Below are positions 1 through 64,000 of a DNA stretch of 64,000 bases, in pieces. The stretch comes from an uncultured Candidatus Saccharibacteria bacterium (GTDB lineage: Bacteria; Patescibacteriota; Minisyncoccia; Portnoybacterales; UBA2143). The notes below the pieces were generated by a model. The model saw only the letters and a program-made list of their open reading frames with translations, was not told the DNA's origin and did no database searches. The number at the start of each line of letters is the position of its first letter. Positions within the stretch are counted from its first letter, which is position 1. The stretch covers positions 43-64,042 of the forward strand of contig CAZVUG010000016.1 in assembly GCA_964629675.1 (NCBI GenBank), in the 5' to 3' direction. The translations under genes and the position numbers were made by a program.

Positions 1-106
1 CTATACAATATTTTAAAAAATGTGTAAAAAAATCATTATCAAAATTAGACTAAATCATAAAACTGTGTTAAAATTATATTTAATCTAAAATGATTATTCC
101 TACTAT

Positions 107-1255
107 ATGAATATTATCATAGCTACTACTTTATACCCTCCAGAAATAGAAAATTTAGCAATTTACACTAAAGAGCTTAGCCAAAAATTAAAAAATGAAC
201 ATAACATTTCCGTCATTGCCTATTCTAATATGGCCGAAGATATTCCTGGGGCAAGAATTATAACAGTCAGCAAAATGCTGCCGATTCCTTTAAGGATATT
301 AAAATATTCAATTACTCTCCTAAAGACAGCTCGCCAGGCTGATCTTATTTATGTGCAAAATGCTGTTGCTGCCGGCTTGCCAGCAATTATAGCCCAAAGC
401 TTATTAAAAATTCCGGTTATTCTTAATTTTGCCGAGGATGAATCTTGGAAAAATGCCCGAAGATTAAATTTAACCGATAATGATCTGCCGGATTTTCTTA
501 AAAAACCTAGAGGAAATTTAAAAATTCGCTTAATATCATTTATCCAAAAATTTGTTTTAAAAAGAGCTAAGATAATAACGGTTCCCTCTCAAAAATTTGC
601 TGAAATAATTACTGATTCATATCATTTGCCAAAAAACAGAATTTTTGTTAATTATAGTCCGCCAAAAAAAGAAATAATTATTCCCTTTTCCAGCCAATTC
701 AAGAAACATCAAATAGTAACTATTGCTCCTTTAAATAGGTGGAGTGGCTTAACTGAAATTATTCAGTCAATCAATCTCTTGGCAAAGAAATTTGATAATC
801 TGCACTTGGTCATTATTGGCGAAGGGCCGGAAGAAAACAATTTAAAAGAATTAGTTAACAAATTAAAGTTAGATGATAAGATAATTTTTCTTGGCTATGC
901 CTCATTAGCTGAAGCTTGGCATATTTGCAAATCATCTGATGTTTATCTTTTGAATTCTTCTAGTGAATATTATCCTGATTTAATCCAAAAAGGATTTGCA
1001 GCTGGCATTCCTGTTGTTGCTCCTGATAAGGCTTGTTTTAATGAAATAATAAAGGACAAAGATTCTGGCCTTTTATTTAAGCCAGATGACCAAAACAGTA
1101 TTGTTGAAGCAATATCTTTTTTACTTACTCATCAGGATTTTAGAAAAAAAATTATCCAAAAGGCGCAAGAATCATTAGTCAAAGATTTTTCCTGGTCAGC
1201 GCATATCAAAAAATTAAACTATCTTTTTAATTTAGCTACAACAAGCAAAAAATAA
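107..1255 (+). CDS. Group-1 (GT4-like, GT-B fold) glycosyltransferase
   Basis: 382-aa ORF. The C-terminal half (LLNSSSEYYPDLIQKGFAAGIPVVAP...SGLLF) resembles the donor-binding half of Glycos_transf_1 proteins. Only a 1-nt gap separates it from the next gene. Confidence 0.75.
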   Translation: MNIIIATTLYPPEIENLAIYTKELSQKLKNEHNISVIAYSNMAEDIPGARIITVSKMLPIPLRILKYSITLLKTARQADLIYVQNAVAAGLPAIIAQSLLKIPVILNFAEDESWKNARRLNLTDNDLPDFLKKPRGNLKIRLISFIQKFVLKRAKIITVPSQKFAEIITDSYHLPKNRIFVNYSPPKKEIIIPFSSQFKKHQIVTIAPLNRWSGLTEIIQSINLLAKKFDNLHLVIIGEGPEENNLKELVNKLKLDDKIIFLGYASLAEAWHICKSSDVYLLNSSSEYYPDLIQKGFAAGIPVVAPDKACFNEIIKDKDSGLLFKPDDQNSIVEAISFLLTHQDFRKKIIQKAQESLVKDFSWSAHIKKLNYLFNLATTSKK

Positions 1256-1256
1256 G

Positions 1257-2366
1257 ATGAATCTGATTACAAATAAGGCTCAGCAAGAGTGGGAACAATA
1301 TAAAAAGGAAGAACTTAATAAAATGCTGCCGATTATCGAAAAGCTTGGTTTTAAGCTCTGCCAAAAGCAAGTCCATATAAGCGGAGAAAGATATTTAATG
1401 AGCGGGCCTAAGCTTGTTTTAAATGGTTTTTCCGAGCAGACACATGAACATGTTATTATTAAAGCAAGCAGCCAAGCAAAAGGAATGCAAGAGATTGAGC
1501 ACGAAAGGAAATGCCGAGTTACTCTGCAGCAAAAAATAGACTTTGCCTACAGAACCTTCTTTTCGCCAACAGAAATTTTATTTATAAAAAAAAGAGATTA
1601 CCTTATCTTTATCACCTCTTATATTGAACAAAAAAAATCATTTACTGATCATTCTCTTAGTGATCAGTTTTTTATTGCTTTGCGCGCTTTTGAAACTCAG
1701 GAAGGTGTTCATGCTACAGCTTATTCTCACGACAAAATTATTCATAATGTTTTTGGCATTTTTACGCCGCAAAATTATATTGATTCCTTTAAGAAATTCA
1801 GAGAAGTCGCTATAAATAATGATTATCAGAATAATTACTTATCTTCTGTTTTAGATAAATCGCTTAATTTCTTTATTGCTAACAAAAAGACAATTGAGCT
1901 TTACGCTAATTTTCTTACTCATGCTGATTTTGTTCCGCATAATTTTTGCCTTGTTGGCCGAAATATCTACTTGCTTGATCATTCGTCTGTTTATTTCGGC
2001 AATAAATATGAAAGCTGGGCCCGCTTTCTCAATTATATGATTATTTACAATCTTAAACTGCAGTCAATTTTAGCTGACTATGTCAGGCAAAACCGAGCTC
2101 CAGAAGAATATCTTTCTTTAAGGCTGATGCGCTTATATAAAATAGGGTTCCTTTTGCAATATTATGCAGGAACCCTTAGAAAAACAGCTGGTAATCTTTA
2201 TAATTTAAATAAAGAAAGGATATCTTTTTGGACTAATATTCTTGAATTAATTCTCGCCGATAAAAAAATAAATGAAGATATTGTTGAAGAATACTGCCAT
2301 AAACGCGATTCTCTCCGCAGTCCGGAAGAAAAAGAAAGACAGAAAGAGCTTAAGCAAATTTCTTAA
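1257..2366 (+). CDS. Kinase-like (APH/choline-kinase fold) phosphotransferase, substrate unknown
   Basis: Catalytic-loop-like HADFVPHNF followed by YLLDHSS (metal-binding Asp), as in aminoglycoside, choline and sugar kinases. Sits inside a glycosyltransferase cluster. Confidence 0.5.
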   Translation: MNLITNKAQQEWEQYKKEELNKMLPIIEKLGFKLCQKQVHISGERYLMSGPKLVLNGFSEQTHEHVIIKASSQAKGMQEIEHERKCRVTLQQKIDFAYRTFFSPTEILFIKKRDYLIFITSYIEQKKSFTDHSLSDQFFIALRAFETQEGVHATAYSHDKIIHNVFGIFTPQNYIDSFKKFREVAINNDYQNNYLSSVLDKSLNFFIANKKTIELYANFLTHADFVPHNFCLVGRNIYLLDHSSVYFGNKYESWARFLNYMIIYNLKLQSILADYVRQNRAPEEYLSLRLMRLYKIGFLLQYYAGTLRKTAGNLYNLNKERISFWTNILELILADKKINEDIVEEYCHKRDSLRSPEEKERQKELKQIS

Positions 2367-2369
2367 AAA

Positions 2370-3143
2370 TTAAATAATTTCTAAAATTGATTTCAATATT
2401 TTCTTATTATTCGCTGTAAATATTTTTTTCGGCTCAGATGAAAAATCAAGAGGAACGCCTTTATTGCCGACAGCTAAGCCTCCGGCCTCGATTAAAATGC
2501 CAATAGCTGGAGCAATATCAAGAGTTGAAAGGGTTCCGTAAATATTAGCTTCAATCCTTCCGCAGGCAACAAAACAAATATCAAGGGAAGAACAAGCAAA
2601 ATTATTTGTTTTGCAAGCTTTGCCTAAAAGTTTTTGATAAGATCTGCCTCCCCATTCTTGCAATTCTTTCTTCCGGCCAGCATGAAAAAAAACATGCGCT
2701 TGAGATAAATTAGATATTTTCGAAACGCAAATTGGTTTATTATTCAGAAAGGCTCCTTGGCCTTTTTTAAAACTGAACAATTCTTTAGTAAGCGGATTAT
2801 AGACTGCTCCAGTAAAAGGTTCTCCAGATTTAAGCAAGCCAAAGCAAATAGCAAAATGAGGAATGCCTCGGGAGAAATTAGCTGAGCCGTCTATTGGATC
2901 AATAACCCATTTGAATTTATCCGCTTCTTTAATAATGCCTTCTTCTTCTGAATAAATCCCGTGATTAGGAAAAGATTTTTTAATTTCTTTATTTAAAAAA
3001 TCATTCACTTTTAAATCAGCGCTTGTTGTTATGTCGCGTAAATCTTTACTTTTCTTTATTCTCTTAAAACCTTTTTCTTGCTCTGTTAAAAGAATTTCTC
3101 CAGCTTCTTTTATTTTTTCAATAACAAAATCGTAAGGAGTCAT
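2370..3143 (-). CDS. Inositol monophosphatase family (SuhB/IMPase-like) phosphatase
   Basis: Signature motifs SEEEG and WVIDPIDGSANF, plus the C-terminal WDIAP-like LDIAPAIGILIEAGG. Confidence 0.85.
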   Translation of the reverse strand: MTPYDFVIEKIKEAGEILLTEQEKGFKRIKKSKDLRDITTSADLKVNDFLNKEIKKSFPNHGIYSEEEGIIKEADKFKWVIDPIDGSANFSRGIPHFAICFGLLKSGEPFTGAVYNPLTKELFSFKKGQGAFLNNKPICVSKISNLSQAHVFFHAGRKKELQEWGGRSYQKLLGKACKTNNFACSSLDICFVACGRIEANIYGTLSTLDIAPAIGILIEAGGLAVGNKGVPLDFSSEPKKIFTANNKKILKSILEII

Positions 3144-3158
3144 TATAATTTAATTAGA

Positions 3159-4367
3159 TTAATTATTTAAGCGAGCAAAAATTTTCTTTTGCATCTCTTC
3201 AGCAATTTTATCCCAATTATATTTTTCAAATGCTAAATGGCGAGCGGTTTGAGTAATTTTCTTAACTTCTTCCGGATGAGATATAATATATTTTACTGCA
3301 TTTGCTATTTGTTCTGGATTATTTTTATCTACCACCCAGCCAGTCGTCGGCTTATCTGGGTTTTTTTGAGCATCAAAAAGAAATTCTTTTATTCCTCCTT
3401 CATGAGTGCCAATCACAGGAAGATTAGCTGCCATAGCTGAAATAAAAGAAATGCCTAATCCTTCTGAACGGCTAGGGCGAACAAATATATCAGATATCCT
3501 TCTATACTTTGGCGTTTCTGTCCGATCAACTTGACCAATAAATTTAACTCTTTGCTCTACTTTTAATTTAGAGGCTAAATTTCTAAGATTTTGCTCTTCC
3601 GGACCTCCGCCGACTACGAGAAAATAAACAAAAGGAGGTAAAAAAGTTAGCGCTTTAATAACATCATCAACAGCATTTTTGTCAACAAGCCTTGATGTAG
3701 TGACAAGATAAAGATCCCCTTCTTGTTTGCCGACTTTTTTCTTTAATTCCGCTAATTCTTCTTCGCTGTAAATATCTTTAAAATCTCTTTCATTAGCTCC
3801 ATTATAAATAATTTCTAAGGGTCCTCGAAAACCGCGTTTTCTTGCCCACTGGCTTAAATATCCCGAAATAGCTTGAATTACATCCGCTTTAGTAAAAGCT
3901 CTAGTAAATAAAGGCCAAAGCGGCCGGACAGTCCGTTCAATACTTTTAATAGGATCTCCTTCCTGCAATGTCAAAATATAAAAAATGCGCGGGTAGAATA
4001 TTTTAAAGATAGCTGCCGGAACTCCGCAAGAATGGGCCATCATTGCCCAAATCCCCTGGTATTGATTATGACGGTGAAGCTTAATTGCTTTCCAAGCAGC
4101 CGAAAATTGAAAAAGATATTTATTAAGAGAAAGAGGAAATCTTTGCAAGTCTTCAATTGCCGGATTATTTTTACTAAAGCCAATTCGGTGCACAGTAACA
4201 TTGCCAATTTTTTCAACTTTAGGCAAACTTGCGTCAAAACGAAGGGTAATCATATGAAATTCATAATCATTCGGATTAATTCTATCAGTAACTTCTTTAA
4301 TGGACACTTCGGCGCCACCAATAAATTTTGGATAATAAACAAGTGAAAAAATTAAGATTTTCTTCAT
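3159..4367 (-). CDS. Group-1 (GT4-like) glycosyltransferase
   Basis: 402 aa. N-terminal GGAEV motif (YYPKFIGGAEV) and C-terminal RPSRSEGLGISFISAMAANLPVIGT...G, typical of GT4 enzymes. Confidence 0.8.
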   Translation of the reverse strand: MKKILIFSLVYYPKFIGGAEVSIKEVTDRINPNDYEFHMITLRFDASLPKVEKIGNVTVHRIGFSKNNPAIEDLQRFPLSLNKYLFQFSAAWKAIKLHRHNQYQGIWAMMAHSCGVPAAIFKIFYPRIFYILTLQEGDPIKSIERTVRPLWPLFTRAFTKADVIQAISGYLSQWARKRGFRGPLEIIYNGANERDFKDIYSEEELAELKKKVGKQEGDLYLVTTSRLVDKNAVDDVIKALTFLPPFVYFLVVGGGPEEQNLRNLASKLKVEQRVKFIGQVDRTETPKYRRISDIFVRPSRSEGLGISFISAMAANLPVIGTHEGGIKEFLFDAQKNPDKPTTGWVVDKNNPEQIANAVKYIISHPEEVKKITQTARHLAFEKYNWDKIAEEMQKKIFARLNN

Positions 4368-4375
4368 AAATTTTA

Positions 4376-5263
4376 TTACTTTTTTTGATTTGCTGATAAA
4401 AAATTATCTATATATTCTTTCAATGATTCTTTTTCTTGCCAGCCCAATTTTTCCATTTTAGCTACATTATAATTTGGTGATGGCCGGCTAGTTGTCCGCG
4501 CTGGCAGCATTTTTATCTTATAATTAAAAAGTTTAGCTACTTCTAAAGTAGAATAGCTTTTTTTAGAACTAATTATATAACCGTCGCCTTTTCCTTTTTG
4601 GCCGACCAAAATTAATCCTCTGACAGTATCATCAACATGAGTATAATTTCTTTGCTGATTACCTGGTTTTCTAGCTGTTAGCGGTTCGCTTTTAAGATAT
4701 TGCTGCTTAAAAATTTCTACGACTGTACCGTATTCACCAGCTAATTCACGCGGGCCGTAAACATTAGAAAAATATGCAATAGCATAGGAAAGCCCATACC
4801 ATTTACCATAATTTTTAACTAGTTCTGTATTGACAGCTTTTGCCCAGGTATAAGGAGATAAATCTTTTCCGGCAATACCATCTAAACGAGCTTTAGCATA
4901 TTTTGTTGATGATCCGACATAAACAAGCTTACATTTATGCTTAAGGCAGAATTCAGTCACTGCTAAAGTGCCCAAGATATTCAAATCCCAGACAATTGCC
5001 GGCTCCTCAATACTTTTAGCCACTCGGGAATATTCACCTAGGTGATAGATTATTTCTGGAGTCTCTTTGATATAATTTTCTATATCTTTAGTATGCCCGC
5101 GGCGATAATCTACTCCAGGAAGATGATTTTTTTCTGATCCAGTAAAATAATTATCAAGAGAAATTAATCTATTTCCTTTTTTTAATAATTTCTCGCATAA
5201 ATGCGAACCAATAAAACCAGCTCCGCCAGTTACTAAAATAGTTTTTTTCTTTTTCTTTAGCAT
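4376..5263 (-). CDS. NAD-dependent nucleotide-sugar epimerase/dehydratase (extended SDR)
   Basis: N-terminal Rossmann motif VTGGAGFIGSHL and a catalytic YxxxK-type region (SPYTWAK). Confidence 0.8.
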   Translation of the reverse strand: MLKKKKKTILVTGGAGFIGSHLCEKLLKKGNRLISLDNYFTGSEKNHLPGVDYRRGHTKDIENYIKETPEIIYHLGEYSRVAKSIEEPAIVWDLNILGTLAVTEFCLKHKCKLVYVGSSTKYAKARLDGIAGKDLSPYTWAKAVNTELVKNYGKWYGLSYAIAYFSNVYGPRELAGEYGTVVEIFKQQYLKSEPLTARKPGNQQRNYTHVDDTVRGLILVGQKGKGDGYIISSKKSYSTLEVAKLFNYKIKMLPARTTSRPSPNYNVAKMEKLGWQEKESLKEYIDNFLSANQKK

Positions 5264-5364
5264 ATTATTAATTAATTTCTACAATCTTAAATTCTAAAAT
5301 ATTAAATTAATTAGAGTATTTTAATTAATATAATAGAAGAAGCAAAAGGTCAATAAATATTAGA

Positions 5365-8007
5365 TTAAGCTTGATGCCGGCTGATAAAATAATATTTAGT
5401 TAACTCAATTAAACCAACATTTAAAATGCCTAAGCTTAAGATTAAGCTCCAATCAAATAAATTTAAAGATCTTAAAGAAAGGATTGACTGAAGAGGTGGA
5501 AAATAAAGAGCTCCCAAAAGCATTATTATGCCAAACAGCCATGAACCAATTAAAAATTTATTAGAGAAAAGATTAGTATGCCAGATGTTCTTTCTTAAAC
5601 TCTGACAAGAAAAAATATAAAAAATTGAATCAATTGTTAAACTGGCAAAAATAACTGAGCGAATATGAATAATTTGATATCCAGAATATTTTATTAGCCA
5701 AAAAAATAATCCTAATAACAAAAAGTCTGTAATTAAGCCAATGACAAAAATTAAGACTTTCATTTCTCTGTTTAATAAATAAACATTATAGTTTTCTGGG
5801 CGTTGTTTGATAACGTCTTTTTCTTTTTTTTGGAAAGCTAGAGAAATTCCTAATGGACCGTCTTCAATTAAATTAACCCACAAAATTTGTGTAGCTAGAA
5901 CTGGCAAAGGCAAACCCAAAAATAAACTGACACCGATTAAAACTACTTCCGTAAAACTATCCGAAAGCAAATAAGTAATTACTTTCCTAATATTATCAAT
6001 AATAGCCCTTCCTTCCTGAATAGCTGTAACAATTACATTAAAATTATCATTCAGAAGAATTATGTCTGAGACTTCTTTGGCTACGTCAGTTCCTGAGTTT
6101 AAGGCTACGCCAATATCTGCCTGCCTTAAAGCTGGCGCATCATTAATACCATCTCCAGTCATTGCTACTATTTTGCCCTTTTTCTGCCAGCCTTGGATAA
6201 TTCTTGATTTTTGCGAAGGCTCTACTCGAGCATAAAGATGAATCTTATCTATTATTTTATCAAATTCTTTGTCTGATATTTGATCTAATTTTTTCCCTTC
6301 CAGAATATTTTCTGGTTTTGTCTTAAAACCTAATTCTTTAGCAATTTCTTGGGCAGTTAATTTATGATCGCCAGTTACGATAATTGGCCTAATTCCCCCT
6401 TGGCGGCAAATTCTCATAACTTTTTTGGCATTTTTTCTGATTGGATCATGTAGAGCAAATAAGCCTACTAAGGTTAATTCATTTACTAAATTATTAATAG
6501 GCGATTTTTCTTCTTTAGAAATTTTACGGTAAGCTACGGCAACAACTCTTTTTCCTTTTTTGGTTAAATTATTAATTTTTTCATTTATTTTTTTCAGATC
6601 TTTTAAAAGAATTTTTTCTTCTTGGCCATTATTTTCTAAATAAACAGATGACGACAAAGTTTTTTCCGGAGAGCCAACTATGTATAAGATATTATTCTTC
6701 GAGTCAAATTGATGGATAGAAGCACTGAATTTATAGATAGGATCAAATAAAAATTGATCAATTTTTGGCTGTTCTTTTTCTAGTTTTTGTTGGGAAAGCC
6801 CAGACTTAATTCCAGCAACCAGCAAAGCTTTTTCCGTAGCTCTTCCTCTGACGGTCCATTTTTCCGGTGGCTCCTGAAAGTTTTCAATAAAGGCTTCCGT
6901 AGCCATCATCCCTATTTTTAAAGCTAACTTTTTACTACCATTCTCTGATTGAGAATTATTTAGCAAAGCTTTTTTACCAGCAAAAATATCACTAACTGTC
7001 ATTTTTGCTTTTGTTAAAGTACCCGTTTTGTCAGTTAAGATTATTGAAGCGCTTCCTAAAGTTTCTGCTGAAGCAAGTCTTCTGACTAAACCTTTCTTTT
7101 TTAAAATTCTTTGCATGCCTAAAGCTAAAATAACTGTCATTGCTACTGGCAATCCCTCTGGAATAGCCGCTACAGCAACAGCCACAGAAGTCGTAAACAT
7201 CTTAATAAAATCTTTCCCACTTAAAATTCCTTCAAAAAAAATAGCCAAACAAATAATCGAAATAACAATACCAACAATTTTGCTAAAACGGAATAATTTT
7301 TTCTGGTAAGGCGTTTTGTTTTCTTTCTTTTCTTTAACCATTTCTGCTACTTGGCCAATTTCTGCTTTGATTCCAGTTTTAATAACAATAGCTTTTCCCC
7401 AACCATTATCAACAATAGTCCCCATATAGACCATATTATCACGATCGGCCAAAGGAGTTCTTTTGGCCAAAATATTATTATGTTTATTAGATGACAGCCA
7501 TTCGCCAGTTAAAGCAGATTCGTTAATTTTTAGATTATGGCTTTCAATAATTCGACTGTCTGCTGGAACTCTATTCCCCGCTCGCAAAAAAATAACATCT
7601 CCTCTGACTAAATATTTTTGATTTACTTCTTCTTGGTTTCCATCTCGAAAGACTAATGCTTTTATCTCTAGAATTTTCTTAAGCTTTTCTAGCACTTGGT
7701 TAGCCTTATTCTCTTGAAGATAACCAACAACAGTATTTAAAAAAACAGCGCCAAAAATAACTATTGCTTCAGCGCTTTCTTTTAGAATCAAGGTAATAAT
7801 TCCGGCTATTAGCAGAATATATACCAAAGGGCTTTTAAATTGTTCTAAAAAAACTCTTAATTTGGAAAAAGTTTTTCCGCTTGGCAATTCATTAAAACCA
7901 AATTTATTTAATCTTTTTTTAGCTTCCTCCTTAGTTAATCCTTCAGCCCGTGAATTTAATTCTTTATATATTCTTTGTAGAGAAAAAGTATGCCAATTAT
8001 TTTTCAT
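5365..8007 (-). CDS. Cation-transporting P-type ATPase (P2-type, Ca2+-ATPase-like)
   Basis: 880 aa. Motifs: TGEW (TGES-like), PEGLPVAMTVILALG, phosphorylation site DKTGTLT, hinge TGDGINDAPAL. Ten predicted TM segments. Confidence 0.9.
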   Translation of the reverse strand: MKNNWHTFSLQRIYKELNSRAEGLTKEEAKKRLNKFGFNELPSGKTFSKLRVFLEQFKSPLVYILLIAGIITLILKESAEAIVIFGAVFLNTVVGYLQENKANQVLEKLKKILEIKALVFRDGNQEEVNQKYLVRGDVIFLRAGNRVPADSRIIESHNLKINESALTGEWLSSNKHNNILAKRTPLADRDNMVYMGTIVDNGWGKAIVIKTGIKAEIGQVAEMVKEKKENKTPYQKKLFRFSKIVGIVISIICLAIFFEGILSGKDFIKMFTTSVAVAVAAIPEGLPVAMTVILALGMQRILKKKGLVRRLASAETLGSASIILTDKTGTLTKAKMTVSDIFAGKKALLNNSQSENGSKKLALKIGMMATEAFIENFQEPPEKWTVRGRATEKALLVAGIKSGLSQQKLEKEQPKIDQFLFDPIYKFSASIHQFDSKNNILYIVGSPEKTLSSSVYLENNGQEEKILLKDLKKINEKINNLTKKGKRVVAVAYRKISKEEKSPINNLVNELTLVGLFALHDPIRKNAKKVMRICRQGGIRPIIVTGDHKLTAQEIAKELGFKTKPENILEGKKLDQISDKEFDKIIDKIHLYARVEPSQKSRIIQGWQKKGKIVAMTGDGINDAPALRQADIGVALNSGTDVAKEVSDIILLNDNFNVIVTAIQEGRAIIDNIRKVITYLLSDSFTEVVLIGVSLFLGLPLPVLATQILWVNLIEDGPLGISLAFQKKEKDVIKQRPENYNVYLLNREMKVLIFVIGLITDFLLLGLFFWLIKYSGYQIIHIRSVIFASLTIDSIFYIFSCQSLRKNIWHTNLFSNKFLIGSWLFGIIMLLGALYFPPLQSILSLRSLNLFDWSLILSLGILNVGLIELTKYYFISRHQA

Positions 8008-8031
8008 AATTTCATTATATCATATCCATAC

Positions 8032-8793
8032 TCAAAACAAAAAGTTATTTTTTCTGCTTTTTACTAAATAAAAAACGGCTAAAATTAAGAGGACAAGTAA
8101 ACTTATCCATTGGCTAATAGTTAGTCCATAATAATGAGGATCAGATAATTGAGTATTAGTTGATCTAGTAAAATCTAAAAGAAAACGAGATAAAGGATAC
8201 CACCAAATAAATAAACGAAATTTCCCTAAGCGATTAATTTTATCTCCGCCGTATTTTAAAATTAAAAATAGCAAAAGGCCATTCAAAGATAAGTATTCTG
8301 CAACAGGATGCCTTAGGCTGCCATCAGGCCACTCAATTGCCCAAGGTAAACTAGTAATAGCTCCTTGGTGATCATTAATTAAAGAACAGCCAATTCTAGC
8401 AATAAAGATTCCTAAAGCAAGAGAAGGAGCAATAATATTGGCAATTTGGGAAAAATTTAAATGCGCTTTTTTAATATAAAATGTGCCAGCAGCCAAAGCG
8501 CCGAAAAATCCTCCATAAATCATTAGCCCGCCTGACCAAAATTGGAAAATTTCCCAAGGGTGGTAAAAATAATACGAAGGAAATTGCATAGCATAAGCTA
8601 AACGAGAGCCAAAAATACCTCCGCAGATAACAAAAAGAGTCAGCCAGAATATTTTAATTTCTTTAATTGATTGTTTTTTAGCTTCTCTTAAAATTAAGTA
8701 ATAACCAATTAAAAAAGCTAACGCCAGAAGCGTTCCCCAGGTATAAAACGATAATGGTCCTATTTGTATCTGAGGATAAGAAAAATAAGGCAT
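8032..8793 (-). CDS. lgt: Prolipoprotein diacylglyceryl transferase
   Basis: 253-aa polytopic membrane protein with Lgt-like blocks (YGGFFGALAAG, ARIGCSLINDHQG). TGA stop. Confidence 0.8.
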   Translation of the reverse strand: MPYFSYPQIQIGPLSFYTWGTLLALAFLIGYYLILREAKKQSIKEIKIFWLTLFVICGGIFGSRLAYAMQFPSYYFYHPWEIFQFWSGGLMIYGGFFGALAAGTFYIKKAHLNFSQIANIIAPSLALGIFIARIGCSLINDHQGAITSLPWAIEWPDGSLRHPVAEYLSLNGLLLFLILKYGGDKINRLGKFRLFIWWYPLSRFLLDFTRSTNTQLSDPHYYGLTISQWISLLVLLILAVFYLVKSRKNNFLF

Positions 8794-8795
8794 AA

Positions 8796-9737
8796 TTAAT
8801 ATTGATTTCTCAACTTTGGCGAATATTTAAACATTAATTCTTTAATTTTTTCCAAGCTTTCTTTTCCAATTTTCGGCTTTTCCTCAGCGACAGATTTAGC
8901 CATTGCCCGAGAAGGTTTTGTCCTAACAAGAATAGTCGGTCCAGGGAATTTTTTTGGCTCTACAATTAAATCTCCTTTTAAGCTTAATTTTTTAATTTTC
9001 TCATTTTCTTCTTCATTTCTGCCAACAATAATTTTATTATTTTCAACCCAAAAATGGCGGCCTAGCTTTAATAATTTAATTTCTTCTCCGCCAGAATCAG
9101 GCCATTTAGAAAAAAGTTCCCTTAAACGCTTTCCAAATTCTAAATCTGTTAATAGACAACCTCCAGCAGGATTTGGATAATCTTTAATCCTTAATTTTTT
9201 AGCCAAAGAGATTTGTTCTTTTCTGCTACGCCCCTTAAGAGAAAGCAATTTTTTTCTTTCAACTAATCCTTTTTTCTCTGGAATAGTTGGTTCTAATAAT
9301 TGAGCTGATAAAGGTCTTAAAAGATAGCCCTTTAAGCCTGATTTTTCTTCAGTTAATTTTAGAGCATTTTTATTCTGTGAAAGAGGCCTTTCGCCTAATA
9401 CTTCGCCAGTAGCTATAAAGTCAAAAAAATTCATCATTTTTTTAGCTTCCCGCAGCATTAGAATTCGGCAGTCAAGGCAAGGATTCATTGATTTCCCATA
9501 ACCATATTTAGGATTTTTAACAACAGCTAGGTGTTTATTAGATATATCAACTAACTTAATTTTGATTTTTAAATAATCAGCTGCTTTCTGAGCTAATTTA
9601 GCATTAAAAAAATAACTGACAAAACATATGCCAGTCACCTCGATCCCTTGTTTTAATAATAATTTAGCAGTCAAAATAGAATCTAGCCCACCAGATAAAA
9701 GTACGAGGGCCTTAATTTTTTTCTTTTTCTTTAACAT
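8796..9737 (-). CDS. PP-loop ATP pyrophosphatase (tRNA thiolase-like, ThiI/MnmA superfamily)
   Basis: N-terminal PP-loop LLSGGLDS, conserved Cys pair (NPCLDCR) and a C-terminal GGCLLTD motif. Confidence 0.6.
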   Translation of the reverse strand: MLKKKKKIKALVLLSGGLDSILTAKLLLKQGIEVTGICFVSYFFNAKLAQKAADYLKIKIKLVDISNKHLAVVKNPKYGYGKSMNPCLDCRILMLREAKKMMNFFDFIATGEVLGERPLSQNKNALKLTEEKSGLKGYLLRPLSAQLLEPTIPEKKGLVERKKLLSLKGRSRKEQISLAKKLRIKDYPNPAGGCLLTDLEFGKRLRELFSKWPDSGGEEIKLLKLGRHFWVENNKIIVGRNEEENEKIKKLSLKGDLIVEPKKFPGPTILVRTKPSRAMAKSVAEEKPKIGKESLEKIKELMFKYSPKLRNQY

Positions 9738-9746
9738 CTAAAAATA

Positions 9747-10013
9747 CTATTCTACTTTATAAACTTCATCACCTTCCCTTACTTGTTGATCTACTTTTAA
9801 GCCAATCATTTGTCCTTTTTTAGCTGATTCTACATTTTCATGCTCTATCTGCATCGAATCAACATTTTGTTCAAAATCACTGTTTACACCTCTAACATGT
9901 ATTTTATCGTTCACTTTTAATAAACCTTGATTAATTTTAATCACCGCTACGCCAATATTAGTAAAATAGTGGGTTACTTCACCAATTAGTTTTTCTTCTG
10001 CCATTTTTTTCAC
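9747..10013 (-). CDS. Small beta-barrel protein resembling EF-Tu domain II (translation elongation factor-like)
   Basis: 88 aa. Pattern GEVTHYFTNIGVAVIKI...GDKIHVRG...GQMIGLKV...GDEVYK resembles the EF-Tu domain-2 barrel. TAG stop. Confidence 0.45.
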   Translation of the reverse strand: MKKMAEEKLIGEVTHYFTNIGVAVIKINQGLLKVNDKIHVRGVNSDFEQNVDSMQIEHENVESAKKGQMIGLKVDQQVREGDEVYKVE

Positions 10014-10057
10014 CCCCTTTCAGTTAAATAAACTTGATTTTGAATCTGCTCAATTTG

Positions 10058-10129
10058 TAGCCCCACGGGGAGTCGAACCCCGGTTACCAGCTTGAGAAGC
10101 TGACGTCCTAACCACTAGACGATAGGGCC
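10058..10129 (-). tRNA. tRNA-Glu (anticodon CUC)
   Basis: The reverse complement folds as a cloverleaf: acceptor GGCCCUA/UGGGGCU, anticodon loop UUCUCAA, T-loop GGTTCGACTCC. CCA is not encoded. Confidence 0.9.
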
Positions 10130-10170
10130 TTTTCTTTTAATTTAACACAAAAACACCCTTTTTGTCTATA

Positions 10171-11460
10171 TTAAGACTGCACTAATAACTTATCTGCTTT
10201 TTGCGGCTTTCCCATTATTTCTTTAACTATTTTCTCCAAATGCATAACTCGAGAACCTTTAATCAAAATAATATCTCCTTTTTTAATCTTTTTTTGAACT
10301 TTTAAGCCAGCCTCATCTGCCTGAGAAAAGGAAAAGATCTTTTCTTGCGGAAAACCATTTTTTTGCGCTTCATCTGCTATAAATCTAGCTCTGTCACCTA
10401 TAGTGAAAAGCATATCTAAAATAGCTGCTGCTTTTTTGCCAACTGCCCGATGACCTTCTTCAGTGTATTGGCCTAATTCCATCATATCTCCCAAAACAGC
10501 TATTTTCTTGCCTCCTTCTAAAGAAATGCCTTCTAAAATTTCTAAAGCAGCTATTGTTGCCAGAGGAGAAGCATTATAGCTATCATCAATAATCCAAGTC
10601 TTTTTAATGCCTTCAATTAAATTAGCTCTTCCTGGCAAAGATCGATATTTTTTAAGAGCTGAAGCAATATTAACTAAATTCATGCCAAAATTTAATCCGA
10701 CAGCCGCTCCGGCAGTTGCTGCAAAAGCATATTGTTTGCATAAAATTCTTTCCAGCTTTATTGGAACAATACTTCCTTTGTGCTCTAATTTAAAATTCAA
10801 GCTAAAATCCTTATCATTTAATCTTGAAATTGGCAAGGGGTTATTAATAAAATCAGGCCAATTTATAATCTGCAGATCTGCTCCTTCTCCAAAACCATAA
10901 TAAAAAGAACCTATTCCGTCAGGTAATTCATCCCCAATCATTCTTACTGTTAAATCATCGTAATTCAAAATAGCTAACCCGCCTTTTGGTAATTTTTTGA
11001 CTAACTGGGCTTTCTCTTCCGTAAGCTTGCCTTTTTCTGGAAAAAATTCTATATGAGAGGGAAATTCTCCAATAGCTGTAATTATTCCTATTTTAACGGG
11101 AACAAAACTTAAGAGATACTTCATGTCGCCTGGCCGGTCAATGCCCATTTCCAAAACTAAAATACGCGGATATTTTTTTCTAAATAAAATTAAACTAATT
11201 GCTTTGACAAAAACTTTTAGCCAGCCGTAAAAAGATTTTCCGCCTGTTTGGCTGCCAATAATAGTTAGCGGAACACCAATTTGATTGTTATAGTTTTTTA
11301 AATTTCGCCTAACTTTAAATTGTTTTTTCAAAACTCTGTAAATTGCTTCTTTAGTGCTTGTTTTGCCAACACTGCCAGTAATACCAATAATTTCTGGCTG
11401 GTACTTCCAGATTATCATTTGCGAAAAAACTTTTAAGATATATTGTAAAATTTTAAGCAT
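10171..11460 (-). CDS. murF: UDP-N-acetylmuramoyl-tripeptide--D-alanyl-D-alanine ligase
   Basis: Mur ligase P-loop GITGSVGKTSTKE and a DDSYNASP motif. Positioned in the dcw cluster downstream of ftsI. Confidence 0.9.
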   Translation of the reverse strand: MLKILQYILKVFSQMIIWKYQPEIIGITGSVGKTSTKEAIYRVLKKQFKVRRNLKNYNNQIGVPLTIIGSQTGGKSFYGWLKVFVKAISLILFRKKYPRILVLEMGIDRPGDMKYLLSFVPVKIGIITAIGEFPSHIEFFPEKGKLTEEKAQLVKKLPKGGLAILNYDDLTVRMIGDELPDGIGSFYYGFGEGADLQIINWPDFINNPLPISRLNDKDFSLNFKLEHKGSIVPIKLERILCKQYAFAATAGAAVGLNFGMNLVNIASALKKYRSLPGRANLIEGIKKTWIIDDSYNASPLATIAALEILEGISLEGGKKIAVLGDMMELGQYTEEGHRAVGKKAAAILDMLFTIGDRARFIADEAQKNGFPQEKIFSFSQADEAGLKVQKKIKKGDIILIKGSRVMHLEKIVKEIMGKPQKADKLLVQS

Positions 11461-11468
11461 ATTAATAA

Positions 11469-13187
11469 TTATTCTGGTTTTATTTCTAAATAATTAAGCA
11501 AATATTGAGACAATTCTTTAAATACTGGACTAACTGAATCAGCGGCAAAGCGGGTTTCCTGAGGTTTGTCTAATTTGACCAGAATAATGAATTGCGGATT
11601 AAAGGCAGGGGCAAAACCAACAAAAGTATGAATAGTCTCTTCTGAATAGCCGCCTTTTTCCGGAACTTGAGCAGTTCCAGTCTTACCGGCTATTTGATAA
11701 CCTTCTATAGCAGCTGGTTTGCCAAATCCATTCTCAACTACGCTTACTAACATTTTAGTTATTTCGTGAGCAGTTTCTTTAGAAATAATTCTTTCAATTA
11801 TTTCCGGTTCCGTTATTTTTTCCGTGCCGTCTGCTTCAATTGTTTTCTCAACAATAAAAGGACGTATTAAATTTCCTTCATTGGCGATAGCTGCCAATCC
11901 CCTAATTAAGCCTAAAGGAGTTACTGAAATTCCCTGGCCAAAAGAAATGTTAGCTAAATTAATTTCTCGATTAGTAAACAAATTGTTAATGTCTCCGCCA
12001 ATTTCTCCGCTTAAGCTTATGCCTGTCGGTTCACCCATCCTAAAATCAGAAATATATTCTTGGAAAATTTTTGTTCCGACTTCTTTTTGGACAAAAACTG
12101 CGCCAGTATTAATAGATTTTTCCAAAACTTCGGTCATTGTCGGATGGCCGTAAGCTTTACCATCTACATTCTTGATAGTATATTCTCCTATTTGAAGAAA
12201 TCCTTTGTCAAGATAAGTAGTCTCTGTATTTATTTTTCCGCTGTCTATACCAACAGCCATTGTAATTGGTTTAAAAACAGATCCTGGCTCATATAATTTC
12301 TGAATAGCCGGATTTAAAAAAACATCAATATTCTCTACTTCATTATAATTATTAGGGTCAAAATAAGGATAACTTGCCATTGCTCTAATAGCACCGCTTT
12401 TTGGCTCCATAATTATAATGGTGCCGCTTTCAGCTTTTTGTTCTTCAATTGCTTTTTGCAGCTCTTTTTCTGCTTTGAATTGAATATTTTCTTCGATAGT
12501 CAAGACAATATCTACGCCATCTTTAGCTGGCTTAAGCTCTTGATCAAAGGAGGGTATTTCATAGCCAGAAGTATCTTTTTCGCCGATAAAAATTCCCGCC
12601 TCGCCCTTTAATTGATTTTCAAAATAATTTTCTAAGCCGTACTGGCCAACTTTTTCATTATCTTTCTGCCCCAGGAATCCTGTTATATGGCAAGCTAAAG
12701 AGTCATAGGGATAATATCGATGATATTCCGGCATAATACCTATTCCGGCAAACTCTAGTTTACTAATTTCTTCTGCTTTTTCTTCATTAACTTTATAAGC
12801 TAAAGGTTCATAAGGATCATCTTTTTTGCTAGCTCTCACAGAGATGTCTTCTTCTTTTAAATCAAGAATTTTAGATAATTGATTAACTAATTCTTCTTTT
12901 TCTTTAGCTAAAACATTCTTTGGGACTAAATAAATATGATAAAATTTTTTATTAGCAGCCAGTAAAGACAATCTATTTTCTAAAGAAGAATTAGAAAAAT
13001 CCTGAATATATATTTCTCCTCTTTCCGGAAGTATTTCTTGATTCAAATTATGCTGATTTTGAGCTTGGGCATAATAATCATCATAATTTAAAATTTGGAG
13101 AGAAAATAAGCGGGCTATAATTATCCCGCCAATAAGAAAAAACGAAATCATTAAAAAGTTAATTCGCCATTCTTGATTATCCTTCAT
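11469..13187 (-). CDS. ftsI: Penicillin-binding protein 2/FtsI-type transpeptidase
   Basis: N-terminal TM segment. Transpeptidase motifs SVFK (SxxK), SIN (SxN) and KTGTA. Confidence 0.9.
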   Translation of the reverse strand: MKDNQEWRINFLMISFFLIGGIIIARLFSLQILNYDDYYAQAQNQHNLNQEILPERGEIYIQDFSNSSLENRLSLLAANKKFYHIYLVPKNVLAKEKEELVNQLSKILDLKEEDISVRASKKDDPYEPLAYKVNEEKAEEISKLEFAGIGIMPEYHRYYPYDSLACHITGFLGQKDNEKVGQYGLENYFENQLKGEAGIFIGEKDTSGYEIPSFDQELKPAKDGVDIVLTIEENIQFKAEKELQKAIEEQKAESGTIIIMEPKSGAIRAMASYPYFDPNNYNEVENIDVFLNPAIQKLYEPGSVFKPITMAVGIDSGKINTETTYLDKGFLQIGEYTIKNVDGKAYGHPTMTEVLEKSINTGAVFVQKEVGTKIFQEYISDFRMGEPTGISLSGEIGGDINNLFTNREINLANISFGQGISVTPLGLIRGLAAIANEGNLIRPFIVEKTIEADGTEKITEPEIIERIISKETAHEITKMLVSVVENGFGKPAAIEGYQIAGKTGTAQVPEKGGYSEETIHTFVGFAPAFNPQFIILVKLDKPQETRFAADSVSPVFKELSQYLLNYLEIKPE

Positions 13188-13197
13188 GTTAAGAAAA

Positions 13198-13527
13198 TTA
13201 ATTTCTAACAGCTACCTCTTGATCATTTACCAGATAAATTGCTTTATCCACTTTAACCATTCCTAAATTCTCTATTGCCTTTTCTAAATTATTCGGCGAT
13301 TGGGCTTTAACTATTTGCATTTCTAATTCTTGATTCATTTCGGCAAGCTCTTTCGCTTTCTCCTTGTAATCTCTAATTTCATAACTAGCTCCGACTAAGC
13401 TATTAGCTTGGACAAGATAAAAAAATCCTAAAGTCAGAATAGCTAAAACAGTTAAGGTGCTTATTAAGGTTAAACCTCTTTCGCAATTTCGATAATAATT
13501 TTTTTGTGATTTAATATAATCGGTCAT
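13198..13527 (-). CDS. ftsL: FtsL/DivIC-like cell-division protein
   Basis: 109 aa with a single TM segment followed by a coiled coil. Canonical position between rsmH and ftsI, with a 4-nt overlap with rsmH. Confidence 0.65.
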   Translation of the reverse strand: MTDYIKSQKNYYRNCERGLTLISTLTVLAILTLGFFYLVQANSLVGASYEIRDYKEKAKELAEMNQELEMQIVKAQSPNNLEKAIENLGMVKVDKAIYLVNDQEVAVRN

Positions 13528-14402
13528 ATTTTTTGAATAGCCCTTAATTTAGAACTTCTGCTTCGGCGATTCATTTCAATTTCTTCTAAATTAGGGCTTA
13601 TTGGTTTTTTAGTTAAAATTTTTATTAAATTATCTTTAGCTTTTTGCCGAAATAAATTTTTAACAATTCTATCTTCTAAAGAGTGAAAAGAAATAATAAC
13701 TAATCTTCCTTGTGGCTCTAAAATCTCTATAGCTTGCGGAATAGCTTTCTCAAGACTTGCTAATTCATCGTTAACTGCTATTCTCAATGATTGAAAAACT
13801 CTTGTAGCTGGATGAATTTTGCTCCTGCGAACAGATCTCTTTATTAAATCTGCTAATTGTTGAGTATTTTGAATCCGGCCTTGTTTTCTTTCCTGGACAA
13901 TCTTTCTAGCAATTTTTCTAGAAAATCTTTCCTGGCCGTATTCTTGAAATATTTCAGCTAATTTTTCTTCCGGCCATTGATTAATTATCTCTGCAGCAGT
14001 TATTTCTCCTTTACCAAAACGCATGTCCAATGGTTCATCTCGCAAAAAAGAAAATCCTTTGCCGCTTTGCTCAATTTGCCAAGAAGATAGGCCCAGATCA
14101 AACAAGATTCCATTAATTGGAAAAAAGTTATTATCTTCAACTATTTCTTTTAAATTTTTAAAGTTTCCGTTAACTAAGGTTAAATTATCTTTTAAATGAT
14201 GATCTTTGATTATTGATTTAAAATGTTCTATATCTTTCAGATCTGCGTCAATGCCTAAAATTTTACCATTCGGTTTAATTTTTTCTAAAATTTTTAAACT
14301 ATGTCCGCCAAAACCAACAGTACAATCAATAAAATTCTCATTAGAAGAAGGATTTAAATAACTAATGACTTCTTCTAATAAAACTGGTTCGTGGTTAATC
14401 AT
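13524..14402 (-). CDS. rsmH: 16S rRNA (cytosine1402-N4)-methyltransferase
   Basis: HEPVLLEEV and DCTVGFGGHS motifs. Follows mraZ. Confidence 0.92.
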   Translation of the reverse strand: MINHEPVLLEEVISYLNPSSNENFIDCTVGFGGHSLKILEKIKPNGKILGIDADLKDIEHFKSIIKDHHLKDNLTLVNGNFKNLKEIVEDNNFFPINGILFDLGLSSWQIEQSGKGFSFLRDEPLDMRFGKGEITAAEIINQWPEEKLAEIFQEYGQERFSRKIARKIVQERKQGRIQNTQQLADLIKRSVRRSKIHPATRVFQSLRIAVNDELASLEKAIPQAIEILEPQGRLVIISFHSLEDRIVKNLFRQKAKDNLIKILTKKPISPNLEEIEMNRRSRSSKLRAIQKI

Positions 14403-14830
14403 ATTCCTAATTCATTCATTTTTTCGGCAATATCTTCTGCTCGGCCAGTAGTTTTTTTCTTATATGATTCCCATTTTACCTCATCCCAAATTTCAATGCG
14501 GTTATAAAGTCCAGTGATAACTGCTCTTTTATTAAGCTGAGCATATGTTTTTAAATAATCAGGAAGCAATACCCTGCCTAGCCTGTCTAAACTAACATCC
14601 ATTGCTCCAGCTAGCATTAAACGGGCAAAAGCTCTGCTATCAGAACTGCTAATAGGTAAATTAGCTAATTTTTCGGCTAATTTTTTCCATTCTTCCATCG
14701 GATAAAGATAAAGACAATTATCTAATCCCCTAGTTAAGACTGCTTTTTTGCCTAATTGATTTCTAAATTTAGCTGGAACAGCCAGTCTTTTTTTAGTATC
14801 TATAGAGTGATAGTATTCGCCGATGAACAT
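14399..14830 (-). CDS. mraZ: Transcriptional regulator MraZ
   Basis: 143 aa. Duplicated SpoVT/AbrB-like halves with DxxxR motifs (IDTKKRLAVP and LDRLGRVLLP). Confidence 0.92.
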   Translation of the reverse strand: MFIGEYYHSIDTKKRLAVPAKFRNQLGKKAVLTRGLDNCLYLYPMEEWKKLAEKLANLPISSSDSRAFARLMLAGAMDVSLDRLGRVLLPDYLKTYAQLNKRAVITGLYNRIEIWDEVKWESYKKKTTGRAEDIAEKMNELGI

Positions 14831-14834
14831 TTAT

Positions 14835-14875
14835 TTATCCACAGAAAGTAGGACTTATCCCCACTTTTATCCACA
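14835..14875 (-). promoter_or_regulatory. Three GTGG-containing direct repeats in the mraZ leader (putative MraZ operator; also DnaA-box matches)
   Basis: Plus-strand TTATCCACA at 14835-14843 and 14867-14875, and TTATCCCCA at 14855-14863. On the mraZ strand the GTGG cores lie 10 and 22 nt apart, between the -10 element and the ATG. Confidence 0.5.
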
Positions 14876-14893
14876 TATTTCTACTTAATTAAC

Positions 14894-14922
14894 ATTATAT
14901 TCCACTAGACTGCCTCTGTCAA
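14894..14922 (-). promoter_or_regulatory. Sigma-70 type promoter of the mraZ/dcw operon
   Basis: On the minus strand: TTGACA (14922-14917), a 17-nt spacer, then TATAAT (14899-14894). Both hexamers match consensus perfectly. Confidence 0.7.
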
Positions 14923-14943
14923 ACACTCTTAAACATTCTTTTC

Positions 14944-14974
14944 TAAAATAAAAAAATGGCTTTATTAAGCCATT
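14944..14974 (-). terminator. Intrinsic terminator downstream of tRNA-Val
   Basis: 8-bp stem AATGGCTT/AAGCCATT (14955-14974) with a 4-nt loop, followed on the minus strand by TTTTTTTATTTT. Confidence 0.65.
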
Positions 14975-15017
14975 TTTCTTAAAAAACATAGATTATATCC
15001 ACAAATTATCCCCATAA

Positions 15018-15089
15018 TGGGCGGTATCCGATTCGAACGGATGACTCCTACAATGTGAATGTAGTGCTCTTCCGCTGAGCTAACCGCCC
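15018..15089 (-). tRNA. tRNA-Val (anticodon CAC)
   Basis: Reverse complement starts GGGCGGTTAGCTCAGCGG. Anticodon stem-loop CTACA-TTCACAT-TGTAG; T-arm CCGTTCGAATCGG. No encoded CCA. Confidence 0.9.
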
Positions 15090-15695
15090 TTAAATCCTTA
15101 ATCGATTGATTAGTTTTTCATGAGGTTTTTCTAGAATATCCCTAATGAATCTATCAAACATTCCGTAACGATATTTAAAATCTTTGGTCGAAAGAACGAC
15201 ATAATCTATTTCTCTGCCTACTTCTGATTCTAATTCTTTAAAAAAATTAGATAATTTCTTATTTTTATCACTATCAATTCTATCCCCAACTATTAAAAGA
15301 TCTACCCGCGAATTTTCGGTATTAGTAAATACTCCAGAAAGAACGACCAGTTTAATCTGGCTAAGGCTCTTCAGACGTTTGAGTATTTTTTCTTTAGAAG
15401 CTGGGCTAGACTTAAGCACCAAGGTTTTAAGTTCAGGATAAAAATCAAAATCGCTATTTATTGCATAAACTTTTCTATTTTTCCTTAATCTGTTTTTCAG
15501 AAGTTTAATGCTTTCAAGTTTTTTTATCTGAGCAGAACAAGCCGAAGAATTAGCTTTAGTTCTTTTAATTACCTCTTTTAATTCAAAAGCTTCTTCGGGA
15601 TGGCGAAAGAAAAGCTTAAGAATCTTAAGTTTGACTGGCGAGTCAAAAAGATATTCTAAAATCTCCTTAGGCATATTATTAATTGCCCTCCGCAA
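15090..15695 (-). CDS. Winged-helix DNA-binding protein with a C-terminal nucleotidyltransferase-like domain
   Basis: 201 aa. The N-terminal ArsR-like wHTH pattern and the C-terminal half (RVDLLIVGD...) are weak, fold-level resemblances only. Confidence 0.35.
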   Translation of the reverse strand: MRRAINNMPKEILEYLFDSPVKLKILKLFFRHPEEAFELKEVIKRTKANSSACSAQIKKLESIKLLKNRLRKNRKVYAINSDFDFYPELKTLVLKSSPASKEKILKRLKSLSQIKLVVLSGVFTNTENSRVDLLIVGDRIDSDKNKKLSNFFKELESEVGREIDYVVLSTKDFKYRYGMFDRFIRDILEKPHEKLINRLRI

Positions 15696-15699
15696 CTTT

Positions 15700-16149
15700 T
15701 TATTTTAATTCTACTGTTGCGCCGGCTTCTTCTAGTTTTTGCTTAATTTCTTCTGCTTCTTCTTTTTTAACGCCTTCTTTAATTACTTTAGGAGCTCCAT
15801 CCACTAATTCTTTTGCTTCTCTTAACCCTTTGCCAGTAATCTCTTTAACTAATTTAACTACGGCAATTTTTTGCGCGCCAGCATCTTTAATTTCTATGTC
15901 AAATGAGCTCTTCTCTTCTCCGCCTTCAGCGCCTTGCCCTTCGCTACCGCCTTGCGCGCCAGCTGCTGGAGCAGCTGCCATCATTGGGCTTACACCGAAT
16001 TTTTTCTCCAGAACTTCAACTAACTTAGCTAAATCAGCTACATTGAGCTTTTCAATTTTTTCAACTAAATCTTTAAATTTTTCTGGGATTTCTTCTTCTT
16101 TAACAGAAGTTTCTTCCTCAGGATTATTTTTCTTATTTTCTTCGGTCAT
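15700..16149 (-). CDS. rplL: Ribosomal protein L7/L12 (atypically long)
   Basis: C-terminal domain [56 protein letters not shown]. Has an extra acidic N-terminal extension and a Gly/Ala/Gln-rich hinge. Confidence 0.92.
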
Positions 16150-16187
16150 AATTTATTTTACAACTAAAAATAAACTAAAACAATATT

Positions 16188-16712
16188 TTATTGTTTGCAG
16201 TTTATCATCCGTTGCTTTAATATTAAAGTTAATTTTATTAAATTTCCAGAAAGAACACCGACTAAACCGCTTAAAGGAGATGAAACGCTTCCAACTAATT
16301 TAGCCAGCAATTCTTCTCGAGAAGGCAGCTGAGATAATTTTGTAATTCCCTCCTGGTCAAAATATTCTCCGTTAATTAATCCGCCCATCATTTGAATTAC
16401 TTGTTCTTTCTTTGAAAAATTATACAAAATTTTAGTTGGAATAACTTCGTCTTGATAACCTAAAGCTAAAGCAAGCTGGCCAGGCATTTTTTCGGTTTTA
16501 ACTTTTGTAAAACCAGCTTTTTCTAAAGCTAAATCAGCAAGCGTCTTTTTAACTACTTGGCAGTTTATTTCTTTTTCTCGTAAATCTTCTCTTAATTTTC
16601 GAAATTGATTAACTTTCAAACCAGCGTAGTCAAAAAAGACAACTGTTTTTTGTTTAGAAAATTCTTTGGCTAAACTATCAATTATTTCTTTTTTATCTTT
16701 TTTATTAAGCAT
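16188..16712 (-). CDS. rplJ: Ribosomal protein L10
   Basis: 174 aa. The N-terminus (KEIIDSLAKEFSKQKTVVFFDYAGLKVNQFRKLR) is typical of L10. Sits directly upstream of rplL. Confidence 0.9.
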   Translation of the reverse strand: MLNKKDKKEIIDSLAKEFSKQKTVVFFDYAGLKVNQFRKLREDLREKEINCQVVKKTLADLALEKAGFTKVKTEKMPGQLALALGYQDEVIPTKILYNFSKKEQVIQMMGGLINGEYFDQEGITKLSQLPSREELLAKLVGSVSSPLSGLVGVLSGNLIKLTLILKQRMINCKQ

Positions 16713-16804
16713 GTTTTAAAATAAAAAACTACGGAAAGCCGTAGATAAAAAAACAAAAAAATTGTGCCTCAACAGGTCTTAAGTAATGCCTGTTATCTAC
16801 AGCT
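16713..16804 (-). promoter_or_regulatory. Candidate L10-leader-type attenuator upstream of rplJ
   Basis: Roughly 90-nt leader with two hairpins. The first is ACAGG...CCTGT. The second is CTACGGCTTTCCGTAG (16744-16729), followed by TTTTTTATTTT and ending 10 nt before the ATG. No SD is visible. Confidence 0.35.
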
Positions 16805-16810
16805 ATCTTT

Positions 16811-16839
16811 AGGATAATCTATTCTGTTTATCTAGTCAA
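16811..16839 (-). promoter_or_regulatory. Putative promoter of rplJL
   Basis: Minus strand: TTGACT (16839-16834), 17 nt, TATCCT (16816-16811). Confidence 0.45.
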
Positions 16840-16862
16840 CCCCCTTTTTAAAAAAATATAGT

Positions 16863-17846
16863 TTAATACAAATATTTGGCCTTATTTTGATTATGCTCTT
16901 CTAATGTTTTACTAAAGACAGTCTCTCCGTTAACTCCGGACAGAAAGAAATAATAATCGCTTTCTTGCGGATAAACAGCAGCTTTAATTGAAGATAATCC
17001 TGGATTGCAGATTGGTGTTGGCGGCAAACCAATGTTTCTATAAGTATTATAAGCAGAATCTATTTCCGTATCTTCTTGAGAATAGCGCCATTTATCAATT
17101 TCTAGAGCGTAAGCTATTGTCGCGCAAGATTCCAAAGGATAATTATCTGCCAATCTTCTCCAAAATATTCCAGAGACAATTTTCCTGTCCTGATCATTAT
17201 TTACTTCTTTTTCGATAATGCTGGCCATAATAATTATTTCTTCAATATCTTTTCCTTGATCCTCAATGTCAGCTTTTATTTTACTATCTAATTGGTCGGC
17301 AAAATTTTCTTTCATCTTTGATATTATTTTTTCTAAACTCTCGCCTTTTTCAAAATTATAAGTGTCGGGGAATAAATAGCCTTCTAATTCTTCTTTGTTA
17401 GCCAGCTCGCCCTCTTCGATTAAGCCATATTTTGCTAGACGGGCATCAATTTTTTTTAAATTGAATCCCTCTGGAATAGTTATTTTAATATCAACAGAGT
17501 TAGTTTCTCCTTGGATTATTTTATTTGCTATTTCTTTAACATTTAATCCGGGATTTATCAAATACTCGCCTGCTTTTAATTGAGCGCCCCAGCCCTTTAA
17601 TAAGATATATGACATAAACCAGATATCATTTTTAATTAAATTGTCTTTTTCTAAATTAGCCGCGATTTTTTTTAGCCCTTCACCTTCTTTGACTACAAAA
17701 ATCTGGTTATAGTTATTTCCTGAAGATAAAGGTTCAGAAAATTGATTTTTAATATAAAAATAGCTTATGCCGGTTAAAAAAATGACCAAAAGCATAATAA
17801 CTGATAATAAAAATAAGATAAATCTTGTTTTATTAATTATGATCAT
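16863..17846 (-). CDS. mltG: Endolytic murein transglycosylase MltG (YceG family)
   Basis: N-terminal TM segment plus a YceG-like domain (motifs EGYLFPDTY and ASIIEKE). Confidence 0.85.
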   Translation of the reverse strand: MIIINKTRFILFLLSVIMLLVIFLTGISYFYIKNQFSEPLSSGNNYNQIFVVKEGEGLKKIAANLEKDNLIKNDIWFMSYILLKGWGAQLKAGEYLINPGLNVKEIANKIIQGETNSVDIKITIPEGFNLKKIDARLAKYGLIEEGELANKEELEGYLFPDTYNFEKGESLEKIISKMKENFADQLDSKIKADIEDQGKDIEEIIIMASIIEKEVNNDQDRKIVSGIFWRRLADNYPLESCATIAYALEIDKWRYSQEDTEIDSAYNTYRNIGLPPTPICNPGLSSIKAAVYPQESDYYFFLSGVNGETVFSKTLEEHNQNKAKYLY

Positions 17847-18481
17847 AATTTTTTGGATACTAAAGGCACGAAAGAAAAGCCGGGATATTCTTTTTCAACA
17901 AAATCATTCTCTCCTTCTTTAGTTAATAACCAAAGGCTGTTTTTTATTGGTGCTACTAAACGCCCCCCTATTTTTAATTGATCTTTCCATGTTATAAAAA
18001 TTTTTTCAGCAGTAGCAGATACTACAATTTTATCAAAAGGAGATTGATCCGGAAGACCATCTGCTCCATCACCGCAAATAAAATTAGCTCGCCCTTTTTT
18101 AACAAAACTGTATTTAGACACATTATCTTGGCCGAAATTTTTTAATTCTGGTATTATTTCAACAGCATAAACAATACCCTTCTCTCCTATTATTTCACAA
18201 AGTAAGGCAGTTTGCCAGCCAGAGCCAGAGCCAATATCTAAAATTTTGTCTCCCTCTTGCGGTTTAAGTAATTCTAGCATAAAAGCAACTGTCAGCGGCT
18301 GAGAAATAGTTTGTCCATAATCAATTGATATCGGAGCATTATATTCATTAATAAAATCATCTCCTTGCTCTCTTTTAATTTCGTCAGATATAAAATCAGC
18401 CCGCTTGATTTTGCGAAAAGCATCAATAATCGGCGGGCTTTTTAAGTATCCTTGTTGAATTAATTGTTCAATTAGCTTCAT
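17843..18481 (-). CDS. pcm: Protein-L-isoaspartate O-methyltransferase
   Basis: GQTISQPLTVAFMLELL and SAM motif ILDIGSGSGWQTALL. Confidence 0.85.
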   Translation of the reverse strand: MKLIEQLIQQGYLKSPPIIDAFRKIKRADFISDEIKREQGDDFINEYNAPISIDYGQTISQPLTVAFMLELLKPQEGDKILDIGSGSGWQTALLCEIIGEKGIVYAVEIIPELKNFGQDNVSKYSFVKKGRANFICGDGADGLPDQSPFDKIVVSATAEKIFITWKDQLKIGGRLVAPIKNSLWLLTKEGENDFVEKEYPGFSFVPLVSKKL

Positions 18482-18496
18482 TTAATTTTCTCTAAT

Positions 18497-19219
18497 TTAT
18501 CTGCCAATTCTTCTTTCTCTTTTTTGATAATCTTTAACGGCTTTTATAAAATTCTCTTTATAAAAATCAGGAAATAATTCTTTAGGAAAATAAAGCTGCG
18601 TGTTAACACAATCCCACATCATAAATCCCCCGCTTAAATGAGGATCTTGACTGCTGCCTGTTCTGATTAAAAAATCAACCTCTGGCAAATCATGCGTCCA
18701 GAGATTATCTTTTAAAATTTGCGGAGTTATTTTTAAATCTTTATCTTCCCTTGCTTTCTTAGCTACTTTTTTAACAGCTTCGATCATTTCATTATTGCCG
18801 TCATAAGCAATAAATAAATTTAATAAATATTGATTGTAATTTTTCGTAGCTTCAATTAATTCCTGAGCTGCTTTTTTAACTTTTTCCGGCAATACTTCTA
18901 TCCATTGGCCGATAATGTTTACTTTCACTTCATGCTGATGAATTTCCTTACTCTTTGCTAATTTGCGAAAGTAACGTTCATATATTTTAAAGAGAACATG
19001 AACTTCTGGCTTAGGACGCTGAGTTAAATTATTCAGCGAACCGCCCCACCAAGAAAAACATTTAATATTCAAATTAAGAGCTGTCTGGGATATTTCTTCC
19101 ATTCTCTTAGCTCCTTCTAAATGGCCCTCCCAAGGAGACATTCCCTTTGCTTTAGCCCATCGACGGTTGCCGTCAGGAACAATAACTATATGTTGAGGAA
19201 TTTTTTCTTCATTTTTCAT
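18497..19219 (-). CDS. uppS: Undecaprenyl (isoprenyl) diphosphate synthase
   Basis: HIVIVPDGNRRWA and DFLIRTGS motifs of cis-prenyltransferases. Confidence 0.9.
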   Translation of the reverse strand: MKNEEKIPQHIVIVPDGNRRWAKAKGMSPWEGHLEGAKRMEEISQTALNLNIKCFSWWGGSLNNLTQRPKPEVHVLFKIYERYFRKLAKSKEIHQHEVKVNIIGQWIEVLPEKVKKAAQELIEATKNYNQYLLNLFIAYDGNNEMIEAVKKVAKKAREDKDLKITPQILKDNLWTHDLPEVDFLIRTGSSQDPHLSGGFMMWDCVNTQLYFPKELFPDFYKENFIKAVKDYQKRERRIGR

Positions 19220-19247
19220 AATTGATATGATCTCAAATGATAGACAG

Positions 19248-19319
19248 CAGGCGCGGAGGGACTCGAACCCCCAGGACTGCTTTTGGAGAGCAGCCGTTTG
19301 CCAATTAACGGACGCGCCC
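19248..19319 (-). tRNA. tRNA-Trp (anticodon CCA)
   Basis: Reverse complement starts GGGCGCGTCCGTTAATTGG. Anticodon stem-loop CTGCT-CTCCAAA-AGCAG; T-arm GGGGGTTCGAGTCCCTC. Confidence 0.9.
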
Positions 19320-19349
19320 TTGCTATTCCTTGTTTCAAAATGAAATTAT

Positions 19350-20315
19350 CTAATTTTTATTCTGCTTAACCGATTTCCTATTATGAACGCTTACTTGCTC
19401 AATAGTCAAGTTTTGGCTTTTTAAAAGCTCTTTGTTGTAATCCCAGGCAGCTTTCAGAAATTTAAGACCACTTTTAATAAGTTTTTTATCAGGATTATCT
19501 TTAGGTAATTTTTTTTCTAATTTTTGACCGAAAGAGATAAAAGCTGCTGTGTCTTTAGGAAAACAAGCACCGCCAAATCCACGATAATTTCCATGATAAA
19601 CATCAAGCCAGGCGCCACCAATTCTTCCATCATAAGAAATTGCTTTTCTGACATTTTCATAGTCTACTTCTTCATTTATTCCTTCTTTTGCTAAAATTTG
19701 GCTTAAAGCTCTGCAAAAATCAGCTAGGATATTACCATAAACAACTTTTAATGAGCCGAAAACGTTACCAGCGTATTTCCCTAATTCAGCTTCACTAGAA
19801 TTCAAAGAAACAGAATTATAGGTATCTACATATCCCGGGGAAGAAAAAAATGCTTGAGGTAAAATCCCTAAGACATCTCTTGTTTGGCTTTTGCTTTTTT
19901 CGGTATAACCGACAATTTGCCTGTCTGGCTTAACAAAATCCTCCCAGGCCTGAGACTCAGTTAAAAATTCTGGATTAAAAATAAGAGGACAGCTATATTT
20001 CTTTTGCAATTTAGCTACTGTGCCAGGCTCAACAGTTGATTTTACTACAATAACTTTATTTTCATCCTGATTCTGCTTAATTGCTGAATCAACAAAACCA
20101 ATATCGCAAGAACCATCTTTTCTGCTAGGTGTTGGCACACAAATAAAAACAATATTTGCCTTACTGGTATCATCGTTAAAATTCTTACGAGGATCATTAT
20201 CATAACAAAAAAGGTTAACCCCTTTTTTAAATCCTTTTTTGCTAAAATATTTCCTTAAAGAACTTCCAACTGCGCCTATGCCAACAATGCCTATTTTAAT
20301 TTTTGCCTTTGCCAT
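19350..20315 (-). CDS. UDP-glucose/GDP-mannose dehydrogenase family protein, short form
   Basis: N-terminal Rossmann IGIVGIGAVGS and catalytic-Cys motif GGACFPKD. At 321 aa it ends about 80-100 aa earlier than typical family members. Confidence 0.65.
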   Translation of the reverse strand: MAKAKIKIGIVGIGAVGSSLRKYFSKKGFKKGVNLFCYDNDPRKNFNDDTSKANIVFICVPTPSRKDGSCDIGFVDSAIKQNQDENKVIVVKSTVEPGTVAKLQKKYSCPLIFNPEFLTESQAWEDFVKPDRQIVGYTEKSKSQTRDVLGILPQAFFSSPGYVDTYNSVSLNSSEAELGKYAGNVFGSLKVVYGNILADFCRALSQILAKEGINEEVDYENVRKAISYDGRIGGAWLDVYHGNYRGFGGACFPKDTAAFISFGQKLEKKLPKDNPDKKLIKSGLKFLKAAWDYNKELLKSQNLTIEQVSVHNRKSVKQNKN

Positions 20316-20322
20316 AATATTT

Positions 20323-20391
20323 TTATTTCTTAATCTCTTTATACACCGTATGCTTTTTGCACCATTTGCAAAATTTCTTCAAATCAATCAT
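20323..20391 (-). pseudogene. Displaced 3' fragment of rpmG (L33 C-terminus remnant)
   Basis: Minus-strand translation (MID)[19 protein letters not shown] matches the last 19 residues of the intact L33 at 20994-21155. The remnant stop lies 7 nt from the ugd-like gene's ATG. Confidence 0.75.
20344..20382. repeat. Direct repeat copy 1 (39-bp perfect core)
   Basis: caccgtatgctttttgcaccatttgcaaaatttcttcaa is identical to 21015-21053. Similarity continues 21 nt further (20323-20343 vs 20994-21014) with 4 mismatches. Confidence 0.95.
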
Positions 20392-20419
20392 TGACAACCG
20401 TTAACAGTTATGTTATACA
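20391..20419 (+). promoter_or_regulatory. Promoter of the cassette gene
   Basis: TTGACA (20391-20396), 17 nt, TATACA (20414-20419). SD AAGGAGG ends 8 nt before the ATG at 20471. Confidence 0.55.
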
Positions 20420-20470
20420 TAATTACAGTTCTTAACAATTCACTCTTTTTCTATTAAGGAGGTGTTTCTG

Positions 20471-20941
20471 ATGAAAATTGTACTTGGATTTTCTTTCGGG
20501 CATAGAGGGCAAGAGCCTGGATTAAGCAATGAAGCAATAGCGGAGGCGATTCAACAGTTTAAACCTGATATAATCTCTACTCAGTGGGAAATTGGGAAAG
20601 CGCTTAGAAAACTTGATATTATACCCGAGCACGAAGTACTTATTCACCGCGAGAAAGGACACTATTTAGATACTGAAGAAGTTGCCCGCCAAATGGTTGA
20701 ATTTATCAAAAACAACGATTTAACAGACAAGGATATCTACCTTGCGGCGTATCGCGATCACGTGACTCGATGCATAAAAATTTTCAGGAAAAAATTCGGA
20801 ATCGACACAAAACCTATGCCATCAGAAATTGAAATTCCCTGCGATCCTAAATCTCGTCAAATTTGGACACGATCCCCCTTTCTTTTTCGACTTCGGGAAG
20901 CTATCGCTTTTCCAATCTACGTCTTCAAGGGTTACTACTAA
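20471..20941 (+). CDS. Hypothetical protein (weak YdcF/DUF218-like Rossmann pattern)
   Basis: The ORF track starts at GTG 20462. ATG 20471 is preferred because of the AAGGAGG spacing. The product (MKIVLGFSFGHRGQEPGLSNEAIAEA...) has no motif I can assign confidently. Confidence 0.6.
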   Translation: MKIVLGFSFGHRGQEPGLSNEAIAEAIQQFKPDIISTQWEIGKALRKLDIIPEHEVLIHREKGHYLDTEEVARQMVEFIKNNDLTDKDIYLAAYRDHVTRCIKIFRKKFGIDTKPMPSEIEIPCDPKSRQIWTRSPFLFRLREAIAFPIYVFKGYY

Positions 20942-20952
20942 TAACCTCTTCA

Positions 20953-20995
20953 ACGCCTAAATTCTGTATTAAGTTATAGATTTTGGGCGTTTTTT
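20953..20995 (+). terminator. Intrinsic terminator of the cassette gene
   Basis: Stem ACGCCTAAA/TTTGGGCGT (20953-61 and 20982-90) plus inner stem TCTGTA/TATAGA, followed by TTTTT. It overlaps the rpmG stop codon on the other strand. Confidence 0.6.
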
Positions 20996-21155
20996 ACTTC
21001 TTTATCTCCTTATGCACCGTATGCTTTTTGCACCATTTGCAAAATTTCTTCAATTCTAATTTTTTTTGAACTTGTTTTTTGTTTTTGTGAACGCGGTAGT
21101 TTATTCTTCCGCATTCAGTACATTGTAATTTAACTATATTTTCTTTATTATTCAT
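20994..21155 (-). CDS. rpmG: Ribosomal protein L33 (absent from the supplied ORF track because it is under 60 aa)
   Basis: My manual translation: [53 protein letters not shown] (53 aa). It has two CxxC zinc-ribbon pairs and the NY..KN.K....LELKK.C..C.KHT.HKE pattern of L33. Confidence 0.9.
21015..21053. repeat. Direct repeat copy 2 (inside intact rpmG)
   Basis: Identical 39-mer to 20344-20382. Confidence 0.95.
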
Positions 21156-21167
21156 ATTTTTTTATTG

Positions 21168-21240
21168 AGCCGACGGTCGGATTCGAACCGACGACCTACT
21201 CCTTACCATGGAGGTGCTCTACCAACTGAGCTACATCGGC
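21168..21240 (-). tRNA. tRNA-Thr (anticodon GGU)
   Basis: Reverse complement starts GCCGATGTAGCTCAGTTGGTAGAGC. Anticodon loop ATGGTAA; T-arm GTCGGTTCGAATCCGAC; acceptor GCCGATG/CGTCGGC. Confidence 0.88.
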
Positions 21241-21252
21241 TTAGATATTATG

Positions 21253-21336
21253 TGGGCGGTGCAGGACTCGAACCTGCGAAGTCCTTTCGGACGCTGGGTT
21301 TACAGCCCAGTGCAATAGCCGCTATGCGAACCACCC
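21253..21336 (-). tRNA. tRNA-Tyr (anticodon GUA), long variable arm
   Basis: Reverse complement starts GGGTGGTTCGCATAGCGGC. Anticodon stem-loop CTGGG-CTGTAAA-CCCAG; variable arm CGTCCGAAAGGAC; T-arm GCAGGTTCGAGTCCTGC. Confidence 0.88.
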
Positions 21337-21360
21337 CCATTGATAGGCGCATTTGCCGAG

Positions 21361-21432
21361 AGCCGACGGGGTGATTCGAACACCCGGCCAATGGTTTACA
21401 AAACCATTGCTCTACCACTGAGCTACGTCGGC
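21361..21432 (-). tRNA. tRNA-Thr (anticodon UGU)
   Basis: Reverse complement starts GCCGACGTAGCTCAGTGGTAGAGC. Anticodon stem-loop ATGGT-TTTGTAA-ACCAT; T-arm GGGTGTTCGAATCACCC. Confidence 0.9.
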
Positions 21433-22110
21433 TTATTCTATCCCCATCTCTTTTAATTTTTTGAGAACATCTCTTACTTTTCTATCTTTAGAGCCTAGCT
21501 TAATTGACATTTCTAGAGAATTTTTAGCATCATTATAATTATGCTGTTTCCAATAAAGAAGGCCTAGAAATTTATAGGCAGTAATATTCTTAGGATTTTC
21601 GACAATTAAGTCAATCCATTTCTGCTCCTCTTTGATTGGTTTTTCTAATTCATTCAAAGAAAGATCATCAGATTCTTCCTCTTCTATCATTTCTTCTTTT
21701 TCCGTTTCGTCATTGTTTATTTTAACAGATATTTCTTCTTCTGGCCTCTTTTTCAAAAGACTAAGATGCTTGCGCCGGCTTTCTCTTTCTTTAATCCACT
21801 CTTTTGATCTTTGAGATATAATCTGAGAACGGGTCCTTAACCATCTAATGCACTTTCTTAAAATATTATCTAATTTGAGAAAGATAATCTCTATTCTTCT
21901 TAAAAACTTTTCCAAAGAAACAACTAAATTAAACCAATAGCGTCCCCAATTAATTTCTTTAACTCTCTGGAAAAAACTTTTCTTCCTGGATAAAATTATT
22001 ATTTCTTCTTCAGAAAGATTAGCTAAAGATGGAATTTTACGGTAGATAATAACAACTAAGCCAGCTATCCCTAGTCCAGCTAGAATATAAAGTACAAGGT
22101 TAATACTCAT
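21433..22110 (-). CDS. Membrane-anchored protein with acidic linker and C-terminal TPR-like repeat
   Basis: N-terminal TM segment (LVLYILAGLGIAGLVVIIY). The C-terminus AYKFLGLLYWKQHNYNDAKNSLEMSIKL is TPR-like. 4-nt overlap with tsf. Confidence 0.5.
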   Translation of the reverse strand: MSINLVLYILAGLGIAGLVVIIYRKIPSLANLSEEEIIILSRKKSFFQRVKEINWGRYWFNLVVSLEKFLRRIEIIFLKLDNILRKCIRWLRTRSQIISQRSKEWIKERESRRKHLSLLKKRPEEEISVKINNDETEKEEMIEEEESDDLSLNELEKPIKEEQKWIDLIVENPKNITAYKFLGLLYWKQHNYNDAKNSLEMSIKLGSKDRKVRDVLKKLKEMGIE

Positions 22111-22556
22111 ATACTTAATTTTACAAATTTACCAATTTTAATATTTTCTCCCAGTTTAGTAATCTTTTCTCTAATTAATTCTTCTATTGTCTGCTTTTCA
22201 TTTTTAATAAACGGCTGTGAAAGAAATTCTTTTTTGTCAGCTGGATTCATTGCTGCAATCTGCATAGCTAGATCATGAGCCAGCTGCTTAAATTCATCAT
22301 TTTTAGCGACAAAATCACTTTCGCAAAGCAAAACCACAAGAGCGCCGCTCTTTTTATTGCTGTGGATATATGATTCTACTATCCCCTGACGGGTTTCTCT
22401 TTCAGCTTTTTTTAATGCTTTTTCGGCTCCTCTTTTTTCTAAAATTTCCGAAGCCTTTTTTTGATCACCAGCTGATTCTTCTAGAGCTTTTTTACACTCC
22501 ATAATAGAGAATCCGCTTTTTTGTCGAAGTTCTTTAACTTGTTCTGATAATATCAT
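22107..22556 (-). CDS. tsf: Elongation factor Ts, minimal 149-aa form
   Basis: N-terminal UBA-like EF-Ts domain (VKELRQKSGFSIMECKKALEES.GD..KASEIL) followed by a short core. Sits downstream of rpsB. Confidence 0.85.
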   Translation of the reverse strand: MILSEQVKELRQKSGFSIMECKKALEESAGDQKKASEILEKRGAEKALKKAERETRQGIVESYIHSNKKSGALVVLLCESDFVAKNDEFKQLAHDLAMQIAAMNPADKKEFLSQPFIKNEKQTIEELIREKITKLGENIKIGKFVKLSI

Positions 22557-23278
22557 TTTAATATTTTAGCCACACTTTCTAAAATTAATTTTAGCGAAGA
22601 GATGGCATCATCATTAGCCGGAATAGGAAAATCCACTGTTCCGGGATCGCCGTTGCTATCGCATAGGCCAATGCTAGGTATTTCCTTTATTTTAGACTCT
22701 TTAACAGCTAATTTCTCATTAGCAATGTCTACAATGAATAAAGCATCAGGCAATTTAGTAAGATTTTTAATGCCGCCGAATCTTCTTTCTAATTTAGACA
22801 GCTCAACATTAAATTCATGCTGCTCCTTTTTAGTATATTTTTTTAATTCACCAGTCTTTTTCTGTTTTTCTAAATCACGAAAATGCTCTAATCTTTTCGC
22901 AATAACGTCAAAATTACTCAGAGTTCCTCCTAGCCACCTTTCGGTTACGTAAGGCATTTTACAATCTTGAGCAACTTCTTTAACAATATCTTTGGCAACA
23001 ACTTTAGTTCCAATAAAAAGGATTTTTCCTTCCTCTTTTTTGATTTTTTCTAAAAATTTTAATGCTTCTTTTAGCTTTTCTAAAGTTTTTTCTAAATCAA
23101 TAACATGGACACTGTCCCGAACAGCAAAAATGTAAGGTTTCATTTTTGGATTGCTGCGGGATTTCTTGTGGCCAAAATGAACTCCGGCTTTTAACATTTC
23201 CTCTAAGCTAGGAACTGCTGAGGAAATTTTAGCAGAAGGCTTTATTTTCTTTTCTTTATTTTTTTCTTCTTTAATCAT
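22553..23278 (-). CDS. rpsB: Ribosomal protein S2
   Basis: LEEMLKAGVHFGHKKSRSNPKM and a conserved core. I start it at ATG 23278 (MIKEEK...). The longer track ORF (to 23401) would run through the rpmE promoter and start. Confidence 0.9.
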   Translation of the reverse strand: MIKEEKNKEKKIKPSAKISSAVPSLEEMLKAGVHFGHKKSRSNPKMKPYIFAVRDSVHVIDLEKTLEKLKEALKFLEKIKKEEGKILFIGTKVVAKDIVKEVAQDCKMPYVTERWLGGTLSNFDVIAKRLEHFRDLEKQKKTGELKKYTKKEQHEFNVELSKLERRFGGIKNLTKLPDALFIVDIANEKLAVKESKIKEIPSIGLCDSNGDPGTVDFPIPANDDAISSLKLILESVAKILK

Positions 23279-23345
23279 AGTGGAAGTATAACATATTACA
23301 AAATTTAAGCAACCCCATTTATTAACAACTATATTATACATAAAC

Positions 23346-23374
23346 TTGCTTTTAATCTTCAAGACTGATATAAT
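23346..23374 (+). promoter_or_regulatory. Promoter of rpmE-prfA-trpS; implies a near-leaderless rpmE mRNA
   Basis: TTGCTT (23346-51), 17 nt, TATAAT (23369-74). Only 9 nt separate the -10 element from the ATG (23384), and there is no SD. Confidence 0.6.
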
Positions 23375-23383
23375 AACAACATT

Positions 23384-23620
23384 ATGAAAAAAGATATTCA
23401 TCCTAAATATTATCCTAAGGCTAAAGTAAAATGCGCTTGCGGCAATATTTTTGAGGTTGGTTCAACTCAACCAGAAATAGAAATAGAAATTTGTTCTGCT
23501 TGCCATCCTTTTTATACTGGCAAAGAAAAAATTATCGAAACTGGCCAGGTGGAAAAGTTTAGAGCAAAATTATCTAAAAAAGAAACAAAATTTGGACCTA
23601 AGAATAAAAAAACCAAATAA
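23384..23620 (+). CDS. rpmE: Ribosomal protein L31
   Basis: [10 protein letters not shown]...CACG...[11 protein letters not shown]: the Zn-ribbon form of L31. Confidence 0.92.
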
Positions 23621-23626
23621 GCTAGT

Positions 23627-24346
23627 ATGCAAGGTATTATTATGGAAATTAGGTCAGGAGCAGGAGGAGAAGAAGCATCTATTTTCGTAGGTGATCTTTT
23701 TCGAATGTACTCACGCTTTGCTGAAAAACAAAATTGGTCTATTAACCTTATCGAAAGCCACCCGAGCGGTCCCAAGGGATACCGCGAAATAACTTTTGAA
23801 ATTAAAGGAGAAGATGTTTATGATAAGCTTAAGCAAGAAGGCGGAGTACACCGAGTTCAAAGAGTGCCAGTTACAGAAAAAGCTGGCCGAGTTCATACTT
23901 CGACTGTTTCCGTTGCTGTTTTACCTAAAGCTAGCCAAACTGAAATTAAGATTAATCCGCAAGATATAAGGGTTGATACTCTTCGTGCCTCTGGTCCAGG
24001 AGGCCAGCATGTTAATCGCAGAGAATCAGCAATTAGAATCACCCATTTATCTACCGGCATTACTGTTTCTTGCCAAGAAGGCAGAAATCAGCAGCAAAAT
24101 AAGGAGAAAGCTATGGAAGTTCTAAGAGCTCGCCTTCTGCAAAGAAAGATATTAAAAGAAATGGCTGCCAGAGGCAATGAAAGAAGAGAACAAATTGGCG
24201 AAGCAATGCGCGCAGAAAAAATTCGCACTTATAATTTCCCCCAAAACAGAATTACAGATCATCGCCTTAATAAATCTTGGCATAACTTAGATAAAATAAT
24301 TGACGGCGATTTAAAACAAATTATCAAAACTTTTAAAAAATTATGA
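23627..24346 (+). CDS. prfA: Class-I peptide chain release factor, RF1-like, lacking the N-terminal domain 1
   Basis: GGQ motif (SGPGGQHVN) and tripeptide P-V-T (RVPVTEKAGRVHTS, RF1-type PxT). The protein starts at the equivalent of about residue 105 of full-length RF1. The gene begins 6 nt after the rpmE stop. Its TGA stop overlaps the trpS ATG (ATGA). Confidence 0.8.
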   Translation: MQGIIMEIRSGAGGEEASIFVGDLFRMYSRFAEKQNWSINLIESHPSGPKGYREITFEIKGEDVYDKLKQEGGVHRVQRVPVTEKAGRVHTSTVSVAVLPKASQTEIKINPQDIRVDTLRASGPGGQHVNRRESAIRITHLSTGITVSCQEGRNQQQNKEKAMEVLRARLLQRKILKEMAARGNERREQIGEAMRAEKIRTYNFPQNRITDHRLNKSWHNLDKIIDGDLKQIIKTFKKL

Positions 24347-25329
24347 AGCGTATCTTTAGCGGTATTCAGCCAAGTGGCAATCTCCATATTGGCAATTACT
24401 TAGGGGCAATTAAGAACTGGGTTAACCTGCAGGAAGAATACAATTCTGTTTTTTGCATTGTTGATTTGCATTCTTTAACTGTTCAGCAAGATCCAAAAGT
24501 CCTAAGGAAAAGAACGCTGGAAGTAGCTGCTATTTATTTAGCTGCTGGCATAGATCCAAAAAAATCTATTATTTTCGTCCAGTCTCATTTAACCCAGCAC
24601 ACTGAATTATCCTGGTTATTAAACACAATTACTAAAATTTCCGAATTAGAGAGAATGACTCAATTTAAAGAAAAAGCCAAAAAGTTTAAACAAAATATTA
24701 ATATGGGCCTTTTCGCCTATCCGGTTTTAATGGCCGCTGATATTCTTCTTTATAATACTGATGCTGTTCCTGTTGGAGAAGATCAAAGACAACACGTAGA
24801 AATAGCCAGAATTATTGCCCGGCGATTTAATCAAATTTATGGAAAAGTCTTTACTGTTCCCGAAGCTTTAATTGAAAAAGAAGGCGCCCGGATTAAAGGA
24901 TTAGACGATCCAAGCAAGAAAATGTCAAAAACATCTGATAATCCTTATAACTATATTGCCTTAAATGATTCTCCTGAACAAATTAGAGAGAAAATAAAAA
25001 AAGCTGTTACTGATTCTGGAAAAGAAATAAAATACACTTCAACTAAGCCAGCTATTTCTAATTTAATTACTATTTTTTCTCTTTTTTCCGGAATTTCTCC
25101 ATTGGCAATTGAAAAAAAATATCAGCATAAAGGGTATGCTGAGTTTAAAAAAGATTTAGCAGAAACTATTATTAAAGGATTAAAAGATTTTCAGAAAAAG
25201 AAAAAGGATTTTGAGAGAAACCCGCAGAAGATTCAAAGAATTTTAGCAGAAGGCGCTCGGCAAGCAGAGTCAATTGCTAAAGAAACTTTAGAGAAAGCTA
25301 AAGAGAAGATGGGCCTATTAATTTTTTAA
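24343..25329 (+). CDS. trpS: Tryptophanyl-tRNA synthetase
   Basis: HIGH-type motif (PSGNLHIGNYLGA) and KMSKT motif. 328 aa. Confidence 0.93.
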   Translation: MKRIFSGIQPSGNLHIGNYLGAIKNWVNLQEEYNSVFCIVDLHSLTVQQDPKVLRKRTLEVAAIYLAAGIDPKKSIIFVQSHLTQHTELSWLLNTITKISELERMTQFKEKAKKFKQNINMGLFAYPVLMAADILLYNTDAVPVGEDQRQHVEIARIIARRFNQIYGKVFTVPEALIEKEGARIKGLDDPSKKMSKTSDNPYNYIALNDSPEQIREKIKKAVTDSGKEIKYTSTKPAISNLITIFSLFSGISPLAIEKKYQHKGYAEFKKDLAETIIKGLKDFQKKKKDFERNPQKIQRILAEGARQAESIAKETLEKAKEKMGLLIF

Positions 25330-25342
25330 AGAATTACATTTT

Positions 25343-26689
25343 TTATCTATTTTGAATTAACTGACTAATTTCGTCAGTTTTTTCTTTGCCTATTTTTTCA
25401 TCATCAGCTTCTAGATTAAGCCTGATTAAAGATTCTGTATTAGATGGGCGCAAATTAAACCACCAATTAGCATATTCTATAGTTAATCCATCTAAGTGGG
25501 AAATTTTGCCATCTTGGTATTCTTTTTCTATCTTTTCCAATATTTTCCCTTTATCTTCTACGGAAAAATTAGTTTCTTCAATATTATAATATTTTCTAAA
25601 AGGCTTGATCATCTCTGAGAATTTTTTATCTTGCTTAGAAAAAACAGAGATAATAAACAAAGATGCAATTAAGCCGCTGTCTGCCCTAAAATTATCTCTA
25701 AAATAATAATGTCCGGAATGTTCGCCAGCAAAGAAAGCGTCAGTTTCTTTCATTCTCTTTTTAATAAAAGAATGGCCAACTCTTTCTCTTAAAGGAATAC
25801 CTCCGTAATCTTTAATCGTCTCCGGAACAATGTGGCTGCAAACTGCATTATAAATTATCTTTTGCCCTGATTCTTTTTCTAAAATTTCTTTGGCTATTAA
25901 AGACATAATCAAAGAGCTGCTGATAGTTTGCGCTTTTTCATCTATAAAGAAAACTCTGTCGCCATCTCCATCAAAAGCCATGCCAAAATCAGCTTTTTCC
26001 GATAAAACTTTTTTCTGCAATTCTGCCAGATTCTTCTTCTCAATTGGATTTGCTAGATGATTAGGGAAAGAGCCGTCCAGCTCGAAGTATAAAGGAATAA
26101 TTGTGCAAGGAATTTTTTCAAAAACCAGCGGGATTATTTTACCAGCCATACCATTTCCAGCATCAACAACTATCTTTAATTCTTTCAAATGGGAGATATT
26201 AATAAAAGACAAAGCGTGCTCGACATAATCATTTAAAATGTCTTTTTTAATAATTTTTCCTAATGATTTTTCTCTATTTGCCGAAAGGCAATTATTTGAT
26301 AATTCAGCAATTTCTGGAAGGCCATTTATTTCTCCGACAGGAATAGCATCTTTCTGGCAAATTTTTAATCCATTATATTGAGATTCCAGATGAGAAGCAG
26401 TAATCATTATTCCCGGCAAATTTAATTTACCGGAAGCAAAATATAATGAATCAGAGCTTACTTTTCCAATATCAATTACATCTACACCTTGTTTAATAAT
26501 AGATTCAGACAAAGCTTTGAATAAATCATCTGAAGAAAGACGCATATCCCGGCCAACTAAAATCTGCTTAGCTTTTAGAAAAATCGCCAAGGCGCAACCA
26601 ATTTGCGATATGGCTTCTTCATTAATTTCCCGAGGATAAATTCCTCGGATATCATAAGCTTTAAAGATTTTTTTATTTATTCCCATCAT
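25343..26689 (-). CDS. Phosphomannomutase/phosphoglucomutase family
   Basis: Active-site loop TASHLESQYNG, metal site FDGDGDR and sugar-binding GEHSGH. Confidence 0.88.
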   Translation of the reverse strand: MMGINKKIFKAYDIRGIYPREINEEAISQIGCALAIFLKAKQILVGRDMRLSSDDLFKALSESIIKQGVDVIDIGKVSSDSLYFASGKLNLPGIMITASHLESQYNGLKICQKDAIPVGEINGLPEIAELSNNCLSANREKSLGKIIKKDILNDYVEHALSFINISHLKELKIVVDAGNGMAGKIIPLVFEKIPCTIIPLYFELDGSFPNHLANPIEKKNLAELQKKVLSEKADFGMAFDGDGDRVFFIDEKAQTISSSLIMSLIAKEILEKESGQKIIYNAVCSHIVPETIKDYGGIPLRERVGHSFIKKRMKETDAFFAGEHSGHYYFRDNFRADSGLIASLFIISVFSKQDKKFSEMIKPFRKYYNIEETNFSVEDKGKILEKIEKEYQDGKISHLDGLTIEYANWWFNLRPSNTESLIRLNLEADDEKIGKEKTDEISQLIQNR

Positions 26690-27776
26690 CTTTTAAAATT
26701 CCCCCTCCTAAACAAACATCTTTTTGGTAAAAGACCGCCCATTGGCCAGGAGTAATTGAATATTGCGGTTTGTTAAAAAATAGCTTTCCCCTATTTTGTT
26801 TTTTTTCTATACTTAATTTTGCTAATACTGGTTTCTGGACAAAGCGAGTTTTAACCTGAATTTTCATTGCTTTCTGGGGAAATTTTCCTGAAATAAAATG
26901 GACATCTGATAAAAATGCTTCTTTTGTTGAAAAATCAGCATCATTTTTTTGATTAGTAACTACTAATTGATTCTTTTGGCTATCTTTTTTAACTACTTTC
27001 CACGGACCACCAGAAAGCTTGATCCCCTTTCTCTGCCCCAAAGTATAAAAATGGAGCCCTTGATGCTTTCCCAAGATATTTCCTTGGTTATCAACAATAT
27101 CACCTTCCTTAATCCCTATTTTATTTTCTAAATATGCTTTTAAAGATTTAGCTGAGACAAAACAAAGATCCTGGCTTTGCTTCTTTTTTGTAAAAAAATT
27201 AATTCCGGCCTTCTTGGCTATTTGATAAACTTCTTTTTTAAAGTAATTTCCTAAAGGAAAAATTATTTTCTTCAATTCTTTTTCTTCTAAGAGGCAAAGA
27301 AAATAGCTTTGGTCCTTTTCTTTATCTTTAGCTTTTAATAATTGATATTTCCCGTCTTTAGCTTTTTTTATTCTAGCATAATGCCCTGTGGCAAGATACT
27401 CTGCTTTCATTTTTTTTGCGAATTGGGATAAATGGTTAAATTTCATTAAACGATTGCAGATTATGCAAGGATTAGGAGTTTCATTCTTTTGTAAAGATAA
27501 AAGAAAATATTCCATCACCTTTTTCTTAAAATCTAACTTTTTATCAATAATGTAATGAGGAACTTTGAGCTTTTGGCAAACTTTTTTTGCAATAGCTAAT
27601 GATTCAGCTGAACAGCAAGCATTTTGTTTTAGCTGATTTTTGCTGCTTTTCCAAATATTGTATTTAAAAGAAACTCCAATTGGCTGATATCCTTGTTTTT
27701 TTAAAAGCACGAGAGCTACCGAAGAATCTACTCCGCCAGAAAGGCCAACAACTATTTTCCCCTTATTATTCTTCAT
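26673..27776 (-). CDS. mnmA: tRNA 2-thiouridine(34) synthase MnmA (CxxC 'C-type' variant)
   Basis: PP-loop GLSGGVDSSV, CCS and PNPCIICN Cys motifs, and a C-terminal barrel. Confidence 0.88.
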   Translation of the reverse strand: MKNNKGKIVVGLSGGVDSSVALVLLKKQGYQPIGVSFKYNIWKSSKNQLKQNACCSAESLAIAKKVCQKLKVPHYIIDKKLDFKKKVMEYFLLSLQKNETPNPCIICNRLMKFNHLSQFAKKMKAEYLATGHYARIKKAKDGKYQLLKAKDKEKDQSYFLCLLEEKELKKIIFPLGNYFKKEVYQIAKKAGINFFTKKKQSQDLCFVSAKSLKAYLENKIGIKEGDIVDNQGNILGKHQGLHFYTLGQRKGIKLSGGPWKVVKKDSQKNQLVVTNQKNDADFSTKEAFLSDVHFISGKFPQKAMKIQVKTRFVQKPVLAKLSIEKKQNRGKLFFNKPQYSITPGQWAVFYQKDVCLGGGILKDDGNK

Positions 27777-28050
27777 TTTTTTCGTTGATTCTAATTGCCT
27801 TACCGTGAATTAACGCGTCAGCTATTTTTCTTCTAGCTATGCATAAATTTCTTTGCAAGGTACTTTGAGAAACGCCCATTTTTTTAGCTGCTTCCGTTTG
27901 GCATTGATCTTTTAAATCACAAAGGCGGAGAGTCTCTATTTCATATCTTTCTAAAATTACTTCCTCCAATTCAAAAAGAGGAACCGCCCTTGGTTTAAAA
28001 TAAGTAGCTTTTGGGTCAATTTGAATTAATCTTTTTTTAACTGGCCTCAT
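27766..28050 (-). CDS. DUF134 (UPF0251) family putative DNA-binding protein
   Basis: 94 aa. YFKPRAVP...LE.YEIETLRLCDL...QTEAAKKMGVSQSTLQRNL..ARRKIADALIHGKAIRI is a sigma-70 region-4-like HTH characteristic of DUF134. Confidence 0.8.
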   Translation of the reverse strand: MRPVKKRLIQIDPKATYFKPRAVPLFELEEVILERYEIETLRLCDLKDQCQTEAAKKMGVSQSTLQRNLCIARRKIADALIHGKAIRINEKNEE

Positions 28051-28937
28051 ATTATTTCTTCCCTTAGATTTTGATAAATTTCTGTTAATTCCTTTTTTGC
28101 CTGAAGGTCGGTCTCTAAGATAGGCTTCAGGTTAGCAATAGCCTTAAAAATTCCTTGGTCATAAGAAATCTTTCCTAAGAAAAATTCTTTAAATTCTTTC
28201 TCTATTTGCTGGCTTATTTTAGGATTAATATCCCATTTATTAATAATTGTTTTAAAGGGAATACCGAAATGCTTAATAACTTTTAAAACTTTTTTAAAAT
28301 CAGCTAAACCAGAAGGTGTTGGTTCAGTGACCAGAACTGCTAAATCAACATCTTGAATTGAAGCAATAACCGGACAGCCTGTTCCAGGAGCTGAATCAAT
28401 CAACATTAATTCATAATCTTCATTTTCTTCGGCATATTTCTTAATTTCGCTGACTATTTTCCCCGAACCAGTTTCTCCAACAAAGAGATGTCCAGAAATA
28501 AGAGTAAAATAATTTTGCGAATTAAGATTAACTTTTTTGACTTTTATTTCTCCGTTTTGCACTGGTTTTAACTGGATAGCCTTTTTAGGACAAACTAATT
28601 CGCAAACACCGCAACCCTCACACAAGAAGCGGTTTAATTTAGGTTTGCCATTTTCCATCTTTATTGCTGAAAATTGGCATTTTTGGGCACAAATCCCGCA
28701 GCCATCGCATTTCTGATAATTAATTTCCGGCCGGTAAGAAGTAGTTACCGGAATAGTCTTTTGCCAATTTTCGAATTCGTTCAGCCAGATAGCCAAATTA
28801 GGCGCATCAACATCAGCATCGACAGCTATTATTTTCTTTTCTTGAGCAAATAAAGTAGCTAGAGCAGAGCTTAGCATTGACTTGCCGACGCCGCCTTTTC
28901 CTGAAACAATAGCTAATTTAAAATTTTTTTTTGTCAT
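28047..28937 (-). CDS. MinD/ParA-superfamily P-loop ATPase with inserted 2x[4Fe-4S] ferredoxin domain
   Basis: Deviant Walker A SGKGGVGKS. Two CxxCxxCxxxC(P) motifs (CDGCGICAQKC and CEGCGVCELVCP). Confidence 0.85.
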   Translation of the reverse strand: MTKKNFKLAIVSGKGGVGKSMLSSALATLFAQEKKIIAVDADVDAPNLAIWLNEFENWQKTIPVTTSYRPEINYQKCDGCGICAQKCQFSAIKMENGKPKLNRFLCEGCGVCELVCPKKAIQLKPVQNGEIKVKKVNLNSQNYFTLISGHLFVGETGSGKIVSEIKKYAEENEDYELMLIDSAPGTGCPVIASIQDVDLAVLVTEPTPSGLADFKKVLKVIKHFGIPFKTIINKWDINPKISQQIEKEFKEFFLGKISYDQGIFKAIANLKPILETDLQAKKELTEIYQNLREEII

Positions 28938-29524
28938 AAGACCTCTTTCAATTTATTAAAATCATTTTTCAAAAATTCTTTCATATTTTGATTATAGACT
29001 GCAACAGCTGGATGATAAAAAGGAATAATTTTTATTTTTCCATAATCTGCCTGTGAATCAAAAAATTGGCCATGAATTTTGCTAATTCCTTGGATTTCAT
29101 CCTTTAAATTAAATTTTTCTAAAAGATAAGCGGAAGCATAATTTCCTAAAGCGCCAATTACTTTAGGCTTAATAATATTAATTTGCCTTATTAAATAAGG
29201 AACGCAAGCTTCAATTTCTTCCTGCTGAGGATTACGATTATGAGGCGGCCGGTCTTTTAAAATATTAGTGATATATATTTCCTCTCTTTTAATGCCGGCT
29301 GATTCTAATAATTCATCTAAAACTTTTCCGGCTTGTCCGCAGAAAGGCCGGCCGGTTTTTGATTCGGAAGCACCCGGAGCTTCACCGACCAAAACTATTT
29401 TAGTTTGATGGTTGCCTTCGCCAATAACTGGCAAAATCCTTGTTTTGTATAAAGGACATTTTTGGCAGGCAATTACCTCTTCTTTGATTTTTTTTAGTTT
29501 TGTTTCTATTTCTTTTATTTGCAT
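28934..29524 (-). CDS. Uracil-DNA glycosylase, family 4 (Fe-S type)
   Basis: CQKCPLYKTR...GEGN...VLVGEAPGASE...GRPFCGQAG...HP are motifs of family-4 UDGs. Confidence 0.85.
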   Translation of the reverse strand: MQIKEIETKLKKIKEEVIACQKCPLYKTRILPVIGEGNHQTKIVLVGEAPGASESKTGRPFCGQAGKVLDELLESAGIKREEIYITNILKDRPPHNRNPQQEEIEACVPYLIRQINIIKPKVIGALGNYASAYLLEKFNLKDEIQGISKIHGQFFDSQADYGKIKIIPFYHPAVAVYNQNMKEFLKNDFNKLKEVL

Positions 29525-30285
29525 GATGAGAAGACAAGAGAGATTAAAAAGATCAAAGTAGCTGACAAAATGACCAAAGGACCTGCTGGTAGAGAAAAAG
29601 ATTCAAAAGCAATAATGCCAATAACAGAAGCAAGACTACCAATTAATAAAGCACCATAAGAATATTGGGATAAATTACGGGCGAAATTGCGCGCGGCTGC
29701 CGCTGGCGTAATAACTAAAGCGCCCATCAGGAGAGAACCAGTTACTTTTATTCCCAAAGCAACAACAACAGCAATGCAAGCTAAATAAATAAAATTATAT
29801 TTTTTGACCTTGATGTGCTCTACCTTAGCTAAATTTTCTGAAAGGTTAGCCAAAATTATCTTAGAAAAAATCTTTTTTAAAACCAGCCAAGTTAAAACAC
29901 ATAATATTATTGAAATTAAGGCATCCCAAAATCCGACTTGCGATATATCTCCAATTAAAGCAGTCGAGACTTCTTCTTCTGGCAAGAACAAAAAAGCAAT
30001 AGCTACAGAAGCTGTAAAAACGATGCCAGTTAATGCTTCCATTGGCAATTTTGTTCTCATTTCAAAAAGCCAAATTAAAATAATGCCTAAGATTAAGATT
30101 GGCAGCGCCCCTAGAGAAACATTAAATTCATAAATTAAAGCCAAAGCTACTCCAGGCAAAGCAACATGCCCTAAGGCATCGCCGACTAGCGCCATTCTTT
30201 TAGTTACCATTAGAGATCCTAGATAGCCTGCTAGCCCGCCGACAAAAACACCTATTATTAAACTATATAGAAATTGAACCTCCAT
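29515..30285 (-). CDS. Metal (Zn/Mn/Fe) ABC transporter permease, ABC-3/ZnuB-TroCD family
   Basis: 256 aa, about 8 TM segments, with ABC-3 family-like blocks (VGDALGHVALPGVALA). Confidence 0.8.
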   Translation of the reverse strand: MEVQFLYSLIIGVFVGGLAGYLGSLMVTKRMALVGDALGHVALPGVALALIYEFNVSLGALPILILGIILIWLFEMRTKLPMEALTGIVFTASVAIAFLFLPEEEVSTALIGDISQVGFWDALISIILCVLTWLVLKKIFSKIILANLSENLAKVEHIKVKKYNFIYLACIAVVVALGIKVTGSLLMGALVITPAAAARNFARNLSQYSYGALLIGSLASVIGIIAFESFSLPAGPLVILSATLIFLISLVFSSCK

Positions 30286-30940
30286 AAATTTTAGCTAAAT
30301 TTTTAGGATTAATTACTTTTTCCGGAGAACCAAAAAACAATTTTTCTTTGTTTAAGGCTAAAACTCTATCTGCCTTTTTAACAACTTCTCCTATTTCATG
30401 AGAGACTAGAATAATTGATTGATTCTTTTGCTGCCAAAGCTTAATTAAAGAGTCGTAAATAGTTTCCCGGCCATGAATATCAATACCGACCATCGGCTCG
30501 TCTAAAAGTAAAACATCTGGCTCATCTATTAAAACCCAGGCAATAGTTACTCTTTTTAGCTGCCCTGTAGAAAGGGTGCCTAATCTTTTATTTAAAAATT
30601 TAGTTGTATCTTTTATGCCTATCCAGCCAAGAGCTTCTGCTGCTCTTAATAATTTCTTATCCTTGAATTTGAAAAAATCCTTAACACTTAAAGGCAGATT
30701 CGGAGAAACATCAAAATTTTCAGGAACATAACCAACATGGATATCTTTTTTCCACTGAATTTTTCCTTTAAAGGGATGGAGGTTTAACAAAGTTCTTAAT
30801 AAGACGCTTTTGCCGGCTCCGTTCGGACCTAAGACAACCAGAACTTCTTTGCTTTTTAAATTAAAGCTTAAATTTTCTAGGACTTTTTCTTTGCCTAGCT
30901 CTACATTTAAATTTTCTACTTTAAGAATGCTTTCTGGCAT
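30263..30940 (-). CDS. Metal ABC transporter ATP-binding protein (ZnuC-like)
   Basis: Walker A GPNGAGKS, signature LSTGQ and Walker B LLLDEP. 23-nt overlap with the permease gene. Confidence 0.85.
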   Translation of the reverse strand: MPESILKVENLNVELGKEKVLENLSFNLKSKEVLVVLGPNGAGKSVLLRTLLNLHPFKGKIQWKKDIHVGYVPENFDVSPNLPLSVKDFFKFKDKKLLRAAEALGWIGIKDTTKFLNKRLGTLSTGQLKRVTIAWVLIDEPDVLLLDEPMVGIDIHGRETIYDSLIKLWQQKNQSIILVSHEIGEVVKKADRVLALNKEKLFFGSPEKVINPKNLAKIYGGSISI

Positions 30941-30942
30941 AA

Positions 30943-31869
30943 TTATTTATTTTGCTTTAAATAAGCAAAAATACTGCTAGCAGCAATAGCTCCTTCGGCG
31001 CAAGCAGTAATAATTTGGCGGAAATTATTAGATCCGTTAGTAATATCGCCAGCTGCCCAAACACCCTTAACATTAGTTGAGCCGCCGCTATCAATTTTAA
31101 TAAATCCATTCTGGTCTTTATCCAGATTCAATTCTTCGGCCATTTCTAAATGAGGAGCAATCCCCATTTCAACAAAAATACCATCTAAAGCTAAATTATT
31201 TTTTCCTTGGTGTTCTTTTTCTAAAACTGCCTCTTCCAAAAAATCATTTCCTTTTAATTCAGTAATTTTGTTTTCTAAAACTAATTCAATTTTAGGATTA
31301 CTTTTTACTTTTTTCTGCCAAATTTTATCTGCTTTCAATTCGCTTTCATGAATAAGATAAACTTTTTTAGCTATTTCTGCTAAATAATCGGCTGTAGTTG
31401 CTGCTGCACTGCTTCCGCCAATAACAGCAACAATTTTATCAGTAAATAATTTACCGTCACAGGTAGCGCAATAAGAAACGCCTTTGCCAAAAAATTCATT
31501 TTCGCCTGAGATGTTAAGTTTTTGCCTTTCGGCCCCCATAGCCAAAAGAATATTTTCGCTAAAATATTTTTGGCCAGTTATTGTTTCTAGCAAGAAACTA
31601 TCTTCTTGCCGGGAAATTTTAACTACTTTATCTGAAATTATTTCCGCGCCTAGCTTGCTAGCTGAATTTTCCATCTTTTTTACTAAATCTTCTCCTTTAA
31701 TTTCCTCTTCACTAGGGAAATTGCCAACTTTATGCGCTTCTGCCATTCGACCGTCAATTAAAGAGCCAATCATCAAATGATTTAAGCCGAATCGCGAAAG
31801 ATAAATTGAAGCCGTCATGCCTGCTGGGCCGCTACCAACAATTATTAAATTATATTTTTTTTCATTCAT
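30943..31869 (-). CDS. trxB: Low-Mr thioredoxin reductase homologue lacking the NADPH-binding HRRxxxR motif
   Basis: FAD motif VGSGPAGMTA and redox CATC (SYCATCDG). Where E. coli TrxR has VHLIHRRDGFRA, this protein reads VYLIHESELKA. Confidence 0.8.
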   Translation of the reverse strand: MNEKKYNLIIVGSGPAGMTASIYLSRFGLNHLMIGSLIDGRMAEAHKVGNFPSEEEIKGEDLVKKMENSASKLGAEIISDKVVKISRQEDSFLLETITGQKYFSENILLAMGAERQKLNISGENEFFGKGVSYCATCDGKLFTDKIVAVIGGSSAAATTADYLAEIAKKVYLIHESELKADKIWQKKVKSNPKIELVLENKITELKGNDFLEEAVLEKEHQGKNNLALDGIFVEMGIAPHLEMAEELNLDKDQNGFIKIDSGGSTNVKGVWAAGDITNGSNNFRQIITACAEGAIAASSIFAYLKQNK

Positions 31870-32914
31870 TATTTTTAAACAAAAAGCTTTTAATAGTCTT
31901 AATTAAGACTATTAAGCTAATTGCTATTAAGATTAAATAAACGCCAAAACCGCAATAGGCTAAAAAAGACTGATTAGTCAGCAGAGACTGATTTAAAGAA
32001 GCAATTGAAACAGAAGCTGTTGGAAAAACAAAAGCCCACCAGCTAATTCCATAAGGAAGCTCTATTTTTTTAAAATAATAGCCAGTTAATAAGATAAGTA
32101 AGATTAGCAACCAAAGGCCTATGCCAATTAACATTGGATTAATTAAAATTGGCAAAGCCATTAAAGATTCTTTAAATTCAGGCAAATATTTGCCAGTCTT
32201 TTCAGCAAATAAAGATAGAGACAAAGACATTAAAGAGAAAGGAACCAAAATAATCCAAAAGGAAGGAAAGATTTTTGGATTTAATTTCTCAAAGAAAAAA
32301 ACTTTGCTGAATAAAGATATGGCTATTAGCAAAAAAACAAAAGCGCCCGCACCAAAGAAAAAATAATTAATAAACAATATTATTTTAGCAACAGGAAGAT
32401 TAGAAATAAAAAAATTAATTATTTCCAATCCGGCAATTGGCGTCAGTAAAGCAGCTACTGGCGGCACTAACCACCCCCCATTAATAAAATTAATATTCAT
32501 TTCCTCGTTAATAATCAATGAATAAACAGCTAAGGTCAGTAGGATAAATTCAAAGATAGCGCCAACAAACCAAAAGATAATTGAAATATCTTGATAATTC
32601 CAAAGAGACAAATTAAAGCCCAGCTTAGAAAAGTTGATAGCAATCATGATCATTGCTGCCGGCATTAATGAATGAAAGCCAGCCATTATTGGGCTTTTTA
32701 ACTCTTCGGCCAAAAGATCAGCGTAAACTACAGCTTTTAAAATCCAGAAAATAAACAAGAAAACAAATAAAAACAAATTAAAGTAAACTAATAAGGAAGT
32801 AAAAGGAATTAGCCAAGGAAAATTAAAAATCTTTGCGACTAAGAAAGAAGCAATAGCTATCCCACCAAAACCTAATACTGTTGCAAACCAAATTGGACTA
32901 AATTTTTTAATCAT
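31862..32914 (-). CDS. TDT-family (TehA/Mae1/Ssu1-like) anion transporter
   Basis: 350 aa, about 10 TM segments. N-terminal PIWFATVLGFGGIA resembles TehA/C4-dicarboxylate-malate transporter family openings. Overlaps trxB and trx by 8 nt each. Confidence 0.6.
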   Translation of the reverse strand: MIKKFSPIWFATVLGFGGIAIASFLVAKIFNFPWLIPFTSLLVYFNLFLFVFLFIFWILKAVVYADLLAEELKSPIMAGFHSLMPAAMIMIAINFSKLGFNLSLWNYQDISIIFWFVGAIFEFILLTLAVYSLIINEEMNINFINGGWLVPPVAALLTPIAGLEIINFFISNLPVAKIILFINYFFFGAGAFVFLLIAISLFSKVFFFEKLNPKIFPSFWIILVPFSLMSLSLSLFAEKTGKYLPEFKESLMALPILINPMLIGIGLWLLILLILLTGYYFKKIELPYGISWWAFVFPTASVSIASLNQSLLTNQSFLAYCGFGVYLILIAISLIVLIKTIKSFLFKNNE

Positions 32915-33251
32915 TTTTTAATTGAAGCTCTGTTTCTAATTCCCCCTTAAACATTTCAAAAGGCCTTAGCCCGATAAATTCTTGAGCTACTTGGCCATTC
33001 TTAAAAAGCTTTATATTAGGAATGCTTCTAATATCATATTGAATAGCTAAATTTTGATTCTCTGGAATTTCTGTGTTTAACTTGCAAATTTTTAATTGTC
33101 CGTCAAACTCTTCCGAAAGACTTTCTAAAACTGGCGCCATCATCAAGCAAGGCTGACACCAAGGAGCCCAGAAATCTACTAAAGTAGGAATTTCTGATTC
33201 CAAAACTTCTTCTTGAAAATTTTCACTTGTAACTTCGATTATTTTTGACAT
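32907..33251 (-). CDS. trxA: Thioredoxin with WCQPC active site
   Basis: 114 aa. VDFWAPWCQPCLMMAP in a thioredoxin fold (the canonical motif is WCGPC). Confidence 0.88.
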   Translation of the reverse strand: MSKIIEVTSENFQEEVLESEIPTLVDFWAPWCQPCLMMAPVLESLSEEFDGQLKICKLNTEIPENQNLAIQYDIRSIPNIKLFKNGQVAQEFIGLRPFEMFKGELETELQLKND

Positions 33252-33268
33252 ATTTTTATTTTATTTAA

Positions 33269-33652
33269 TTATTTTCTGCCACCGCCACCCATTCCTTGAC
33301 CTCGGCCATCTCGAGGGCCTAGTCCCATGCCTCTGCCTTGGCCAGCGCCCATTCCCCGACCTCCTCTTAAACCTCGACCAAATTCTATTCCTTGGTTAGA
33401 TCTTTCCGGCTCAAATGAAGATTTATCCGCTGGCTCTTCATTTTTTTCCGCAGAAGATTCTTTCTGGCTTTCTTCCTCAGAAATTTTTTCTATAGCCCCC
33501 ATTGGACAAACGCTTTCTCCGCCGCATTCTGCCAGTTTCTCCTGACTTATTATGTCAACTTTTCCGTTAGAGTTGAACTCAGTCGCCCCCGGGCAAGACT
33601 GCAGACAAACGCCACAACCAATGCATTTCTCTTGATTTACCTTATATTTCAT
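33269..33652 (-). CDS. [4Fe-4S] ferredoxin with acidic linker and C-terminal Gly/Arg-rich tail
   Basis: CIGCGVCLQSCP plus a distal CP (SVCPMGAI), then EEESQKESSAEKNEE, then GRGLRGGRGMGAGQGRGMGLGPRDGRGQGMGGGGRK. Confidence 0.8.
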   Translation of the reverse strand: MKYKVNQEKCIGCGVCLQSCPGATEFNSNGKVDIISQEKLAECGGESVCPMGAIEKISEEESQKESSAEKNEEPADKSSFEPERSNQGIEFGRGLRGGRGMGAGQGRGMGLGPRDGRGQGMGGGGRK

Positions 33653-33741
33653 AACTTTTAAGATAAAAACCTTTATATTTGCGACAGCAAATTAATTTAC
33701 TATCGTAAAAATAAAAGCTATTTTTTATTAATTTAAATTTA

Positions 33742-35088
33742 TTACATTATTTTTCCCAAAGCTGACTGTGCTGCTGTAATTAACGGGTAGACAGTTGGCG
33801 CAGAAGTTAGCAGCGGATGCGTTGAAATTTGCAAAGAATCAAAATCATATAAAGTTGCCCGCCGCTGGATAGCCAAAGAAATTACATTGACTAATTCGCC
33901 AGCACTTTTTCCGCCAATTACTTGGCCGCCCAAGAGATTACCAGAGTCTTTAGAAAAAATAAGCTTAACTTTAATCTTTCTGGTATGAGGTAAGGTTCCT
34001 GGATGATGATCAGGAGCTTCACTCTCACCAACAATTGTTTCAAATCCTTCGTTTCGAGCTGTTTCCTCGCTGAAGCCAACACCGCCAAACATTGAATCTT
34101 TCAGATATGTTGAAAAGGCACCTAAAGTCCCTTTGTTTTCCCTGAAAATTTCTAATTGATAAAGGCTAGCTCCGGCTATTCTGGCTTCTGAGCAAGCTGT
34201 TGAAGCAAGCATCACTAGAATGGATTTACTAGTAAAGAAATCTTTCGTTTGCGCGCAATCACCGACAGCAAAAACGTCATCATAATTAGTTCTCATATAT
34301 TCATCAACTAGGATATTACCGTTTTCTTCTATCCTAATCCCGGCTTCTTTAGCTAATTCTATATTAGCTTTTGCTCCAATTGATAGAATAACTAAATCAG
34401 TTTCAATCTCTTTCTTGTCATCCAAAATTACTTTTTCAACTTTATCATTACCAGCAATTTCTTCAATCATTCTGCCAGTATGAATTTTAACTCCTTTTTC
34501 TTCTAGTTTCTTTTGTGCCTCCAAAGCAAATTCTTTATCAAAATTTGCCATTAAGCAAGTATCCATTTTTTCGACAATGTTTATTTCTTTGCCTTCTAGG
34601 CTACTGATTTCTTCTGCCATTTCTACGCCAATAAAACCGCCGCCAATAATAACTATTTTCTTAGCTTCCATGACTGCTTCTCTCATTTTTTTCAAATAAT
34701 CAACTTCTTTTTTAACTAGCCAAACTCCTTCTTTCTCAATTCCTTTAATAGGAATTTTAGTTGAGCTAGAACCAGTTGCTAAAACAAGCTTTTCGTATTC
34801 AATCTCTCCTTTTTTGGCCAAGGAAACTTTTTTGATTTTAGGATCAATTTTTTTAGCTTCATCTATAATTAAATCAATTTTATTCTTTGTTAATGGATCA
34901 TCTGGCGTAATATTTTTATCTACTGAATCTAAGCGATGAAAAATATATGGAATACCGCAAGGAACAACTGATTTTTGCTCTTTACGGACCAAGGTAATTT
35001 TTTTATCCGGGTTATGTTTTCTGGCAGTAATTGCCGTCACTATGCCGGCTGGACCTCCGCCAATAATTAAAATGTCTGTTTTGTTCAT
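33742..35088 (-). CDS. FAD-dependent pyridine nucleotide-disulfide oxidoreductase (NADH oxidase/CoA-disulfide reductase family)
   Basis: GGGPAG FAD motif, single redox Cys in KSVVPCGIPY, a second Rossmann motif IIGGGFIGVE and AVGDCA. Confidence 0.8.
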   Translation of the reverse strand: MNKTDILIIGGGPAGIVTAITARKHNPDKKITLVRKEQKSVVPCGIPYIFHRLDSVDKNITPDDPLTKNKIDLIIDEAKKIDPKIKKVSLAKKGEIEYEKLVLATGSSSTKIPIKGIEKEGVWLVKKEVDYLKKMREAVMEAKKIVIIGGGFIGVEMAEEISSLEGKEINIVEKMDTCLMANFDKEFALEAQKKLEEKGVKIHTGRMIEEIAGNDKVEKVILDDKKEIETDLVILSIGAKANIELAKEAGIRIEENGNILVDEYMRTNYDDVFAVGDCAQTKDFFTSKSILVMLASTACSEARIAGASLYQLEIFRENKGTLGAFSTYLKDSMFGGVGFSEETARNEGFETIVGESEAPDHHPGTLPHTRKIKVKLIFSKDSGNLLGGQVIGGKSAGELVNVISLAIQRRATLYDFDSLQISTHPLLTSAPTVYPLITAAQSALGKIM

Positions 35089-35915
35089 AAAATTGTCTCC
35101 TTAATATTTAATAATTTACTTTGCGAATAAGCTTTAACAATTTCCTTAGAATAAGGAAGTTCTTTTTCTATTTCTACCTTGTATTTTTTAGCTGTTTCTT
35201 CAACCATCTTTTTATCGCCTAGATTAGCTTGATTAAGAATTATTTTAACCGGCAGTTTCAACTGCTGACATAAATCTAAAATCAAACCTAGATCAACTGA
35301 CCCCATTGGCGTTGGCTCAGTTACTGCGTAAACTGAATCAACTCCCAAAAGAGCGTTGATAACTGGACAATGAGTCCCAGCCGCTGTATCTAAGATAACA
35401 AGATCTGCCTTATTTTTATCAGCAAATTCTAAAGCAAATTCTTTAACTTGGTTTACAATTGGCCCAGTTTCTTCTAATCCTGGCTTAGCCAAACCAGTAA
35501 TTAGATGAAAGCCTTTTTCAATTTGATTAAGATATATTTCCCCGACTTCTTTCTTCTCCGGCTTGATTGCTCCGTAAGGGCAAACATTCCAGCAAGCGCC
35601 ACAGCCTGAGCATAGATCCATAACAAAAATTGGATATTGTCCAGGAGCTTGGAAAATGGCATTTTCCCGGCAAGCTTTGACGCAAATTCCGCATTTTTGG
35701 CATTTGCTTTTATCTAATTTCGGGAAAGAAGCTGTTGCTTTCGCTACTGGTTTTTGCAACTTTTTGCCGATTAATAAATAATCATTTGGGCATTCTACAT
35801 CGCAGTCGACAAGAACAACCTTTTTATCTTTTTTAAAATAATTATTAGCTAGAATAACTGAGACAGTGGATTTCCCTGTCCCGCCTTTCCCTCCACTAAT
35901 GGCTATTTTCTCCAT
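35085..35915 (-). CDS. MinD/ParA-superfamily ATPase with inserted 2x[4Fe-4S] ferredoxin domain (second copy)
   Basis: Walker A GGKGGTGKS; CQKCGICVKAC and CSGCGACWNVCP. Confidence 0.85.
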   Translation of the reverse strand: MEKIAISGGKGGTGKSTVSVILANNYFKKDKKVVLVDCDVECPNDYLLIGKKLQKPVAKATASFPKLDKSKCQKCGICVKACRENAIFQAPGQYPIFVMDLCSGCGACWNVCPYGAIKPEKKEVGEIYLNQIEKGFHLITGLAKPGLEETGPIVNQVKEFALEFADKNKADLVILDTAAGTHCPVINALLGVDSVYAVTEPTPMGSVDLGLILDLCQQLKLPVKIILNQANLGDKKMVEETAKKYKVEIEKELPYSKEIVKAYSQSKLLNIKETIL

Positions 35916-35916
35916 A

Positions 35917-37155
35917 TTAAATCTTCTCCCTAGTAGGCTCTTTTAATGGCTTTAGCTTATTTTTTTGAAATTGGGCAATAATATTTCTAATATCTCCATC
36001 TTCTCCCCAATAGATATCAACAATGTTGTCCCTTAAGGCATGCAGAGAAATCGGCCCCATTTCTTTGCTAATTACTGAATCAATTTTTTCATTAATGACT
36101 AATTGAACTGTGCTCAAACCAGCCCTTATTTTTTTCCCTTGATAAATATTATTTTTAACATAATATCCCTGAATCCCCTGGCTGTCTAAATTAATAAAAA
36201 TAAAGTTCTTAGCTCGGCCAAAATGCTCAGAGATTATTGAATCAAGGCCTTGATCTTCTTCAATTGGTATGCAAATCTTTTGCTTGTGGACCATAAAAGG
36301 CAAAACAGTAACTGTAAAAGTATCAATTGCCTTTATTTTTCTTTTAATTTCCTTTTCAATATTTTCCGAGATTTCATAAGCTCTTTTAACATCTATGCTC
36401 TTGCCAATTTTAATTTTGACTTCGCCAAAAATAAGGGGGCCTGATTTTCTTAATCTTAAATTTTCAAATTCGCGGACGCCAGAAATATTATTTAAAATTT
36501 TCTCAATTTTTTCCTCATTTTCCTTTGACGGCGAGACATCCATCAAGGCAAAAATAGAATCTTTAGCTGAACTTAAACCAGCTTCAAAAATAAACAAAGA
36601 GATCAAAATTCCCATGACTCCTTCTAAATAAGAAATTTCCAGCCAAGCAGCAAATAAGCCGATTAAGACTAAGGAAGAAGAAAGCAAATGTAAACGAGAT
36701 TCCCGGCCGTCAGCAACTAAACTTTGCGAATTGATCTTTTTGCCTATTTTAACTTCGTAAGTGCCAATTGAAAACATGACAATGGCGTCTAAAATAGCTG
36801 CGCCAATTGCCACTAAGGGAATATTTAATTCTGGCTTAACAAATAATTCAGAAAAGCTTTCTCTAATAATTGTTACGCCGGCAAAAATAATTAAAACTGA
36901 AATCAAAAAAGCAGTTAGATTTTCTGCTTTGTAATAACCATAGGAAAATTTTTTAGTCGGCCTTTTCTGGGAAATTTTTAAGCCGAACCAAGCAGCAAAA
37001 CTAGAAAGAGAATCAGCTGCGCTATGAATAGCATCACCCATCAGAACAACACTTCCGGAAATAAGGCCAATTATTCCCTTAAGGACCGCTAAACTTATTG
37101 TTGCCAAGGCCGAAATAATAGTAGTTCTTTGGCCTTTTTTAAAAATTTCCGCCAT
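35917..37155 (-). CDS. Cation diffusion facilitator (CDF) transporter fused to a C-terminal NifX/NifB-like (Nitro_FeMo-Co) domain
   Basis: TM2 metal site GDAIHSAADSLSS, six TM segments and a cytoplasmic CDF domain. The last roughly 110 aa (KICIPIEEDQGLDSIISEHFGRAKNFIFINL...) match the NifX-like fold pattern of the next gene. Confidence 0.75.
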   Translation of the reverse strand: MAEIFKKGQRTTIISALATISLAVLKGIIGLISGSVVLMGDAIHSAADSLSSFAAWFGLKISQKRPTKKFSYGYYKAENLTAFLISVLIIFAGVTIIRESFSELFVKPELNIPLVAIGAAILDAIVMFSIGTYEVKIGKKINSQSLVADGRESRLHLLSSSLVLIGLFAAWLEISYLEGVMGILISLFIFEAGLSSAKDSIFALMDVSPSKENEEKIEKILNNISGVREFENLRLRKSGPLIFGEVKIKIGKSIDVKRAYEISENIEKEIKRKIKAIDTFTVTVLPFMVHKQKICIPIEEDQGLDSIISEHFGRAKNFIFINLDSQGIQGYYVKNNIYQGKKIRAGLSTVQLVINEKIDSVISKEMGPISLHALRDNIVDIYWGEDGDIRNIIAQFQKNKLKPLKEPTREKI

Positions 37156-37528
37156 ATCTTCTTCCCATGCCTAAATGGGATGGGCCAGTTGGCCCTTTAA
37201 TTTCTTTTAATTCTCCCTGACTATATTTTTTTAAAGCTTCTCTGGCAGAAATGCCAGCAACTCCAGTAAATATTTTTAGACCGCTGCTACTTAAAACAGC
37301 AAAAGCTCGCGGGCCAACATTGCCCGTAATAATAACTTTTGCTCCTGAAGAAGCAACTGCCTGAGCAGCCGTAATACCGGCTCCGCCCATTGCTTCTATT
37401 CCTGGATTATTGATCACTTCTACTTTTTTCCCTTCTTGATCAGTGACTAAAAAATAATTAGCCCTACCAAAACGAGGGTCTATCGGCGAATCTAGATTAG
37501 GAGAACTAACGCTTAGACAAATCTTCAT
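37139..37528 (-). CDS. NifX/NifB-like (dinitrogenase FeMo-cofactor-binding family) protein with Gly/Pro/Arg tail
   Basis: MKICLSVSS..LDSPIDPRFGRANYFLV...GGAGITAAQAV...GAKVIITGNVGPRAF. C-terminal tail GPTGPSHLGMGRRYGG. Confidence 0.8.
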   Translation of the reverse strand: MKICLSVSSPNLDSPIDPRFGRANYFLVTDQEGKKVEVINNPGIEAMGGAGITAAQAVASSGAKVIITGNVGPRAFAVLSSSGLKIFTGVAGISAREALKKYSQGELKEIKGPTGPSHLGMGRRYGGNF

Positions 37529-37530
37529 AA

Positions 37531-37800
37531 TTAATTGTTTTTATTTAGCTCCTCAAGGCGATTTTTAATTCCTTCCGTATCTTTTTTTAAAAGATTCAAT
37601 TCTTCATTAAGAATTTTCTTTTCTTCTTCTTTGGCTGGCTGAGATTCTTCAGAATAATAACGTCTGAATCCATAGCCTCTACCAAATCCTAAACCGCGGC
37701 CATAGCCGTAACGAGAAGTATAACCTGGAAAGCAGTTACCCATTCCCCGTCCAGTTCTTGGACCTAGTCCTTGAGGGCCTCTTCCATTTAAAGCAGGCAT
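37531..37800 (-). CDS. DUF5320-family protein
   Basis: N-terminus MPALNGRGPQGLGPRTGRGMGNCFPG..., followed by a Gly/Arg/Tyr-rich stretch and a C-terminal coiled coil. This is the architecture typical of DUF5320. Confidence 0.75.
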   Translation of the reverse strand: MPALNGRGPQGLGPRTGRGMGNCFPGYTSRYGYGRGLGFGRGYGFRRYYSEESQPAKEEEKKILNEELNLLKKDTEGIKNRLEELNKNN

Positions 37801-37823
37801 TTTATTTGTTTATAAGGATAAAT

Positions 37824-37888
37824 CCTCATAATATTATTATATCAGATAACTACGACTTTTAACACTGTTAATAGTTATCTATTATGAG
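37824..37888. promoter_or_regulatory. Nested palindromes overlapping the putative promoter of the DUF5320 operon
   Basis: Three nested inverted repeats: CTCATAAT (37824-31) / ATTATGAG (37881-88); AGATAACTA (37844-52) / TAGTTATCT (37872-80); inner TTAACA-C-TGTTAA (37859-71). Minus-strand TGTTAA, 17 nt, TATAAT (37841-36) would make the inner palindrome overlap the -35 element. Confidence 0.4.
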
Positions 37889-37911
37889 TATATACCCATA
37901 ACAAACCATTG

Positions 37912-38946
37912 TCAAGCTCTATTCCACTCTTTCAGATTATCCATTAATTTCTGCTCGAGCAGAATTTCTTCCAGTCTTTCCTTGTATTCAGGCTTTTTAA
38001 TTTGGTCCGTTACTTTTTGGTATCCTTGATATTGTTTTAAAAGCTGATCTCGCTTTTCATCAATTTCTTTATCGTTTACTTTAATCTCCCCTTTTTTAAG
38101 AATTTCCCTGAGAATTAAAGAGATTTTCACTCTTTTTTCAGCAACTGGGGAAAATTCTTTTTTAAGATCTGCTTCACTTTTTTTAGCATTTTGCAAGTAA
38201 TCCTCAAATTTTCCTCCTTGAGAAACAATATTTTTCTTAAGATTAGCCAGCATTGATTCTATCTCTTGATTAACAATTGCTTCCGGGATTTCTCCAAACT
38301 GTGAATTCTTTATTATTTTTTCCAAAATATCTGATTCAAATTTTTCTTTGGCTGCCTGCTTTTTTTGTTCTAAAAGATATTTTTCTAAATCTTCTTCTAA
38401 TTTTTTCAGGCTTTCGAAATTCAATCCTTTAGCAAAATTATCATCTATTGGCTTTTTCTCTTCTTCTTTCTTTTCTTCATCTTTTTTCCCATCAACTTTC
38501 ATCTTTTTCAGAAATTCCAATTGTTTTTTGATTTCTTCTTTATTAACTTCTGCTTTATCTTCTTTGACTTTTAGATTCTTGTATTCGCCTAAAGTTATTT
38601 CCGGCAAAATGTTTAAAATAATCTTATATTCTAAATCATTGCCAGAAGCTATTTTAGTTATCTCAACTTCCGGCTGACCAAGAAAAGAGGCTTTTGCTTT
38701 TTTTAAAACCTCGGGAAGATTGCTTCGGATAGCTAAAGAAGCAGCTCTTTCTAAAACAGCCATCTCACCGACTCTTTGTTTAACTACTTCAAAAGATGCT
38801 TTCCCTTGGCGAAATCCCTTTATTTTAATTTCTTGAGATATTTCCGCAGCACCTTTATCAAAATATTTTTTAAAATCAGCAAAAGGCAAAACAACTGCTA
38901 AAGCGATTCTCCCCTTTCCCAATTCTTTCTTCTCTATTTTTATCAT
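37912..38946 (-). CDS. tig: Trigger factor lacking the PPIase domain
   Basis: N-terminal ribosome-binding signature GFRQGKAS and a C-terminal TF arm domain. The central FKBP domain is replaced by a Lys/Glu-rich linker (344 aa). Confidence 0.75.
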   Translation of the reverse strand: MIKIEKKELGKGRIALAVVLPFADFKKYFDKGAAEISQEIKIKGFRQGKASFEVVKQRVGEMAVLERAASLAIRSNLPEVLKKAKASFLGQPEVEITKIASGNDLEYKIILNILPEITLGEYKNLKVKEDKAEVNKEEIKKQLEFLKKMKVDGKKDEEKKEEEKKPIDDNFAKGLNFESLKKLEEDLEKYLLEQKKQAAKEKFESDILEKIIKNSQFGEIPEAIVNQEIESMLANLKKNIVSQGGKFEDYLQNAKKSEADLKKEFSPVAEKRVKISLILREILKKGEIKVNDKEIDEKRDQLLKQYQGYQKVTDQIKKPEYKERLEEILLEQKLMDNLKEWNRA

Positions 38947-38952
38947 ATTTTA

Positions 38953-40947
38953 TTAAAGCAAGGGAGCAATAATCAAAGAAACAATAGCCATTAGTTTCAG
39001 TAAAATGTTCAGCGAAGGACCAGCAGTATCCTTAAAAGGATCACCAACGGTATCGCCAACTACTGCTGCTTTATGAGCATCAGAACCCTTACCACCTAAA
39101 TTACCAGATTCAATATATTTTTTAGCATTATCCCAGGCGCCCCCTGAATTAGCCATTGTTACCGCTAAAAGGAAGCCAGAAACTAGAGATCCGGCTAGAA
39201 ATCCAGCTAAAGGAGCTGCTCCCAGGGAAAAGCCGACAATTATCGGCGCCACAATCGTTAAAACAGCCGGAAAAATCATTTCTCGCAAAGCGCTCTTCGT
39301 CACAATATCAATACAGCGATTATAATCAGGTTTGCCAGTTCCCTGCATAATTCCTTTGATAGTCTTAAATTGATGGCGAACTTCTTCTACCATTGCCATA
39401 GCTGCCCGGCTGACAGCCTGCAAAGCGAAAGAGGAAAAGATAAATGGCATTAAGCTGCCTAAGAATAAGCCAATGATAACTTTGTAATTCATTAAATCGA
39501 CAAAAGGCAAGCCGACAATTGTACTAAAACTGACCATTAAAACTAAAGCCGTCATAGCTGCTTCACCAATTGCAAATCCTTTGCCAATGGCTGCTGTTGT
39601 GTTGCCAACAGCGTCTAAATCTTCCGCCTTTTCTCTAATATCGCTTCCCATGCCAGCCATTTCCGCAATACCAGCAGCATTATCAGTCACTGGACCAAAA
39701 GTATCTGTAGCCAGAACTATTCCTAAAGTGGAGAGCATGCCGACAGCCGCTAAAGTAATACCAAAAAGTTGACTCCAGGTATATGAAAGGAAAATGACTA
39801 AAGCTATTGTCAAGACAGGAACAACTGTACTTGTTAAGCCTAAGGCAAAACCAGCAATAACATTAGTCCCTGCCCCAGTTTGAGCAGCCTGGGCTACTTT
39901 TCTCGTAAATCTGTACTGATGCGAAGTAAAATATTCCGTAATCAAGCCAATAACAAATCCAGCCAAGAGACCGGAGATAATACAGTAGAAAATATCCAGG
40001 CCAAAACCTAAATATTTGACTAAACCATAAGCAGCAAAAGCCATTAGAATAGTAGCTCCCCAAATACCGCGGTTTAGTATTTTCTGTCCCAATCCCTTTT
40101 CTTCTTCTTTCCTTCTTGAACTGCCTTTCTTTTCGCGAGAACTCATTTTAATAAAAATATTGCTAATTAAACTAACTAAGATACCGGTTGCCGCAATAGT
40201 CATTGGCAGAAAGATTCCTTTATCTCCTGCAATAACCAAAGAGCCAATTACCATCGCTGCTGTAATATTTTCAACATAGGTCTCAAAAAGATCCGAGCCC
40301 ATTCCAGCAACATCTCCGACATTATCACCGACATTATCAGCAATCGTTGCCGGATTCCTTGGGTCATCTTCCGGAATCCCCTTTTCTACTTTGCCGACTA
40401 AGTCAGCACCGACATCTGCTGCTTTAGTATAAATACCGCCGCCGACTCTGGTAAAAAGAGCGACCGCTGAAGCTCCAAAGCCAAAACCATAAATAATGGT
40501 TGGCTCTTTAAAAATTAAATAAAAAATAGCTACGCCTAAAAGACCAAAGCCAACAACACTTAGAGCCATTACGCTGCCACTATTAAAAGCAACATTAAGG
40601 CCCGATCCTAAGCTTTTTTTCAAGCTTTCAGCCGTTCTAACATTAGCCATCGTTGCTATCCTCATACCAATCTGCCCAGCTAAAGCGCTTAGAAAAGCTC
40701 CGCCAATAAAAGCAAAAGCTGTTTCCGGCTTTAAGAAATAGTAGATTAAGACAAAAACAATTAAAGCAAAGATAATGAGAATCTTATATTCTCTATTAAG
40801 AAAAGTCATTGATCCGCGATGGATCATATCGCTGATTTCTTTCGCTTTGCCTTCAGCTACTTTTTGTTTTTTTATCCGCCAGGCTAAAAGGCCAGCGAAT
40901 AATAAAGCAATTAATGGAATTGCTAAGATATAGTAAGTTTGTAACAT
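38953..40947 (-). CDS. hppA: Membrane-bound ion-translocating pyrophosphatase (K+-dependent type by the GNTTAA motif)
   Basis: 664 aa, about 16 TM segments. Motifs: [49 protein letters not shown]. Confidence 0.92.
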
Positions 40948-41012
40948 ATTTTTAAGAAGGGCCTCAAACCCCTTTAATTATTATTCCATTCTATAGAAAA
41001 ACTGAAACAATT

Positions 41013-42275
41013 TCAAGAGTTTTTCCTGATTGCTTCAACAGGACTCATTTGCGCAGCCTTGCGGGCAGGATACATACCAAAAGAAATTCCTATTGCTAAG
41101 GTGACTAAAAAAGCAGCGACAATTGCCGGCCAAGAAACAACTAAAGGCCAAGACAAACCTTGGCTCTGCGCTATTATTCCCCCAACAAAAGCTCCAGCTA
41201 CGCCTAGAATTGCTCCAGTAATGCCTCCTAAGCTAGTCATTATTAAGCTTTCTAACAAAAATTGTCGCAGGATATCTTTGCGGTTAGCTCCTAATGATTT
41301 GCGCAAGCCAATTTCCCTAGTTCGCTCGCTGACTGAAACTAACATAATATTCATAACGCCTATTCCGCCGACTAACAAGGAAATGCCAGCTAAAAATCCT
41401 AAAAGCAAATCTAAGATAATTGTAATATCTTCAACTTGTTCTAATATTTCCTGCATAGTTGTAATCATAAAATCATCTTTGCTTGGATCTTTGATATTAT
41501 GATTTTGTCGAAGCATTCGGGAAATTTCTTCTTCAGCTCGAGGAAAGTAGCTTGGATCTTTAACAGTTAAGGCAATTTCTGATAAATAATCTATGCCTAA
41601 AACTTCTTTGAGAGTTGTATTTAAAGGCAAGAAAATAAAATCATTCATATCTATTCCGCCAAAACTAATTCCGCCATAAGGCTCTAATACGCCAACCACT
41701 TTAAAACTTTGTCCCTTTAATTTAATTTTTTTATCTAAAGGATCTTCTTCGGCAAAAAGCTCTTTTTTTAAATTATTTCCCAAAACAGCTACCCTGGCTA
41801 AGCTTTGATTATCGTTTTCTATAAAAAAGCGGCCTTCTTCTATTTTCATTGTCCGGAAAATTTTCAAAAAGTCAGGACTTCCGCCGTAGATCAAAACTCT
41901 TTTCTCGTTATTTCGGTAAGTTGCCCAATCTTGAGCAAAAGCTTGTCCAGTGACTGCTTCTATATAAGGAAATTTCTCTTTATCTTGGAGCGCTTCAATA
42001 TCTCTAGTTTTTAAGGTGGTAATTTTTATTCCCTGGGCCATTGAGACCATTGAGCCTACTTCGTCTTGATCAGGTATTTTAACTGCTATATCCATCACAT
42101 TATACCCAAAAGATTCTATTTCGCTTGTTACTAGCTCTTTTAAGCTTTGGCCCAAAGAAAGAATCATGACAACTGCGCCGACACCAATAACAATACCAAG
42201 CATAGACAATAAGCTACGCAATTTGTTAGCCTTTAAAGCAATAATTGATTGTTTGATAGTAGCTGATAAATTCAT
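41013..42275 (-). CDS. MacB-type ABC transporter permease (MacB_PCD + FtsX)
   Basis: N-terminal TM segment, a roughly 220-aa extracytoplasmic domain and a C-terminal FtsX region with ERTREIGLRKSLGA. Confidence 0.85.
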   Translation of the reverse strand: MNLSATIKQSIIALKANKLRSLLSMLGIVIGVGAVVMILSLGQSLKELVTSEIESFGYNVMDIAVKIPDQDEVGSMVSMAQGIKITTLKTRDIEALQDKEKFPYIEAVTGQAFAQDWATYRNNEKRVLIYGGSPDFLKIFRTMKIEEGRFFIENDNQSLARVAVLGNNLKKELFAEEDPLDKKIKLKGQSFKVVGVLEPYGGISFGGIDMNDFIFLPLNTTLKEVLGIDYLSEIALTVKDPSYFPRAEEEISRMLRQNHNIKDPSKDDFMITTMQEILEQVEDITIILDLLLGFLAGISLLVGGIGVMNIMLVSVSERTREIGLRKSLGANRKDILRQFLLESLIMTSLGGITGAILGVAGAFVGGIIAQSQGLSWPLVVSWPAIVAAFLVTLAIGISFGMYPARKAAQMSPVEAIRKNS

Positions 42276-43510
42276 TATTCGTATCTTAAAGCTTCAATTG
42301 GATTCAACTTAGCTGCTTTATTGGCCGGCCACAGGCCAAAAAGCAAGCCAATTCCAATAGCCATTAACAAAGAGACAATGATTGAGGTAGGCGTAATAAT
42401 AAAATTCCAGTCAAATCCATACCAGTTAACCCCTAAACTGACTGATAAAGAAATTAAAATTCCTAAAATGATTCCAAGCAATCCGCCTATTAAAGTCATT
42501 GTTGAGCTTTCCATTAAAAATTGGATCATAATATCTTTTCTTTGCGCGCCCAAAGCTTTTCTTAAGCCAACTTCCCTAGTCCGCTCATTAACAACAACGA
42601 ACATAATATTCATAATGCCTATGCCGCCGACAATTAAAGATATAGCAGCAACAACAGTTAGGAACATTTTTAAAGCTTGCGTTATTACGCCCAGAATATC
42701 TAAAGCCTGAGCAATGTTTCTGACAGAAAAATCATCTTTTTTGGGATCTTTAATATTATGCCGAAAGCGAAGGTTTTCTTTGATTTGATTAATTGTTAAA
42801 TCAATATTTTCCGCTTCATCTACTTTAACTCTAATAAAAGTTAAATGATCTATTCCTAGAAGCATTTTCTGAGCAGTTTTGACTGGCAGAAAAACTTGCT
42901 TATCTTGATTCTGGAAAAGGACAACTCCCCTTTCTTCCATGACGCCGATAACTTTAAAGCTTACTTGGCCAATTTTGACTCTCTGGTTAATTGGATTATC
43001 TGTTCCGAAAAGCTCTTCTTTCACTTTGCTGCCTAAGACAACTACCCGGGCTAAACTGCTTACCTCGTCTGGCTTAATAAAACGGCCTTCTTGCACAGAA
43101 GCGTCTTCTATTTCAAGATAATCAGCATCTACTCCCAAATAATCATAATTGCGGCTCTGGTTAAAAAAACTGACAGTTCCTCGGCCATTAACGTAGGGAC
43201 AAGCAGCAGTAACATGATTTAAATTTTCAAGGGCTATCTCATCTTCGTGGGTTAAAGTTGTTACTTCAATGCCAAAAGCCGATGCCGGAGCTCCCATTTC
43301 ATCTGAAGCCCCTGGCAAAATCCCTATGAGATTGCTTCCCATAGCGCGGACTTGGGATAAAAGTAAATCCTGAGCACCTGCGCCAGCTGACATAATTGAG
43401 ATTACCGCAGCTACGCCGATAATAATGCCCAGCATAGTTAAAAAAGACCGCCCTTTCCGCAGCATTAAGTTTTTAAGCGAATATTTAAAAATGCTTAATA
43501 AACGCATCAT
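42275..43510 (-). CDS. MacB-type ABC transporter permease, second paralogue
   Basis: Same architecture, with ERTREVGLRKALGA. Its stop overlaps the start of the downstream permease. Confidence 0.85.
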   Translation of the reverse strand: MMRLLSIFKYSLKNLMLRKGRSFLTMLGIIIGVAAVISIMSAGAGAQDLLLSQVRAMGSNLIGILPGASDEMGAPASAFGIEVTTLTHEDEIALENLNHVTAACPYVNGRGTVSFFNQSRNYDYLGVDADYLEIEDASVQEGRFIKPDEVSSLARVVVLGSKVKEELFGTDNPINQRVKIGQVSFKVIGVMEERGVVLFQNQDKQVFLPVKTAQKMLLGIDHLTFIRVKVDEAENIDLTINQIKENLRFRHNIKDPKKDDFSVRNIAQALDILGVITQALKMFLTVVAAISLIVGGIGIMNIMFVVVNERTREVGLRKALGAQRKDIMIQFLMESSTMTLIGGLLGIILGILISLSVSLGVNWYGFDWNFIITPTSIIVSLLMAIGIGLLFGLWPANKAAKLNPIEALRYE

Positions 43511-43514
43511 AGCT

Positions 43515-44234
43515 TTATTTATTTAATCCATTTTTAGCTATTCTCTGATTTTCTACTTTCCAATCACTAATTAATTTACCGTCCTTTAGACCTAAAACCC
43601 GATGAGCACATTCAGCTAGATATTTTTCGTGGGTAACCATTAAAATTGTATGGCCTTCTTCTTGATTGAGCTTTTGTAGGACCTCCATAACCTCTTGCCC
43701 AGAATGGCTGTCCAGATTGCCAGTTGGTTCATCAGCCAGAATCAGGCTAGGCTGATTGACCAAAGCCCTAACGATAGCTGCTCTTTGCTGTTCTCCGCCA
43801 GAAAGCTGATTAGGCAAATGATTAATTCGATGAGAAATACCAACTTTTTGCAAAAGATCTTTGGCTCTTTTTTCAACTGCTTGCCGGTCAACATGCGGCG
43901 TATAGATAGTTGGCAGCAAAATATTATCCCAAACGGAAGTTCTAGATAAAAGATTGTAGTTCTGAAAAACAAAGCCAATCTTTTGGTTTCTAATTTGGGC
44001 TAATCTTTCATCTTGAAATTTACTAACTTCTTCTCCTTCTAAGAAATATTTTCCTGAAGTGGGCTTGTCTAAAAATCCAATAATATGCATCAATGTTGAT
44101 TTGCCTGATCCAGAAGAGCCCATGATAGCAATAAATTCGCCTTTTTCAACTTCAAAAGTAACCCCGCTCAAAGCCGGGGTTACTAAATTATCATTAACAT
44201 AATTTTTCCCGATATTTTCTAATTTAATCAGCAT
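43515..44234 (-). CDS. ABC transporter ATP-binding protein (MacB/LolD-type)
   Basis: Walker A GSSGSGKST, signature LSGGEQQR and Walker B ILADEPTGNLD. Confidence 0.9.
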   Translation of the reverse strand: MLIKLENIGKNYVNDNLVTPALSGVTFEVEKGEFIAIMGSSGSGKSTLMHIIGFLDKPTSGKYFLEGEEVSKFQDERLAQIRNQKIGFVFQNYNLLSRTSVWDNILLPTIYTPHVDRQAVEKRAKDLLQKVGISHRINHLPNQLSGGEQQRAAIVRALVNQPSLILADEPTGNLDSHSGQEVMEVLQKLNQEEGHTILMVTHEKYLAECAHRVLGLKDGKLISDWKVENQRIAKNGLNK

Positions 44235-45864
44235 AAATTACTTTTTCCCCTTCTTTTAATCCTTCTAAAATTTCCACCTCATTTTCTCCTTCTAAGCCAA
44301 TTTTAACTTTTCTTTCCTCGGTTTCATTATTATCCTTTAGAACTAAAACATATTTATAGCTATCCTTATTTTTAATAAGATAATAAGGCAGGCAGAGGAC
44401 GTTTTCTTTTTGATTAGTTTTAATATTTAGATTAACTGTCATGCCTGATTTAATTCGGCTATTTTCGCTGTCAAAAAGAACTTTAATTTGGTAATAAATT
44501 ACTCCGGAAACTATTGTTTCTGACGGATCAATTTTAATAACTTTTCCAGAGAATTCTTCTTCAGGACCTAAAGAATCTAAAGTCATTCCCACCTCATTGC
44601 CTAATTTAACTTTATCAATTTCCGTTTCTGAAACATTAGCTTCAATTTGGAATTTGCCTTCGTTGATTATCGATAGAATAGTCTGGTTAGCTTGAGCCGT
44701 TTCCCCTGTTTCTTTTTCTACGGCAATGACTATCCCATCGCTTGACGATTTTAAGATCGATTTATTTATTTTTTCTTGAATTTCCCAAAACCTTGCCTGG
44801 GATTCCCTTAATTCAGCTTGAGCTAATTCAATATCTACTTGGCGAGGAGCTGATTTTTTTAAAGTCAATTCTTCTTTAGCTTTAGCCAAACTTGATTTAG
44901 CAGCTTCTAAATTAGCTTGAGCGGTATTAATATTACTTTGGTTAGTTAATTTAGTACTGGAAATATCATAAATTTGGTCGTTAATATCATTTAAGGCGCT
45001 ACCAACATTAGTCCGAGCGGTATCAACTGAAGCTTTGTAGGTACTTAAGGTAGAAGCACTAACAGCAATTGCATTATTAAGCAAGCTGGTTAAGTCAATT
45101 AGGAAATTACTGACATATGTTAAATAAGTTTTTGCGTTTTCCAATGATTGGATTAAGCTATCACGGTCATTGTTATTTAGATTATCTATTTCTTCTTTAA
45201 AATCATCTAAATAATTACCAGAAGCTGATCTTTGATTTTTGACGGTAATCTCCAATTTTGAATTACTAGTTTTAAAAGTTAAATCAGGATTACTAGTATT
45301 TTCACTTGAAAAAAGATCGTCAACTTGTTTACTCAAAGCATCATCCATTTCTCGATAAGCATCGATTAAAATATATGGAATTTCTTCATATTCGTTATTT
45401 AAATCATTTTGAGCAGTTTCCTGGATATCTTCTAAAATCTGTTCTTTGTTCTTAACATCAGTTTCAGCAATTTCAACAGCTGCTTTATAAACCTCGATTT
45501 CTTCTGGCTGGGTGCCAGCTAAAGTTTTTTCCAATTTAGCCTGAGCTAATTCCAAACTAGCTTGGCTAGCTGCTAATTGAGCATTTAATTCGCCTGTTTC
45601 CAGCTTAATTAATTCTTGCCCGTCATTAACCTTATCTCCTTTTTCAACTAAAACTTCTTTTATTTTGCCTGATTTTTCAAATTCTAAGTCTATTTCTTTA
45701 GCCGGAACGACTGTTCCAATAACGGAGACTAATTGATTAACTTCTCCTTTTTTGACTAAAGTAATTTCATAATCTGAATTTTTGTCGCCAAAAAAACCTT
45801 GATAGGCAAAAAATCCTCCAAAAATGAGTGTGATAAAACTAAAAATAATAATTAAATTTTTCAT
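44224..45864 (-). CDS. HlyD/MacA-family membrane-fusion (periplasmic adaptor) protein, extended coiled coil
   Basis: N-terminal TM segment, biotinyl-lipoyl-like domain (GQELIKLE), a very long alpha-hairpin region and a C-terminal barrel. 546 aa. Confidence 0.8.
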   Translation of the reverse strand: MKNLIIIFSFITLIFGGFFAYQGFFGDKNSDYEITLVKKGEVNQLVSVIGTVVPAKEIDLEFEKSGKIKEVLVEKGDKVNDGQELIKLETGELNAQLAASQASLELAQAKLEKTLAGTQPEEIEVYKAAVEIAETDVKNKEQILEDIQETAQNDLNNEYEEIPYILIDAYREMDDALSKQVDDLFSSENTSNPDLTFKTSNSKLEITVKNQRSASGNYLDDFKEEIDNLNNNDRDSLIQSLENAKTYLTYVSNFLIDLTSLLNNAIAVSASTLSTYKASVDTARTNVGSALNDINDQIYDISSTKLTNQSNINTAQANLEAAKSSLAKAKEELTLKKSAPRQVDIELAQAELRESQARFWEIQEKINKSILKSSSDGIVIAVEKETGETAQANQTILSIINEGKFQIEANVSETEIDKVKLGNEVGMTLDSLGPEEEFSGKVIKIDPSETIVSGVIYYQIKVLFDSENSRIKSGMTVNLNIKTNQKENVLCLPYYLIKNKDSYKYVLVLKDNNETEERKVKIGLEGENEVEILEGLKEGEKVIYAD

Positions 45865-45936
45865 TGTTTTATCATAACATATTAAAAAAAATAGTAAATA
45901 GTAGTAAGAGTTTTAATTATTTGCTAAAATATATTT

Positions 45937-47205
45937 ATGGACCATCTTGATCAAGTTAAAATTCAAGCAAAAGATTTTAGAGAATATCAGAAAATCACTC
46001 CGGAGATATGCGAGAAAAGCATCAAAATATCCCAAAAGCTGAAAGGCAAAAAAATTATTCATATTAACTCTACTCAATTAGGCGGTGGCGTTTCAGAATT
46101 ACTTAAAAACCAATTGCCTCTAGAACGTTCTTTAGGAATTAATTCAAGTTGGTATATTATTAAAGCGCCTGAAAACTTCTTTAAAATAACTAAAAAAATA
46201 CATAATCTTTTACAAGGAGAGCCAGGATTTTTATCAGCTGCCGAAAAATATTTCTATTTAGAATGGCTTTACCAGAAAATAGCTGTTTCTTTCAAGGAGC
46301 TTTTAGCAAAAGAAAAGCCGGATATAGTAGTTATTCACGATCCTCAACCCCTGCCCTTAATAGACTATTTCGGCAAAAAAACTCTTTCAATTCTCCGCTT
46401 GCATATTGATTTATCGCAGCCCAACCAGCATATCTTAGAATTTCTTCAGCCATTAATAGAAAAATACATGATGATTATTTTAAGTCATCCTAGCTATCGG
46501 CCCGATTGGCTTAATAAGGAAAAATCAAAAATTATTATGCCGGCAATTGATCCTTTCACAGAAAAGAATAAAGAAATGAGCCATATTGAAGCAGAAAGAA
46601 TTATTTCTAATTACGGAGTTAAAATTAACCAACCGATCATTTCTCAAGTTTCCCGCTTTGATCCGTGGAAAGATCCCCTAGGTGTTTTAAAAGCATATTA
46701 TTTAGCCAAAAAAGATTTTCCTAAATTACAGCTTATTCTAGCCGGCCTTTCACAAGCTTGCGATGATCCCCAAGCTTTAAAAATATTTAAAGAAGTTAAA
46801 AAGCAGTCTGGTCAAGATCCAGATATTCATATTTTTTTCAAACCATCAGATCTTCGGGGAATAACTAATGATTCTTTCATTAACTCAGTTTATACTGTTA
46901 GCTCTGTTGTTATGCAAAAATCTATCAAAGAAGGTTTTGGCCTGACAGTTACTGAAGCAATGTGGAAGAAAAAACCGGTTATTGGCGGCCAGACTAAAGG
47001 GATTAGCCTGCAGATTAAAGATAATCAAAACGGATTTTTGGTTTCCAGTCCTGAAGAAGCAGCTGAAAAATTAATCCAGCTTTTGAAAAATCCTAATTTA
47101 ATAAAAAAGATGGGCCAAGCTGCCCATCAATCAGTTAAAAACAATTTTTTAATTTCTCGCTTTGTCTTAGACAATTTAGAAGCTTACCAATTCCTCACTT
47201 CTTAA
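45937..47205 (+). CDS. GT4 glycosyltransferase, trehalose-synthase (TreT)-like
   Basis: The N-terminus (IIHINSTQLGGGVSELL...W.II......FF.ITKKIHNLLQG) resembles TreT-type enzymes. C-terminal E..GLTVTEAMWKKKPVIGG. Confidence 0.6.
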   Translation: MDHLDQVKIQAKDFREYQKITPEICEKSIKISQKLKGKKIIHINSTQLGGGVSELLKNQLPLERSLGINSSWYIIKAPENFFKITKKIHNLLQGEPGFLSAAEKYFYLEWLYQKIAVSFKELLAKEKPDIVVIHDPQPLPLIDYFGKKTLSILRLHIDLSQPNQHILEFLQPLIEKYMMIILSHPSYRPDWLNKEKSKIIMPAIDPFTEKNKEMSHIEAERIISNYGVKINQPIISQVSRFDPWKDPLGVLKAYYLAKKDFPKLQLILAGLSQACDDPQALKIFKEVKKQSGQDPDIHIFFKPSDLRGITNDSFINSVYTVSSVVMQKSIKEGFGLTVTEAMWKKKPVIGGQTKGISLQIKDNQNGFLVSSPEEAAEKLIQLLKNPNLIKKMGQAAHQSVKNNFLISRFVLDNLEAYQFLTS

Positions 47206-47704
47206 ATTTCTTCAAAATCTGCCAAGCTTCTTTAGCTATCGGGAAAACTGCTTTCCCTTTTTTTATTTTTATTTTCTTTAATAAGGCAAAAGGATGCTCA
47301 TTATTAAAATCGCCTTCAAAGAATGATTTAGCTTTTCTTTGAACTGCTTCTTTCAGTGTTCTTTTTATCTCGTTTTTAATATAGCTAGGACAAAAAATGT
47401 ATAAATCATCTATCTCATCATCATTTAACACTTCTTTAATATTTTTTTCGAATTCCCTTTTGAATTCTTGCCTGATTCTTTCTTTCTTCGGCTCATAAAC
47501 TGATCCCGAGCCATATATTTTACCGCTGCCTTTTGAGGCAAAAAATCCTTCTCGATCAGAATAAGTCGGCCGGGTAAATTTAAAATCTTTAATTTTATTA
47601 ATTTTGCCTTGGTAAGCTAAATAAAAATCAGTTTCAAAACGGCTGGCAACAATTAGCAAGCTTTTCTCTTCTTTAAATTGAGGAAGCTCTTTTGTTATCT
47701 TCAT
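47195..47704 (-). CDS. 'Host attachment protein'-like, eRF1-fold (bacterial aeRF1-related) protein
   Basis: 169 aa. LLIVASRFETDFYL...SDREGFFASKGSG...YEPKKE...EFKREFEKNI...DDLYIFCPSYIKNEIKRTL parallels the host-attachment family layout (VADG.kARif ... DrPGR..d ... F.r.ia..L ... l.l.ApP..LG.lR). Confidence 0.5.
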   Translation of the reverse strand: MKITKELPQFKEEKSLLIVASRFETDFYLAYQGKINKIKDFKFTRPTYSDREGFFASKGSGKIYGSGSVYEPKKERIRQEFKREFEKNIKEVLNDDEIDDLYIFCPSYIKNEIKRTLKEAVQRKAKSFFEGDFNNEHPFALLKKIKIKKGKAVFPIAKEAWQILKKFKK

Positions 47705-47749
47705 ATTTTTATTTTAGCATAAAACATTTTTTAAATCAAAGAAATATCT

Positions 47750-47801
47750 AAAAATAAAAAGGAGCTTGATTAGACATAATTTGCCTTTTGCAAGCTCCTT
47801 T
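47750..47801 (-). terminator. Intrinsic terminator after the 147-aa orphan gene
   Basis: 11-bp stem AAAGGAGCTTG/CAAGCTCCTTT (47758-68 and 47791-801), followed on the minus strand by a T-rich run. Confidence 0.5.
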
Positions 47802-47819
47802 ATTTTTATGGATATAATT

Positions 47820-48263
47820 TTAGGAGGCAATATATATTTCTCCTTCAAGACAACTATCAAGATAATTAACAATTTTATCGCAAAATGAATATAATTTATC
47901 GAGACTCTCCTGAGAAGATTTTCCTCCAATAATTTCGCTGCAAGTTGCTTTATTGTCTTCAATTATTTTTTTTCCTTCTTCAATATTTTCCGGCAAGATA
48001 CGAGAAATAGATTTATAGGCTCGTTCAATTTTAATTGAGCTATACGGATTAGTTGCAGTAGAAAATTTATCTTCTTCTTTCTCCATTATAAATTCAAACC
48101 CGTTAAGAATAGTATCAAAAAAATCTTTTAAATCGAGAATAATTTCTTTTTTCATCGGATTCATCTCTTTCGAAATTCCTGTGCTGATAATATTCTGGGC
48201 TGAAACGCAAAGTAATTGCAAGCTAATAAGCTCAAGACCTCTCTGAGAATTTATATTTTCCAT
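47820..48263 (-). CDS. Hypothetical cytoplasmic protein (147 aa)
   Basis: Start moved to ATG 48263 (MENINSQ...), which is preceded by GGAGGA 7 nt upstream. No recognisable motif. Confidence 0.55.
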   Translation of the reverse strand: MENINSQRGLELISLQLLCVSAQNIISTGISKEMNPMKKEIILDLKDFFDTILNGFEFIMEKEEDKFSTATNPYSSIKIERAYKSISRILPENIEEGKKIIEDNKATCSEIIGGKSSQESLDKLYSFCDKIVNYLDSCLEGEIYIAS

Positions 48264-48430
48264 GACTAATTCCTCCTTTCTTTTCCTAAAATTTATACTA
48301 TATATTTGTAAAGGGACAATAACGAACAATTCAATTTATTTCGTTGATATTACACAAAAGAGAAAAATCTGTCAAATAAATATAAAAGCCGCTTTTTAAA
48401 AAACGGCTTGAAAAATAATTTCTATTTAAA

Positions 48431-48550
48431 CTATGCCTGATCTTTCTTAATTACTTTATCTTTAACCAAAGCTAAAGCAATTAAATAAAACATTGATAAA
48501 ATTATTAAGCCGGCATAAATGCAACCTTCTAAAATGAAAATAACAACCAT
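48431..48550 (-). CDS. Possible small membrane protein (39 aa from the first ATG)
   Basis: Minus-strand reading MVVIFILEGCIYAGLIILSMFYLIALALVKDKVIKKDQA*, followed by hairpin AAGCCG/CGGCTT (48385-48408). The start codon and SD are unclear. Confidence 0.25.
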   Translation of the reverse strand: MVVIFILEGCIYAGLIILSMFYLIALALVKDKVIKKDQA

Positions 48551-48686
48551 TAGCAGCAATAAGATCAAGCCTAAAATGAAAAGTTTGTTTTTCTTTTCTC
48601 TCCTGCCTTTAAGAAGATACCACTATCTTAGCAAAGTAGCAAATTCTGTCAAGTTATTATTTAAAATTAAGCAAAACAAAAAAATT

Positions 48687-49421
48687 TTATTGCAAGATTT
48701 TTTTAAGCATTAAGGCATTTTCTGTTGCGTAACCTTTTTGGTCATTATCAAAATAACAAAAGACTTCTTTCCCCTGATTAGCTAATCTTTTAAGAAAAGC
48801 TGCCCAATCTTTTAATTCTTTCTGCGAATATTTTCCTTGATAAGCTAATTTTTCCGGGCCGTGAAGGCGGATATAAGAAAAATTGGCTGTAATCCATTTA
48901 GGCGAAAGATTATTTTCTAAATCATAAATACAAAAAGCTGCCTGATGTTTTTTTAAAATTTCTTTTATCTCTTCTTCAAACCAGCTTTGATTTCTGAATT
49001 CAAAAGCATAGCGGTAACTCTTCGGCAGAGCTTTTAAAAAATTATCCAGTCTTTCTGCATTGACATTCCATCTAGGCGGAAGCTGAAAAAGAATAGGCCC
49101 CAACTTATCTTTCAACAAGCTGACTCGATCAATGAATTTCTCCAAAGATTGCTGGGAATCTTTTAATTTTTTCATGTGGGTAAGATAACGACTTGCTTTA
49201 ACAGCAAAGAGGAAATCAGCCGGAACTGTTTTTTGCCAATTGATAAATGTTTTTGCGGCTGGCAATTGATAAAAAGAATTATTTATTTCTGTTGTTGAAA
49301 AATTTCTAGAATAATAATTTAAGAAATCTCTGCTTTTCATTTCTGGCGGATAAAAACTGCCCAGCCAATGCTGATAATACCAGCCGGAAGTTCCAATATG
49401 AATTTTTTTATCTTTAGACAT
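48687..49421 (-). CDS. DUF72 (UPF0759) family protein
   Basis: IHIGTSGWYYQHW...FYP and EFRNQSW motifs. Start set at ATG 49421, because the longer track ORF runs through the upstream terminator hairpin. Confidence 0.8.
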   Translation of the reverse strand: MSKDKKIHIGTSGWYYQHWLGSFYPPEMKSRDFLNYYSRNFSTTEINNSFYQLPAAKTFINWQKTVPADFLFAVKASRYLTHMKKLKDSQQSLEKFIDRVSLLKDKLGPILFQLPPRWNVNAERLDNFLKALPKSYRYAFEFRNQSWFEEEIKEILKKHQAAFCIYDLENNLSPKWITANFSYIRLHGPEKLAYQGKYSQKELKDWAAFLKRLANQGKEVFCYFDNDQKGYATENALMLKKILQ

Positions 49422-49472
49422 TTGTTTAAATTCTAAAACATTTCTTGGCAAAAATGAAGGCAAAGACAAATC

Positions 49473-49497
49473 AAAAACCCCCATTGAGGGGGTTTTT
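49473..49497 (-). terminator. Intrinsic (bidirectional-looking) terminator after the RRM gene
   Basis: AAAAACCCCC-ATTGA-GGGGGTTTTT: a perfect 10-bp stem with A and T runs on both sides. Confidence 0.8.
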
Positions 49498-49520
49498 GCT
49501 CTTACTTACTTTTCTGTTTA

Positions 49521-49823
49521 TTAATGATTGTATCTGCTTCCGCCATCTCTGTTGAAATTGTTTCTTGGACGATCTTCCAAGGGGCGGGCTTCATTAACAG
49601 TTATTTTACGCCCTTCGAAATCTTGGCCATTTAAGGCTTCGATTGCTTTTTGGGCTTCTTTTTCGCTGCTCATTTCTACAAAACCAAAACCTTTTGAGCG
49701 ACCAGACATTTTATCTGTGATAATAACGGCTGACTCAACGGTTCCCTGTTGGGAAAAAAGATCTTTTAAAGAATCTTCTGTGGTTTCATAAGGCAACCCA
49801 CCTACGTATAACTTTTTTGACAT
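49521..49823 (-). CDS. RRM-type RNA-binding protein
   Basis: RNP-2 LYVGGL and RNP-1 KGFGFVEM, with a short C-terminal tail rich in R, N, D and G. Confidence 0.9.
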   Translation of the reverse strand: MSKKLYVGGLPYETTEDSLKDLFSQQGTVESAVIITDKMSGRSKGFGFVEMSSEKEAQKAIEALNGQDFEGRKITVNEARPLEDRPRNNFNRDGGSRYNH

Positions 49824-49824
49824 A

Positions 49825-49911
49825 TTTTTCCTTACATAATTTATTTGATAAGGAGTAAGCCGACCTTCTTATTCAATATTTTAACCTAACACTAATTTAT
49901 GTAAGGAAAAA
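49825..49911 (-). promoter_or_regulatory. Structured 5' UTR of the RRM gene: 15-bp perfect inverted repeat enclosing the SD
   Basis: Plus-strand TTTTTCCTTACATAA (49825-39) and TTATGTAAGGAAAAA (49897-911). In the mRNA the 3' arm is UUAUGUAAGGAAAAA and ends 1 nt before the AUG. Confidence 0.6.
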
Positions 49912-49969
49912 CGAATAAGTTACTTACTATTAATATAGAATATACCTTATTATAGAAATAAAGTCAATC

Positions 49970-50920
49970 CTAATTCTCTTTATTGAGCATATTTTGTACT
50001 CTTGTCCTTATTTTCTCTTCAATCTTTTCTTTTTGCTGAATAATTTCTGCCTGAATTTGAGGAACTTCCTCTAATTTATTTTTTAAATTATTTAAGATTT
50101 TTACATGCCCTTCTTCTTCTCCGGATATTTTTTCAGTATAATCTTTAAATTCTTCTAATTTTTCTGCTGTCATCCCTTCAATTCTTACTTGTAAGCGAGA
50201 CACTGAATTTTCTTTAACTTCTTCAATAATTTCCTTTATCTTTTCCGGAACTTTTTCTTGCAAGTTTTCTAAAAATTCTACATTTTTAAATTCTTTAAAC
50301 TGGCTTCCTTCTATTTTCTGAATATTTTCTTCCAAAGCTTCTTTGATTTTTTCCGGATCTTCTTCCAGCTTTGTCATTACTTCGCTAAATCTTTCTAAAT
50401 GCCTTTCTCTAGCCTCTTTAATTTTTGCAAAAGCTTCTTCTGGAACTTGCTCTTCTAATTTCTGTAATATTCTTTGATGAAGCGCTTGATGCTGGATAAG
50501 CTTATCCAGAAAAGTATCTATTTGTCCATCTTCTCCTAGCTTTTCTTTAGCTTTTTCTGCTGCTTCTTTTAATTTCGCCAGTTCATCCTGATAACCCTCA
50601 GCTGCCTTTTGAATATCTTCAGTGCTTTTTCCTTCTTTATTCATCTTCCTTAACTCTATTAATCTCTGATTGGTAAATCTTTCTTTTAATTCAAGCTTTT
50701 TCATTGGATCAAAAGTAAAAAAGCTTTGGATGCTGCGCTGCATATTTTTAAAAAAATAAAAAGGGCTGTCCGGCAAAAGATTCGGTTCTGTTATGTCTAA
50801 ATCTTCAGGCAGGACATCTTCGTCTAGTAGCGCTTCCGCTGTCCCGTTTTCCTGAGCCAGTACAACTGCTCCAGAAAATAATAGGAGGAAAGCTAAAATA
50901 AAAATTGATGTTTTTTGCAT
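49970..50920 (-). CDS. Secreted coiled-coil protein (DUF5667-like)
   Basis: Signal peptide (ILAFLLLFSGAVVLAQE), LPDSPFYFFKN motif, then a long Glu/Lys-rich helical region. Confidence 0.45.
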   Translation of the reverse strand: MQKTSIFILAFLLLFSGAVVLAQENGTAEALLDEDVLPEDLDITEPNLLPDSPFYFFKNMQRSIQSFFTFDPMKKLELKERFTNQRLIELRKMNKEGKSTEDIQKAAEGYQDELAKLKEAAEKAKEKLGEDGQIDTFLDKLIQHQALHQRILQKLEEQVPEEAFAKIKEARERHLERFSEVMTKLEEDPEKIKEALEENIQKIEGSQFKEFKNVEFLENLQEKVPEKIKEIIEEVKENSVSRLQVRIEGMTAEKLEEFKDYTEKISGEEEGHVKILNNLKNKLEEVPQIQAEIIQQKEKIEEKIRTRVQNMLNKEN

Positions 50921-50990
50921 ATTTTTATCCTTTCTTTACTATTTTTATTATTATAACAAATTTATTCTAAAAAAGACAGTTAGAACAATC

Positions 50991-52076
50991 TTAATAGAAA
51001 GCTGTTCTCAATTCCGGCTTCTCTTTAACTTCAACTACTTCAAATTTTGAACTGCCTAAAACTTGCCCTCTTTCTGTCATGACTTCCACTTTCCATTTGC
51101 CGGGAGAAAAATTACTTTTAAAGCTGTAACCGCGGTAACCGCCATCACGACCACCGGCCATCTGGTATTTTAAGGTATTCCTTATTTCCCATTCTCCAGT
51201 CTCTTGGTTGAAATAAGACCAGCGATGGACAATAGTTGTTTTAATTTCTGTCGGTGCAAAAACAGAGCTATAGCTGTAAATTGGCGTTCCCGGAACCCAG
51301 TGAAAAACAGGATTAAAATCTTTAAAAAATAGATACCAAGGAGCTGGTTCATAAAGAACTTGATATTTATTTCCAGCAACTCTTTGCACCTGATGGTAAA
51401 TACCGCTTTCTTGAAGAGCTAAAGGAATTGGCGGCAGGATATTAGTAAAATAAAGAACGTTAAACACAAGATAGATAGATCCAATGCTGGAAAAAAGAGA
51501 AATTCGATTCGGCTTTAATCTTTCCGGGATAAAACGGAAAAGAGCCCAGGAAAAAAGAGAAATTAAAAGCAAAGAGATAATCCCGCTAATAATAAAGATT
51601 GAATCGCCCATCTTATTTAAAAGGACTGGCAAAGCAAAAATAGAATAAGAAAAAACAGAAATAAAGAAGATGCTCATCTGAAAAATTAAACGAGAATAAC
51701 GCTGGCGGAAAACTTCATTGCCTATCAATAACCCGGCTAAGGCAAGGAGAAAAGGCCAGCTGGTTAAAAGAGAGGCGCTTTTGAAATAAAAGATAACGAA
51801 AGCGCTAAAAAGCCCACCAAAAGCAAATTGCAGGACAAAAGGCATGATAATAACAACTTTTTCAAAAAATCGTCCTCTGATCTTTTCATAAACATTTATT
51901 AATAAGATAGCTATGGCAGCTATTATTAAATAAGTAATAATAACTATATTATCATAAAGCAGATCAATCCGGCTTAAAGTAAGATTATCCCAAACAAAAC
52001 CAGCTAAAAGAGCTGCTGGAGATATGTAGCGCTCATATTTTTCGTAAAATTCCCTTAGTTTTTCTGTTTTCATCAT
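50991..52076 (-). CDS. Polytopic membrane protein with C-terminal beta-sandwich (DUF2914-like)
   Basis: About 8 TM segments, then a soluble C-terminal domain ending GKWKVEVMTERGQVLGSSKFEV. Confidence 0.4.
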   Translation of the reverse strand: MMKTEKLREFYEKYERYISPAALLAGFVWDNLTLSRIDLLYDNIVIITYLIIAAIAILLINVYEKIRGRFFEKVVIIMPFVLQFAFGGLFSAFVIFYFKSASLLTSWPFLLALAGLLIGNEVFRQRYSRLIFQMSIFFISVFSYSIFALPVLLNKMGDSIFIISGIISLLLISLFSWALFRFIPERLKPNRISLFSSIGSIYLVFNVLYFTNILPPIPLALQESGIYHQVQRVAGNKYQVLYEPAPWYLFFKDFNPVFHWVPGTPIYSYSSVFAPTEIKTTIVHRWSYFNQETGEWEIRNTLKYQMAGGRDGGYRGYSFKSNFSPGKWKVEVMTERGQVLGSSKFEVVEVKEKPELRTAFY

Positions 52077-52085
52077 TAATTCAAA

Positions 52086-52113
52086 AAACGGTCAAGATTA
52101 TCCTCAACCGTTT
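52086..52113 (-). terminator. Intrinsic terminator
   Basis: AAACGGT/ACCGTTT stem. On the minus strand it is followed by a T-rich run ending in GAA. Confidence 0.45.
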
Positions 52114-52176
52114 AATCAAACATTATCTTTGCAACAAAAATATCATTTATGATTAATTTGTCAATAATGCTTTCCT

Positions 52177-52824
52177 TTATTTTTCTAAAATAAAACATCC
52201 TTCGCTGTCTTTTTTTAAGTTCTTAAAAAAATCTTCCGACTTCATGACAAAGCCAAAATTTTCTTCAGTTTCTAGAAGAGTTGTCTTATAAAAATCAGGC
52301 TCTAAGGAAGCAGTTGCGTCAGATAGAAGAATTACGTCCCAACCCCTATTGAAAGCATCTCTTAATGAAGACTCCACACAGATAGCTGTATCTACGCCAG
52401 TAAAAATTAAAGTATCGGCCTTTAAAGATCTTAGCCAGATTTCTAATTCAGTATGCTGGAAAATAGAGTCTCTTCTTTTGTTAATAACTAAATCATGGCT
52501 GTCCGGAGTCAATTCATCAACCATTTTTGCATCTTGACTTCCTCGGGTACAAAGCGGTATTTTTTTAATTCTTTCCCGGCGTTTTTGCGGCAATATCTGA
52601 TGTTCTTTCTCTAATAAATCAACTCCTGATTCTTCGCGGATTGCCTGGGAAAATATTATTGGTATTTCCATTGACTTTGCTTTTTGGTAAGTTGATTTAA
52701 GCACTGGCGTTATTTTCTGATAAAGAGAAACATCATAACCGAGCTTAGCAAAAGAACCGTTTGTTGAAACAAAACAATTCTGAAAATCAATAATTAACAA
52801 AGCCGGCCTAATTTTATAGCCCAT
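52177..52824 (-). CDS. Isochorismatase-family cysteine hydrolase
   Basis: ALLIIDFQNCF, catalytic Cys in TGVDTAICVESSLRDA, and a conserved Lys region. Confidence 0.8.
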   Translation of the reverse strand: MGYKIRPALLIIDFQNCFVSTNGSFAKLGYDVSLYQKITPVLKSTYQKAKSMEIPIIFSQAIREESGVDLLEKEHQILPQKRRERIKKIPLCTRGSQDAKMVDELTPDSHDLVINKRRDSIFQHTELEIWLRSLKADTLIFTGVDTAICVESSLRDAFNRGWDVILLSDATASLEPDFYKTTLLETEENFGFVMKSEDFFKNLKKDSEGCFILEK

Positions 52825-52827
52825 AGA

Positions 52828-53529
52828 TTAGAGGTAGGTCTTAATATTCGCTTTCGCGCGAAGTTCTTCAATTATTTCTTCTAAAACATTATTGATTTTA
52901 TCGTTGATAACCTGCTCTTCAATAATTTCGTAAATATCTTCAAGCGAAGCTAAATCTTCCGGCTCTTCAGCTTTTAATCTTTCATAATAATCATTAACTT
53001 CTGTTTCATTTGCTGTAAATTCTCTGCTGTTTTCAACATATTCAAGATATTTCTGGAGAATAATTTGGTCAGCAATATCTAATTTTACGCTTTCCTCAGT
53101 TAAATTATTATCAACTAAGGCTTCGGTTAATTGCTCTCTTGATTCAAATTGCTGGACAATCTCGTCATATTGGCTGTTAATTTCTTCTGAGCCTGCCGAA
53201 ATTCCGCGTTTCTGAGCATCTTGAAGAAAAAGTTCATTATTAATCATCTGATTAAGGATAAATTGGCGCTGTTCCTCATTAATTTCTTCGCCTGATTCAA
53301 ATAAGCCAACCTGTCTTTCAAAATCAGCCCGAGAAATTTTTGTCTTATTTACTTCAGCTACTATCTCTGTTTGATTGTTTTCAGCTACTTGTGTTTCCTC
53401 ATTATTATCTATAGGTGAATTAATATATGAAAACACCAACCAGGCAGCAACAGCTAAAACAACCAGGCTAATCGTAAAATAGAGTTCAGATGATGATTTT
53501 TTTAAATTAACTTTTTTTTCTTTTATCAT
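52828..53529 (-). CDS. Membrane-anchored SurA-N-terminal-like chaperone domain protein (no PPIase)
   Basis: N-terminal TM segment. The helical region (VNKTKISRADFERQV...) resembles the SurA_N/PrsA N-terminal chaperone module. Confidence 0.45.
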   Translation of the reverse strand: MIKEKKVNLKKSSSELYFTISLVVLAVAAWLVFSYINSPIDNNEETQVAENNQTEIVAEVNKTKISRADFERQVGLFESGEEINEEQRQFILNQMINNELFLQDAQKRGISAGSEEINSQYDEIVQQFESREQLTEALVDNNLTEESVKLDIADQIILQKYLEYVENSREFTANETEVNDYYERLKAEEPEDLASLEDIYEIIEEQVINDKINNVLEEIIEELRAKANIKTYL

Positions 53530-53633
53530 AAATTTATTTGTTTAATTATTTTTTACTTATTTATATATTTTATTTATATTAACATATTAACATAAATTGA
53601 ACAATAAAACAAAAAACTGTAAATAAAAAGAAA

Positions 53634-53676
53634 AATCTTAGATATCTTTTATTTGATAAAAAGAATATCTAAGATT
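53634..53676 (-). terminator. Intrinsic terminator
   Basis: 12-bp stem AATCTTAGATAT/ATATCTAAGATT, followed on the minus strand by TTTCTTTTTATTT. Confidence 0.6.
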
Positions 53677-53698
53677 CTCTTCATGTTCAAACATTCTG

Positions 53699-54154
53699 CT
53701 AGTCCAGGCTGATACCAAGTTTTTTACCATAGCCTCTTTGATAAAAACCCATTCTTTCTCCGTTTTCGCCAAATTTGTTTTTCATTGATTCTAAGCGCTG
53801 ATCGGCCTGTTCTTGATTGATAACTTCATTATCTACCAAAATCTGTAGGCGATTTCTCATTTGTTCTCCTGCTTTTTCGGCAAAATGTTCTCTAATCTGT
53901 TCTTGTGTAATACCTTGCTCTTCGGCAATTTCATGAAAATTTTTACCTTCAACCCAAGCATTTTTCAGATCTTCTATGCTTAGACCTAAAAATTCAGCTT
54001 GATTGTTAAACATTTCTTCATGCCTTTGGACACATTCTTCAGGATTAACACTGTTTAAGCCTCTAAACCAGCCTTGAGCAGAAGCTATACTTGTACTTGC
54101 GACAATTAAGGCTAAAGCTGGTAAAATAGCATAAGCAAAATATTTCTTTTTCAT
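53699..54154 (-). CDS. Secreted small helical protein of unknown function
   Basis: Signal peptide ending SIASAQG. Helical and Gln/Glu-rich. Lies downstream of the ECF sigma/anti-sigma pair. Confidence 0.5.
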   Translation of the reverse strand: MKKKYFAYAILPALALIVASTSIASAQGWFRGLNSVNPEECVQRHEEMFNNQAEFLGLSIEDLKNAWVEGKNFHEIAEEQGITQEQIREHFAEKAGEQMRNRLQILVDNEVINQEQADQRLESMKNKFGENGERMGFYQRGYGKKLGISLD

Positions 54155-54290
54155 ATAAAATTTCCCCTTTAAATTTATTTTTTCGACCTTGCCCTGCAGC
54201 AGTTTTCTTAGAGAGGATAACAGAATTGGTGCTTGGGGTCTTTATTTATTAATACAAGAAAAAATTAAATTTATTTCATTTTTTATATAA

Positions 54291-54340
54291 AAAGAAGGCT
54301 AAAGACGAGCAAATTCCTCTCTTCTCGTTTAGCCTTCTTT
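54291..54340 (-). terminator. Strong hairpin terminator after the putative anti-sigma gene
   Basis: 13-bp stem AAAGAAGGCTAAA/TTTAGCCTTCTTT plus inner CGAG/CTCG. Confidence 0.6.
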
Positions 54341-54373
54341 TATTAAATACAGAAAAAAAATTATTTTATTTCA

Positions 54374-55108
54374 TTATCTATTGAAATGCATTTGTTTATG
54401 AAGGGGCCGTTTTTGAAAAATCTCAAAATTTTCTTCAATTTTACGAATATTAGCAGAATAAATATTATTATTATCTTTCTTGCCTATAATTATGATATTA
54501 TCGCCTTCTTTAAATTCTTTCATATTTTCCTGATTAATTAATTCAGTTGAAACCGTTATTTTTTCTCCTTGAGGATTTTCTAATATAAAACCATTATCTA
54601 ATTTTTCTGAGATAATACCATAATGTACTTGCGGAAGTTTAGGCATTCCAAAATTACGATAGATTTTTCCCACCATCGGCAGTTTCTTTTCTTGAGCTTG
54701 CCAAAAAAGATTAGGATGTATTTGGGCTTTGCCAATAACAAAACTGCTTAAAAGGGCGAAAAGAACAATGCCTATTACTGAATAAATTATTGGCCGGCGA
54801 TAGGCAAAAGAGAATCTTTTGATAAAAATTTCTAATATAATTACTGAAACAACAACTGTTAGGATAAGCAGCCAAGGCAAGGACTTAATTAAAATACCTG
54901 TGGCAGAAAAGCCAAATTTGGGCAGAAACCAAACTCCGCTCATTTTTAAATGGAAGAATAAAAAGCTAAAAAGATAAATAACAAAAATTATTAGTAATAA
55001 AGTTAATAAAGAAAACAAAAAAGTCTTTAGAGCAAAGAAAATCTTAGGACGCATTTTTATTTTGTCCTCTTTTATTTTATTGAAAACTTTTTTACTTATT
55101 GAAACCAT
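54374..55108 (-). CDS. Multi-pass membrane protein co-transcribed with ECF sigma (putative anti-sigma/sensor)
   Basis: 17-nt overlap with the sigma gene and about 4 TM segments. No canonical zinc anti-sigma motif was seen. Confidence 0.35.
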   Translation of the reverse strand: MVSISKKVFNKIKEDKIKMRPKIFFALKTFLFSLLTLLLIIFVIYLFSFLFFHLKMSGVWFLPKFGFSATGILIKSLPWLLILTVVVSVIILEIFIKRFSFAYRRPIIYSVIGIVLFALLSSFVIGKAQIHPNLFWQAQEKKLPMVGKIYRNFGMPKLPQVHYGIISEKLDNGFILENPQGEKITVSTELINQENMKEFKEGDNIIIIGKKDNNNIYSANIRKIEENFEIFQKRPLHKQMHFNR

Positions 55109-55664
55109 ATTTTTTTAGAAGGAATTTCATATTTTCCTTACCTCTTTTTAATCTAATTCCTACCGTAGCAATTGGAATATGCATAATATCAGCAATTTCT
55201 TGATAACTTAATTCTTCGAAATAATATAAAATTAATGTCTCGCGATATTTTGGGCTTATTTTATCTAAACATTTATTCAGCATCTTCTGAAGTTCTTTTA
55301 GGTTGACTTCTCTATCGGCTTTTTCTTTAGAAATATGATAAGGCCATAAAATATCTAAATTAAAAATAGGCAACGGTTCCTTGCCTTTCTTCTTAATAGC
55401 ATTAATAAATTCGTTATGAGCAATTCGATAAATCCAAGCAGAGAATTTTCTTGAGAGGTCAAAGCTTTGAATATTAGTATAAGCCTTAATGAATATCTCC
55501 TGCACCATATCTTCAATATCATTATAATTGGCCAGGAACTTTCTTCCGTAACGCAACATCTTTTTCTCGTATCTTTCAACTATTATTTCGAAAAAATCAA
55601 TTTTGCCTGATTGAATCATACGAATTACTCGCTCATCCGTATATTTATTTACCGAATAAGGCAT
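55092..55664 (-). CDS. ECF-type RNA polymerase sigma factor (sigma-70 family group 4)
   Basis: Region 2 (DMVQEIFIKAY...W.YRIAHNEFINAIKK) and region 4 HTH (LSYQEIADIMHIPIATVGIRLKRGK). Confidence 0.88.
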   Translation of the reverse strand: MPYSVNKYTDERVIRMIQSGKIDFFEIIVERYEKKMLRYGRKFLANYNDIEDMVQEIFIKAYTNIQSFDLSRKFSAWIYRIAHNEFINAIKKKGKEPLPIFNLDILWPYHISKEKADREVNLKELQKMLNKCLDKISPKYRETLILYYFEELSYQEIADIMHIPIATVGIRLKRGKENMKFLLKKYGFNK

Positions 55665-55710
55665 AATAACTCCTAAATACTAATACAATAAAAAATCCTT
55701 TTTATTTCAA

Positions 55711-56778
55711 TCAAGCATTATGCTTAATTTCGATAACATCTCCGTCACGAACAACATAATCCCGCCCCTCAGTCCTAATTAAGCCTTTCTCTCTAGCTTG
55801 AGCGAAACCGCCAGCTCTCAAAAGATCTTCGCAGCTAATAACATCAGCTTTAATAAAATGAGATTCGAAATCGCTATGGATTGTTCCGCCAGCCTGCGGA
55901 GCTTTTTCGCCCTTGCGCAAAGTCCAAGCTCTTGTTTCATCAGAGCCAGTTGTTAAAAAAGTAATCAGATTAAGCAAGGAATAAGATTCTTTAATCAATT
56001 TATCTATTTTTAAATCCTGCGGCAAATCAAATTCTTTTCTTTCTTCCGGACTAAGCTCGGTAGAATCAAATTCTGATAAAACATCAAGGATTAAAAAAGA
56101 TAAATTATTTTTTTTGAATTCTTCAATTATTTCTGGAGAAATTTCTTCTTCTTTGCCGTTAAGTAAATAAAGCCTAGGCTTAAAAGTTAATAATTGGTAG
56201 CTGTTAAGTATCTGTCTTTCTTTTTCTTCCCAATCTTCGTTAGCCAGAATTTCTCCTTTTTGCAAAAACTGGCAAGCTTTTTTTAAAACTTCTAGTTCTT
56301 TAACAGCTTCTTTGCTGCCTGATTTAGATTCTTTTGTTAAATCAAGAATTCTTTTTTCTAAAGTTGCCAGATCTTTTAGAGCCATCTCTGTTTCTAAAAT
56401 TTCTTTGTTTTTAATTGGATCTATCTCTGATTCAGTATTGATAATCTGATTATTTTGAAAACAGCGCAAAACATAGACAATGATGCTAACTTCCCTAATA
56501 TTTGCCAAAAATTTATTCCCCAGACCTTCTCCCTGGCTAGCCCCTTTAACTAAACCAGCAATATCAACAAAGTCTATAGTTGTATAGATTTTTTTAGCCG
56601 AATTAGTTAATTCAGCCAGCTGGTCAACTCTTTTATCCGGGACAGCCACTACGCCAATATTAGGATCAATAGTGCAAAAAGGATAATTTTGGCGGTCAAC
56701 TTGTTTTCTCGTGATAGCTTGAAATAAAGTTGATTTGCCGACATTTGGCAAACCGACTATTCCGATCGAAAGATGCAT
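55711..56778 (-). CDS. ychF: Ribosome-binding ATPase YchF (Obg-like)
   Basis: G1 motif GIVGLPNVGKSTLF, DIAGLVKGAS, and a C-terminal TGS domain (FIKADV...). Confidence 0.92.
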   Translation of the reverse strand: MHLSIGIVGLPNVGKSTLFQAITRKQVDRQNYPFCTIDPNIGVVAVPDKRVDQLAELTNSAKKIYTTIDFVDIAGLVKGASQGEGLGNKFLANIREVSIIVYVLRCFQNNQIINTESEIDPIKNKEILETEMALKDLATLEKRILDLTKESKSGSKEAVKELEVLKKACQFLQKGEILANEDWEEKERQILNSYQLLTFKPRLYLLNGKEEEISPEIIEEFKKNNLSFLILDVLSEFDSTELSPEERKEFDLPQDLKIDKLIKESYSLLNLITFLTTGSDETRAWTLRKGEKAPQAGGTIHSDFESHFIKADVISCEDLLRAGGFAQAREKGLIRTEGRDYVVRDGDVIEIKHNA

Positions 56779-56779
56779 T

Positions 56780-57247
56780 TTAGTTTAAATACCAAATATA
56801 ATAATTAAGTATACTAGCAAAGCTTACCCAGATAAGATATGGAATTAGCAGATAAGCCGCCCAACTGCTTATTTTCCAGAATTTTACTATTAAAATAACA
56901 ATCAAGATCCACAGAATAATTATATTTAAGAAAGCTAAGCCGGGATTTTGCAAGCCAAAAAAAATTATTGACCAAAGAGCATTAAAAATTAAATGAGACC
57001 AGAAAAGCTTTAAGGCGCTTTTAGCTTTTTCTTGTTCAGCTGTCTTTTGCCAAATAAGGTAAGCGCTAATACCCATTAATAAATAGAGAGAAAGCCAAAC
57101 TGGGGCAAAAAGCCAATTAGGCGGACTAAAATTTGGTTTAGTTAGCGTGCTGTACCAAGCCGGAATAGCTGGCGCAGTAAAGAAAGAACCGATTACTCCG
57201 GCCAATTGAGGCATAATTAGAGAAATTACTAAACGTCTATAGTTCAT
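56780..57247 (-). CDS. tspO: TspO/MBR tryptophan-rich sensory protein
   Basis: Five TM segments with W-rich motifs (KPNFSPPNWLFAPVW and LFWSHLIFNALWS). ATG 57247 is chosen. An alternative start at 57268 would overlap the upstream gene. Confidence 0.8.
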   Translation of the reverse strand: MNYRRLVISLIMPQLAGVIGSFFTAPAIPAWYSTLTKPNFSPPNWLFAPVWLSLYLLMGISAYLIWQKTAEQEKAKSALKLFWSHLIFNALWSIIFFGLQNPGLAFLNIIILWILIVILIVKFWKISSWAAYLLIPYLIWVSFASILNYYIWYLN

Positions 57248-57249
57248 AT

Positions 57250-57579
57250 TTATAAAAAGCAACCGCACTTTTTATTTCTTAATATTATTTTTTGTTCAGC
57301 AATTGTATTAACAAATTTATCTTGCTTAGACTGGCCCTTAGCTTGTTTTTTGTCTAAAGCGGAACAGTGATTGAAACCGCGCCGGGACATTTCTTTAACT
57401 AATTTTTCATGCCTAGCATATAAAGCTTTTAATTTGCCTTGCCATCTTTTTGTTTCTGGATGGTAGCTAAAGCCTTTCTTGTTATTAACAATAACTGACC
57501 AAATAACGTGCAATTCGCCATGTTCGGCAATTAGATGCTTATTGCATAATTTTTTTGGATCAATATCCCAAATACGCAT
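57250..57579 (-). CDS. Pyrimidine-dimer DNA glycosylase (T4 endonuclease V/DenV-like family)
   Basis: MRIWDIDPKKLCNKHLIAEHGELH is the family N-terminus. Start set at ATG 57579. Confidence 0.75.
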   Translation of the reverse strand: MRIWDIDPKKLCNKHLIAEHGELHVIWSVIVNNKKGFSYHPETKRWQGKLKALYARHEKLVKEMSRRGFNHCSALDKKQAKGQSKQDKFVNTIAEQKIILRNKKCGCFL

Positions 57580-57583
57580 AAAA

Positions 57584-58318
57584 TTAAGGTTGGAAAAGAT
57601 AGTCTGGCTTAATAACAACCTCTTTAACATCCGCAAACTGCTTAGCTGTCTTTTCAATCTGCAAGTAAAGGATTGTTGTCCGGCAAGCTCCGCCAGTTGT
57701 TTTACTGTAAGGATCTACAAAAGTCAGAGTTAAAACACCATTTTTATTTTCAGCTTCCTTTAATTCAAAACCCTCTAAAGGATATTCAGTGCTGACTCCT
57801 TCATTTTTAGCTCCCTCTGGAACATTGCCTTGGATCAATAATTGAATTGTTTCTTTAATAATATTATCACTAGGCAAAAAAGCTTTTATTGGAACTAATC
57901 CTTTTTCGCTGCAAAGGACATTACCCTGCTCATCTTTATCATTTTCCGAATTATAGTAGAATAAGCTGATTTCCGTTAAATTACTTTCTCCCGAATGATT
58001 AAAGCTTATTTCGCTTATATTAACCTTCTCTGCCATGTAGTATCCTTTAACCTCAACTAAATCGCCTTTTTTAAAAGTAATTTCCCGGCAAGGCTTTTCT
58101 TGGCTGTCTTTAAAACATTTAGTTTCATCAGTAAAATTAAGCTCTGCCGACAAAGCCGGCGCGCCTGGCTCTTCATAAAGAAGGCTGTATTCTCCTGAAT
58201 CATTTATTATCAAATGACCAGATTTAGAAAAATCTTCTTTGCCTTCCGGAGTAAGAGTCAGATAATAGACTCCGACAACAGCTGCGATAATAAATATTAG
58301 AATAATAATTTTCCGCAT
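57584..58318 (-). CDS. Secreted/anchored protein with C-terminal GerMN-like domain
   Basis: N-terminal TM or signal segment. The C-terminus (GVLTLTFVDPYSKTTGGACRTTILYLQIEKTAKQF..VKEVVI) resembles GerMN domains. Confidence 0.5.
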   Translation of the reverse strand: MRKIIILIFIIAAVVGVYYLTLTPEGKEDFSKSGHLIINDSGEYSLLYEEPGAPALSAELNFTDETKCFKDSQEKPCREITFKKGDLVEVKGYYMAEKVNISEISFNHSGESNLTEISLFYYNSENDKDEQGNVLCSEKGLVPIKAFLPSDNIIKETIQLLIQGNVPEGAKNEGVSTEYPLEGFELKEAENKNGVLTLTFVDPYSKTTGGACRTTILYLQIEKTAKQFADVKEVVIKPDYLFQP

Positions 58319-58346
58319 ATTTTTATTGGAAACTAAATTTTGAAAA

Positions 58347-58670
58347 TTAATTTATCTTAACTGCTGTTCCATAAGCAAGCATCTCAGCAGCGTTTCTCAT
58401 AACCATTGAAGTAGAAAATCTGACATTAATAATTGCGTCAGCCCCTAAGGCCAGCGCTTCATTAACCATTCTGTTATAAGCTTCGTCGCGGGCATTTTTA
58501 GTCATTTGCGTATAAGTCTTTATTTCTCCGCCAATAATGCTTTTAAGGCCAGCGCCAATATCCCGGCCGATATTTCTTGCCCTAACAGTAGCTCCTCTGA
58601 CTATGCCAAGAATTTGAACAACTTTTTTATCAGGAATTCTATTACCAGTTGTTACAATTATATTTTCCAT
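58347..58670 (-). CDS. YbjQ/UPF0145 family protein
   Basis: MENIIVTTGN.IP.KKV..ILGIVRG..V.ARNIGRDI.AGLK.IIGGEI..YT is the family pattern. Start moved to ATG 58670. Confidence 0.8.
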   Translation of the reverse strand: MENIIVTTGNRIPDKKVVQILGIVRGATVRARNIGRDIGAGLKSIIGGEIKTYTQMTKNARDEAYNRMVNEALALGADAIINVRFSTSMVMRNAAEMLAYGTAVKIN

Positions 58671-58671
58671 A

Positions 58672-58869
58672 TTATTTTTTTGCCTTTTTAATTTCTTCAA
58701 TATTATCTTCTTTTTGGTTAAAGATAATAATAAAGCCAAGAACCAAAAAGACAATTCCTGTAATAATGATCGGCAGATCGCCATTCTCTTGGCTATCAAA
58801 AATAACGCTAATTATCAGCCAGGCAGAAAAAGCGATAATGACTAAACCAGTGATAATTCTACTTAACAT
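58672..58869 (-). CDS. Small two-TM membrane protein
   Basis: 65 aa with two hydrophobic helices. Abuts the YbjQ gene start. Confidence 0.5.
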   Translation of the reverse strand: MLSRIITGLVIIAFSAWLIISVIFDSQENGDLPIIITGIVFLVLGFIIIFNQKEDNIEEIKKAKK

Positions 58870-58873
58870 TTTA

Positions 58874-59695
58874 TTAATTAATTTCGTAAGTGATATTAAC
58901 TGTCATTTCTATTTTATTCTCGCCGGTTTCTACCTGAGAAGCTTCTTCAATTCCGCCAGCACTCATAATATCGTAAGATGATTTTGCTAGGTTGTAAATA
59001 GACGGTCTTGAGCTAGATTCGTTAAAATTAACAATTCTGACTAAATCAATTCCTAATTGAGAAGCTAATTCTTTTGCTTTTTCTGTTGCTTCATTAATTG
59101 CTTTCTCTCTGGCTTGTTTTTCAAATTCATCCTGATTATCAATGGTGAATTGCAAATTTCCAATTTGATTAGCGCCAGCATTAGCCGCTTCTCTGATAAT
59201 TTCTCCAATCTGCTCCATATTTCTAATTTTAACCTGCAAAGACTGGCTTACTTCATAACCAACTAAAACTCTTCGCGAATTATCTTTTGTGATTAATTCA
59301 TCATGCCATTCATAGCGAGGATAAATATTAAAATTAAGCGTTTTTAGATCTTTCTCGTCAATTCCTTCGTTTTTCAAGGAATTAATAATTTCGTTCATTT
59401 TCTTTGTATTTTCACTCATGGCTTCAGCGACTGTTTTCGCTTCATTCTCAATTGCAAAATTAATTATAGCTAAATCAGGCTTGGCGTAAACTTCGCCAGT
59501 TCCTGAAACTGAAATAGTGTTTTTTGACTCAATTTCCTGGCCAATATATTTCCCTTCTTTTATTTTGTTCTGAATGCTAACACCAAAGAATAAGATAAGA
59601 ACGACAAAAAAGGCGCCAATAATGACCAAGAAAATATTTTTTTCATTCTGATTAATTTTTTTCAAACTTTGATTATCCATATTGTTAAAATTCAT
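58874..59695 (-). CDS. SIMPL/DUF541 family periplasmic-type protein
   Basis: N-terminal TM segment. ISVSGTGEVYAKPDLAIINFAIE...GYEVSQSLQVKIRN is the family pattern. Confidence 0.75.
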   Translation of the reverse strand: MNFNNMDNQSLKKINQNEKNIFLVIIGAFFVVLILFFGVSIQNKIKEGKYIGQEIESKNTISVSGTGEVYAKPDLAIINFAIENEAKTVAEAMSENTKKMNEIINSLKNEGIDEKDLKTLNFNIYPRYEWHDELITKDNSRRVLVGYEVSQSLQVKIRNMEQIGEIIREAANAGANQIGNLQFTIDNQDEFEKQAREKAINEATEKAKELASQLGIDLVRIVNFNESSSRPSIYNLAKSSYDIMSAGGIEEASQVETGENKIEMTVNITYEIN

Positions 59696-60131
59696 TATTA
59701 TTATCGACCTTTTTATTAGATAAAATCATATACGCAGTCCCAACCGCACCAATAATAAAAGCTATTGGAGAGACCAAAACAGCAAATAGGAAAAAGATAA
59801 CATGCATAATTTCAAAGAAATAATTTAAGAAGAAAAAGCTTCTTGTTATGACAGCTAATCCATAGAAAAGATTATGAAAAATAATTCCGACAAGAAAACT
59901 TGCGGCAGAAATACCAGTTATCAGCAATCTTCTTCGCAAAGAAAGATTTTTTTCTTTTTTTAAGGCAAAATAGATTAAAGCAATTCCTAAAAGGAAAAAC
60001 ATAATAAAAGGAACTAAAAATAATTCAGATCCTTTAACTAGATTTCTAATTGGCACAATAAAAACCTGGCCAACGACAAACAGGAAGATTAGAATTAAAG
60101 CTTCAAAAATTAATTTAGCAGATTTATCCAT
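59685..60131 (-). CDS. Integral membrane protein, unknown function
   Basis: 148 aa with four hydrophobic segments. Confidence 0.5.
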   Translation of the reverse strand: MDKSAKLIFEALILIFLFVVGQVFIVPIRNLVKGSELFLVPFIMFFLLGIALIYFALKKEKNLSLRRRLLITGISAASFLVGIIFHNLFYGLAVITRSFFFLNYFFEIMHVIFFLFAVLVSPIAFIIGAVGTAYMILSNKKVDNNNEF

Positions 60132-60147
60132 AAAGCTAAAATTACTT

Positions 60148-60348
60148 TTATTTTATTGCTTTTTTCGGAACAATGAAAATAGCAATTAAATAAGCAACTA
60201 TTCCTGGAATAAAACCGGTAAAAATTACAATTAAAATCCAAATTAACCTTAAAATAACTGGGTCGACATCAAAATACTCGCCTAATCCGCCTAGAATACC
60301 GGCAATAATTTTATTTTTTTCACTGCGATAAAGTTTTTTCACGGCCAT
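60148..60348 (-). CDS. PspC-domain membrane protein
   Basis: LYRSEKNKIIAGILGGLGEYFDVDPVILRLIWIL is a PspC domain. Confidence 0.85.
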   Translation of the reverse strand: MAVKKLYRSEKNKIIAGILGGLGEYFDVDPVILRLIWILIVIFTGFIPGIVAYLIAIFIVPKKAIK

Positions 60349-60437
60349 AATATTAATATATATATTTTACCAAGGAAATAAATTGTTGGCAATTAATATT
60401 TTAAAAAATTTACTTTTATGAATTTAACAATAAAAAT

Positions 60438-60464
60438 ACCGCCATTCTATTTTAAAATGGCGGT
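60438..60464 (-). terminator. Intrinsic terminator after the PEP-CTERM gene
   Basis: 9-bp stem ACCGCCATT/AATGGCGGT, then ATTTTTA on the minus strand. Confidence 0.55.
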
Positions 60465-60477
60465 TTTAAATTAATAA

Positions 60478-61267
60478 TCAATTTTTTCTCCTTATTTTTC
60501 TTCGGAAACCGGCGAAAGCTAATAAGCCCGATCCCAACAAAAACATTGTTGCTGGCTCAGGTACAGGAGCAGCCGAGCCTTCAATAACATCATTAGCGCA
60601 TGTCGCTGTACCCCAAACTAATCTCATTGACGCATCCAGATCATCTTCCCAGAATCCAGTTTCAATACTAATTCTATAGTCAGGAGAACCTCCAGGAAGA
60701 GAATTCCAAGTAACTTTCCCGCCTGGTAAACAGTCATAGCCATAATTATTACCTAAAGAACTTATTCTTACCGGAACGTCATGATTGTAACTATATGATC
60801 CAGGAGACGGATCAAAATCATCTGAAGTTAGATAGTTACCAACGGCATAGAGGCCTCCGGCAAAAAAAGTTCCATGATTTATTAAAGGAATTGCCCAAAG
60901 GTATTCATTCCCATAGAAATTCTCATACATGAAAAGATCGGCCGGCTCAGTTATCCAGCTTGCCGACAGTAACTCCTGATTGCGGATAGTCGGTATATAA
61001 ATCAAAGATGATATTGCCGCTGTTATGTCCTGGGGTAAAGTTCTTAATGTCAATGCCATAGCCTTCAAAACCTGTTCCAATCTGATCTCCAATTGGATCA
61101 TTTATGCTATATGCCATAACCGTTCCACTTATTAAAAAAGGAAATAATAAGATAGAAATAAATAGTATTTTTTTCATCAAAGACACTCCTTTCGCATAAG
61201 CCTTAGTTGTTTCTTCCATTATTATGGCAGCTAATAAGACAACTATAAATAATATCTTCTTTCCCAT
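60478..61267 (-). pseudogene. PEP-CTERM-anchored secreted protein, interrupted by a frameshift
   Basis: Two overlapping ORFs (61267-60947 and 61101-60478). The upstream ORF encodes signal peptide(s) and ends ...SGVTVGKLDN*. The downstream frame continues ...SWITEPADLF... and ends with VPEPATMFLLGSGLLAFAGFRRKIRRKN, i.e. PEP motif, TM segment and Arg-rich tail. A best start at ATG 61177 is preceded by AAGGAG. Confidence 0.7.
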
Positions 61268-61343
61268 TAGACACCCCCTTGCTGCTTTAATTAAATCTAA
61301 AAATCAGTTTTCACCTCCTTCCTTTTTTTAAAAGAACAATAAT

Positions 61344-61372
61344 ATCATAAATCTTTAAAATTATTCTGTCAA
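61344..61372 (-). promoter_or_regulatory. Promoter of the PEP-CTERM gene
   Basis: Minus strand: TTGACA (61372-67), 17 nt, TATGAT (61349-44). Confidence 0.55.
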
Positions 61373-61442
61373 TCTTTCAATTTTAAAAAGACCGTTTAGG
61401 ATTTCTCCATGGCTAATCGGTCTTAATAAAGCCAGTTTACTG

Positions 61443-61577
61443 TTAAATTCCTAAATACTTAGCTAAGTATTTATCCGGATCTGATCTCATTAAATTTGGA
61501 ATATATTTAGTATATTCCGAGACAGTTCCGTTTTGCAAAGAAACAGCGACAAGATTTAAGAAATGAGCAATAAACAT
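61443..61577 (-). CDS. 44-aa ORF downstream of the riboswitch-like leader
   Basis: MFIAHFLNLVAVSLQNGTVSEYTKYIPNLMRSDPDKYLAKYLGI*. AGGAGG lies 4 nt upstream of the ATG. Not in the ORF track (under 60 aa). Confidence 0.5.
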   Translation of the reverse strand: MFIAHFLNLVAVSLQNGTVSEYTKYIPNLMRSDPDKYLAKYLGI

Positions 61578-61610
61578 AATTCCTCCTTTTAAAATTTAGA
61601 AATTAAAGAA

Positions 61611-61800
61611 CAAAAAATCCCTCTTTGAGGGAATAAAAAAATATTAATACTCTCAAGCCTCGAAGAGATAATACTTAAAAGAAAATAATTAAGCGACCTG
61701 GCTTATTTCTTGCCCTTAGGCAAAAACATCACAGTTGCGGGTCAGCCGAGGATTCTCACCTCAGTTCGTTAATCATTATCTGCTTATTTTAAAATTACTT
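61611..61800 (-). promoter_or_regulatory. Cobalamin-riboswitch-like leader with terminator expression platform
   Basis: Minus-strand core GAACUGAGGUGAGAAUCCUCGGCUGACCCGCAACUGUGA closely parallels the conserved cobalamin aptamer core (GGUGnGAAUCC...GCnGnCCCGCnACUGUGA). Further elements: a closing helix AUUAACGA/UCGCUUAAU, a small hairpin UUGCC-UAAG-GGCAA, an AAGCCAGG B12-box-like element, and terminator UCCCUC-AAA-GAGGGA plus U6 (61632-61612). Confidence 0.6.
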
Positions 61801-61804
61801 TAAT

Positions 61805-61834
61805 AGTATATCACAATTCTATTAAATATTCCAA
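61805..61834 (-). promoter_or_regulatory. Promoter of the riboswitch transcript
   Basis: Minus strand: TTGGAA (61834-29), 18 nt, extended -10 TGaTATACT (61813-05). Confidence 0.5.
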
Positions 61835-61857
61835 AATAAGAATGTGGATAACAAATA

Positions 61858-62394
61858 TTAGTTTATTGATAAGAGCTCAATTTCAAAAATAAGGTTAGCA
61901 TTAGCCGGGATTTTACCATTTGCTGAGCCTTTTTCTCCATAAGCAAATTCAGCCGGAATATATAATCTGATTTTTTCTCCTAGCTTCATCCCAGCAACAC
62001 CAGTATCCCAACCTTTGATTACTTGGCCATTGCCAACAATAAAGGAAAAAGGAATTCCTCGATCTAAACTAGAGTCAAACTTCGTTCCATCTTCCAAAAA
62101 GCCTTCATAATCAACAGTTACTTTATCACCTTTCTCTGCTTTTTGCCCTGTGCTTTCTTGTAATATTTCTTTCTCTAAATTTTCAAATGTTACTTCTAAA
62201 AAAGATTCTTTTTTAGCTTGTTTTTCTTCTTCTGTCTGTTTAACTGTTTCTGTTGGTTCTTCAGAAGTTAATTCTTCTGAATTAACTGTATCGCCTATTT
62301 CTGTATTACCTTCGTTTTCTTGCTTTAAAGAAAGAAGATAGAAAACCAGGCTAGTTGCTATTAAAATAATGATTGCTTGAATAATTTTTTTCAT
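61858..62394 (-). CDS. FKBP-type peptidyl-prolyl cis-trans isomerase, membrane-anchored
   Basis: N-terminal TM segment, acidic linker, and an FKBP domain ([21 protein letters not shown]...[22 protein letters not shown]). Confidence 0.88.
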
Positions 62395-62473
62395 TTTATT
62401 ATCTTTATTATATTATATTCAACATTCTATCATTAAGACAAAAGAAAAATCAATAATAAAAAGAGTAATAATT

Positions 62474-62498
62474 AAAAGCCTGCATTAAACAGGCTTTT
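62474..62498 (-). terminator. Intrinsic terminator after the PKD-domain gene
   Basis: AAAAGCCTG-CATTAAA-CAGGCTTTT. Confidence 0.55.
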
Positions 62499-62518
62499 TA
62501 ATATTATCTATTTATTTT

Positions 62519-64000
62519 TTAAAAAGGAAAGATTTCTCGCCAATTAATAATCCAGCTGCCCTCTGCTAGATGTATTTGTTTAGTACACAAGCAAGGACCG
62601 CAACCATAACCATCAGTTACACTTAAGGTAACATTGTAATATCCTTCTGCAGGTACTGTCGAAAAAGTATGCGTTACTTCTTCTCCACTTTCTGCCGGCG
62701 AACCATCGCCAAAATCCCAACTACGTATTCTCGGATCAGGACCGCTATCATGAAAAGTACTTTTATCTCTAAAAGTAATTGGTTCTCCTGTTTCAAACTC
62801 TGGTATTTGACAATCTTCTTCTATCCCCCCAACGATACAAACAAAATCAGGTTCTGGCCAAATATGCTCTTCTGTTGTAAAAGTACTAGGACCATTATAG
62901 AAAGCAGATTCTCCGCTATAGCTATCCCAAACTTTTAAACGCCAATAATAATCTGTACTTCCTAATTGAATACCGCTTCCTTCAGGTAAGCTATGGAAAT
63001 AAGAAGTATTACCTGAAGTACAAGTATTAACTCCTAACCCATTATTGCAACTATCCCAAGTAATTGGATTATTAAAACCGTTTTCATCATCTATTTGTAA
63101 TTGATAAGATTCTTGATAATCTCCACCAGTAAAATCTATATCATCGTCTTTAAATTCCCAGGGAAAAACATACCCAAAAACATTATCACAACCATTAGTT
63201 AAAACAGGATTATCAAGTTCAGCAGTTGGTAAACGGTTTTCAACAGTCAAAGAATAAATATCCGTTTCATAAGAATTATCCCTTTTATCAATTGCCTGAA
63301 CTTTATATTCAATAACTGTATTAGGTTCATAAGAACCAATATTGATTGAGCAGCTAGTCGTATTGCAAACTTTTGTCTGCCAGTTAGTTTCCCCGGCTAA
63401 GCGATAATTAATAATCTGAGAATCCAATCCGCTTTGATTAGGATCTTGATCATTTGCTAAAGAACATAAAGTAATTTCATTATTATTATAAATATCTCCG
63501 CTATAAGCATCGATACAATTGCCAGTAATTGATTTCCAAACAGAAATTTCTGGCGGAGTTGTGTCAACAAAATAATTTAATTCCCAATAATCTAATGAAG
63601 GCGTTGATGAAGGGGTAGTTGTCAATAATTTTGCTTTAATTTTAAGCGAACGATGAGTTTCTGGATCAATACCTGATATATTAAATGAATGAGTTTGATT
63701 TTCACCTACAGAACTATGATCATAAGAACGAATAACTGAAATTTGATTATCAGTCTCGCCATCTAGGATATAATAAGCAATGTCTGTATTTTGATAAATG
63801 TTTTCTTTAATCACTAAATTATTCCAAGAAAGGATTTTAGAAGAAGCAAATCCAGGAATTGGCTCAATTTTAACGCTAGTTACCATACCTTCAGCACTTG
63901 CTGCATTAATACCGATTTCAAAACCATTATAATAATGAACTCCTCCGGTACCTACTCCTTCAAAATCATCTATTTCTAAAATATCATTTGGAACAACTAT
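62519..64000 (-). CDS. Large secreted/surface protein with PKD-like domain(s); 5' end lies outside the window
   Basis: The reading frame stays open from 63886 to the window edge (my translation ...IVVPNDILEIDDFEGVGTGG...). The C-terminal region has PKD signature WDFGDGS...H.F...G.Y.V.L.V.D. Cys-rich. Confidence 0.7.
   Translation of the reverse strand: MVVPNDILEIDDFEGVGTGGVHYYNGFEIGINAASAEGMVTSVKIEPIPGFASSKILSWNNLVIKENIYQNTDIAYYILDGETDNQISVIRSYDHSSVGENQTHSFNISGIDPETHRSLKIKAKLLTTTPSSTPSLDYWELNYFVDTTPPEISVWKSITGNCIDAYSGDIYNNNEITLCSLANDQDPNQSGLDSQIINYRLAGETNWQTKVCNTTSCSINIGSYEPNTVIEYKVQAIDKRDNSYETDIYSLTVENRLPTAELDNPVLTNGCDNVFGYVFPWEFKDDDIDFTGGDYQESYQLQIDDENGFNNPITWDSCNNGLGVNTCTSGNTSYFHSLPEGSGIQLGSTDYYWRLKVWDSYSGESAFYNGPSTFTTEEHIWPEPDFVCIVGGIEEDCQIPEFETGEPITFRDKSTFHDSGPDPRIRSWDFGDGSPAESGEEVTHTFSTVPAEGYYNVTLSVTDGYGCGPCLCTKQIHLAEGSWIINWREIFPF

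What the first reader, a model, noticed from the sequence alone, without database searches (positions are those of the whole stretch)
30943..33652. Ferredoxin - thioredoxin(WCQPC) - TDT transporter - TrxR lacking the NADPH site: a possible ferredoxin-driven thioredoxin system wrapped around an anion transporter
Seen: the TrxR homologue keeps its FAD motifs and the CATC redox centre. At the position of the E. coli NADPH-phosphate-binding HRRDGFRA it reads HESELKA, so all three Arg are lost.

Established knowledge: low-Mr TrxR homologues lacking this motif have been shown in clostridia, cyanobacteria and methanogens to use ferredoxin or deazaflavin instead of NADPH.

Seen: a ferredoxin gene heads the same gene run. 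A thioredoxin with an unusual WCQPC site follows it. A TehA/Mae1/Ssu1-family (TDT) transporter sits between trx and trxB, with 8-nt overlaps on both sides.

Inference: this looks like a ferredoxin-to-TrxR-to-Trx chain. It may be coupled to export or detoxification of a redox-active oxyanion (sulfite, selenite or tellurite), or to a dicarboxylate.
Basis: partly seen in the sequence, partly recalled or inferred. Interest (0 to 1): 0.6.

Follow-up and report, generated by a model that had tools for sequence, protein, structure and literature searches.

The report
Thioredoxin pair wrapped around anion transporter
A small operon in an uncultured (CPR-type) bacterium joins an anion transporter to its own thioredoxin and to a thioredoxin reductase that has lost its NADPH-phosphate site; the same cassette occurs in tiny bacteria and tiny archaea, so it looks like a mobile, undescribed redox-plus-transport module whose electron donor (NADH or ferredoxin) and substrate are still unknown.

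Summary
On the minus strand, ferredoxin (33269-33652), thioredoxin WCQPC (32907-33251), a TehA/SLAC1-fold TDT transporter (31862-32914) and a low-Mr TrxR (30943-31869) form one run, with 8-nt ATGA..TGA/TAA overlaps on both sides of the transporter.

The TrxR keeps its FAD motifs and CATC. It reads GGSSAA / LIHESE-LKA where NADPH enzymes read GGGDSA / LIHRRDxFKA.

It belongs to a monophyletic clade of 16 protein clusters from CPR bacteria and DPANN archaea. Fifteen have no Arg in the 2'-phosphate motif and one keeps a single Arg. The clade is nested among Arg-bearing relatives. At least 9 of the 16 sit on a contig with this TDT subfamily.

The transporter-Trx/TrxR link also holds in Chloroflexota, in another gene order and with a canonical NADPH-type TrxR. 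Of about 27 TDT loci, 13 carry Trx and/or TrxR and 10 carry a single-cluster ferredoxin or a ferredoxin-NifX fusion.

The ferredoxin tracks the transporter whether or not TrxR is present. The TrxR is not a member of any known ferredoxin-dependent TR family, and it keeps a glycine-rich pyrophosphate loop. NADH is therefore at least as likely a donor as ferredoxin.

Verdict: partly supported; a new variant of a known kind; moderately interesting.

The parts
33269..33652 (-). Single-[4Fe-4S] ferredoxin domain (residues 1-57: CxxCxxCxxxCP ... C ... CP), then an acidic linker and a conserved G/R-rich tail (GLGPRDGRGQGMGGGGRK).
   Evidence: Pfam Fer4, Fer4_15 and Fer4_13. End-to-end alignment to P. 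furiosus Fd 2z8q and T. maritima Fd 1rof/1vjw. About 25 homologous clusters share the tail motif.
32907..33251 (-). Thioredoxin with the active site WCQPC.
   Evidence: PF00085 E 1e-27; TIGR01068 103.4 bits, above the cutoff. The same WAPWCQPCLMMAP motif occurs in L001, L006, L016, L018, L024 and L030.
31862..32914 (-). TDT (TehA/SLAC1-fold) anion transporter or channel of a tight, distinct subfamily. It overlaps both neighbours by 8 nt.
   Evidence: PF03595 E 1.2e-40. AF2 model pLDDT 90.8; Foldseek TM 0.7-0.85 to TehA and SLAC1 at 14-18% identity. The subfamily has 45 clusters at 50-72% identity, then drops to 33% or less. No sequence-level PDB hit.
30943..31869 (-). Low-Mr thioredoxin reductase lacking the three 2'-phosphate arginines (GGSSAA; LIHESE-LKA). 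CATC, GKG and the FAD motifs are kept.
   Evidence: AF2 pLDDT 92.3. The closest folds are canonical NTRs.
33678..33691 (-). Inverted repeat TTTGC-TGTC-GCAAA abutting a TATAAA box about 20 nt upstream of the ferredoxin ATG. A candidate operator/promoter for the run; inferred only.
   Evidence: Read from the sequence. Not found upstream of the cassette in other loci.
33742..35088 (-). Context: Nox/CoA-disulfide-reductase-like flavoprotein. It has Cys44 in SVVPCGIPY, and GGGFIG...IVEKMD suggests NADH. It lies 89 nt upstream of the ferredoxin.
   Evidence: Pfam Pyr_redox_2 and Pyr_redox_dim. The best NCBIfam match is CoA-disulfide reductase at 247 bits, below the cutoff. Motifs were read by eye. 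Not seen beside the cassette in other loci.
29515..30940 (-). Context: ABC ATPase (30263-30940) and ABC-3 permease (29515-30285) of the Znu/Mnt metal-importer type, 2 nt downstream of trxB.
   Evidence: Pfam ABC_tran and ABC-3.
35085..37800 (-). Context: MinD-like ATPase with two Fer4 motifs, a CDF transporter fused to a NifX-like domain, a NifX-like protein and DUF5320. The same cluster flanks the cassette in L004.
   Evidence: Pfam; the L004 gene map.

Best explanation
The run is the CPR-bacterial copy of a horizontally mobile module. Its conserved core is a distinctive TehA/SLAC1-fold anion transporter plus a dedicated thioredoxin and thioredoxin reductase.

Shown:
- TDT and trxB travel together, translationally coupled, at 60-70% identity through CPR bacteria and DPANN archaea.
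- The same transporter subfamily is joined to a Trx/TrxR pair in Chloroflexota, in another gene order.
- The sandwich-type TrxR forms one clade that descends from Arg-bearing low-Mr TrxRs and has lost the 2'-phosphate arginines.

Inferred mechanism:
- The transporter moves a small thiol-reactive inorganic anion. My first guess is a sulfur species such as sulfite, thiosulfate or (poly)sulfide; selenite or tellurite is second.
- The WCQPC thioredoxin reduces that species or the thiol adducts it forms.
- The TrxR recycles the thioredoxin without NADPH.

Electron donor: I lean slightly to NADH, that is, a cofactor-specificity switch. The enzyme keeps full NTR architecture and a conserved glycine-rich pyrophosphate loop. 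It also usually has an acidic residue where the arginines were. Reduced ferredoxin is the main alternative.

The co-located single-cluster ferredoxin is tied primarily to the transporter, and to the NifX-like/DUF59/MinD-Fer4 neighbourhood, rather than specifically to the TrxR.

Other lineages place the cassette under stress or metal sensors (CsoR family, Fur family, Lrs14-like). That suggests an inducible protective or uptake function rather than the housekeeping Trx system.
For: Loss of the Arg triad:
- Alignments to 3f8p and 4zn0 and to 120 homologues.
- The clade is monophyletic in 40/40 NJ bootstraps. Its sisters read HR[RKG]xxLRA.

Cassette conservation:
- L001 Woesearchaeota, L002/L011 Micrarchaeota, L005 Iainarchaeum, L004 bacterial, L006 Saccharibacteria, and L016-L018.
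- Nine of the 16 clade TrxRs share a contig with the TDT.

Independent second arrangement: Fur-TDT-TrxR-Trx, with GGGDTA/HRRDQLRA, in L025 and L027.

TDT subfamily: tight and rare, with a TehA/SLAC1 fold.

Regulators:
- A CsoR-family gene with two CsoR-box-like operators in L004, and a remnant in L018.
- Lrs14/Sta1-like genes with palindromes in the archaeal loci.
- A Fur-family gene in Chloroflexota.

NADH lean:
- The PP loop GGSSAA is as conserved as GGSDSA in the Arg-bearing sisters.
- 15 of 16 members have Asp or Glu within three residues after His175.
- The model is a full-length NTR fold without a tail.
- In the literature the PP motif is conserved in NADPH- and NADH-TRs but degenerate in the NAD(P)H-independent TRi (PMC5627308).
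- Thermoplasma TR lacks HRRxxxR yet uses NADH (PMC6262447).
- The third-closest solved structure by sequence, Thermosipho TrxR 7jyp, also has no Arg here (MVQNLPYLTA) but keeps GGGDSA.
Against: - No biochemical data exist for any member.
- The pyrophosphate loop is not canonical (GxSxxA rather than GxGxxA). By the published motif criterion (PMC10880999) the enzyme would be called a non-NTR.
- The acidic residue after His175 is not at a fixed position, and one member (P0008, HGGAKL) has none.
- A ferredoxin does head the run here and in L024.
- In L030 a 2-oxoacid:ferredoxin oxidoreductase sits between trx-trxR and the ferredoxins next to the TDT. So a ferredoxin input cannot be excluded.
- The substrate assignment rests only on family names (TehA, Ssu1, SLAC1) and on the kind of regulators found. 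The transporter has no conserved cysteine, and no substrate-processing enzyme is conserved in the cassette.
- Four TDT loci have neither Trx nor ferredoxin nearby (L008, L014, L028, L032).
Confidence: 0.5

Rival explanations
1. Reduced ferredoxin (the gene heading the run) donates electrons directly to the Arg-less TrxR, which reduces the WCQPC thioredoxin. This would be an FFTR-like chain that arose independently of the clostridial and cyanobacterial FFTRs.
For: - Fd-trx-TDT-(trxB) occurs in the window and in L024.
- Both NADPH motifs fail the published criteria (PMC10880999).
- The ferredoxin is of the P. furiosus / T. maritima single-cluster type, which accepts electrons from 2-oxoacid oxidoreductases (its role as acceptor is my own knowledge).
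- L030 places OFOR genes between trx-trxR and the ferredoxins.
- Clade-specific changes near the flavin, such as Leu/Gln to Arg at window residue 41, might alter docking or potential (speculative).
Against: - The TrxR does not cluster with any known Fd-dependent TR: 117-120 bits against 227 bits to NTRs. It has no Trp tail and is not shortened.
- The ferredoxin is absent upstream in L001, L002 and L004. It is present next to the TDT where there is no TrxR, and also where the TrxR keeps its arginines.
- Most homologues of this ferredoxin are not on TDT contigs.
- The glycine-rich loop is retained.
Confidence: 0.3
2. The transporter, the ferredoxin and the Trx pair are accessory parts of the widespread but uncharacterised DUF134 / NifX-like / MinD-Fer4 / DUF5320 gene neighbourhood. 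They would serve iron-sulfur or metal-cluster homeostasis, for example sulfide or a metal-sulfur anion in or out with thiol and cluster reduction, rather than oxyanion detoxification.
For: - The cassette lies inside that cluster in the window and in L004.
- Fd-NifX fusions or DUF59/FeS_assembly_P genes lie next to the TDT in L009, L019, L021, L026, L029, L030 and L031.
- NifU, Zip, CDF, Znu-type and Fur or CsoR-family genes recur nearby.
- Ferredoxin, NifX-like and DUF5320 proteins share G/R/M-rich tails.
Against: - The archaeal sandwich loci (L001, L002, L005) and the Chloroflexota loci carry the TDT-Trx-TrxR core without most of that cluster.
- The function of the cluster itself is unknown, so the model explains little mechanistically.
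Confidence: 0.25
3. Nothing special. This is the organism's ordinary NADPH-linked housekeeping thioredoxin system with a divergent 2'-phosphate loop (Lys179 and His174 suffice), and the transporter lies between the genes by chance.
For: His175 and a Lys at the R181 position are kept, and the overall NTR fold is intact. Only one TrxR is visible in the 64-kb window.
Against: - Fifteen of the 16 clade members have lost all three arginines, and one keeps a single Arg; acidic residues were usually gained in their place.
- DvTRi keeps one Lys at this site and is not reduced by NAD(P)H (PMC5627308).
- The gene order is conserved across domains, and again in a second order in Chloroflexota, with translational coupling. 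This excludes chance.
Confidence: 0.07

Closest known systems
Canonical low-Mr NADPH-thioredoxin reductases (for example S. solfataricus TrxB3 3f8p/3f8r, M. mazei NTR 4zn0, E. coli TrxB 1tde)
   Same: Two-Rossmann-domain fold, full length, FAD GxGxxG, CATC redox centre, GKG/VSY thioredoxin-docking residues. These are the best sequence matches (227.5 bits to 3f8p) and fold matches.
   Different: HRRxxxR is replaced by HESE-LK. The PP loop is GGSSAAAT instead of GGGxxAxE. The score is below the TIGR01292 trusted cutoff.
NADH-linked low-Mr TRs (Thermoplasma acidophilum TR 3cty; Thermotoga maritima TR; D. vulgaris TR3) and the Arg-less Thermosipho TrxR 7jyp
   Same: An NTR-like scaffold that has lost the 2'-phosphate arginines while keeping a pyrophosphate loop (PMC6262447, PMC5627308; for 7jyp).
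   Different: An independent lineage: 152.6 bits to 3cty and 197.9 to 7jyp, about 30-35% identity. It has different replacement residues, a Ser in the second Gly position of the loop, and is embedded in a transporter cassette. The donor is untested.
Ferredoxin-dependent flavin TRs (clostridial FFTR 6gna/6gnd; cyanobacterial FFTR/DTR 5j60/6xtf) and D. vulgaris TRi 5nii
   Same: Flavin TRs with a CxxC centre that lack the NADPH motifs; anaerobe context; a ferredoxin gene nearby in this window.
   Different: Low similarity (117-120 bits). No C-terminal Trp tail, not shortened, no TQ/NGK or GEGxxAxN motif. The glycine-rich loop is less degenerate (PMC8154056, PMC5627308).
TDT family transporters/channels: TehA (H. 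influenzae 3m71-3m7c), plant SLAC1, yeast Ssu1 and Mae1
   Same: Pfam PF03595 over the full length. Ten-helix TehA/SLAC1 fold, TM 0.7-0.85.
   Different: Only 14-18% identity to solved members. No HMMER hit to any PDB chain. TehA equivalog score is 33 bits against a cutoff of 342. It forms its own tight subfamily. None of the characterised members is known to me to be operonic with Trx/TrxR (my own knowledge; literature searches found nothing).
CstR/CsoR-controlled sulfur-stress operons of Firmicutes (cst operon with the TauE sulfite exporter; CoA-persulfide reductases)
   Same: A CsoR-family repressor with CsoR-box operators directly upstream of the cassette in L004. It has two Cys 29 residues apart and no His four residues before the second Cys (read by eye). 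A CoADR-like flavoprotein lies upstream in the window. Both combine an anion exporter with thiol repair. The comparison rests on my own knowledge of the cst system.
   Different: The transporter family differs (TDT, not TauE). There are no sulfurtransferase or persulfide dioxygenase genes. The regulator is present in only one or two lineages. Its inducer is unknown.

Membership tests
Low-Mr thioredoxin reductase (TIGR01292, NTR type) | FAD-binding GxGxxG, redox-active CxxC in the second domain, and G[R/K]G thioredoxin-docking motif | tested here: met
   GSGPAG, CATC and GKGVSY are present and align with solved TrxRs. The AF2 model has pLDDT 92 and its top Foldseek hits are TrxRs.
Low-Mr thioredoxin reductase (TIGR01292, NTR type) | NADPH 2'-phosphate motif HRRxxxR | tested here: not met
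   HESE-LK aligns to HRRDTFK (3f8p) and HRRDHLK (4zn0). The motif has no Arg in 15 of 16 clade members, and a single Arg at the R181 position in P0013.
Low-Mr thioredoxin reductase (TIGR01292, NTR type) | Pyrophosphate motif GGGxxAxE / GxGxxA, and a score above the curated cutoff | tested here: not met
   The loop is GGSSAAAT. TIGR01292 scores 303.8 bits against a cutoff of 343.45. GGS is also found in Arg-bearing CPR relatives.
Clostridial ferredoxin-dependent flavin TR (FFTR) | Clusters with clostridial FFTRs; about 288 aa; lacks both NADPH motifs | tested here: not met
   116.7 bits to 6gna against 227.5 to 3f8p. The protein is 308 aa, with full-length alignment to NTRs. No FFTR is in the Foldseek top 50. 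Only the 'lacks motifs' part is met.
Clostridial ferredoxin-dependent flavin TR (FFTR) | Reduced by ferredoxin, not by NAD(P)H | not testable with these tools
   Needs an enzyme assay.
Cyanobacterial FFTR / DTR | [quoted passage not shown] | tested here: not met
   The protein ends ...SSIFAYLKQNK, right after the last helix (H286-306 of 308), with no Trp. 120 bits to 5j60, TM 0.57.
D. vulgaris TRi-type NAD(P)H-independent TR | TQ/NGK in place of HRRD, and GEGxxAxN in place of GGGxxAxE | tested here: not met
   The motifs here are HESE-LK and GGSSAAAT. 119.2 bits to 5nii (motif definitions from PMC5627308).
NADH-dependent low-Mr TR (TaTR / TmTR / DvTR3 kind) | HRRxxxR lost while the pyrophosphate loop is retained; activity with NADH | tested here: inconclusive
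   The Arg loss is met. The loop is retained but non-canonical (GGSSAA). An acidic residue follows His175 in 15 of 16 members, at variable positions. Activity is not testable here.
TDT (TehA/Mae1/Ssu1/SLAC1) transporter family, PF03595 | Full-length match to the family profile and a ten-helix TehA/SLAC1 fold | tested here: met
   PF03595 E 1.2e-40, residues 4-341. Foldseek TM 0.7-0.85 to 3m7x TehA and to SLAC1.
TehA tellurite-resistance / dicarboxylate transporter (equivalog NF008032) and TIGR00816 | Score above the curated cutoff | tested here: not met
   NF008032 scores 33.2 against 342. TIGR00816 scores 158.6 against 237.25. No PDB sequence hit.
Thioredoxin (TIGR01068) | Trx fold and a score above the cutoff; canonical WCGPC | tested here: met
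   103.4 bits against a cutoff of 96.8. The active site is WCQPC, not WCGPC. This is a conserved variant in seven TDT-linked loci.
Single-cluster [4Fe-4S] ferredoxin (P. furiosus / T. maritima type) | CxxCxxC...CP ligands plus two extra Cys; about 60 aa; end-to-end similarity | tested here: met
   Residues 2-55 align with 2z8q residues 3-62 and with 1rof/1vjw residues 1-57. Pfam Fer4_15 and Fer4_13. The C-terminal 70 residues are an extra, conserved G/R-rich extension.

The most novel reading that the evidence does not exclude
The TDT subfamily, its dedicated (WCQPC) thioredoxin, the Arg-less TrxR and the tailed single-cluster ferredoxin form a previously unrecognised, inter-domain mobile system. 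In it, low-potential electrons (ferredoxin and/or NADH, not NADPH) are coupled to transmembrane movement of a chalcogen or metal-sulfur anion. This would be a transporter-coupled reductive detoxification or sulfur/selenium acquisition device for ultra-small symbionts (CPR, DPANN), and an independently evolved third kind of ferredoxin-linked flavin thioredoxin reductase.
Probability: 0.25. Interest if true: 0.75.

Novelty: new variant of a known kind. Interest (0 to 1): 0.55.

Why it matters
Thioredoxin systems are usually drawn as NADPH to TrxR to Trx. Every exception found so far (clostridial and cyanobacterial FFTR, the F420-dependent DFTR, the NADH-linked Thermoplasma enzyme, DvTRi) has shown how an organism wires thiol redox control to its core metabolism.

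This work adds three things:
- A distinct Arg-less TrxR lineage, nested within ordinary TrxRs of CPR bacteria and shared with DPANN archaea. These organisms have minimal metabolism, and no Trx system from them has been characterised as far as I know.
- A Trx/TrxR pair that is physically and evolutionarily locked to a membrane anion transporter. This gives a concrete, cloneable three- or four-gene unit for testing.
- A functional handle on an orphan TDT subfamily and on the widespread NifX-like/DUF5320/MinD-Fer4 neighbourhood.

If the donor proves to be ferredoxin, FFTR-type chemistry would have evolved at least three times.

Tried and rejected
- Membership in FFTR, DTR or DvTRi was rejected on bit scores, motifs and the missing tail.
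- I looked for conserved redox cysteines in the transporter, as a route to Trx-regulated gating. There are none; the single Cys of the window protein is Leu in L004.
- Sequence searches of the TDT against PDB chains found nothing, with a single sequence or with a profile. Fold search was needed.
- I searched the window for a second TrxR, for OFOR, for DUF59 and for CsoR, Fur or Lrs14-like regulators. None was found.
- I tried to extend the ferredoxin-TDT co-occurrence by matching contig lengths of ferredoxin homologues to TDT contigs. Only the window matched.
- I could not obtain the residue-level alignment to Thermoplasma TR 3cty. The two papers that describe it are not held.
- Literature searches for this cassette, for TehA with TrxR, and for DUF5320/DUF134 returned nothing relevant.
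- The promoter and terminator scans were uninformative in this AT-rich DNA.
The motif alignment does not depend on it.

Full report
**1. What is there**

The window is low-GC (about 33%) DNA. It has a bacterial backbone: trigger factor, MnmA and a Thr-Tyr-Thr...Trp tRNA set. Its closest protein relatives come from Patescibacteria/CPR metagenome bins.

Between 37.8 kb and 26.7 kb every gene is on the minus strand with minimal spacers. The order is:
- DUF5320, a NifX-like protein, a CDF transporter fused to a NifX-like domain, and a MinD-like ATPase with two Fer4 motifs;
- a Nox/CoA-disulfide-reductase-like flavoprotein;
- ferredoxin, thioredoxin, the TDT transporter and TrxR;
- a Znu-type ABC ATPase and an ABC-3 permease;
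- a family-4 UDG, a second MinD-Fer4, DUF134 and MnmA.

The two 8-nt overlaps (ATGATTAA and ATGAATGA) are read directly from the DNA.

**2. The TrxR**

HMMER alignments to solved NADPH-dependent enzymes are unambiguous. Query 'GGSSAAATTA ... VYLIHESE-LKA' lies against 'GGGDSALEGA ... VYLIHRRDTFKA' of S. solfataricus TrxB3. That enzyme was crystallised with NADP as 3f8r. The same region lies against 'GGGNSAVTDA ... VYLVHRRDHLKA' of M. mazei NTR. All three arginines that bind the 2'-phosphate are gone. The FAD motif, CATC and the GKG/VSY thioredoxin-docking residues are kept.

The AlphaFold model is confident (pLDDT 92.3). It is a full-length NTR fold with no C-terminal extension, and its best Foldseek matches are ordinary TrxRs at 33-38% identity.

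Similarity to the characterised pyridine-nucleotide-independent enzymes is much lower. The bit scores are 116.7 to clostridial FFTR 6gna, 120.1 to Gloeobacter DTR/FFTR 5j60 and 119.2 to DvTRi 5nii. This compares with 227.5 to 3f8p. Their diagnostic features are absent: the Trp tail (PMC8154056) and the TQ/NGK and GEGxxAxN motifs (PMC5627308). It is therefore not a member of those families.

**3. The loss is a clade character**

Among the 120 best homologues, the 16 closest (59-100% identity) form a monophyletic group in 40/40 NJ bootstrap trees. They read H[SEG][EGK]xxLKA. Only P0013 keeps one Arg. The sister sequences read HR[RKG]xxLRA, and the large CPR group beyond reads YRRDKLRG. So the arginines were lost once, in the ancestor of this clade.

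The Ser in the second Gly position of the pyrophosphate loop (GGS) is older, because Arg-bearing CPR relatives share it. Within the clade the loop is well conserved (GGSSAA). Fifteen of the 16 members carry Asp or Glu within three residues after His175, though not at a fixed position.

**4. The sandwich is conserved and crosses domains**

Contexts of clade members show trx-TDT-trxB in:
- a Woesearchaeota MAG with archaeal neighbours aIF5B, aEF-1beta and aS21 (L001);
- a Micrarchaeota MAG (L002/L011);
- an Iainarchaeum MAG (L005);
- a bacterial MAG with PheST and GyrB (L004);
- a Saccharibacteria contig (L006);
- several metagenome contigs (L016-L018, L024).

Nine of the 16 clade TrxRs share a contig with the transporter. 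Five were read directly.

TDT and TrxR stay at 61-72% and 61-69% identity to the window proteins. The thioredoxin slot holds either a WCQPC type (67-79% identical; seven loci) or a WCGPC/CSPC type (about 40%). The co-travelling core is therefore TDT plus TrxR. Toxin-antitoxin and integrase genes around L001 and L002 fit mobility.

**5. The transporter**

It matches Pfam SLAC1/TDT over its whole length. Its model superposes on H. influenzae TehA and on plant SLAC1 with TM 0.7-0.85, at only 14-18% identity. No PDB chain is detectable by sequence, and the TehA equivalog model scores 33 bits.

In 5.8 billion proteins it has only about 45 cluster-level relatives at 50-72% identity, after which identity falls to 33% or less. 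This is a sharply bounded, rare subfamily scattered over CPR, DPANN, Chloroflexota and deltaproteobacterial MAGs. It has no conserved cysteine, so direct disulfide regulation by thioredoxin is unlikely.

**6. What travels with the transporter**

I examined about 27 non-redundant TDT loci.

- Thirteen have Trx and/or TrxR in the same run. This includes Chloroflexota/Dehalococcoidia loci with a different order, Fur-TDT-TrxR-Trx. There the TrxR is fully canonical (GGGDTA, HRRDQLRA).
- Ten have a single-cluster ferredoxin or a ferredoxin-NifX fusion within two genes. Three of these (window, L024, L030) also have Trx. The arrangements are:
  - Fd-trx-TDT (window, L024);
  - Fd-TDT (L020);
  - TDT-DUF59-Fd (L009/L022);
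  - TDT-Fd:NifX (L019, L021, L031);
  - TDT-rSAM-Fd:NifX (L026, L029);
  - trx(WCQPC)-trxR(YRRDKLRG)-OFOR alpha/gamma-OFOR beta-Fd:NifX-Fd-TDT-DUF59-UDG (L030).
- Four have neither, and three are too short to judge.

Two conclusions follow. First, the transporter-thioredoxin system link is robust and does not depend on the NADPH-site loss. Second, the ferredoxin is linked to the transporter, and to NifX-like/DUF59 proteins, with or without a TrxR, and also where the TrxR keeps its arginines. So the ferredoxin's position at the head of the window's run is weak evidence for ferredoxin-to-TrxR electron flow.

**7. The ferredoxin**

Residues 1-57 align end to end with the single-[4Fe-4S] ferredoxins of P. 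furiosus and T. maritima. The remainder is an acidic linker plus a tail, G[LR]GPRDGRGxGxGGGGRR, which is conserved in about 25 CPR ferredoxin clusters. The tail resembles the G/R-rich N-terminus of DUF5320 and the tail of a NifX-like protein in L026. Most of these ferredoxin homologues are not on TDT contigs.

**8. Regulation in relatives**

- L004 has a CsoR-family repressor gene immediately upstream of trx. Two CsoR-box-like operators overlap consensus promoters. L018/L006 retain a truncated remnant.
- The archaeal loci carry an Lrs14/Sta1-like wHTH gene after trxB and GTAGTGAT..ATCACTAC palindromes before trx.
- The Chloroflexota loci have a Fur-family gene.
- The window has none of these. 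It does have a 5-4-5 inverted repeat abutting a TATAAA box upstream of the ferredoxin gene.

Dedicated sensors of three different families argue for an inducible stress or acquisition function.

**9. Electron donor**

The literature gives two precedents for a flavin TR without HRRxxxR.
- NAD(P)H-independent enzymes (FFTRs, DvTRi). In DvTRi the pyrophosphate motif is also degenerate (PMC5627308).
- NADH-linked enzymes that keep the pyrophosphate motif. Thermoplasma TR was first called pyridine-nucleotide independent and later shown to use NADH (PMC6262447). T. maritima TR and DvTR3 are further cases (PMC5627308).

The third-closest solved structure by sequence, Thermosipho africanus TrxR 7jyp, also has no Arg at this site (MVQNLPYLTA) while keeping GGGDSA. 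I found no paper on its specificity.

The window enzyme resembles the second group in scaffold, length, loop retention and acidic replacements. However, its loop is non-canonical and the acidic residue is not fixed. My estimates are NADH about 0.45, ferredoxin about 0.30, residual NADPH under 0.1, and another donor for the rest.

**10. Function**

The substrate cannot be derived from sequence. Several things make a thiol-reactive sulfur, selenium or tellurium anion the best guess:
- the family names (tellurite resistance, sulfite efflux, anion channel);
- the thiol-reducing partner;
- the CsoR/CstR-like and Fur/PerR-like sensors;
- the CoADR-like gene upstream in the window.

The recurrent NifX-like, DUF59, NifU, MinD-Fer4, Zip, CDF and Znu neighbours make an iron-sulfur or metal-homeostasis role the main alternative. 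Both are inferences.

**11. Novelty and verdict**

I found no description of this cassette or of this TrxR clade. TrxRs lacking the NADPH motif are a known kind, and so are TDT transporters. What is new is:
- this particular lineage;
- its strict coupling to an orphan TDT subfamily;
- the inter-domain spread;
- the recurrent ferredoxin and NifX-like company.

The 'ferredoxin-driven' reading is only partly supported. Interest is moderate (0.55).

Noticed in passing
window 61639-61794 (-): AdoCbl (B12) riboswitch, Rfam RF01482, 61.6 bits. It lies upstream of two overlapping ORFs (60947-61267 and 60478-61101). The second ends in a PEP-CTERM-like sorting signal, VPEPATMFLLGSGLLAFAGFRRK. This is an unusual cargo for a B12 riboswitch.
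   Followed up: no
window 33269-33460 (-) (ferredoxin C-terminus); also window 37531-37800 and L026 4730-5155: The ferredoxin tail is not random low complexity. It is a conserved motif, G[LR]GPRDGRGxGxGGGGRR, present in about 25 CPR ferredoxin clusters. Similar G/R/M-rich segments occur at the N-terminus of DUF5320 and at the C-terminus of a NifX-like protein. This may be a shared interaction module of this gene neighbourhood.
   Followed up: partly
window 35917-37155 (-); L004 6013-7251: A cation-diffusion-facilitator transporter fused to a C-terminal NifX-like (Nitro_FeMo-Co) domain. It is conserved in two loci next to MinD-Fer4 and DUF5320 genes.
   Followed up: no
L030 115-6982: A CPR contig with trx(WCQPC)-trxR-OFOR alpha/gamma-OFOR beta-Fd:NifX-Fd(tailed)-TDT-DUF59-UDG, followed by NrdD/NrdG. 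Trx, Fd, TDT and UDG are 58-68% identical to the window's, but the TrxR is only 47% identical and keeps YRRDKLRG. This suggests that the window's TrxR was replaced or evolved fast.
   Followed up: partly
L004 1745-1904: Two near-identical CsoR-box-like operators (TTGACAnATACCCnnnGGGGGTnTAT) overlap consensus promoters upstream of the CsoR-family gene that precedes trx-TDT-trxB. The repressor has Cys30 and Cys59 but Asn, not His, four residues before Cys59. By my recollection this is more CstR-like than Cu-CsoR-like.
   Followed up: partly
L001 6379-6538; L016 762-921; L005 33-192: Palindromes of the type GTAGTGAT(N)ATCACTAC lie upstream of trx in the archaeal-type cassettes L001, L005 and L016. 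L001 and L005 also encode an Lrs14/Sta1-like regulator downstream of trxB; L016 ends inside trxB, so its regulator cannot be seen.
   Followed up: no
L025 7192-7400; L027 7024-7341: A conserved 200-300-nt spacer lies between the TDT and TrxR genes in the two Chloroflexota loci. In L025 it contains a 45-codon ORF starting MNYKITEKCIG, like the start of a ferredoxin. It may be a decayed ferredoxin gene or a regulatory element.
   Followed up: no
L001 12121-12363: A stray fragment encoding the last ~59 residues of a TrxR (52% identical to the window protein), about 3 kb downstream of the intact cassette and next to a phage-integrase fragment.
   Followed up: no
window 33678-33691: Inverted repeat TTTGC-TGTC-GCAAA directly upstream of a TATAAA box, 20 nt before the ferredoxin start codon. 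A possible operator. No matching regulator was identified in the window.
   Followed up: partly

What the first reader, a model, noticed from the sequence alone, without database searches (positions are those of the whole stretch)
35917..37155. CDF metal transporter fused to a NifX/NifB-like cofactor-binding domain
Seen: a 412-aa ORF combines three parts.
- A six-TM cation-diffusion-facilitator core with the DAIHSAAD site.
- The usual cytoplasmic CDF domain.
- An extra roughly 110-aa C-terminal domain (KICIPIEEDQGLDSIISEHFGRAKNFIFINL...VISKEMGPISLHAL...). Its pattern parallels the stand-alone NifX-like protein encoded immediately upstream, which overlaps it by 17 nt.

Inference: the fusion places a putative metal-cluster or cofactor-binding fold directly at the cytoplasmic mouth of a divalent-cation transporter. 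That implies hand-off or sensing of the transported metal (Fe2+ or Zn2+, or possibly Mo/W species). It is one of the more informative clues to the function of the surrounding uncharacterised gene set.
Basis: partly seen in the sequence, partly recalled or inferred. Interest (0 to 1): 0.55.

Follow-up and report, generated by a model that had tools for sequence, protein, structure and literature searches.

The report
Metal exporter with Fe–S-carrier-like domain
This is a real, widely conserved membrane metal-export protein carrying an extra cytoplasmic domain of the kind that binds iron–sulfur species in anaerobes, and it always sits beside the genes of a poorly understood "orange-protein"-type metal-cluster system, so it offers a testable link between metal transport and iron–sulfur handling in tiny anaerobic microbes.

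Summary
ORF 35917..37155 (−) encodes 412 aa with a six-helix CDF core, the CDF cytoplasmic dimerisation domain and a C-terminal PF02579 domain, all above Pfam thresholds. It overlaps an upstream stand-alone PF02579 gene by 17 nt. It is not an artefact: the 120 best homologues share the architecture, and an independent assembly holds the identical gene.

The extra domain belongs to the non-nitrogenase MTH1175/TM1816/orange-protein (IssA-type) branch, not to true NifX/NafY/NifB. No nif or Mo genes are present.

Of 54 related loci with adequate flanks (CPR bacteria, DPANN archaea, Methanosarcinales), 46 keep a solo NifX-like gene and 47 keep MinD-type ATPases with a 2×[4Fe-4S] insert. This matches the parts list of the Desulfovibrio ORP complex. 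A rare variant adds a DUF59 Fe–S-assembly domain.

The transport-site quartet varies by lineage (H-D/E-H here), while the extra domain's signature stays fixed.

Best reading (about 0.5): a divalent-cation (probably Fe2+) exporter whose extra domain binds an anionic metal–sulfur species or docks the ORP-like ATPases. Databases call it only a "CDF transporter", and I found no paper on it. New variant of a known kind; moderate interest.

The parts
35917..37155 (-). Whole gene: 412-aa CDF transporter fused to an MTH1175/IssA/ORP-type PF02579 domain (stop codon 35917-35919)
36541..37155 (-). Transmembrane domain, residues 1-205, six helices (Pfam Cation_efflux 13-205)
   Evidence: Foldseek to ZnT7/YiiP/ZnT1, E about 1e-13
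37012..37035 (-). TM2 motif DAIHSAAD (D41-D48). H44 and D48 align with YiiP D45 and D49 (transport site A)
   Evidence: H44 invariant and D48 invariant or nearly so
36688..36732 (-). TM5 motif NSQSLVADGRESRLH (N142-H156). E152 and H156 align with YiiP H153 and D157, giving the unusual site-A quartet H-D/E-H
   Evidence: E152 and H156 invariant; lineage comparison
36301..36540 (-). Cytoplasmic CDF C-terminal (dimerisation) domain, residues 206-285 (Pfam ZT_dimer 209-283). The YiiP site-B and site-C histidines are not conserved
35920..36300 (-). Short linker plus PF02579 domain and conserved tail, residues 286-412. Signature: FG[R/K]314, N336, [R/K]344-A-G346, E365-x-G367, tail LKxLKEPT
37139..37528 (-). 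Stand-alone PF02579 (NifX-like) protein, 129 aa, with a short Gly/Arg tail; overlaps the fusion gene by 17 nt
37531..37800 (-). DUF5320 protein, 89 aa. N-terminal 50 residues are Gly/Arg/aromatic-rich (pI 10.9). Probably the first gene of the operon
37887..37915 (-). Promoter-like site TTGACA-17-TATACT (11 of 12) in the gap between the trigger-factor gene and the DUF5320 gene
35085..35915 (-). MinD/ParA-type P-loop ATPase with an inserted 2x[4Fe-4S] ferredoxin domain (paralogue A). It starts 1 nt after the fusion gene's stop codon
   Evidence: conserved neighbour
28047..28937 (-). Second MinD/ParA-type ATPase with a 2x[4Fe-4S] insert (paralogue B, 35% identical to A)
33269..33652 (-). Small 4Fe-4S ferredoxin-like protein with a Gly/Arg-rich cationic tail (residues 88-127, pI 12)
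29515..35088 (-). Same-strand genes between the two ATPase paralogues: CoA-disulfide-reductase-like (33742..35088), the ferredoxin above, thioredoxin (32907..33251), TehA/SLAC1 channel (31862..32914), TrxB-like (30943..31869), ABC ATPase (30263..30940), ABC-3 permease (29515..30285). Whether they belong to the functional unit is uncertain; they are only sporadically linked in other loci

Best explanation
The gene encodes a genuine cation-diffusion-facilitator (CDF) antiporter that moves a divalent metal, most likely Fe2+, out of the cytoplasm. Its cytoplasmic regulatory end is extended, through a very short linker, by a domain of the MTH1175/IssA/orange-protein branch of the PF02579 superfamily.

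The protein is the membrane component of a conserved operon: a solo NifX-like protein, the fusion, then two MinD-type ATPases each with a 2x[4Fe-4S] insert. This has the same parts list as the Desulfovibrio ORP complex.

Proposed mechanism: the extra domain uses its conserved basic pocket (FG[R/K], N, [R/K]-A-G) to bind an anionic metal-sulfur species, or it docks the ATPase pair as Orp8 does with Orp3/Orp4. Metal efflux through site A would then be gated by, or fed from, the cell's Fe-S pool under sulfidic, low-redox conditions.

Shown: the architecture, the fold, the conservation and the synteny. Inferred: the metal, the ligand, and the coupling between transport and the Fe-S pool.
For: - Architecture and fold.
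- The CDF part scores best against Fe/Mn-type CDF models (MamB 145 bits, MamM 144, MntE 125, FieF 110) and much lower against ZitB (57) and DmeF (36).
- Only transport site A is conserved. The YiiP site-B and site-C histidines are replaced (F70, Y74; E231, K247, Y260), so the usual CTD metal-sensing sites are missing and another regulator is plausible.
- The linker between the last CTD strand (279-286) and the first strand of the extra domain (292-298) is only about 5 residues.
- The extra domain's signature is kept across CPR, DPANN and Methanosarcinales. Its mean pairwise identity (0.49) is close to that of the CTD (0.57).
- Branch assignment to MTH1175, TM1816, TM1290, PH0822 and ORP.
- Members of this branch bind Fe-S or metal-sulfide species: the IssA domain binds Fe and S as anionic thioferrate (PMC5524996); the MrpORP Di-Nase domain binds a [3Fe-4S] cluster, and Orp8 is homologous to proteins carrying a Mo-Cu sulfide cluster (PMC6345978).
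- Synteny: of 54 loci with adequate flanks, 46 have the solo NifX-like gene, 47 have at least one and 42 at least two MinD-Fer4 genes, always on the same strand, with a median gap of 17 nt.
- Orp3, Orp4 and Orp8 co-purify.
- The Methanosarcina locus adds a Mrp/NUBPL Fe-S transfer ATPase (326 bits).
- A variant (P0208) has a DUF59/FeS_assembly_P domain fused after the PF02579 domain.
- Three Gly/Arg/aromatic-rich cationic segments in the operon resemble the IssA tail.
Against: - There is no experimental datum on any member of this fusion family.
- The fused domain has no conserved cysteine (one Cys, C295, replaced in archaeal homologues) and no IssA-like cationic tail.
- Site-A quartets predict selectivity poorly (PMC5703985), and they vary between lineages here. 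The metal may therefore differ between clades, and Fe2+ is only a contextual guess.
- An ABC-3 (Znu/Mnt/Tro-type) importer lies in the same gene string and in a few other loci, which would fit Zn or Mn homeostasis equally well.
- The function of the ORP complex itself is unresolved.
- No suf or isc genes are in the window.
- The search for DUF5320 fused to PF02579 (a 'split IssA') found nothing.
Confidence: 0.5

Rival explanations
1. It is an ordinary Zn2+/Co2+/Mn2+ detoxification exporter. The extra domain is only a structural dimerisation module, or a sensor of the same cation, with no link to Fe-S chemistry. The neighbourhood would reflect general metal and redox homeostasis.
For: One public record names an orthologue 'Cobalt-zinc-cadmium resistance protein'. 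TM2 has the HxxxD of Zn-type CDFs. An ABC-3 importer lies in the same string and in L001, L007, L018 and L054. The MrpORP Di-Nase domain is a dimer, so a purely dimerising role is conceivable.
Against: The gene is very tightly and widely linked to MinD-Fer4 and NifX-like genes rather than to metal-resistance genes. A DUF59 Fe-S assembly domain is fused in a variant. The conserved basic, anion-type pocket is retained while the cation site varies. The CDF part scores closer to Fe/Mn-type models than to ZitB or DmeF.
Confidence: 0.25
2. It is part of a minimal, membrane-anchored Fe-S cluster assembly or salvage machine. Here the CDF supplies iron to, or removes it from, a cluster built on the PF02579 domains with electrons and ATP from the MinD-Fer4 pair. 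This would be a biosynthetic rather than a homeostatic role.
For: IssA can rebuild the [4Fe-4S] cluster of ferredoxin. MrpORP transfers clusters to Orp3/4/8. The cluster is retained in reduced CPR and DPANN genomes.
Against: All characterised CDFs export from the cytoplasm (family knowledge; PMC5703985). There is no cysteine desulfurase or scaffold gene nearby. Nothing here tests it.
Confidence: 0.12
3. It handles Mo, W or Cu thiometallate (orange-protein-type heterometallic) clusters, as the first reader suggested with 'Mo/W species'.
For: The orange protein is among the best structural matches (2wfb, TM-score 0.84 normalised to the query and 0.89 to the target). ORP homologues carry a Mo-Cu sulfide cluster.
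Against: CDFs carry divalent cations, not oxo- or thio-anions. No mod, tup, moa or moe genes and no Cu genes are in the window. By sequence the domain is closer to MTH1175 and TM1816 (1e-16) than to ORP (8e-6).
Confidence: 0.07
4. It is an assembly or frameshift artefact joining two genes, or a bona fide nitrogenase-cofactor (NifX/NifB) protein.
For: None found. A stand-alone PF02579 gene does lie next door.
Against: More than 120 homologues have the same architecture and length. There are 89 fusion-bearing cluster representatives among the 150 closest. An independent assembly holds the identical gene. It occurs in complete genomes of cultured Methanosarcina. There is no nif context, and no NifX, NafY or NifB hit at E<1.
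Confidence: 0.01

Closest known systems
CDF transporters YiiP/FieF, MamB/MamM, MntE, ZnT (Pfam PF01545 + PF16916; TIGR01297)
   Same: Six-helix transmembrane domain and alpha/beta C-terminal domain. TIGR01297 scores 204 bits against a cut-off of 82. Fold matches to ZnT7, YiiP and ZnT1 have E about 1e-13. Site A lies on TM2 and TM5, with the conserved Asp (D48) and a His on TM2.
   Different: It falls far below every equivalog cut-off (MamB 145 bits against 350; FieF 110 against 420). Its site-A quartet H-D/E-H is not among those I read about in PMC5703985. The YiiP site-B and site-C histidines are absent. It has an extra domain of about 125 aa after the CTD.
IssA, the iron-sulfur storage protein of Pyrococcus furiosus (PF2025; PMC5524996)
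   Same: The extra domain belongs to the same non-nitrogenase branch of IPR003731 as MTH1175, which was the template used to model IssA. The operon also encodes Gly/Arg/aromatic-rich cationic segments like the IssA tail.
   Different: In the fusion the domain has no cationic tail and is tethered to a membrane transporter. I had no IssA sequence to compare directly. Fe/S binding is untested.
ORP (orange protein) complex of Desulfovibrio vulgaris, Orp3/4/5/8/9, including MrpORP (PMC6345978, PMC8359166)
   Same: Same kinds of parts: a PF02579 protein (Orp8-like), two paralogous proteins each with two [4Fe-4S] motifs (Orp3/Orp4-like), and, in Methanosarcina loci, a Mrp/NUBPL ATPase. MrpORP sets a precedent for fusing a PF02579 'Di-Nase' domain to another Fe-S-related module. 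Both systems are restricted to anaerobes.
   Different: No CDF is reported in the ORP complex. No sigma-54/OrpR regulator was seen here. Here the PF02579 domain is fused to a transporter, not to Mrp. I inferred equivalence to Orp3/Orp4 from domain architecture, not from a direct sequence comparison.
NifX / NafY / NifB C-terminal domain (nitrogenase cofactor carriers)
   Same: Same Pfam family and fold. By Foldseek, NifX (9ian_F) has E 2.9e-5 and NafY (1p90) has E 1.5e-4.
   Different: There is no sequence-profile hit at E<1, no nif genes, and no radical-SAM domain. The host lineages (CPR, DPANN) are not diazotrophs (general knowledge).

Membership tests
Cation diffusion facilitator (CDF) family | Match to the family HMMs above the curated cut-offs (PF01545, TIGR01297) | tested here: met
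   PF01545 scores 140 bits against 26.6. TIGR01297 scores 204 bits against 82.
Cation diffusion facilitator (CDF) family | Six transmembrane helices followed by a cytoplasmic alpha/beta C-terminal domain | tested here: met
   AlphaFold model secondary structure. Foldseek matches to YiiP and ZnT structures, target-normalised TM-score 0.67-0.75 for the top hits. ZT_dimer E 4e-15.
Cation diffusion facilitator (CDF) family | Transport site A: two polar or charged residues four apart on TM2 and two on TM5 | tested here: met
   H44 and D48 on TM2, E152 and H156 on TM5, aligned to YiiP D45, D49, H153 and D157. Invariant or nearly so in 72 homologues. The composition H-D/E-H is unusual.
Cation diffusion facilitator (CDF) family | Metal/H+ antiport activity and homodimer formation | not testable with these tools
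   Needs proteoliposome transport assays and a multimer model or structure.
Specific CDF equivalogs (MamB, MamM, MntE, FieF, ZitB, DmeF) | Score above the NCBIfam equivalog cut-off | tested here: not met
   The best is MamB at 145 bits against a cut-off of 350. All others are lower.
PF02579 / IPR003731 (Nitro_FeMo-Co, 'Di-Nase') superfamily | HMM match above the gathering score, and the family fold | tested here: met
   49 bits against 26.3. The domain profile hits MTH1175 and TM1816 at 2e-16. The domain model (pLDDT 87) has its top 15 Foldseek hits all in this family, then a sharp drop.
Nitrogenase NifX / NafY / NifB branch | Closest relatives are NifX, NafY or NifB; nif gene context | tested here: not met
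   No NifX, NafY or NifB hit at E<1 with the domain profile. By fold they rank 14th and 15th. No nif genes are in the window.
IssA clade (thioferrate storage) | IPR003731 domain of the MTH1175-like branch | tested here: met
   MTH1175 is placed with IssA in PMC5524996.
IssA clade (thioferrate storage) | Cationic, Gly/Arg/aromatic-rich disordered C-terminal tail on the same polypeptide, with high pI | tested here: not met
   The fused domain ends in a 12-residue LKPLKEPTREKI tail, and its pI is 8.8. Such segments occur on neighbouring proteins instead (DUF5320, the ferredoxin, the solo NifX-like protein).
IssA clade (thioferrate storage) | Binds Fe and S and forms nanoparticles | not testable with these tools
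   Requires anaerobic reconstitution, ICP-MS, XAS and EM.
ORP (orange protein) complex-like system | Two paralogous proteins each with two [4Fe-4S] motifs (Orp3/Orp4), encoded with a PF02579 protein (Orp8) | tested here: met
   35085..35915 and 28047..28937 are 35% identical paralogues, each with a CbiA/ParA P-loop and two Fer4 motifs. Solo PF02579 gene at 37139..37528. The trio is conserved in 42-47 of 54 loci. Direct sequence comparison with DVU2103, DVU2104 and DVU2108 was not possible.
ORP (orange protein) complex-like system | Mrp/NBP35 protein with a Di-Nase domain (Orp9/MrpORP), and sigma-54/OrpR control | tested here: not met
   No Mrp gene and no sigma-54 activator are in the window's gene string; there are only weak partial MrpORP hits. 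A separate Mrp/NUBPL gene is present in the Methanosarcina locus. The promoter-like site here is sigma-70 type.
ORP (orange protein) complex-like system | Physical complex of the proteins | not testable with these tools
Needs pull-downs or AF-Multimer.

The most novel reading that the evidence does not exclude
The fusion protein, the solo NifX-like protein, the two MinD-Fer4 ATPases and the Gly/Arg-rich proteins together form a previously unrecognised membrane-anchored system. This system would build, store or dismantle inorganic iron-sulfide species (thioferrate or FeS-cluster-like) and couple that directly to iron transport across the membrane. It would be a minimal Fe-S economy for ultra-small anaerobes (CPR, DPANN) and Methanosarcinales, and it would give the enigmatic ORP complex a concrete function.
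Probability: 0.12. Interest if true: 0.8.

Novelty: new variant of a known kind. Interest (0 to 1): 0.5.

Why it matters
CDF transporters are thought to be regulated by metal sites in their own cytoplasmic domain. Here those sites are missing and a cofactor-carrier-type domain has been added instead, which would be a new regulatory or hand-off principle for the family.

The fusion also physically ties a membrane metal transporter to the ORP/IssA-type gene set. The role of that gene set in anaerobes has been open since its discovery; proposals include cell division, Mo-Cu clusters and Fe-S storage.

The same architecture occurs in genetically tractable Methanosarcina, so the hypothesis is directly testable. 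The results would carry over to uncultured CPR and DPANN organisms, which keep this cluster despite their small genomes.

Tried and rejected
- **Frameshift or assembly artefact:** rejected.
- **True NifX/NifB function:** rejected. There was no profile hit to NifX, NafY or NifB and no nif genes.
- **'Split IssA' idea** (DUF5320 being the detached IssA tail): a search with the DUF5320 protein gave only 12 stand-alone proteins and no PF02579+PF17253 fusion. This is inconclusive, because the word index is weak on low-complexity sequence.
- **Metal riboswitch upstream of the operon:** none at the gathering threshold, and only a chance-level hit at E<1.
- **Operator-like inverted repeat** at 37844..37880: real, but not found in the other 80 loci.
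- **Literature on the fusion:** searches for CDF with NifX, for PF02579/IPR003731, for the MTH1175 family, for IssA, for ORP, and in methanogen Fe/S omics papers found no description of it. The ANME-2a paper (PMC12622379) lists a similar neighbourhood but interprets it speculatively as an F430/nickel system.
- **Predicting the metal from the site-A quartet:** abandoned, because PMC5703985 shows only a weak correlation.
- **Direct comparison with the IssA and Orp3/4/8 sequences:** not possible, because I could not retrieve those sequences.
Full report
**1. Observation**

The ORF at 35917..37155 on the minus strand encodes 412 aa. Pfam finds three domains, all above their gathering scores:
- Cation_efflux, residues 13-205, E 8e-41
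- ZT_dimer, residues 209-283, E 4e-15
- Nitro_FeMo-Co (PF02579), residues 305-398, E 7e-13, 49 bits against a cut-off of 26.3

NCBIfam places the protein in the CDF superfamily (TIGR01297, 204 bits against 82). It falls far below every equivalog cut-off. The best scores are MamB 145, MamM 144, MntE 125 and FieF 110; ZitB (57) and DmeF (36) score much lower.

An AlphaFold2 model built on 72 homologues has mean pLDDT 86. It shows six long helices, the alpha/beta CTD, and after a linker of about five residues a further alpha/beta domain with pLDDT 88-93. The DAIHSAAD motif is residues 41-48.

The gene upstream (37139..37528) is a stand-alone PF02579 protein. It overlaps the fusion gene by exactly 17 nt. 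It aligns with the C-terminal domain at 27% identity over 117 aa, E 2e-12, including a shared LKx[LI]KxPT tail.

**2. Not an artefact**

- The 120 best database hits (52-100% identity, 407-439 aa) all carry the same three domains.
- The junction is aligned without indels and has conserved residues (P286, K293, P297).
- An independent Logan assembly of run SRR2989655 contains the identical protein with the same neighbours.
- I searched 1.84 billion cluster representatives with the C-terminal domain alone. This gave 614 hits at E<=1e-3 and 103 at E<=1e-10.
- Of the best 150 hits, 89 have CDF sequence upstream: 53 near-complete and 36 N-truncated fragments.
- Nine of ten odd-length hits that I scanned were the same architecture.

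**3. Where it occurs**

A scan of one genome per GTDB species returned full-length matches in several lineages:
- MAGs titled Patescibacteria or Shapirobacteria, plus other placeholder names
- DPANN archaea (Aenigmat-, Woese-, Micr- and Iainarchaeota)
- Thermoplasmatales and a Bathyarchaeote
- at 31-35% identity, cultured Methanosarcina and Methanococcoides strains

The Methanosarcina sp. Mfa9 orthologue is 410 aa with the same three domains. Public records name it 'cation diffusion facilitator family transporter' or 'Cobalt-zinc-cadmium resistance protein'. The extra domain is not reflected in any name.

The window itself looks like a CPR chromosome segment: about 33% GC and housekeeping genes such as MraZ/MraW, a PBP, a Mur ligase, ribosomal proteins and Lgt. 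It has no nif, suf/isc or Mo-related genes.

**4. What the extra domain is**

- A profile of the domain hits MTH1175 (2e-16), TM1816 (4e-16), TM1290 (5e-13), PH0822 (2e-12), the D. gigas orange protein (8e-6) and MJ0327 (1e-4).
- The same profile finds no NifX, NafY or NifB at E<1.
- A separate model of the domain has pLDDT 87 and pTM 0.82.
- Its top 13 Foldseek hits are those same non-nitrogenase structures. ORP has TM-score 0.84 normalised to the query and 0.89 to the target.
- NifX (9ian_F, 2.9e-5) and NafY (1p90, 1.5e-4) come next. After them the hits drop sharply to generic RNase-H-like folds.

So 'NifX/NifB-like' is correct at superfamily level, but the domain belongs to the MTH1175/IssA/ORP branch.

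Members of this branch bind inorganic metal-sulfur species:
- The IssA IPR003731 domain binds Fe and S as anionic thioferrate, and IssA can rebuild a [4Fe-4S] ferredoxin (PMC5524996).
- Orp8 is homologous to proteins that carry a non-covalent Mo-Cu sulfide cluster.

Across all lineages the fused domain keeps P297, FG[R/K]314, N336 and [R/K]344-A-G346, and mostly D376 and the PT tail. In the model these residues lie at strand ends and helix starts. I read this as an anion-binding pocket, which is an inference. There is no conserved cysteine; the single Cys (C295) is replaced in archaeal homologues.

**5. The transporter part**

Alignment with E. coli YiiP (2qfi) pairs H44 and D48 with D45 and D49, and E152 and H156 with H153 and D157. 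E152 and H156 are invariant in 72 close homologues.

Across 80 loci the quartet tracks lineage:
- H-D/E-H in the CPR group, including the window
- H-D/E-D in most DPANN, Thermoplasmatales and Bathyarchaeota
- H-D/H-D in Methanosarcinales
- a few E-D/D-D or D-D/D-D

HD-HD and HD-ED are described quartets. I did not find HD-EH in the passages of PMC5703985 that I read, and that paper warns that quartets predict selectivity poorly.

The YiiP site-B histidines (H71, H75) correspond to F70 and Y74. The site-C histidines (H232, H248, H261) correspond to E231, K247 and Y260 (the site assignments are from my knowledge of YiiP). The usual cytoplasmic metal-sensing sites are therefore absent.

**6. Neighbourhood**

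In the window the same-strand gene string runs as follows:

| Coordinates (−) | Product |
|---|---|
| 37531..37800 | DUF5320 |
| 37139..37528 | solo NifX-like protein |
| 35917..37155 | the fusion |
| 35085..35915 | MinD/ParA ATPase with a 2×[4Fe-4S] insert, starting 1 nt after the fusion's stop codon |
| 33742..35088 | CoA-disulfide-reductase-like |
| 33269..33652 | ferredoxin with a Gly/Arg tail |
| 32907..33251 | thioredoxin |
| 31862..32914 | TehA/SLAC1 |
| 30943..31869 | TrxB-like |
| 29515..30940 | ABC ATPase (30263..30940) and ABC-3 permease (29515..30285) |
| 28934..29524 | UDG-family protein |
| 28047..28937 | second MinD-Fer4 paralogue, 35% identical to the first |

A promoter-like site (11 of 12 matches) lies in the gap before the DUF5320 gene. 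No riboswitch is present there.

Across 54 related loci with at least 2.5 kb on both flanks:
- 46 have a solo NifX-like gene within 4 kb
- 47 have at least one MinD-Fer4 gene and 42 have at least two
- these are always on the same strand as the fusion
- one lies directly downstream in 42 loci, with a median gap of 17 nt

The redox genes and the ABC importer are linked only sporadically.

The Methanosarcina locus reads: Mrp/NUBPL Fe-S transfer ATPase (326 bits), DUF134, two NifX-like genes, the fusion, two MinD-Fer4 genes, DUF169.

This is the parts list of the Desulfovibrio ORP complex. Orp3 and Orp4 each have two [4Fe-4S] motifs, Orp8 is a PF02579 protein, and Orp9/MrpORP is Mrp plus a Di-Nase domain. 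Orp3, Orp4 and Orp8 co-purify, and MrpORP loads them with clusters. The orp operons are expressed only at very low redox potential, and their function remains open.

A 524-aa representative (P0208) adds a DUF59/FeS_assembly_P domain after the PF02579 domain, with the typical SSVCP motif. This is a further, independent link to Fe-S assembly.

**7. Mechanism proposed**

Shown:
- It is a CDF with an intact site A.
- It has a rigidly tethered IssA/ORP-type domain with a conserved pocket.
- It is in operon-level linkage with ORP-type partners across two domains of life.

Inferred:
- The transporter exports a divalent cation, most likely Fe2+. This rests on the context and on its closest HMM relatives being the Fe/Mn-type CDFs.
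- The extra domain replaces the missing CTD metal sites as the regulatory or hand-off element. It would either bind an anionic metal-sulfur species or dock the MinD-Fer4 pair as Orp8 does.
- The cation site varies between lineages while the extra domain does not. A shared partner or ligand is therefore more likely than direct sensing of the transported cation.

I put about 0.5 on this composite. The main rival (0.25) is a generic Zn/Co/Mn exporter whose extra domain has a merely structural or sensing role. A biosynthetic Fe-S machine (0.12) and a thiometallate role (0.07) are not excluded. An artefact or a true nitrogenase-cofactor function is excluded in practice.

**8. Novelty and score**

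The architecture sits unremarked in public databases. I found no paper describing it in the searchable library. One ANME-2a paper lists a similar neighbourhood with a speculative nickel/F430 reading.

It combines known families in a way that suggests a new regulatory or hand-off principle for CDFs and gives a handle on the ORP/IssA problem. I rate it a new variant of a known kind, with interest 0.5.

Noticed in passing
window 61639..61794 (-), and downstream 60478..61577: An AdoCbl (B12) riboswitch (RF01482, 61.6 bits against a gathering score of 50). It is followed not by a B12-related gene but by a small ORF and two overlapping ORFs: a 106-aa signal-peptide-like one and a 207-aa one with a PEP-CTERM motif. 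These two may be one frameshifted gene. This is an unusual target for a B12 riboswitch.
   Followed up: partly
window 37844..37880: A perfect 9-bp inverted repeat, AGATAACTA-N19-TAGTTATCT, lies just downstream of the promoter-like site before the DUF5320 gene. It could be an operator or a 5'-UTR hairpin for the operon. It is absent from the other 80 related loci.
   Followed up: partly
window 37651..37800 (DUF5320 residues 1-50), 33272..33391 (ferredoxin residues 88-127), 37142..37198 (solo NifX-like tail): Three cationic Gly/Arg(/aromatic)-rich low-complexity segments (pI 10.9-12) occur in one operon. They resemble the thioferrate-binding tail described for IssA. A search for DUF5320 fused to PF02579 found nothing.
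   Followed up: partly
L001-L080 (alignment of the fusion proteins): The CDF transport-site quartet switches with lineage (H-D/E-H, H-D/E-D, H-D/H-D, E-D/D-D, D-D/D-D) while the fused domain's signature is constant. CPR and DPANN versions are 40-50% identical to each other but only about 33% identical to the Methanosarcinales versions, which hints at transfer between the two groups of ultra-small organisms.
   Followed up: partly
protein P0208 (524 aa, from the representative library): A four-domain variant: CDF + ZT_dimer + PF02579 + FeS_assembly_P (DUF59). P0258 (941 aa) carries three PF02579 repeats, and several proteins of about 240-290 aa carry two.
   Followed up: partly
window 28934..35088 (-): A redox and transport gene set is wedged between the two MinD-Fer4 paralogues: CoA-disulfide-reductase-like, thioredoxin, TrxB-like, a TehA/SLAC1 anion channel, an ABC-3 metal importer without an adjacent binding-protein gene, and a UDG-family gene. 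The combination recalls sulfur and polysulfide stress responses, but it is only sporadically linked in other loci.
   Followed up: no
L069 4040..10450 (Methanosarcina sp. Mfa9): In a cultured methanogen the cluster is flanked by a Mrp/NUBPL Fe-S transfer ATPase, a DUF134 protein and a DUF169 protein. These could be further members of the system.
   Followed up: partly
L008, L009, L013, L014, L018 and others: Several MAG records carrying CPR-type versions of the gene are titled 'uncultured Gammaproteobacteria' or 'Pseudomonadales'. These titles look like placeholder or mis-assigned taxonomy. I did not check them.
   Followed up: no

What the first reader, a model, noticed from the sequence alone, without database searches (positions are those of the whole stretch)
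60478..61267. Frameshifted, GC-shifted PEP-CTERM surface protein in a genome that otherwise looks monoderm and CPR-like
Seen:
- The C-terminus VPEPATMFLLGSGLLAFAGFRRKIRRKN is a textbook PEP-CTERM sorting signal: PEP motif, hydrophobic helix and Arg-rich tail.
- The gene is split into two frames with the switch near 60960-60975. Frame A ends ...GVTVGKLDN*. Frame B continues ...SWITEPADLF....
- There is no homopolymer run at the shift.
- A hand-counted 130-nt sample gives about 45% GC against about 31% for core genes.
- The 5' end carries a tandem duplication of the start region. Two similar SD-ATG-signal-peptide units begin at 61267 and 61177 (..GTGTCTaATGGGAAAGAAGATATTATTTAT.. and ..GTGTCTttgATGAAAAAAATACTATTTAT..).

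Established knowledge: PEP-CTERM proteins are processed by exosortases and are typical of diderm, EPS-producing bacteria. None of that machinery is in this window.

Inference: the gene was probably acquired horizontally and is now decaying. Alternatively the frameshift is an assembly error and the organism has an exosortase-like system, which would be notable for this lineage. Its position next to a B12-riboswitch unit raises the speculative possibility of a surface cobalamin-scavenging role.
Basis: partly seen in the sequence, partly recalled or inferred. Interest (0 to 1): 0.55.

Follow-up and report, generated by a model that had tools for sequence, protein, structure and literature searches.

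The report
Frameshifted PEP-CTERM surface-protein gene in Parcubacteria
A gene for a small secreted surface protein with a PEP-CTERM sorting tail has been broken by a real one-base insertion in a candidate-phyla-radiation (CPR) bacterium; the broken gene is ordinary, but intact relatives are common in this supposedly outer-membrane-less group and no processing enzyme for them has been found.

Summary
On the minus strand, two overlapping ORFs (60947-61267 and 60478-61101) are halves of one ~232-aa gene. It encodes a signal peptide, a ~180-aa beta-sandwich and a PEP-CTERM tail that passes both curated HMM cut-offs.

Alignment with about 90 intact homologs pins the break to one codon (60958-60961, GGC-AAGC-TGG, one extra base, no repeat). 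The same lesion appears in NCBI, JGI and Logan assemblies and in a second allele, so it is not an assembly error. No other locus examined is split, so it is not programmed recoding.

The organism is Parcubacteria/Paceibacterota. The closest homologs (54-63% identity) are intact genes in other Patescibacteria-labelled assembled genomes (MAGs). More distant ones sit 2-9 kb from exosortase genes in Omnitrophota, Planctomycetes and Acidobacteria.

The GC excess is 39% against 34%, not 45% against 31%. It lies in codon positions 1-2; GC3 is normal (z = +1.0). The B12 riboswitch is a separate unit.

No exosortase was found in the window or near any close-clade homolog, and whole genomes could not be searched.

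Verdict: a recently inactivated copy of a laterally mobile, uncurated PEP-CTERM family. The gene itself is of low interest. The open question of how CPR bacteria process PEP-CTERM tails is moderately interesting.

The parts
61344..61372 (-). Sigma-70-type promoter-like site (TTGACA, 17 nt, TATGAT; 11 of 12 matches) that gives the gene its own transcription start.
61178..61267 (-). Upstream in-frame SD-ATG unit encoding a signal-peptide-like segment (MGKKILFIVVLLAAIIMEETTKAYAKGVSL). It resembles the true start 90 nt downstream only weakly. No homolog has it.
61112..61177 (-). Family-type start and Sec signal peptide (MKKILFISILLFPFLISGTVMA). The mature protein would begin YSINDP.
   Evidence: Alignment with homologs; N-terminal helix in the AF2 model of the homolog. 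The cleavage site is inferred.
60947..61267 (-). Frame-A ORF (106 aa). It is homologous to the family through ...GVTVG, then reads KLDN-TGA out of frame.
60958..60961 (-). Frameshift site. AAGC lies between the Gly codon (GGC) and the Trp codon (TGG), where homologs have one codon. This is a one-base insertion with no repeat.
60478..60957 (-). Frame-B continuation (W74 to the stop codon): the remainder of the beta-sandwich domain, with the conserved WGTATCAND motif, plus the sorting tail. There are no further stops or indels.
60481..60567 (-). PEP-CTERM sorting signal: PVPEP motif, hydrophobic helix and RRKIRRKN tail.
60438..60464 (-). Intrinsic-terminator-like hairpin (12 pairs) followed by a T-rich tail (ATTTTTATTG), ending the monocistronic unit.

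Best explanation
This is a recently inactivated (pseudogenised) copy of a ~230-aa secreted surface protein, in a Parcubacteria/Paceibacterota genome. The family has no curated model apart from its sorting tail.

Intact relatives have three parts:
- a Sec signal peptide;
- a ~180-aa beta-sandwich with conserved acidic residues and a WGTATCAND motif;
- a PEP-CTERM tail.

How the intact protein most likely works (inferred):
1. It is exported through Sec.
2. It is held in the cytoplasmic membrane by the C-terminal helix, with the basic tail inside the cell.
3. An exosortase-type transpeptidase cleaves or transfers it at the PEP motif.

In Omnitrophota, Planctomycetes and Acidobacteria relatives the exosortase gene lies 2-9 kb away. 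In Patescibacteria the partner is unidentified.

In this lineage, a single-base insertion between the Gly72 and Trp74 codons stops translation after 76 family-start residues. The promoter, SD, terminator and the rest of the reading frame are still intact, so the event is recent. No functional full-length product is expected.
For: - PEP-CTERM HMMs are above their cut-offs.
- 93 homologs were found. They are mostly about 230 aa with a PF07589 hit, and some carry Patescibacteria, Falkowbacteria or Moranbacteria labels.
- The break maps to one codon by alignment.
- The same lesion is in L006 (100% identical) and L001 (7 substitutions), and in NCBI, JGI and Logan records.
- Only the window, L001 and L006 are split over two frames; the other full-length matches among about 105 loci are single-frame.
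- Each allele has a private change at a conserved site.
- The gene has its own promoter and terminator.
- The organism is Parcubacteria: the best named YchF hits are 78% identical, and all but two of the named top hits carry CPR names.
- GC3 is host-like.
- AF2 models give a beta-sandwich at pLDDT 90.3 and 85.7.
- Exosortases lie beside distant homologs.
- PVPEP is 100% conserved in the Patescibacteria-labelled/low-GC set. The 21-aa signal is 71% identical against 57% for the mature domain.
Against: - No reads were available, so heterogeneity in the population cannot be excluded.
- No exosortase was found in 64 kb or within 10 kb of any close-clade homolog. The processing step in Patescibacteria is therefore pure inference.
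- The biochemical role of the beta-sandwich is unknown. There is no Pfam or NCBIfam match outside the tail. A PDB sequence search found nothing. Foldseek against PDB gave no hit below E = 0.04.
- All 7 substitutions between the alleles are nonsynonymous, but that is not significantly different from neutral expectation. I estimate about 0.15 from an assumed nonsynonymous fraction of about 0.76; this was not run as a tool calculation.
Confidence: 0.8

Rival explanations
1. The frameshift is an assembly or sequencing artefact and the gene is intact and functional in the cell.
For: A single-base indel is the commonest kind of consensus error, and the rest of the gene is undamaged.
Against: - The same base is present in a Logan assembly of SRR1179191 and in a JGI contig from another sample that differs at 7 other positions.
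- It is also in the NCBI and JGI/IMG contigs.
- The site has no homopolymer.
Confidence: 0.04
2. A programmed +1 ribosomal frameshift, or translation under another genetic code, produces the full-length protein.
For: - The downstream frame is open and conserved.
- Frame A ends in TGA 10 nt after the site.
- A +1 slip at AAC-UGA would restore a protein of exactly the family length (sequence reading).
Against: - There is no slippery codon: tRNA re-pairing fails at GGC-A and at AAC-U (reasoned from the sequence).
- The other full-length homologs examined are in a single frame, so nothing is conserved.
- Reading TGA as Gly gives ...LDNGAGRSFHV-stop and does not rejoin the homology.
- Slipping at the stop would also replace the nearly invariant Trp74.
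Confidence: 0.03
3. The gene was imported recently from a diderm donor, was never functional in this exosortase-less cell, and is decaying.
For: - The family is patchy and compositionally discordant in several genomes.
- It is absent near YchF/SIMPL in the nearest long-contig relative.
- Only one PEP-CTERM-like tail and no exosortase occur in 64 kb.
- Haft et al. 2006 found PEP-CTERM only in outer-membrane bacteria, usually in many copies per genome (PMC1569441).
Against: - The window copy has host-like GC3 (z = +1.0), as do the Falkowbacteria (+0.2) and Paceibacterota (-1.3) copies.
- The closest relatives are intact genes in Patescibacteria-labelled MAGs.
- The closest diderm copies (Desulfobacterota, 51-52% identity) are themselves compositionally foreign to their hosts (z = -2.1 to -9.6).
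- A Moranbacteria-type subclade keeps the gene at a syntenic site in two genomes.
Confidence: 0.2
4. The split gene still works as two products: a short secreted N-terminal peptide, and a 150-aa fragment restarted at ATG 60930 (MYENFY...).
For: JGI and Logan gene callers predict exactly these two ORFs. The ATG lies 17 nt after the frame-A stop codon.
Against: - The restart has no SD sequence.
- The fragment lacks a signal peptide, so its tail would be on the wrong side of the membrane.
- The beta-sandwich is cut through its core (model).
- No homolog is organised this way.
Confidence: 0.03

Closest known systems
PEP-CTERM / exosortase (EpsH, XrtA) protein-sorting system (Haft et al. 2006, PMC1569441)
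   Same: - The C-terminal signal passes TIGR02595 and PF07589.
- It has the PEP motif, a hydrophobic helix and a basic tail, and the protein has an N-terminal signal peptide.
- Distant family members lie in arrays of PEP-CTERM genes 2-9 kb from an exosortase gene.
   Different: - The host is a Parcubacteria genome, a group generally regarded as lacking an outer membrane.
- The gene is solitary in 64 kb, and no exosortase or EPS locus is in the window or near close homologs.
- This copy is frameshifted.
PGF-CTERM / archaeosortase A of monoderm archaea (reviewed in PMC6098224, a paper listed but not read here; details from my own knowledge)
   Same: It offers a precedent, from my own knowledge, for an exosortase-family enzyme processing a tripartite C-terminal signal in a cell with one membrane and an S-layer. 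This is a plausible model for what a Patescibacteria cell might do.
   Different: The motif differs (PGF rather than PEP). No archaeosortase-like gene was found here. This is a resemblance by analogy only and was not tested.
ZepA, a small cyanobacterial PEP-CTERM exoprotein for zinc uptake (PMC10957091)
   Same: It has the same architecture and size class: a signal peptide, a compact mature domain predicted with high confidence, and a PEP-CTERM tail.
   Different: - ZepA is defined by zinc-binding histidines and zinc-related neighbours. This family has only one nearly invariant His, and conserved Asp/Asn/Trp and a single Cys instead.
VPLPA-CTERM variant signal (TIGR03370, exosortase XrtD)
   Same: A Moranbacteria-type subclade of the family has VP[ILV]P in place of VPEP. 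TIGR03370 gives weak hits to 31 of 64 members.
   Different: The scores are below the curated cut-off. The window copy has the canonical VPEP.

Membership tests
PEP-CTERM sorting domain proteins (TIGR02595 / PF07589) | The C-terminal domain scores above the curated HMM cut-off. | tested here: met
   27.1 bits against a cut-off of 16; 33.4 bits against 20.7.
PEP-CTERM sorting domain proteins (TIGR02595 / PF07589) | Tripartite tail at the extreme C-terminus (P-E-P, hydrophobic helix, basic cluster), plus an N-terminal signal peptide. | tested here: met
   The tail reads PVPEP-ATMFLLGSGLLAFAGF-RRKIRRKN-stop. The N-terminus MKKILFISILLFPFLISGTVMA is in frame A. The homolog model has terminal helices. 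No dedicated signal-peptide predictor was run.
PEP-CTERM / exosortase system | An exosortase (EpsH-family) gene in the same genome. | tested here: inconclusive
   None was found in the 64-kb window (NCBIfam or Pfam scans of the membrane proteins; six-frame HMM search).
PEP-CTERM / exosortase system | Several PEP-CTERM paralogs per genome (median 8 in Haft et al. 2006). | tested here: inconclusive
   Only one PEP-CTERM-like tail occurs in the window, and Patescibacteria-like loci have solitary copies. Omnitrophota and Planctomycetes loci have 3-8.
PEP-CTERM / exosortase system | The host has an outer membrane and an EPS locus. | not testable with these tools
   The host is Parcubacteria by its YchF relatives. 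The envelope type rests on general knowledge of CPR bacteria. No EPS locus was seen among the window proteins that were scanned.
Functional protein-coding gene | An uninterrupted reading frame collinear with homologs. | tested here: not met
   A one-base insertion at 60958-60961 puts the two halves in different frames.
Programmed +1 frameshift genes (prfB type) | A slippery site, and the frame break conserved in orthologs. | tested here: not met
   There is no slippery codon. The other full-length homologs are in a single frame.
Diversity-generating retroelement target | A template repeat matching the variable region. | tested here: not met
   No second copy of 60560-60960 exists in the window (best chance match 14 nt).
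AdoCbl-riboswitch regulon | The gene is in the transcript controlled by the riboswitch, and the linkage recurs in homologs. | tested here: not met
   Two terminator-like hairpins and a separate promoter lie between them. None of 11 homolog loci has the riboswitch.

The most novel reading that the evidence does not exclude
Patescibacteria (CPR) bacteria, which are thought to have a single membrane, maintain and use PEP-CTERM sorting. If so, they must carry either an exosortase-family enzyme encoded far from its solitary substrate gene, or an unrecognised sortase. PEP-CTERM sorting would then not be restricted to outer-membrane, EPS-producing bacteria.

Two observations keep this open. In Patescibacteria-labelled/low-GC copies the signal is more conserved than the globular domain (PVPEP 100%; signal 71% against 57%). 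One subclade has switched coherently to VP[ILV]P.
Probability: 0.35. Interest if true: 0.6.

Novelty: new member of a known kind. Interest (0 to 1): 0.3.

Why it matters
The broken gene by itself is routine gene decay. The family around it is more interesting. It is a compact, confidently folded beta-sandwich with no curated family and no solved relative, and it carries a textbook PEP-CTERM tail.

It is found intact in many Patescibacteria-labelled MAGs and appears to be exchanged with Desulfobacterota. The founding description of PEP-CTERM tied it to outer membranes, EPS loci and many paralogs per genome.

If CPR bacteria really process these tails, that would mean one of two things:
- the exosortase paradigm extends to a monoderm-type bacterial envelope, as archaeosortases did for archaea;
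- an unknown sortase exists.

It would also give a surface protein to study in host attachment of these episymbionts. No open-access paper retrieved links exosortases to Patescibacteria. The single paper that mentions both PEP-CTERM and CPR was not read.

Tried and rejected
- **DGR target.** Five of the 7 allele differences cluster in 25 nt (60716-60740), but there is no template repeat in the window.
- **Programmed frameshift or code 25.** Rejected from the sequence and from the single-frame homologs.
- **Riboswitch control or a B12 role.** The two are separate units, and no riboswitch occurs in 11 homolog loci.
- **The 148-aa membrane protein (59685-60131) as a mini-sortase.** It has no Cys and no family hit. 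It is unrelated to a 158-aa membrane protein near the L014 homolog.
- **An exosortase near Patescibacteria homologs.** None was found within 10 kb in the Patescibacteria-like loci examined, nor in any locus of the close clade.
- **Literature.** No paper holds both 'exosortase' and 'Patescibacteria', or both 'exosortase' and 'monoderm'. The supplements of Meheust et al. 2019 contain no mention of exosortase.
- **Haft et al. 2012 (PMC3256604).** Not held in the library.
- **The orphan 44-aa ORF.** It has no homolog.

Full report
**What is there**

On the minus strand, two overlapping ORFs together make one gene. They are 60947-61267 (106 aa) and 60478-61101 (207 aa).

The C-terminal 25 residues pass both curated PEP-CTERM models. 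TIGR02595 scores 27.1 bits against a cut-off of 16. PF07589 scores 33.4 bits against 20.7.

I joined the two frames conceptually and searched the joined protein. This returned 93 homologs, mostly about 230 aa. The ones examined at the DNA level are uninterrupted, and most carry PF07589.

In the alignment, frame A matches the family up to ...GVTVG. Frame B matches from the nearly invariant Trp onward (consensus TVGxWxTxPADLF). The break therefore lies inside one codon. At window 60958-60961, AAGC stands where relatives have three bases. This is a one-base insertion. The longest run at the site is AA, so there is no repeat to slip on.

**Is the lesion real?**

- A Logan assembly of SRR1179191 (L006) is 100% identical to the window over about 1.5 kb, including the extra base.
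- A 1-kb JGI contig from another sample (L001) differs at 7 positions and has the same extra base.
- The 106-aa frame-A product is on record from NCBI, JGI/IMG and Logan sources, on contigs up to 66.5 kb.

An assembly error is therefore very unlikely.

A tblastn search of about 105 related loci found only the window, L001 and L006 split over two frames. The break is therefore lineage-specific, not conserved recoding. There is no slippery codon. Reading the TGA as sense does not rejoin the homology.

Each allele also has one private change at a site conserved in at least 85% of close relatives. These are P180L in the window and G146D in L001. This fits relaxed constraint. All 7 substitutions between the alleles are nonsynonymous, but that is not statistically distinctive.

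The gene has its own promoter-like site (61372-61344, 11 of 12 matches) and its own terminator-like hairpin (60464-60438). There are no further stops or indels. The inactivation is therefore recent.

**The host**

The window's YchF (55711-56778) has its best named relatives at 78% identity in a 'Parcubacteria group bacterium'. All but two of the other named top hits are Parcubacteria, Paceibacterota, Nealsonbacteria or Minisyncoccales; the exceptions are labelled 'Firmicutes bacterium ML8_F2' and 'bacterium'. The CPR assignment is sound.

**Composition**

The window is 33.7% GC. The gene is 39.1%, and its frame-B part is 41.7%. About 6% of 700-nt windows are as GC-rich.

The excess lies in codon positions 1-2 (z = +2.0). 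The protein is 12% Gly and rich in Pro, Ser and Thr. GC3 is 0.297 against 0.261 +/- 0.036 for 58 window ORFs (z = +1.0). The window copy is therefore not compositionally foreign.

Across the family, the gene stays at about 41-56% GC whatever the host:

| Loci | GC3 z-score of the gene against host ORFs |
|---|---|
| Several low-GC Patescibacteria-like loci | +2.7 to +6.7 |
| Desulfobacterota loci | -2.1 to -9.6 |
| Omnitrophota and Acidobacteria (L015, L022, L024) | -0.7 to +0.3 |
| Falkowbacteria | +0.2 |
| Paceibacterota (L014) | -1.3 |

This points to repeated lateral exchange within the close clade. Low- or mid-GC genomes are its likely home.

**Distribution and context**

A genome scan found the family in Patescibacteria-labelled MAGs: L008 at 63% identity, L010 at 54% and L014. 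L009 (62%) is labelled only 'Bacterium' and has 38% GC. The scan also found the family in Desulfuromonadales, Thermodesulfobacteriota, Acidobacteria, Planctomycetes and Omnitrophota.

A neighbour-joining tree puts the window gene with L008/P0003 and L009/P0002. Desulfobacterota sequences are interleaved in the same broad clade.

A profile search of 1.84 billion cluster representatives found 197 clusters at E <= 1e-30.

In Omnitrophota, Planctomycetes and Acidobacteria loci, the family member sits in arrays of 2-8 PEP-CTERM genes, with a bona fide exosortase 2-9 kb away. I built an HMM from ten of these exosortases. It finds nothing in the window or in any locus of the close clade, whether Patescibacteria-like or Desulfobacterota.

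NCBIfam or Pfam scans covered all but one of the window proteins with three or more predicted membrane helices, and none is an exosortase. The one left unscanned (3159-4367) was covered only by the six-frame HMM search. Only one PEP-CTERM-like tail occurs in the 64 kb.

The nearest relative with a long contig (YchF 78% identical) has no such gene within 10 kb of YchF/SIMPL. Two Moranbacteria-type genomes keep a homolog at a syntenic site after AlaRS. Their signal reads VP[ILV]P instead of VPEP.

**The signal is under constraint**

In eight Patescibacteria-labelled or low-GC sequences, PVPEP is invariant. The 21-residue signal is 71% identical, against 57% for the mature domain. The same pattern holds in diderm sets.

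This argues for recognition by an enzyme. A second possibility is arrivals too recent for the signal to drift. I could not search whole Patescibacteria genomes, so the partner remains unknown.

**The domain**

AlphaFold models of an intact homolog are confident. The full protein gives pLDDT 90.3 and pTM 0.84. The trimmed domain gives 85.7 and 0.85. Both show a beta-sandwich between the signal-peptide helix and the tail helix.

No Pfam or NCBIfam model covers the domain. It has no PDB sequence relative. Foldseek against PDB gives no match better than E = 0.04 and TM 0.34. The other structure libraries were unavailable.

Conserved Asp, Asn and Trp residues and the WGTATCAND motif hint at a binding surface. 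I cannot name a ligand.

**The other claims**

The upstream unit at 61267 is in frame and resembles a signal peptide. It matches the true start only weakly: 63 of 99 aligned columns are identical, and the local score is 29 against 16.0 +/- 2.6 in shuffles. No homolog has it.

The AdoCbl riboswitch (61639-61794, 61.6 bits) is followed by three elements:
- its own terminator (61632-61618);
- an orphan 44-aa ORF with no homolog anywhere;
- a second hairpin with a U-tract.

The PEP-CTERM gene's own promoter comes only after these. None of 11 homolog loci has the riboswitch. The adjacency is incidental.

**Verdict**

This is a real, recent pseudogene of a laterally mobile, uncurated PEP-CTERM beta-sandwich family. 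The family is otherwise intact in many Patescibacteria-labelled MAGs.

The founding paper tied PEP-CTERM to outer membranes, EPS loci and many paralogs per genome (PMC1569441). I found no open-access paper that links exosortases to Patescibacteria. The only paper mentioning both PEP-CTERM and CPR was not read. The gene itself is ordinary. How CPR bacteria handle such tails is the part worth a whole-genome follow-up.

Noticed in passing
window 61443-61794 (- strand): An AdoCbl riboswitch (61.6 bits) with its own terminator controls only a 44-aa ORF. That ORF has no homolog among 5.8 billion proteins and no Pfam hit. A second hairpin with a U-tract follows it. This may be a stranded riboswitch or the remnant of a lost B12-related gene.
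   Followed up: partly
window 60716-60740, compared with L001 501-525: Five of the seven differences between the two frameshifted alleles fall within 25 nt. They lie in a variable loop (NNYGYDCLPGGK against NNYDYGCLSDGT) and all are nonsynonymous. This looks like a recombination patch or a multi-base event. No template repeat was found in the window.
   Followed up: partly
L016 about 9950-10486 (deltaproteobacterial MAG, 513-kb contig): A 5'-truncated copy of the family begins exactly at Trp74, the same residue as the frameshift site here. The sequence upstream of it belongs to an unrelated zinc-ribbon ORF.
   Followed up: partly
L106 8381-9079 and L107 10001-10741 (Moranbacteria-type contigs): A subclade of about ten proteins has VP[ILV]P instead of VPEP in the sorting signal. 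In both genomes examined it keeps the synteny DUF8128, TrwB-like ATPase, MnmA, a 102-aa gene, AlaRS, then the family gene. The coherent change suggests a different cognate enzyme.
   Followed up: partly
L012, L013, L018, L045 (Desulfobacterota) against L004, L007-L010, L039: The homolog's GC3 is far below the host's in Desulfobacterota (z down to -9.6). It is above the host's in several low-GC Patescibacteria-like contigs (z up to +6.7). This suggests gene flow between these groups.
   Followed up: partly
L020-L025, L027, L028 (Omnitrophota and Planctomycetes): In these loci the family member sits in arrays of 2-8 tandem PEP-CTERM genes. An XrtA-like exosortase lies about 2-8 kb from the family gene, and in most of them a conserved unassigned 6-7-helix membrane protein of about 275-313 aa lies just downstream of the array.
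   Followed up: partly
L004 2932-4429 and L039 11227-12724: A complete 16S rRNA gene lies about 530 nt downstream of the homolog P0012. It could be used to classify that organism.
   Followed up: no
window 62519-63886 (- strand): A large secreted-looking protein with a C-terminal PKD domain and very low GC3 (0.18) lies just upstream of the FKBP gene and the riboswitch. It may be another surface protein of this organism. In L006 the gene is called at 524 aa from the contig edge.
   Followed up: no
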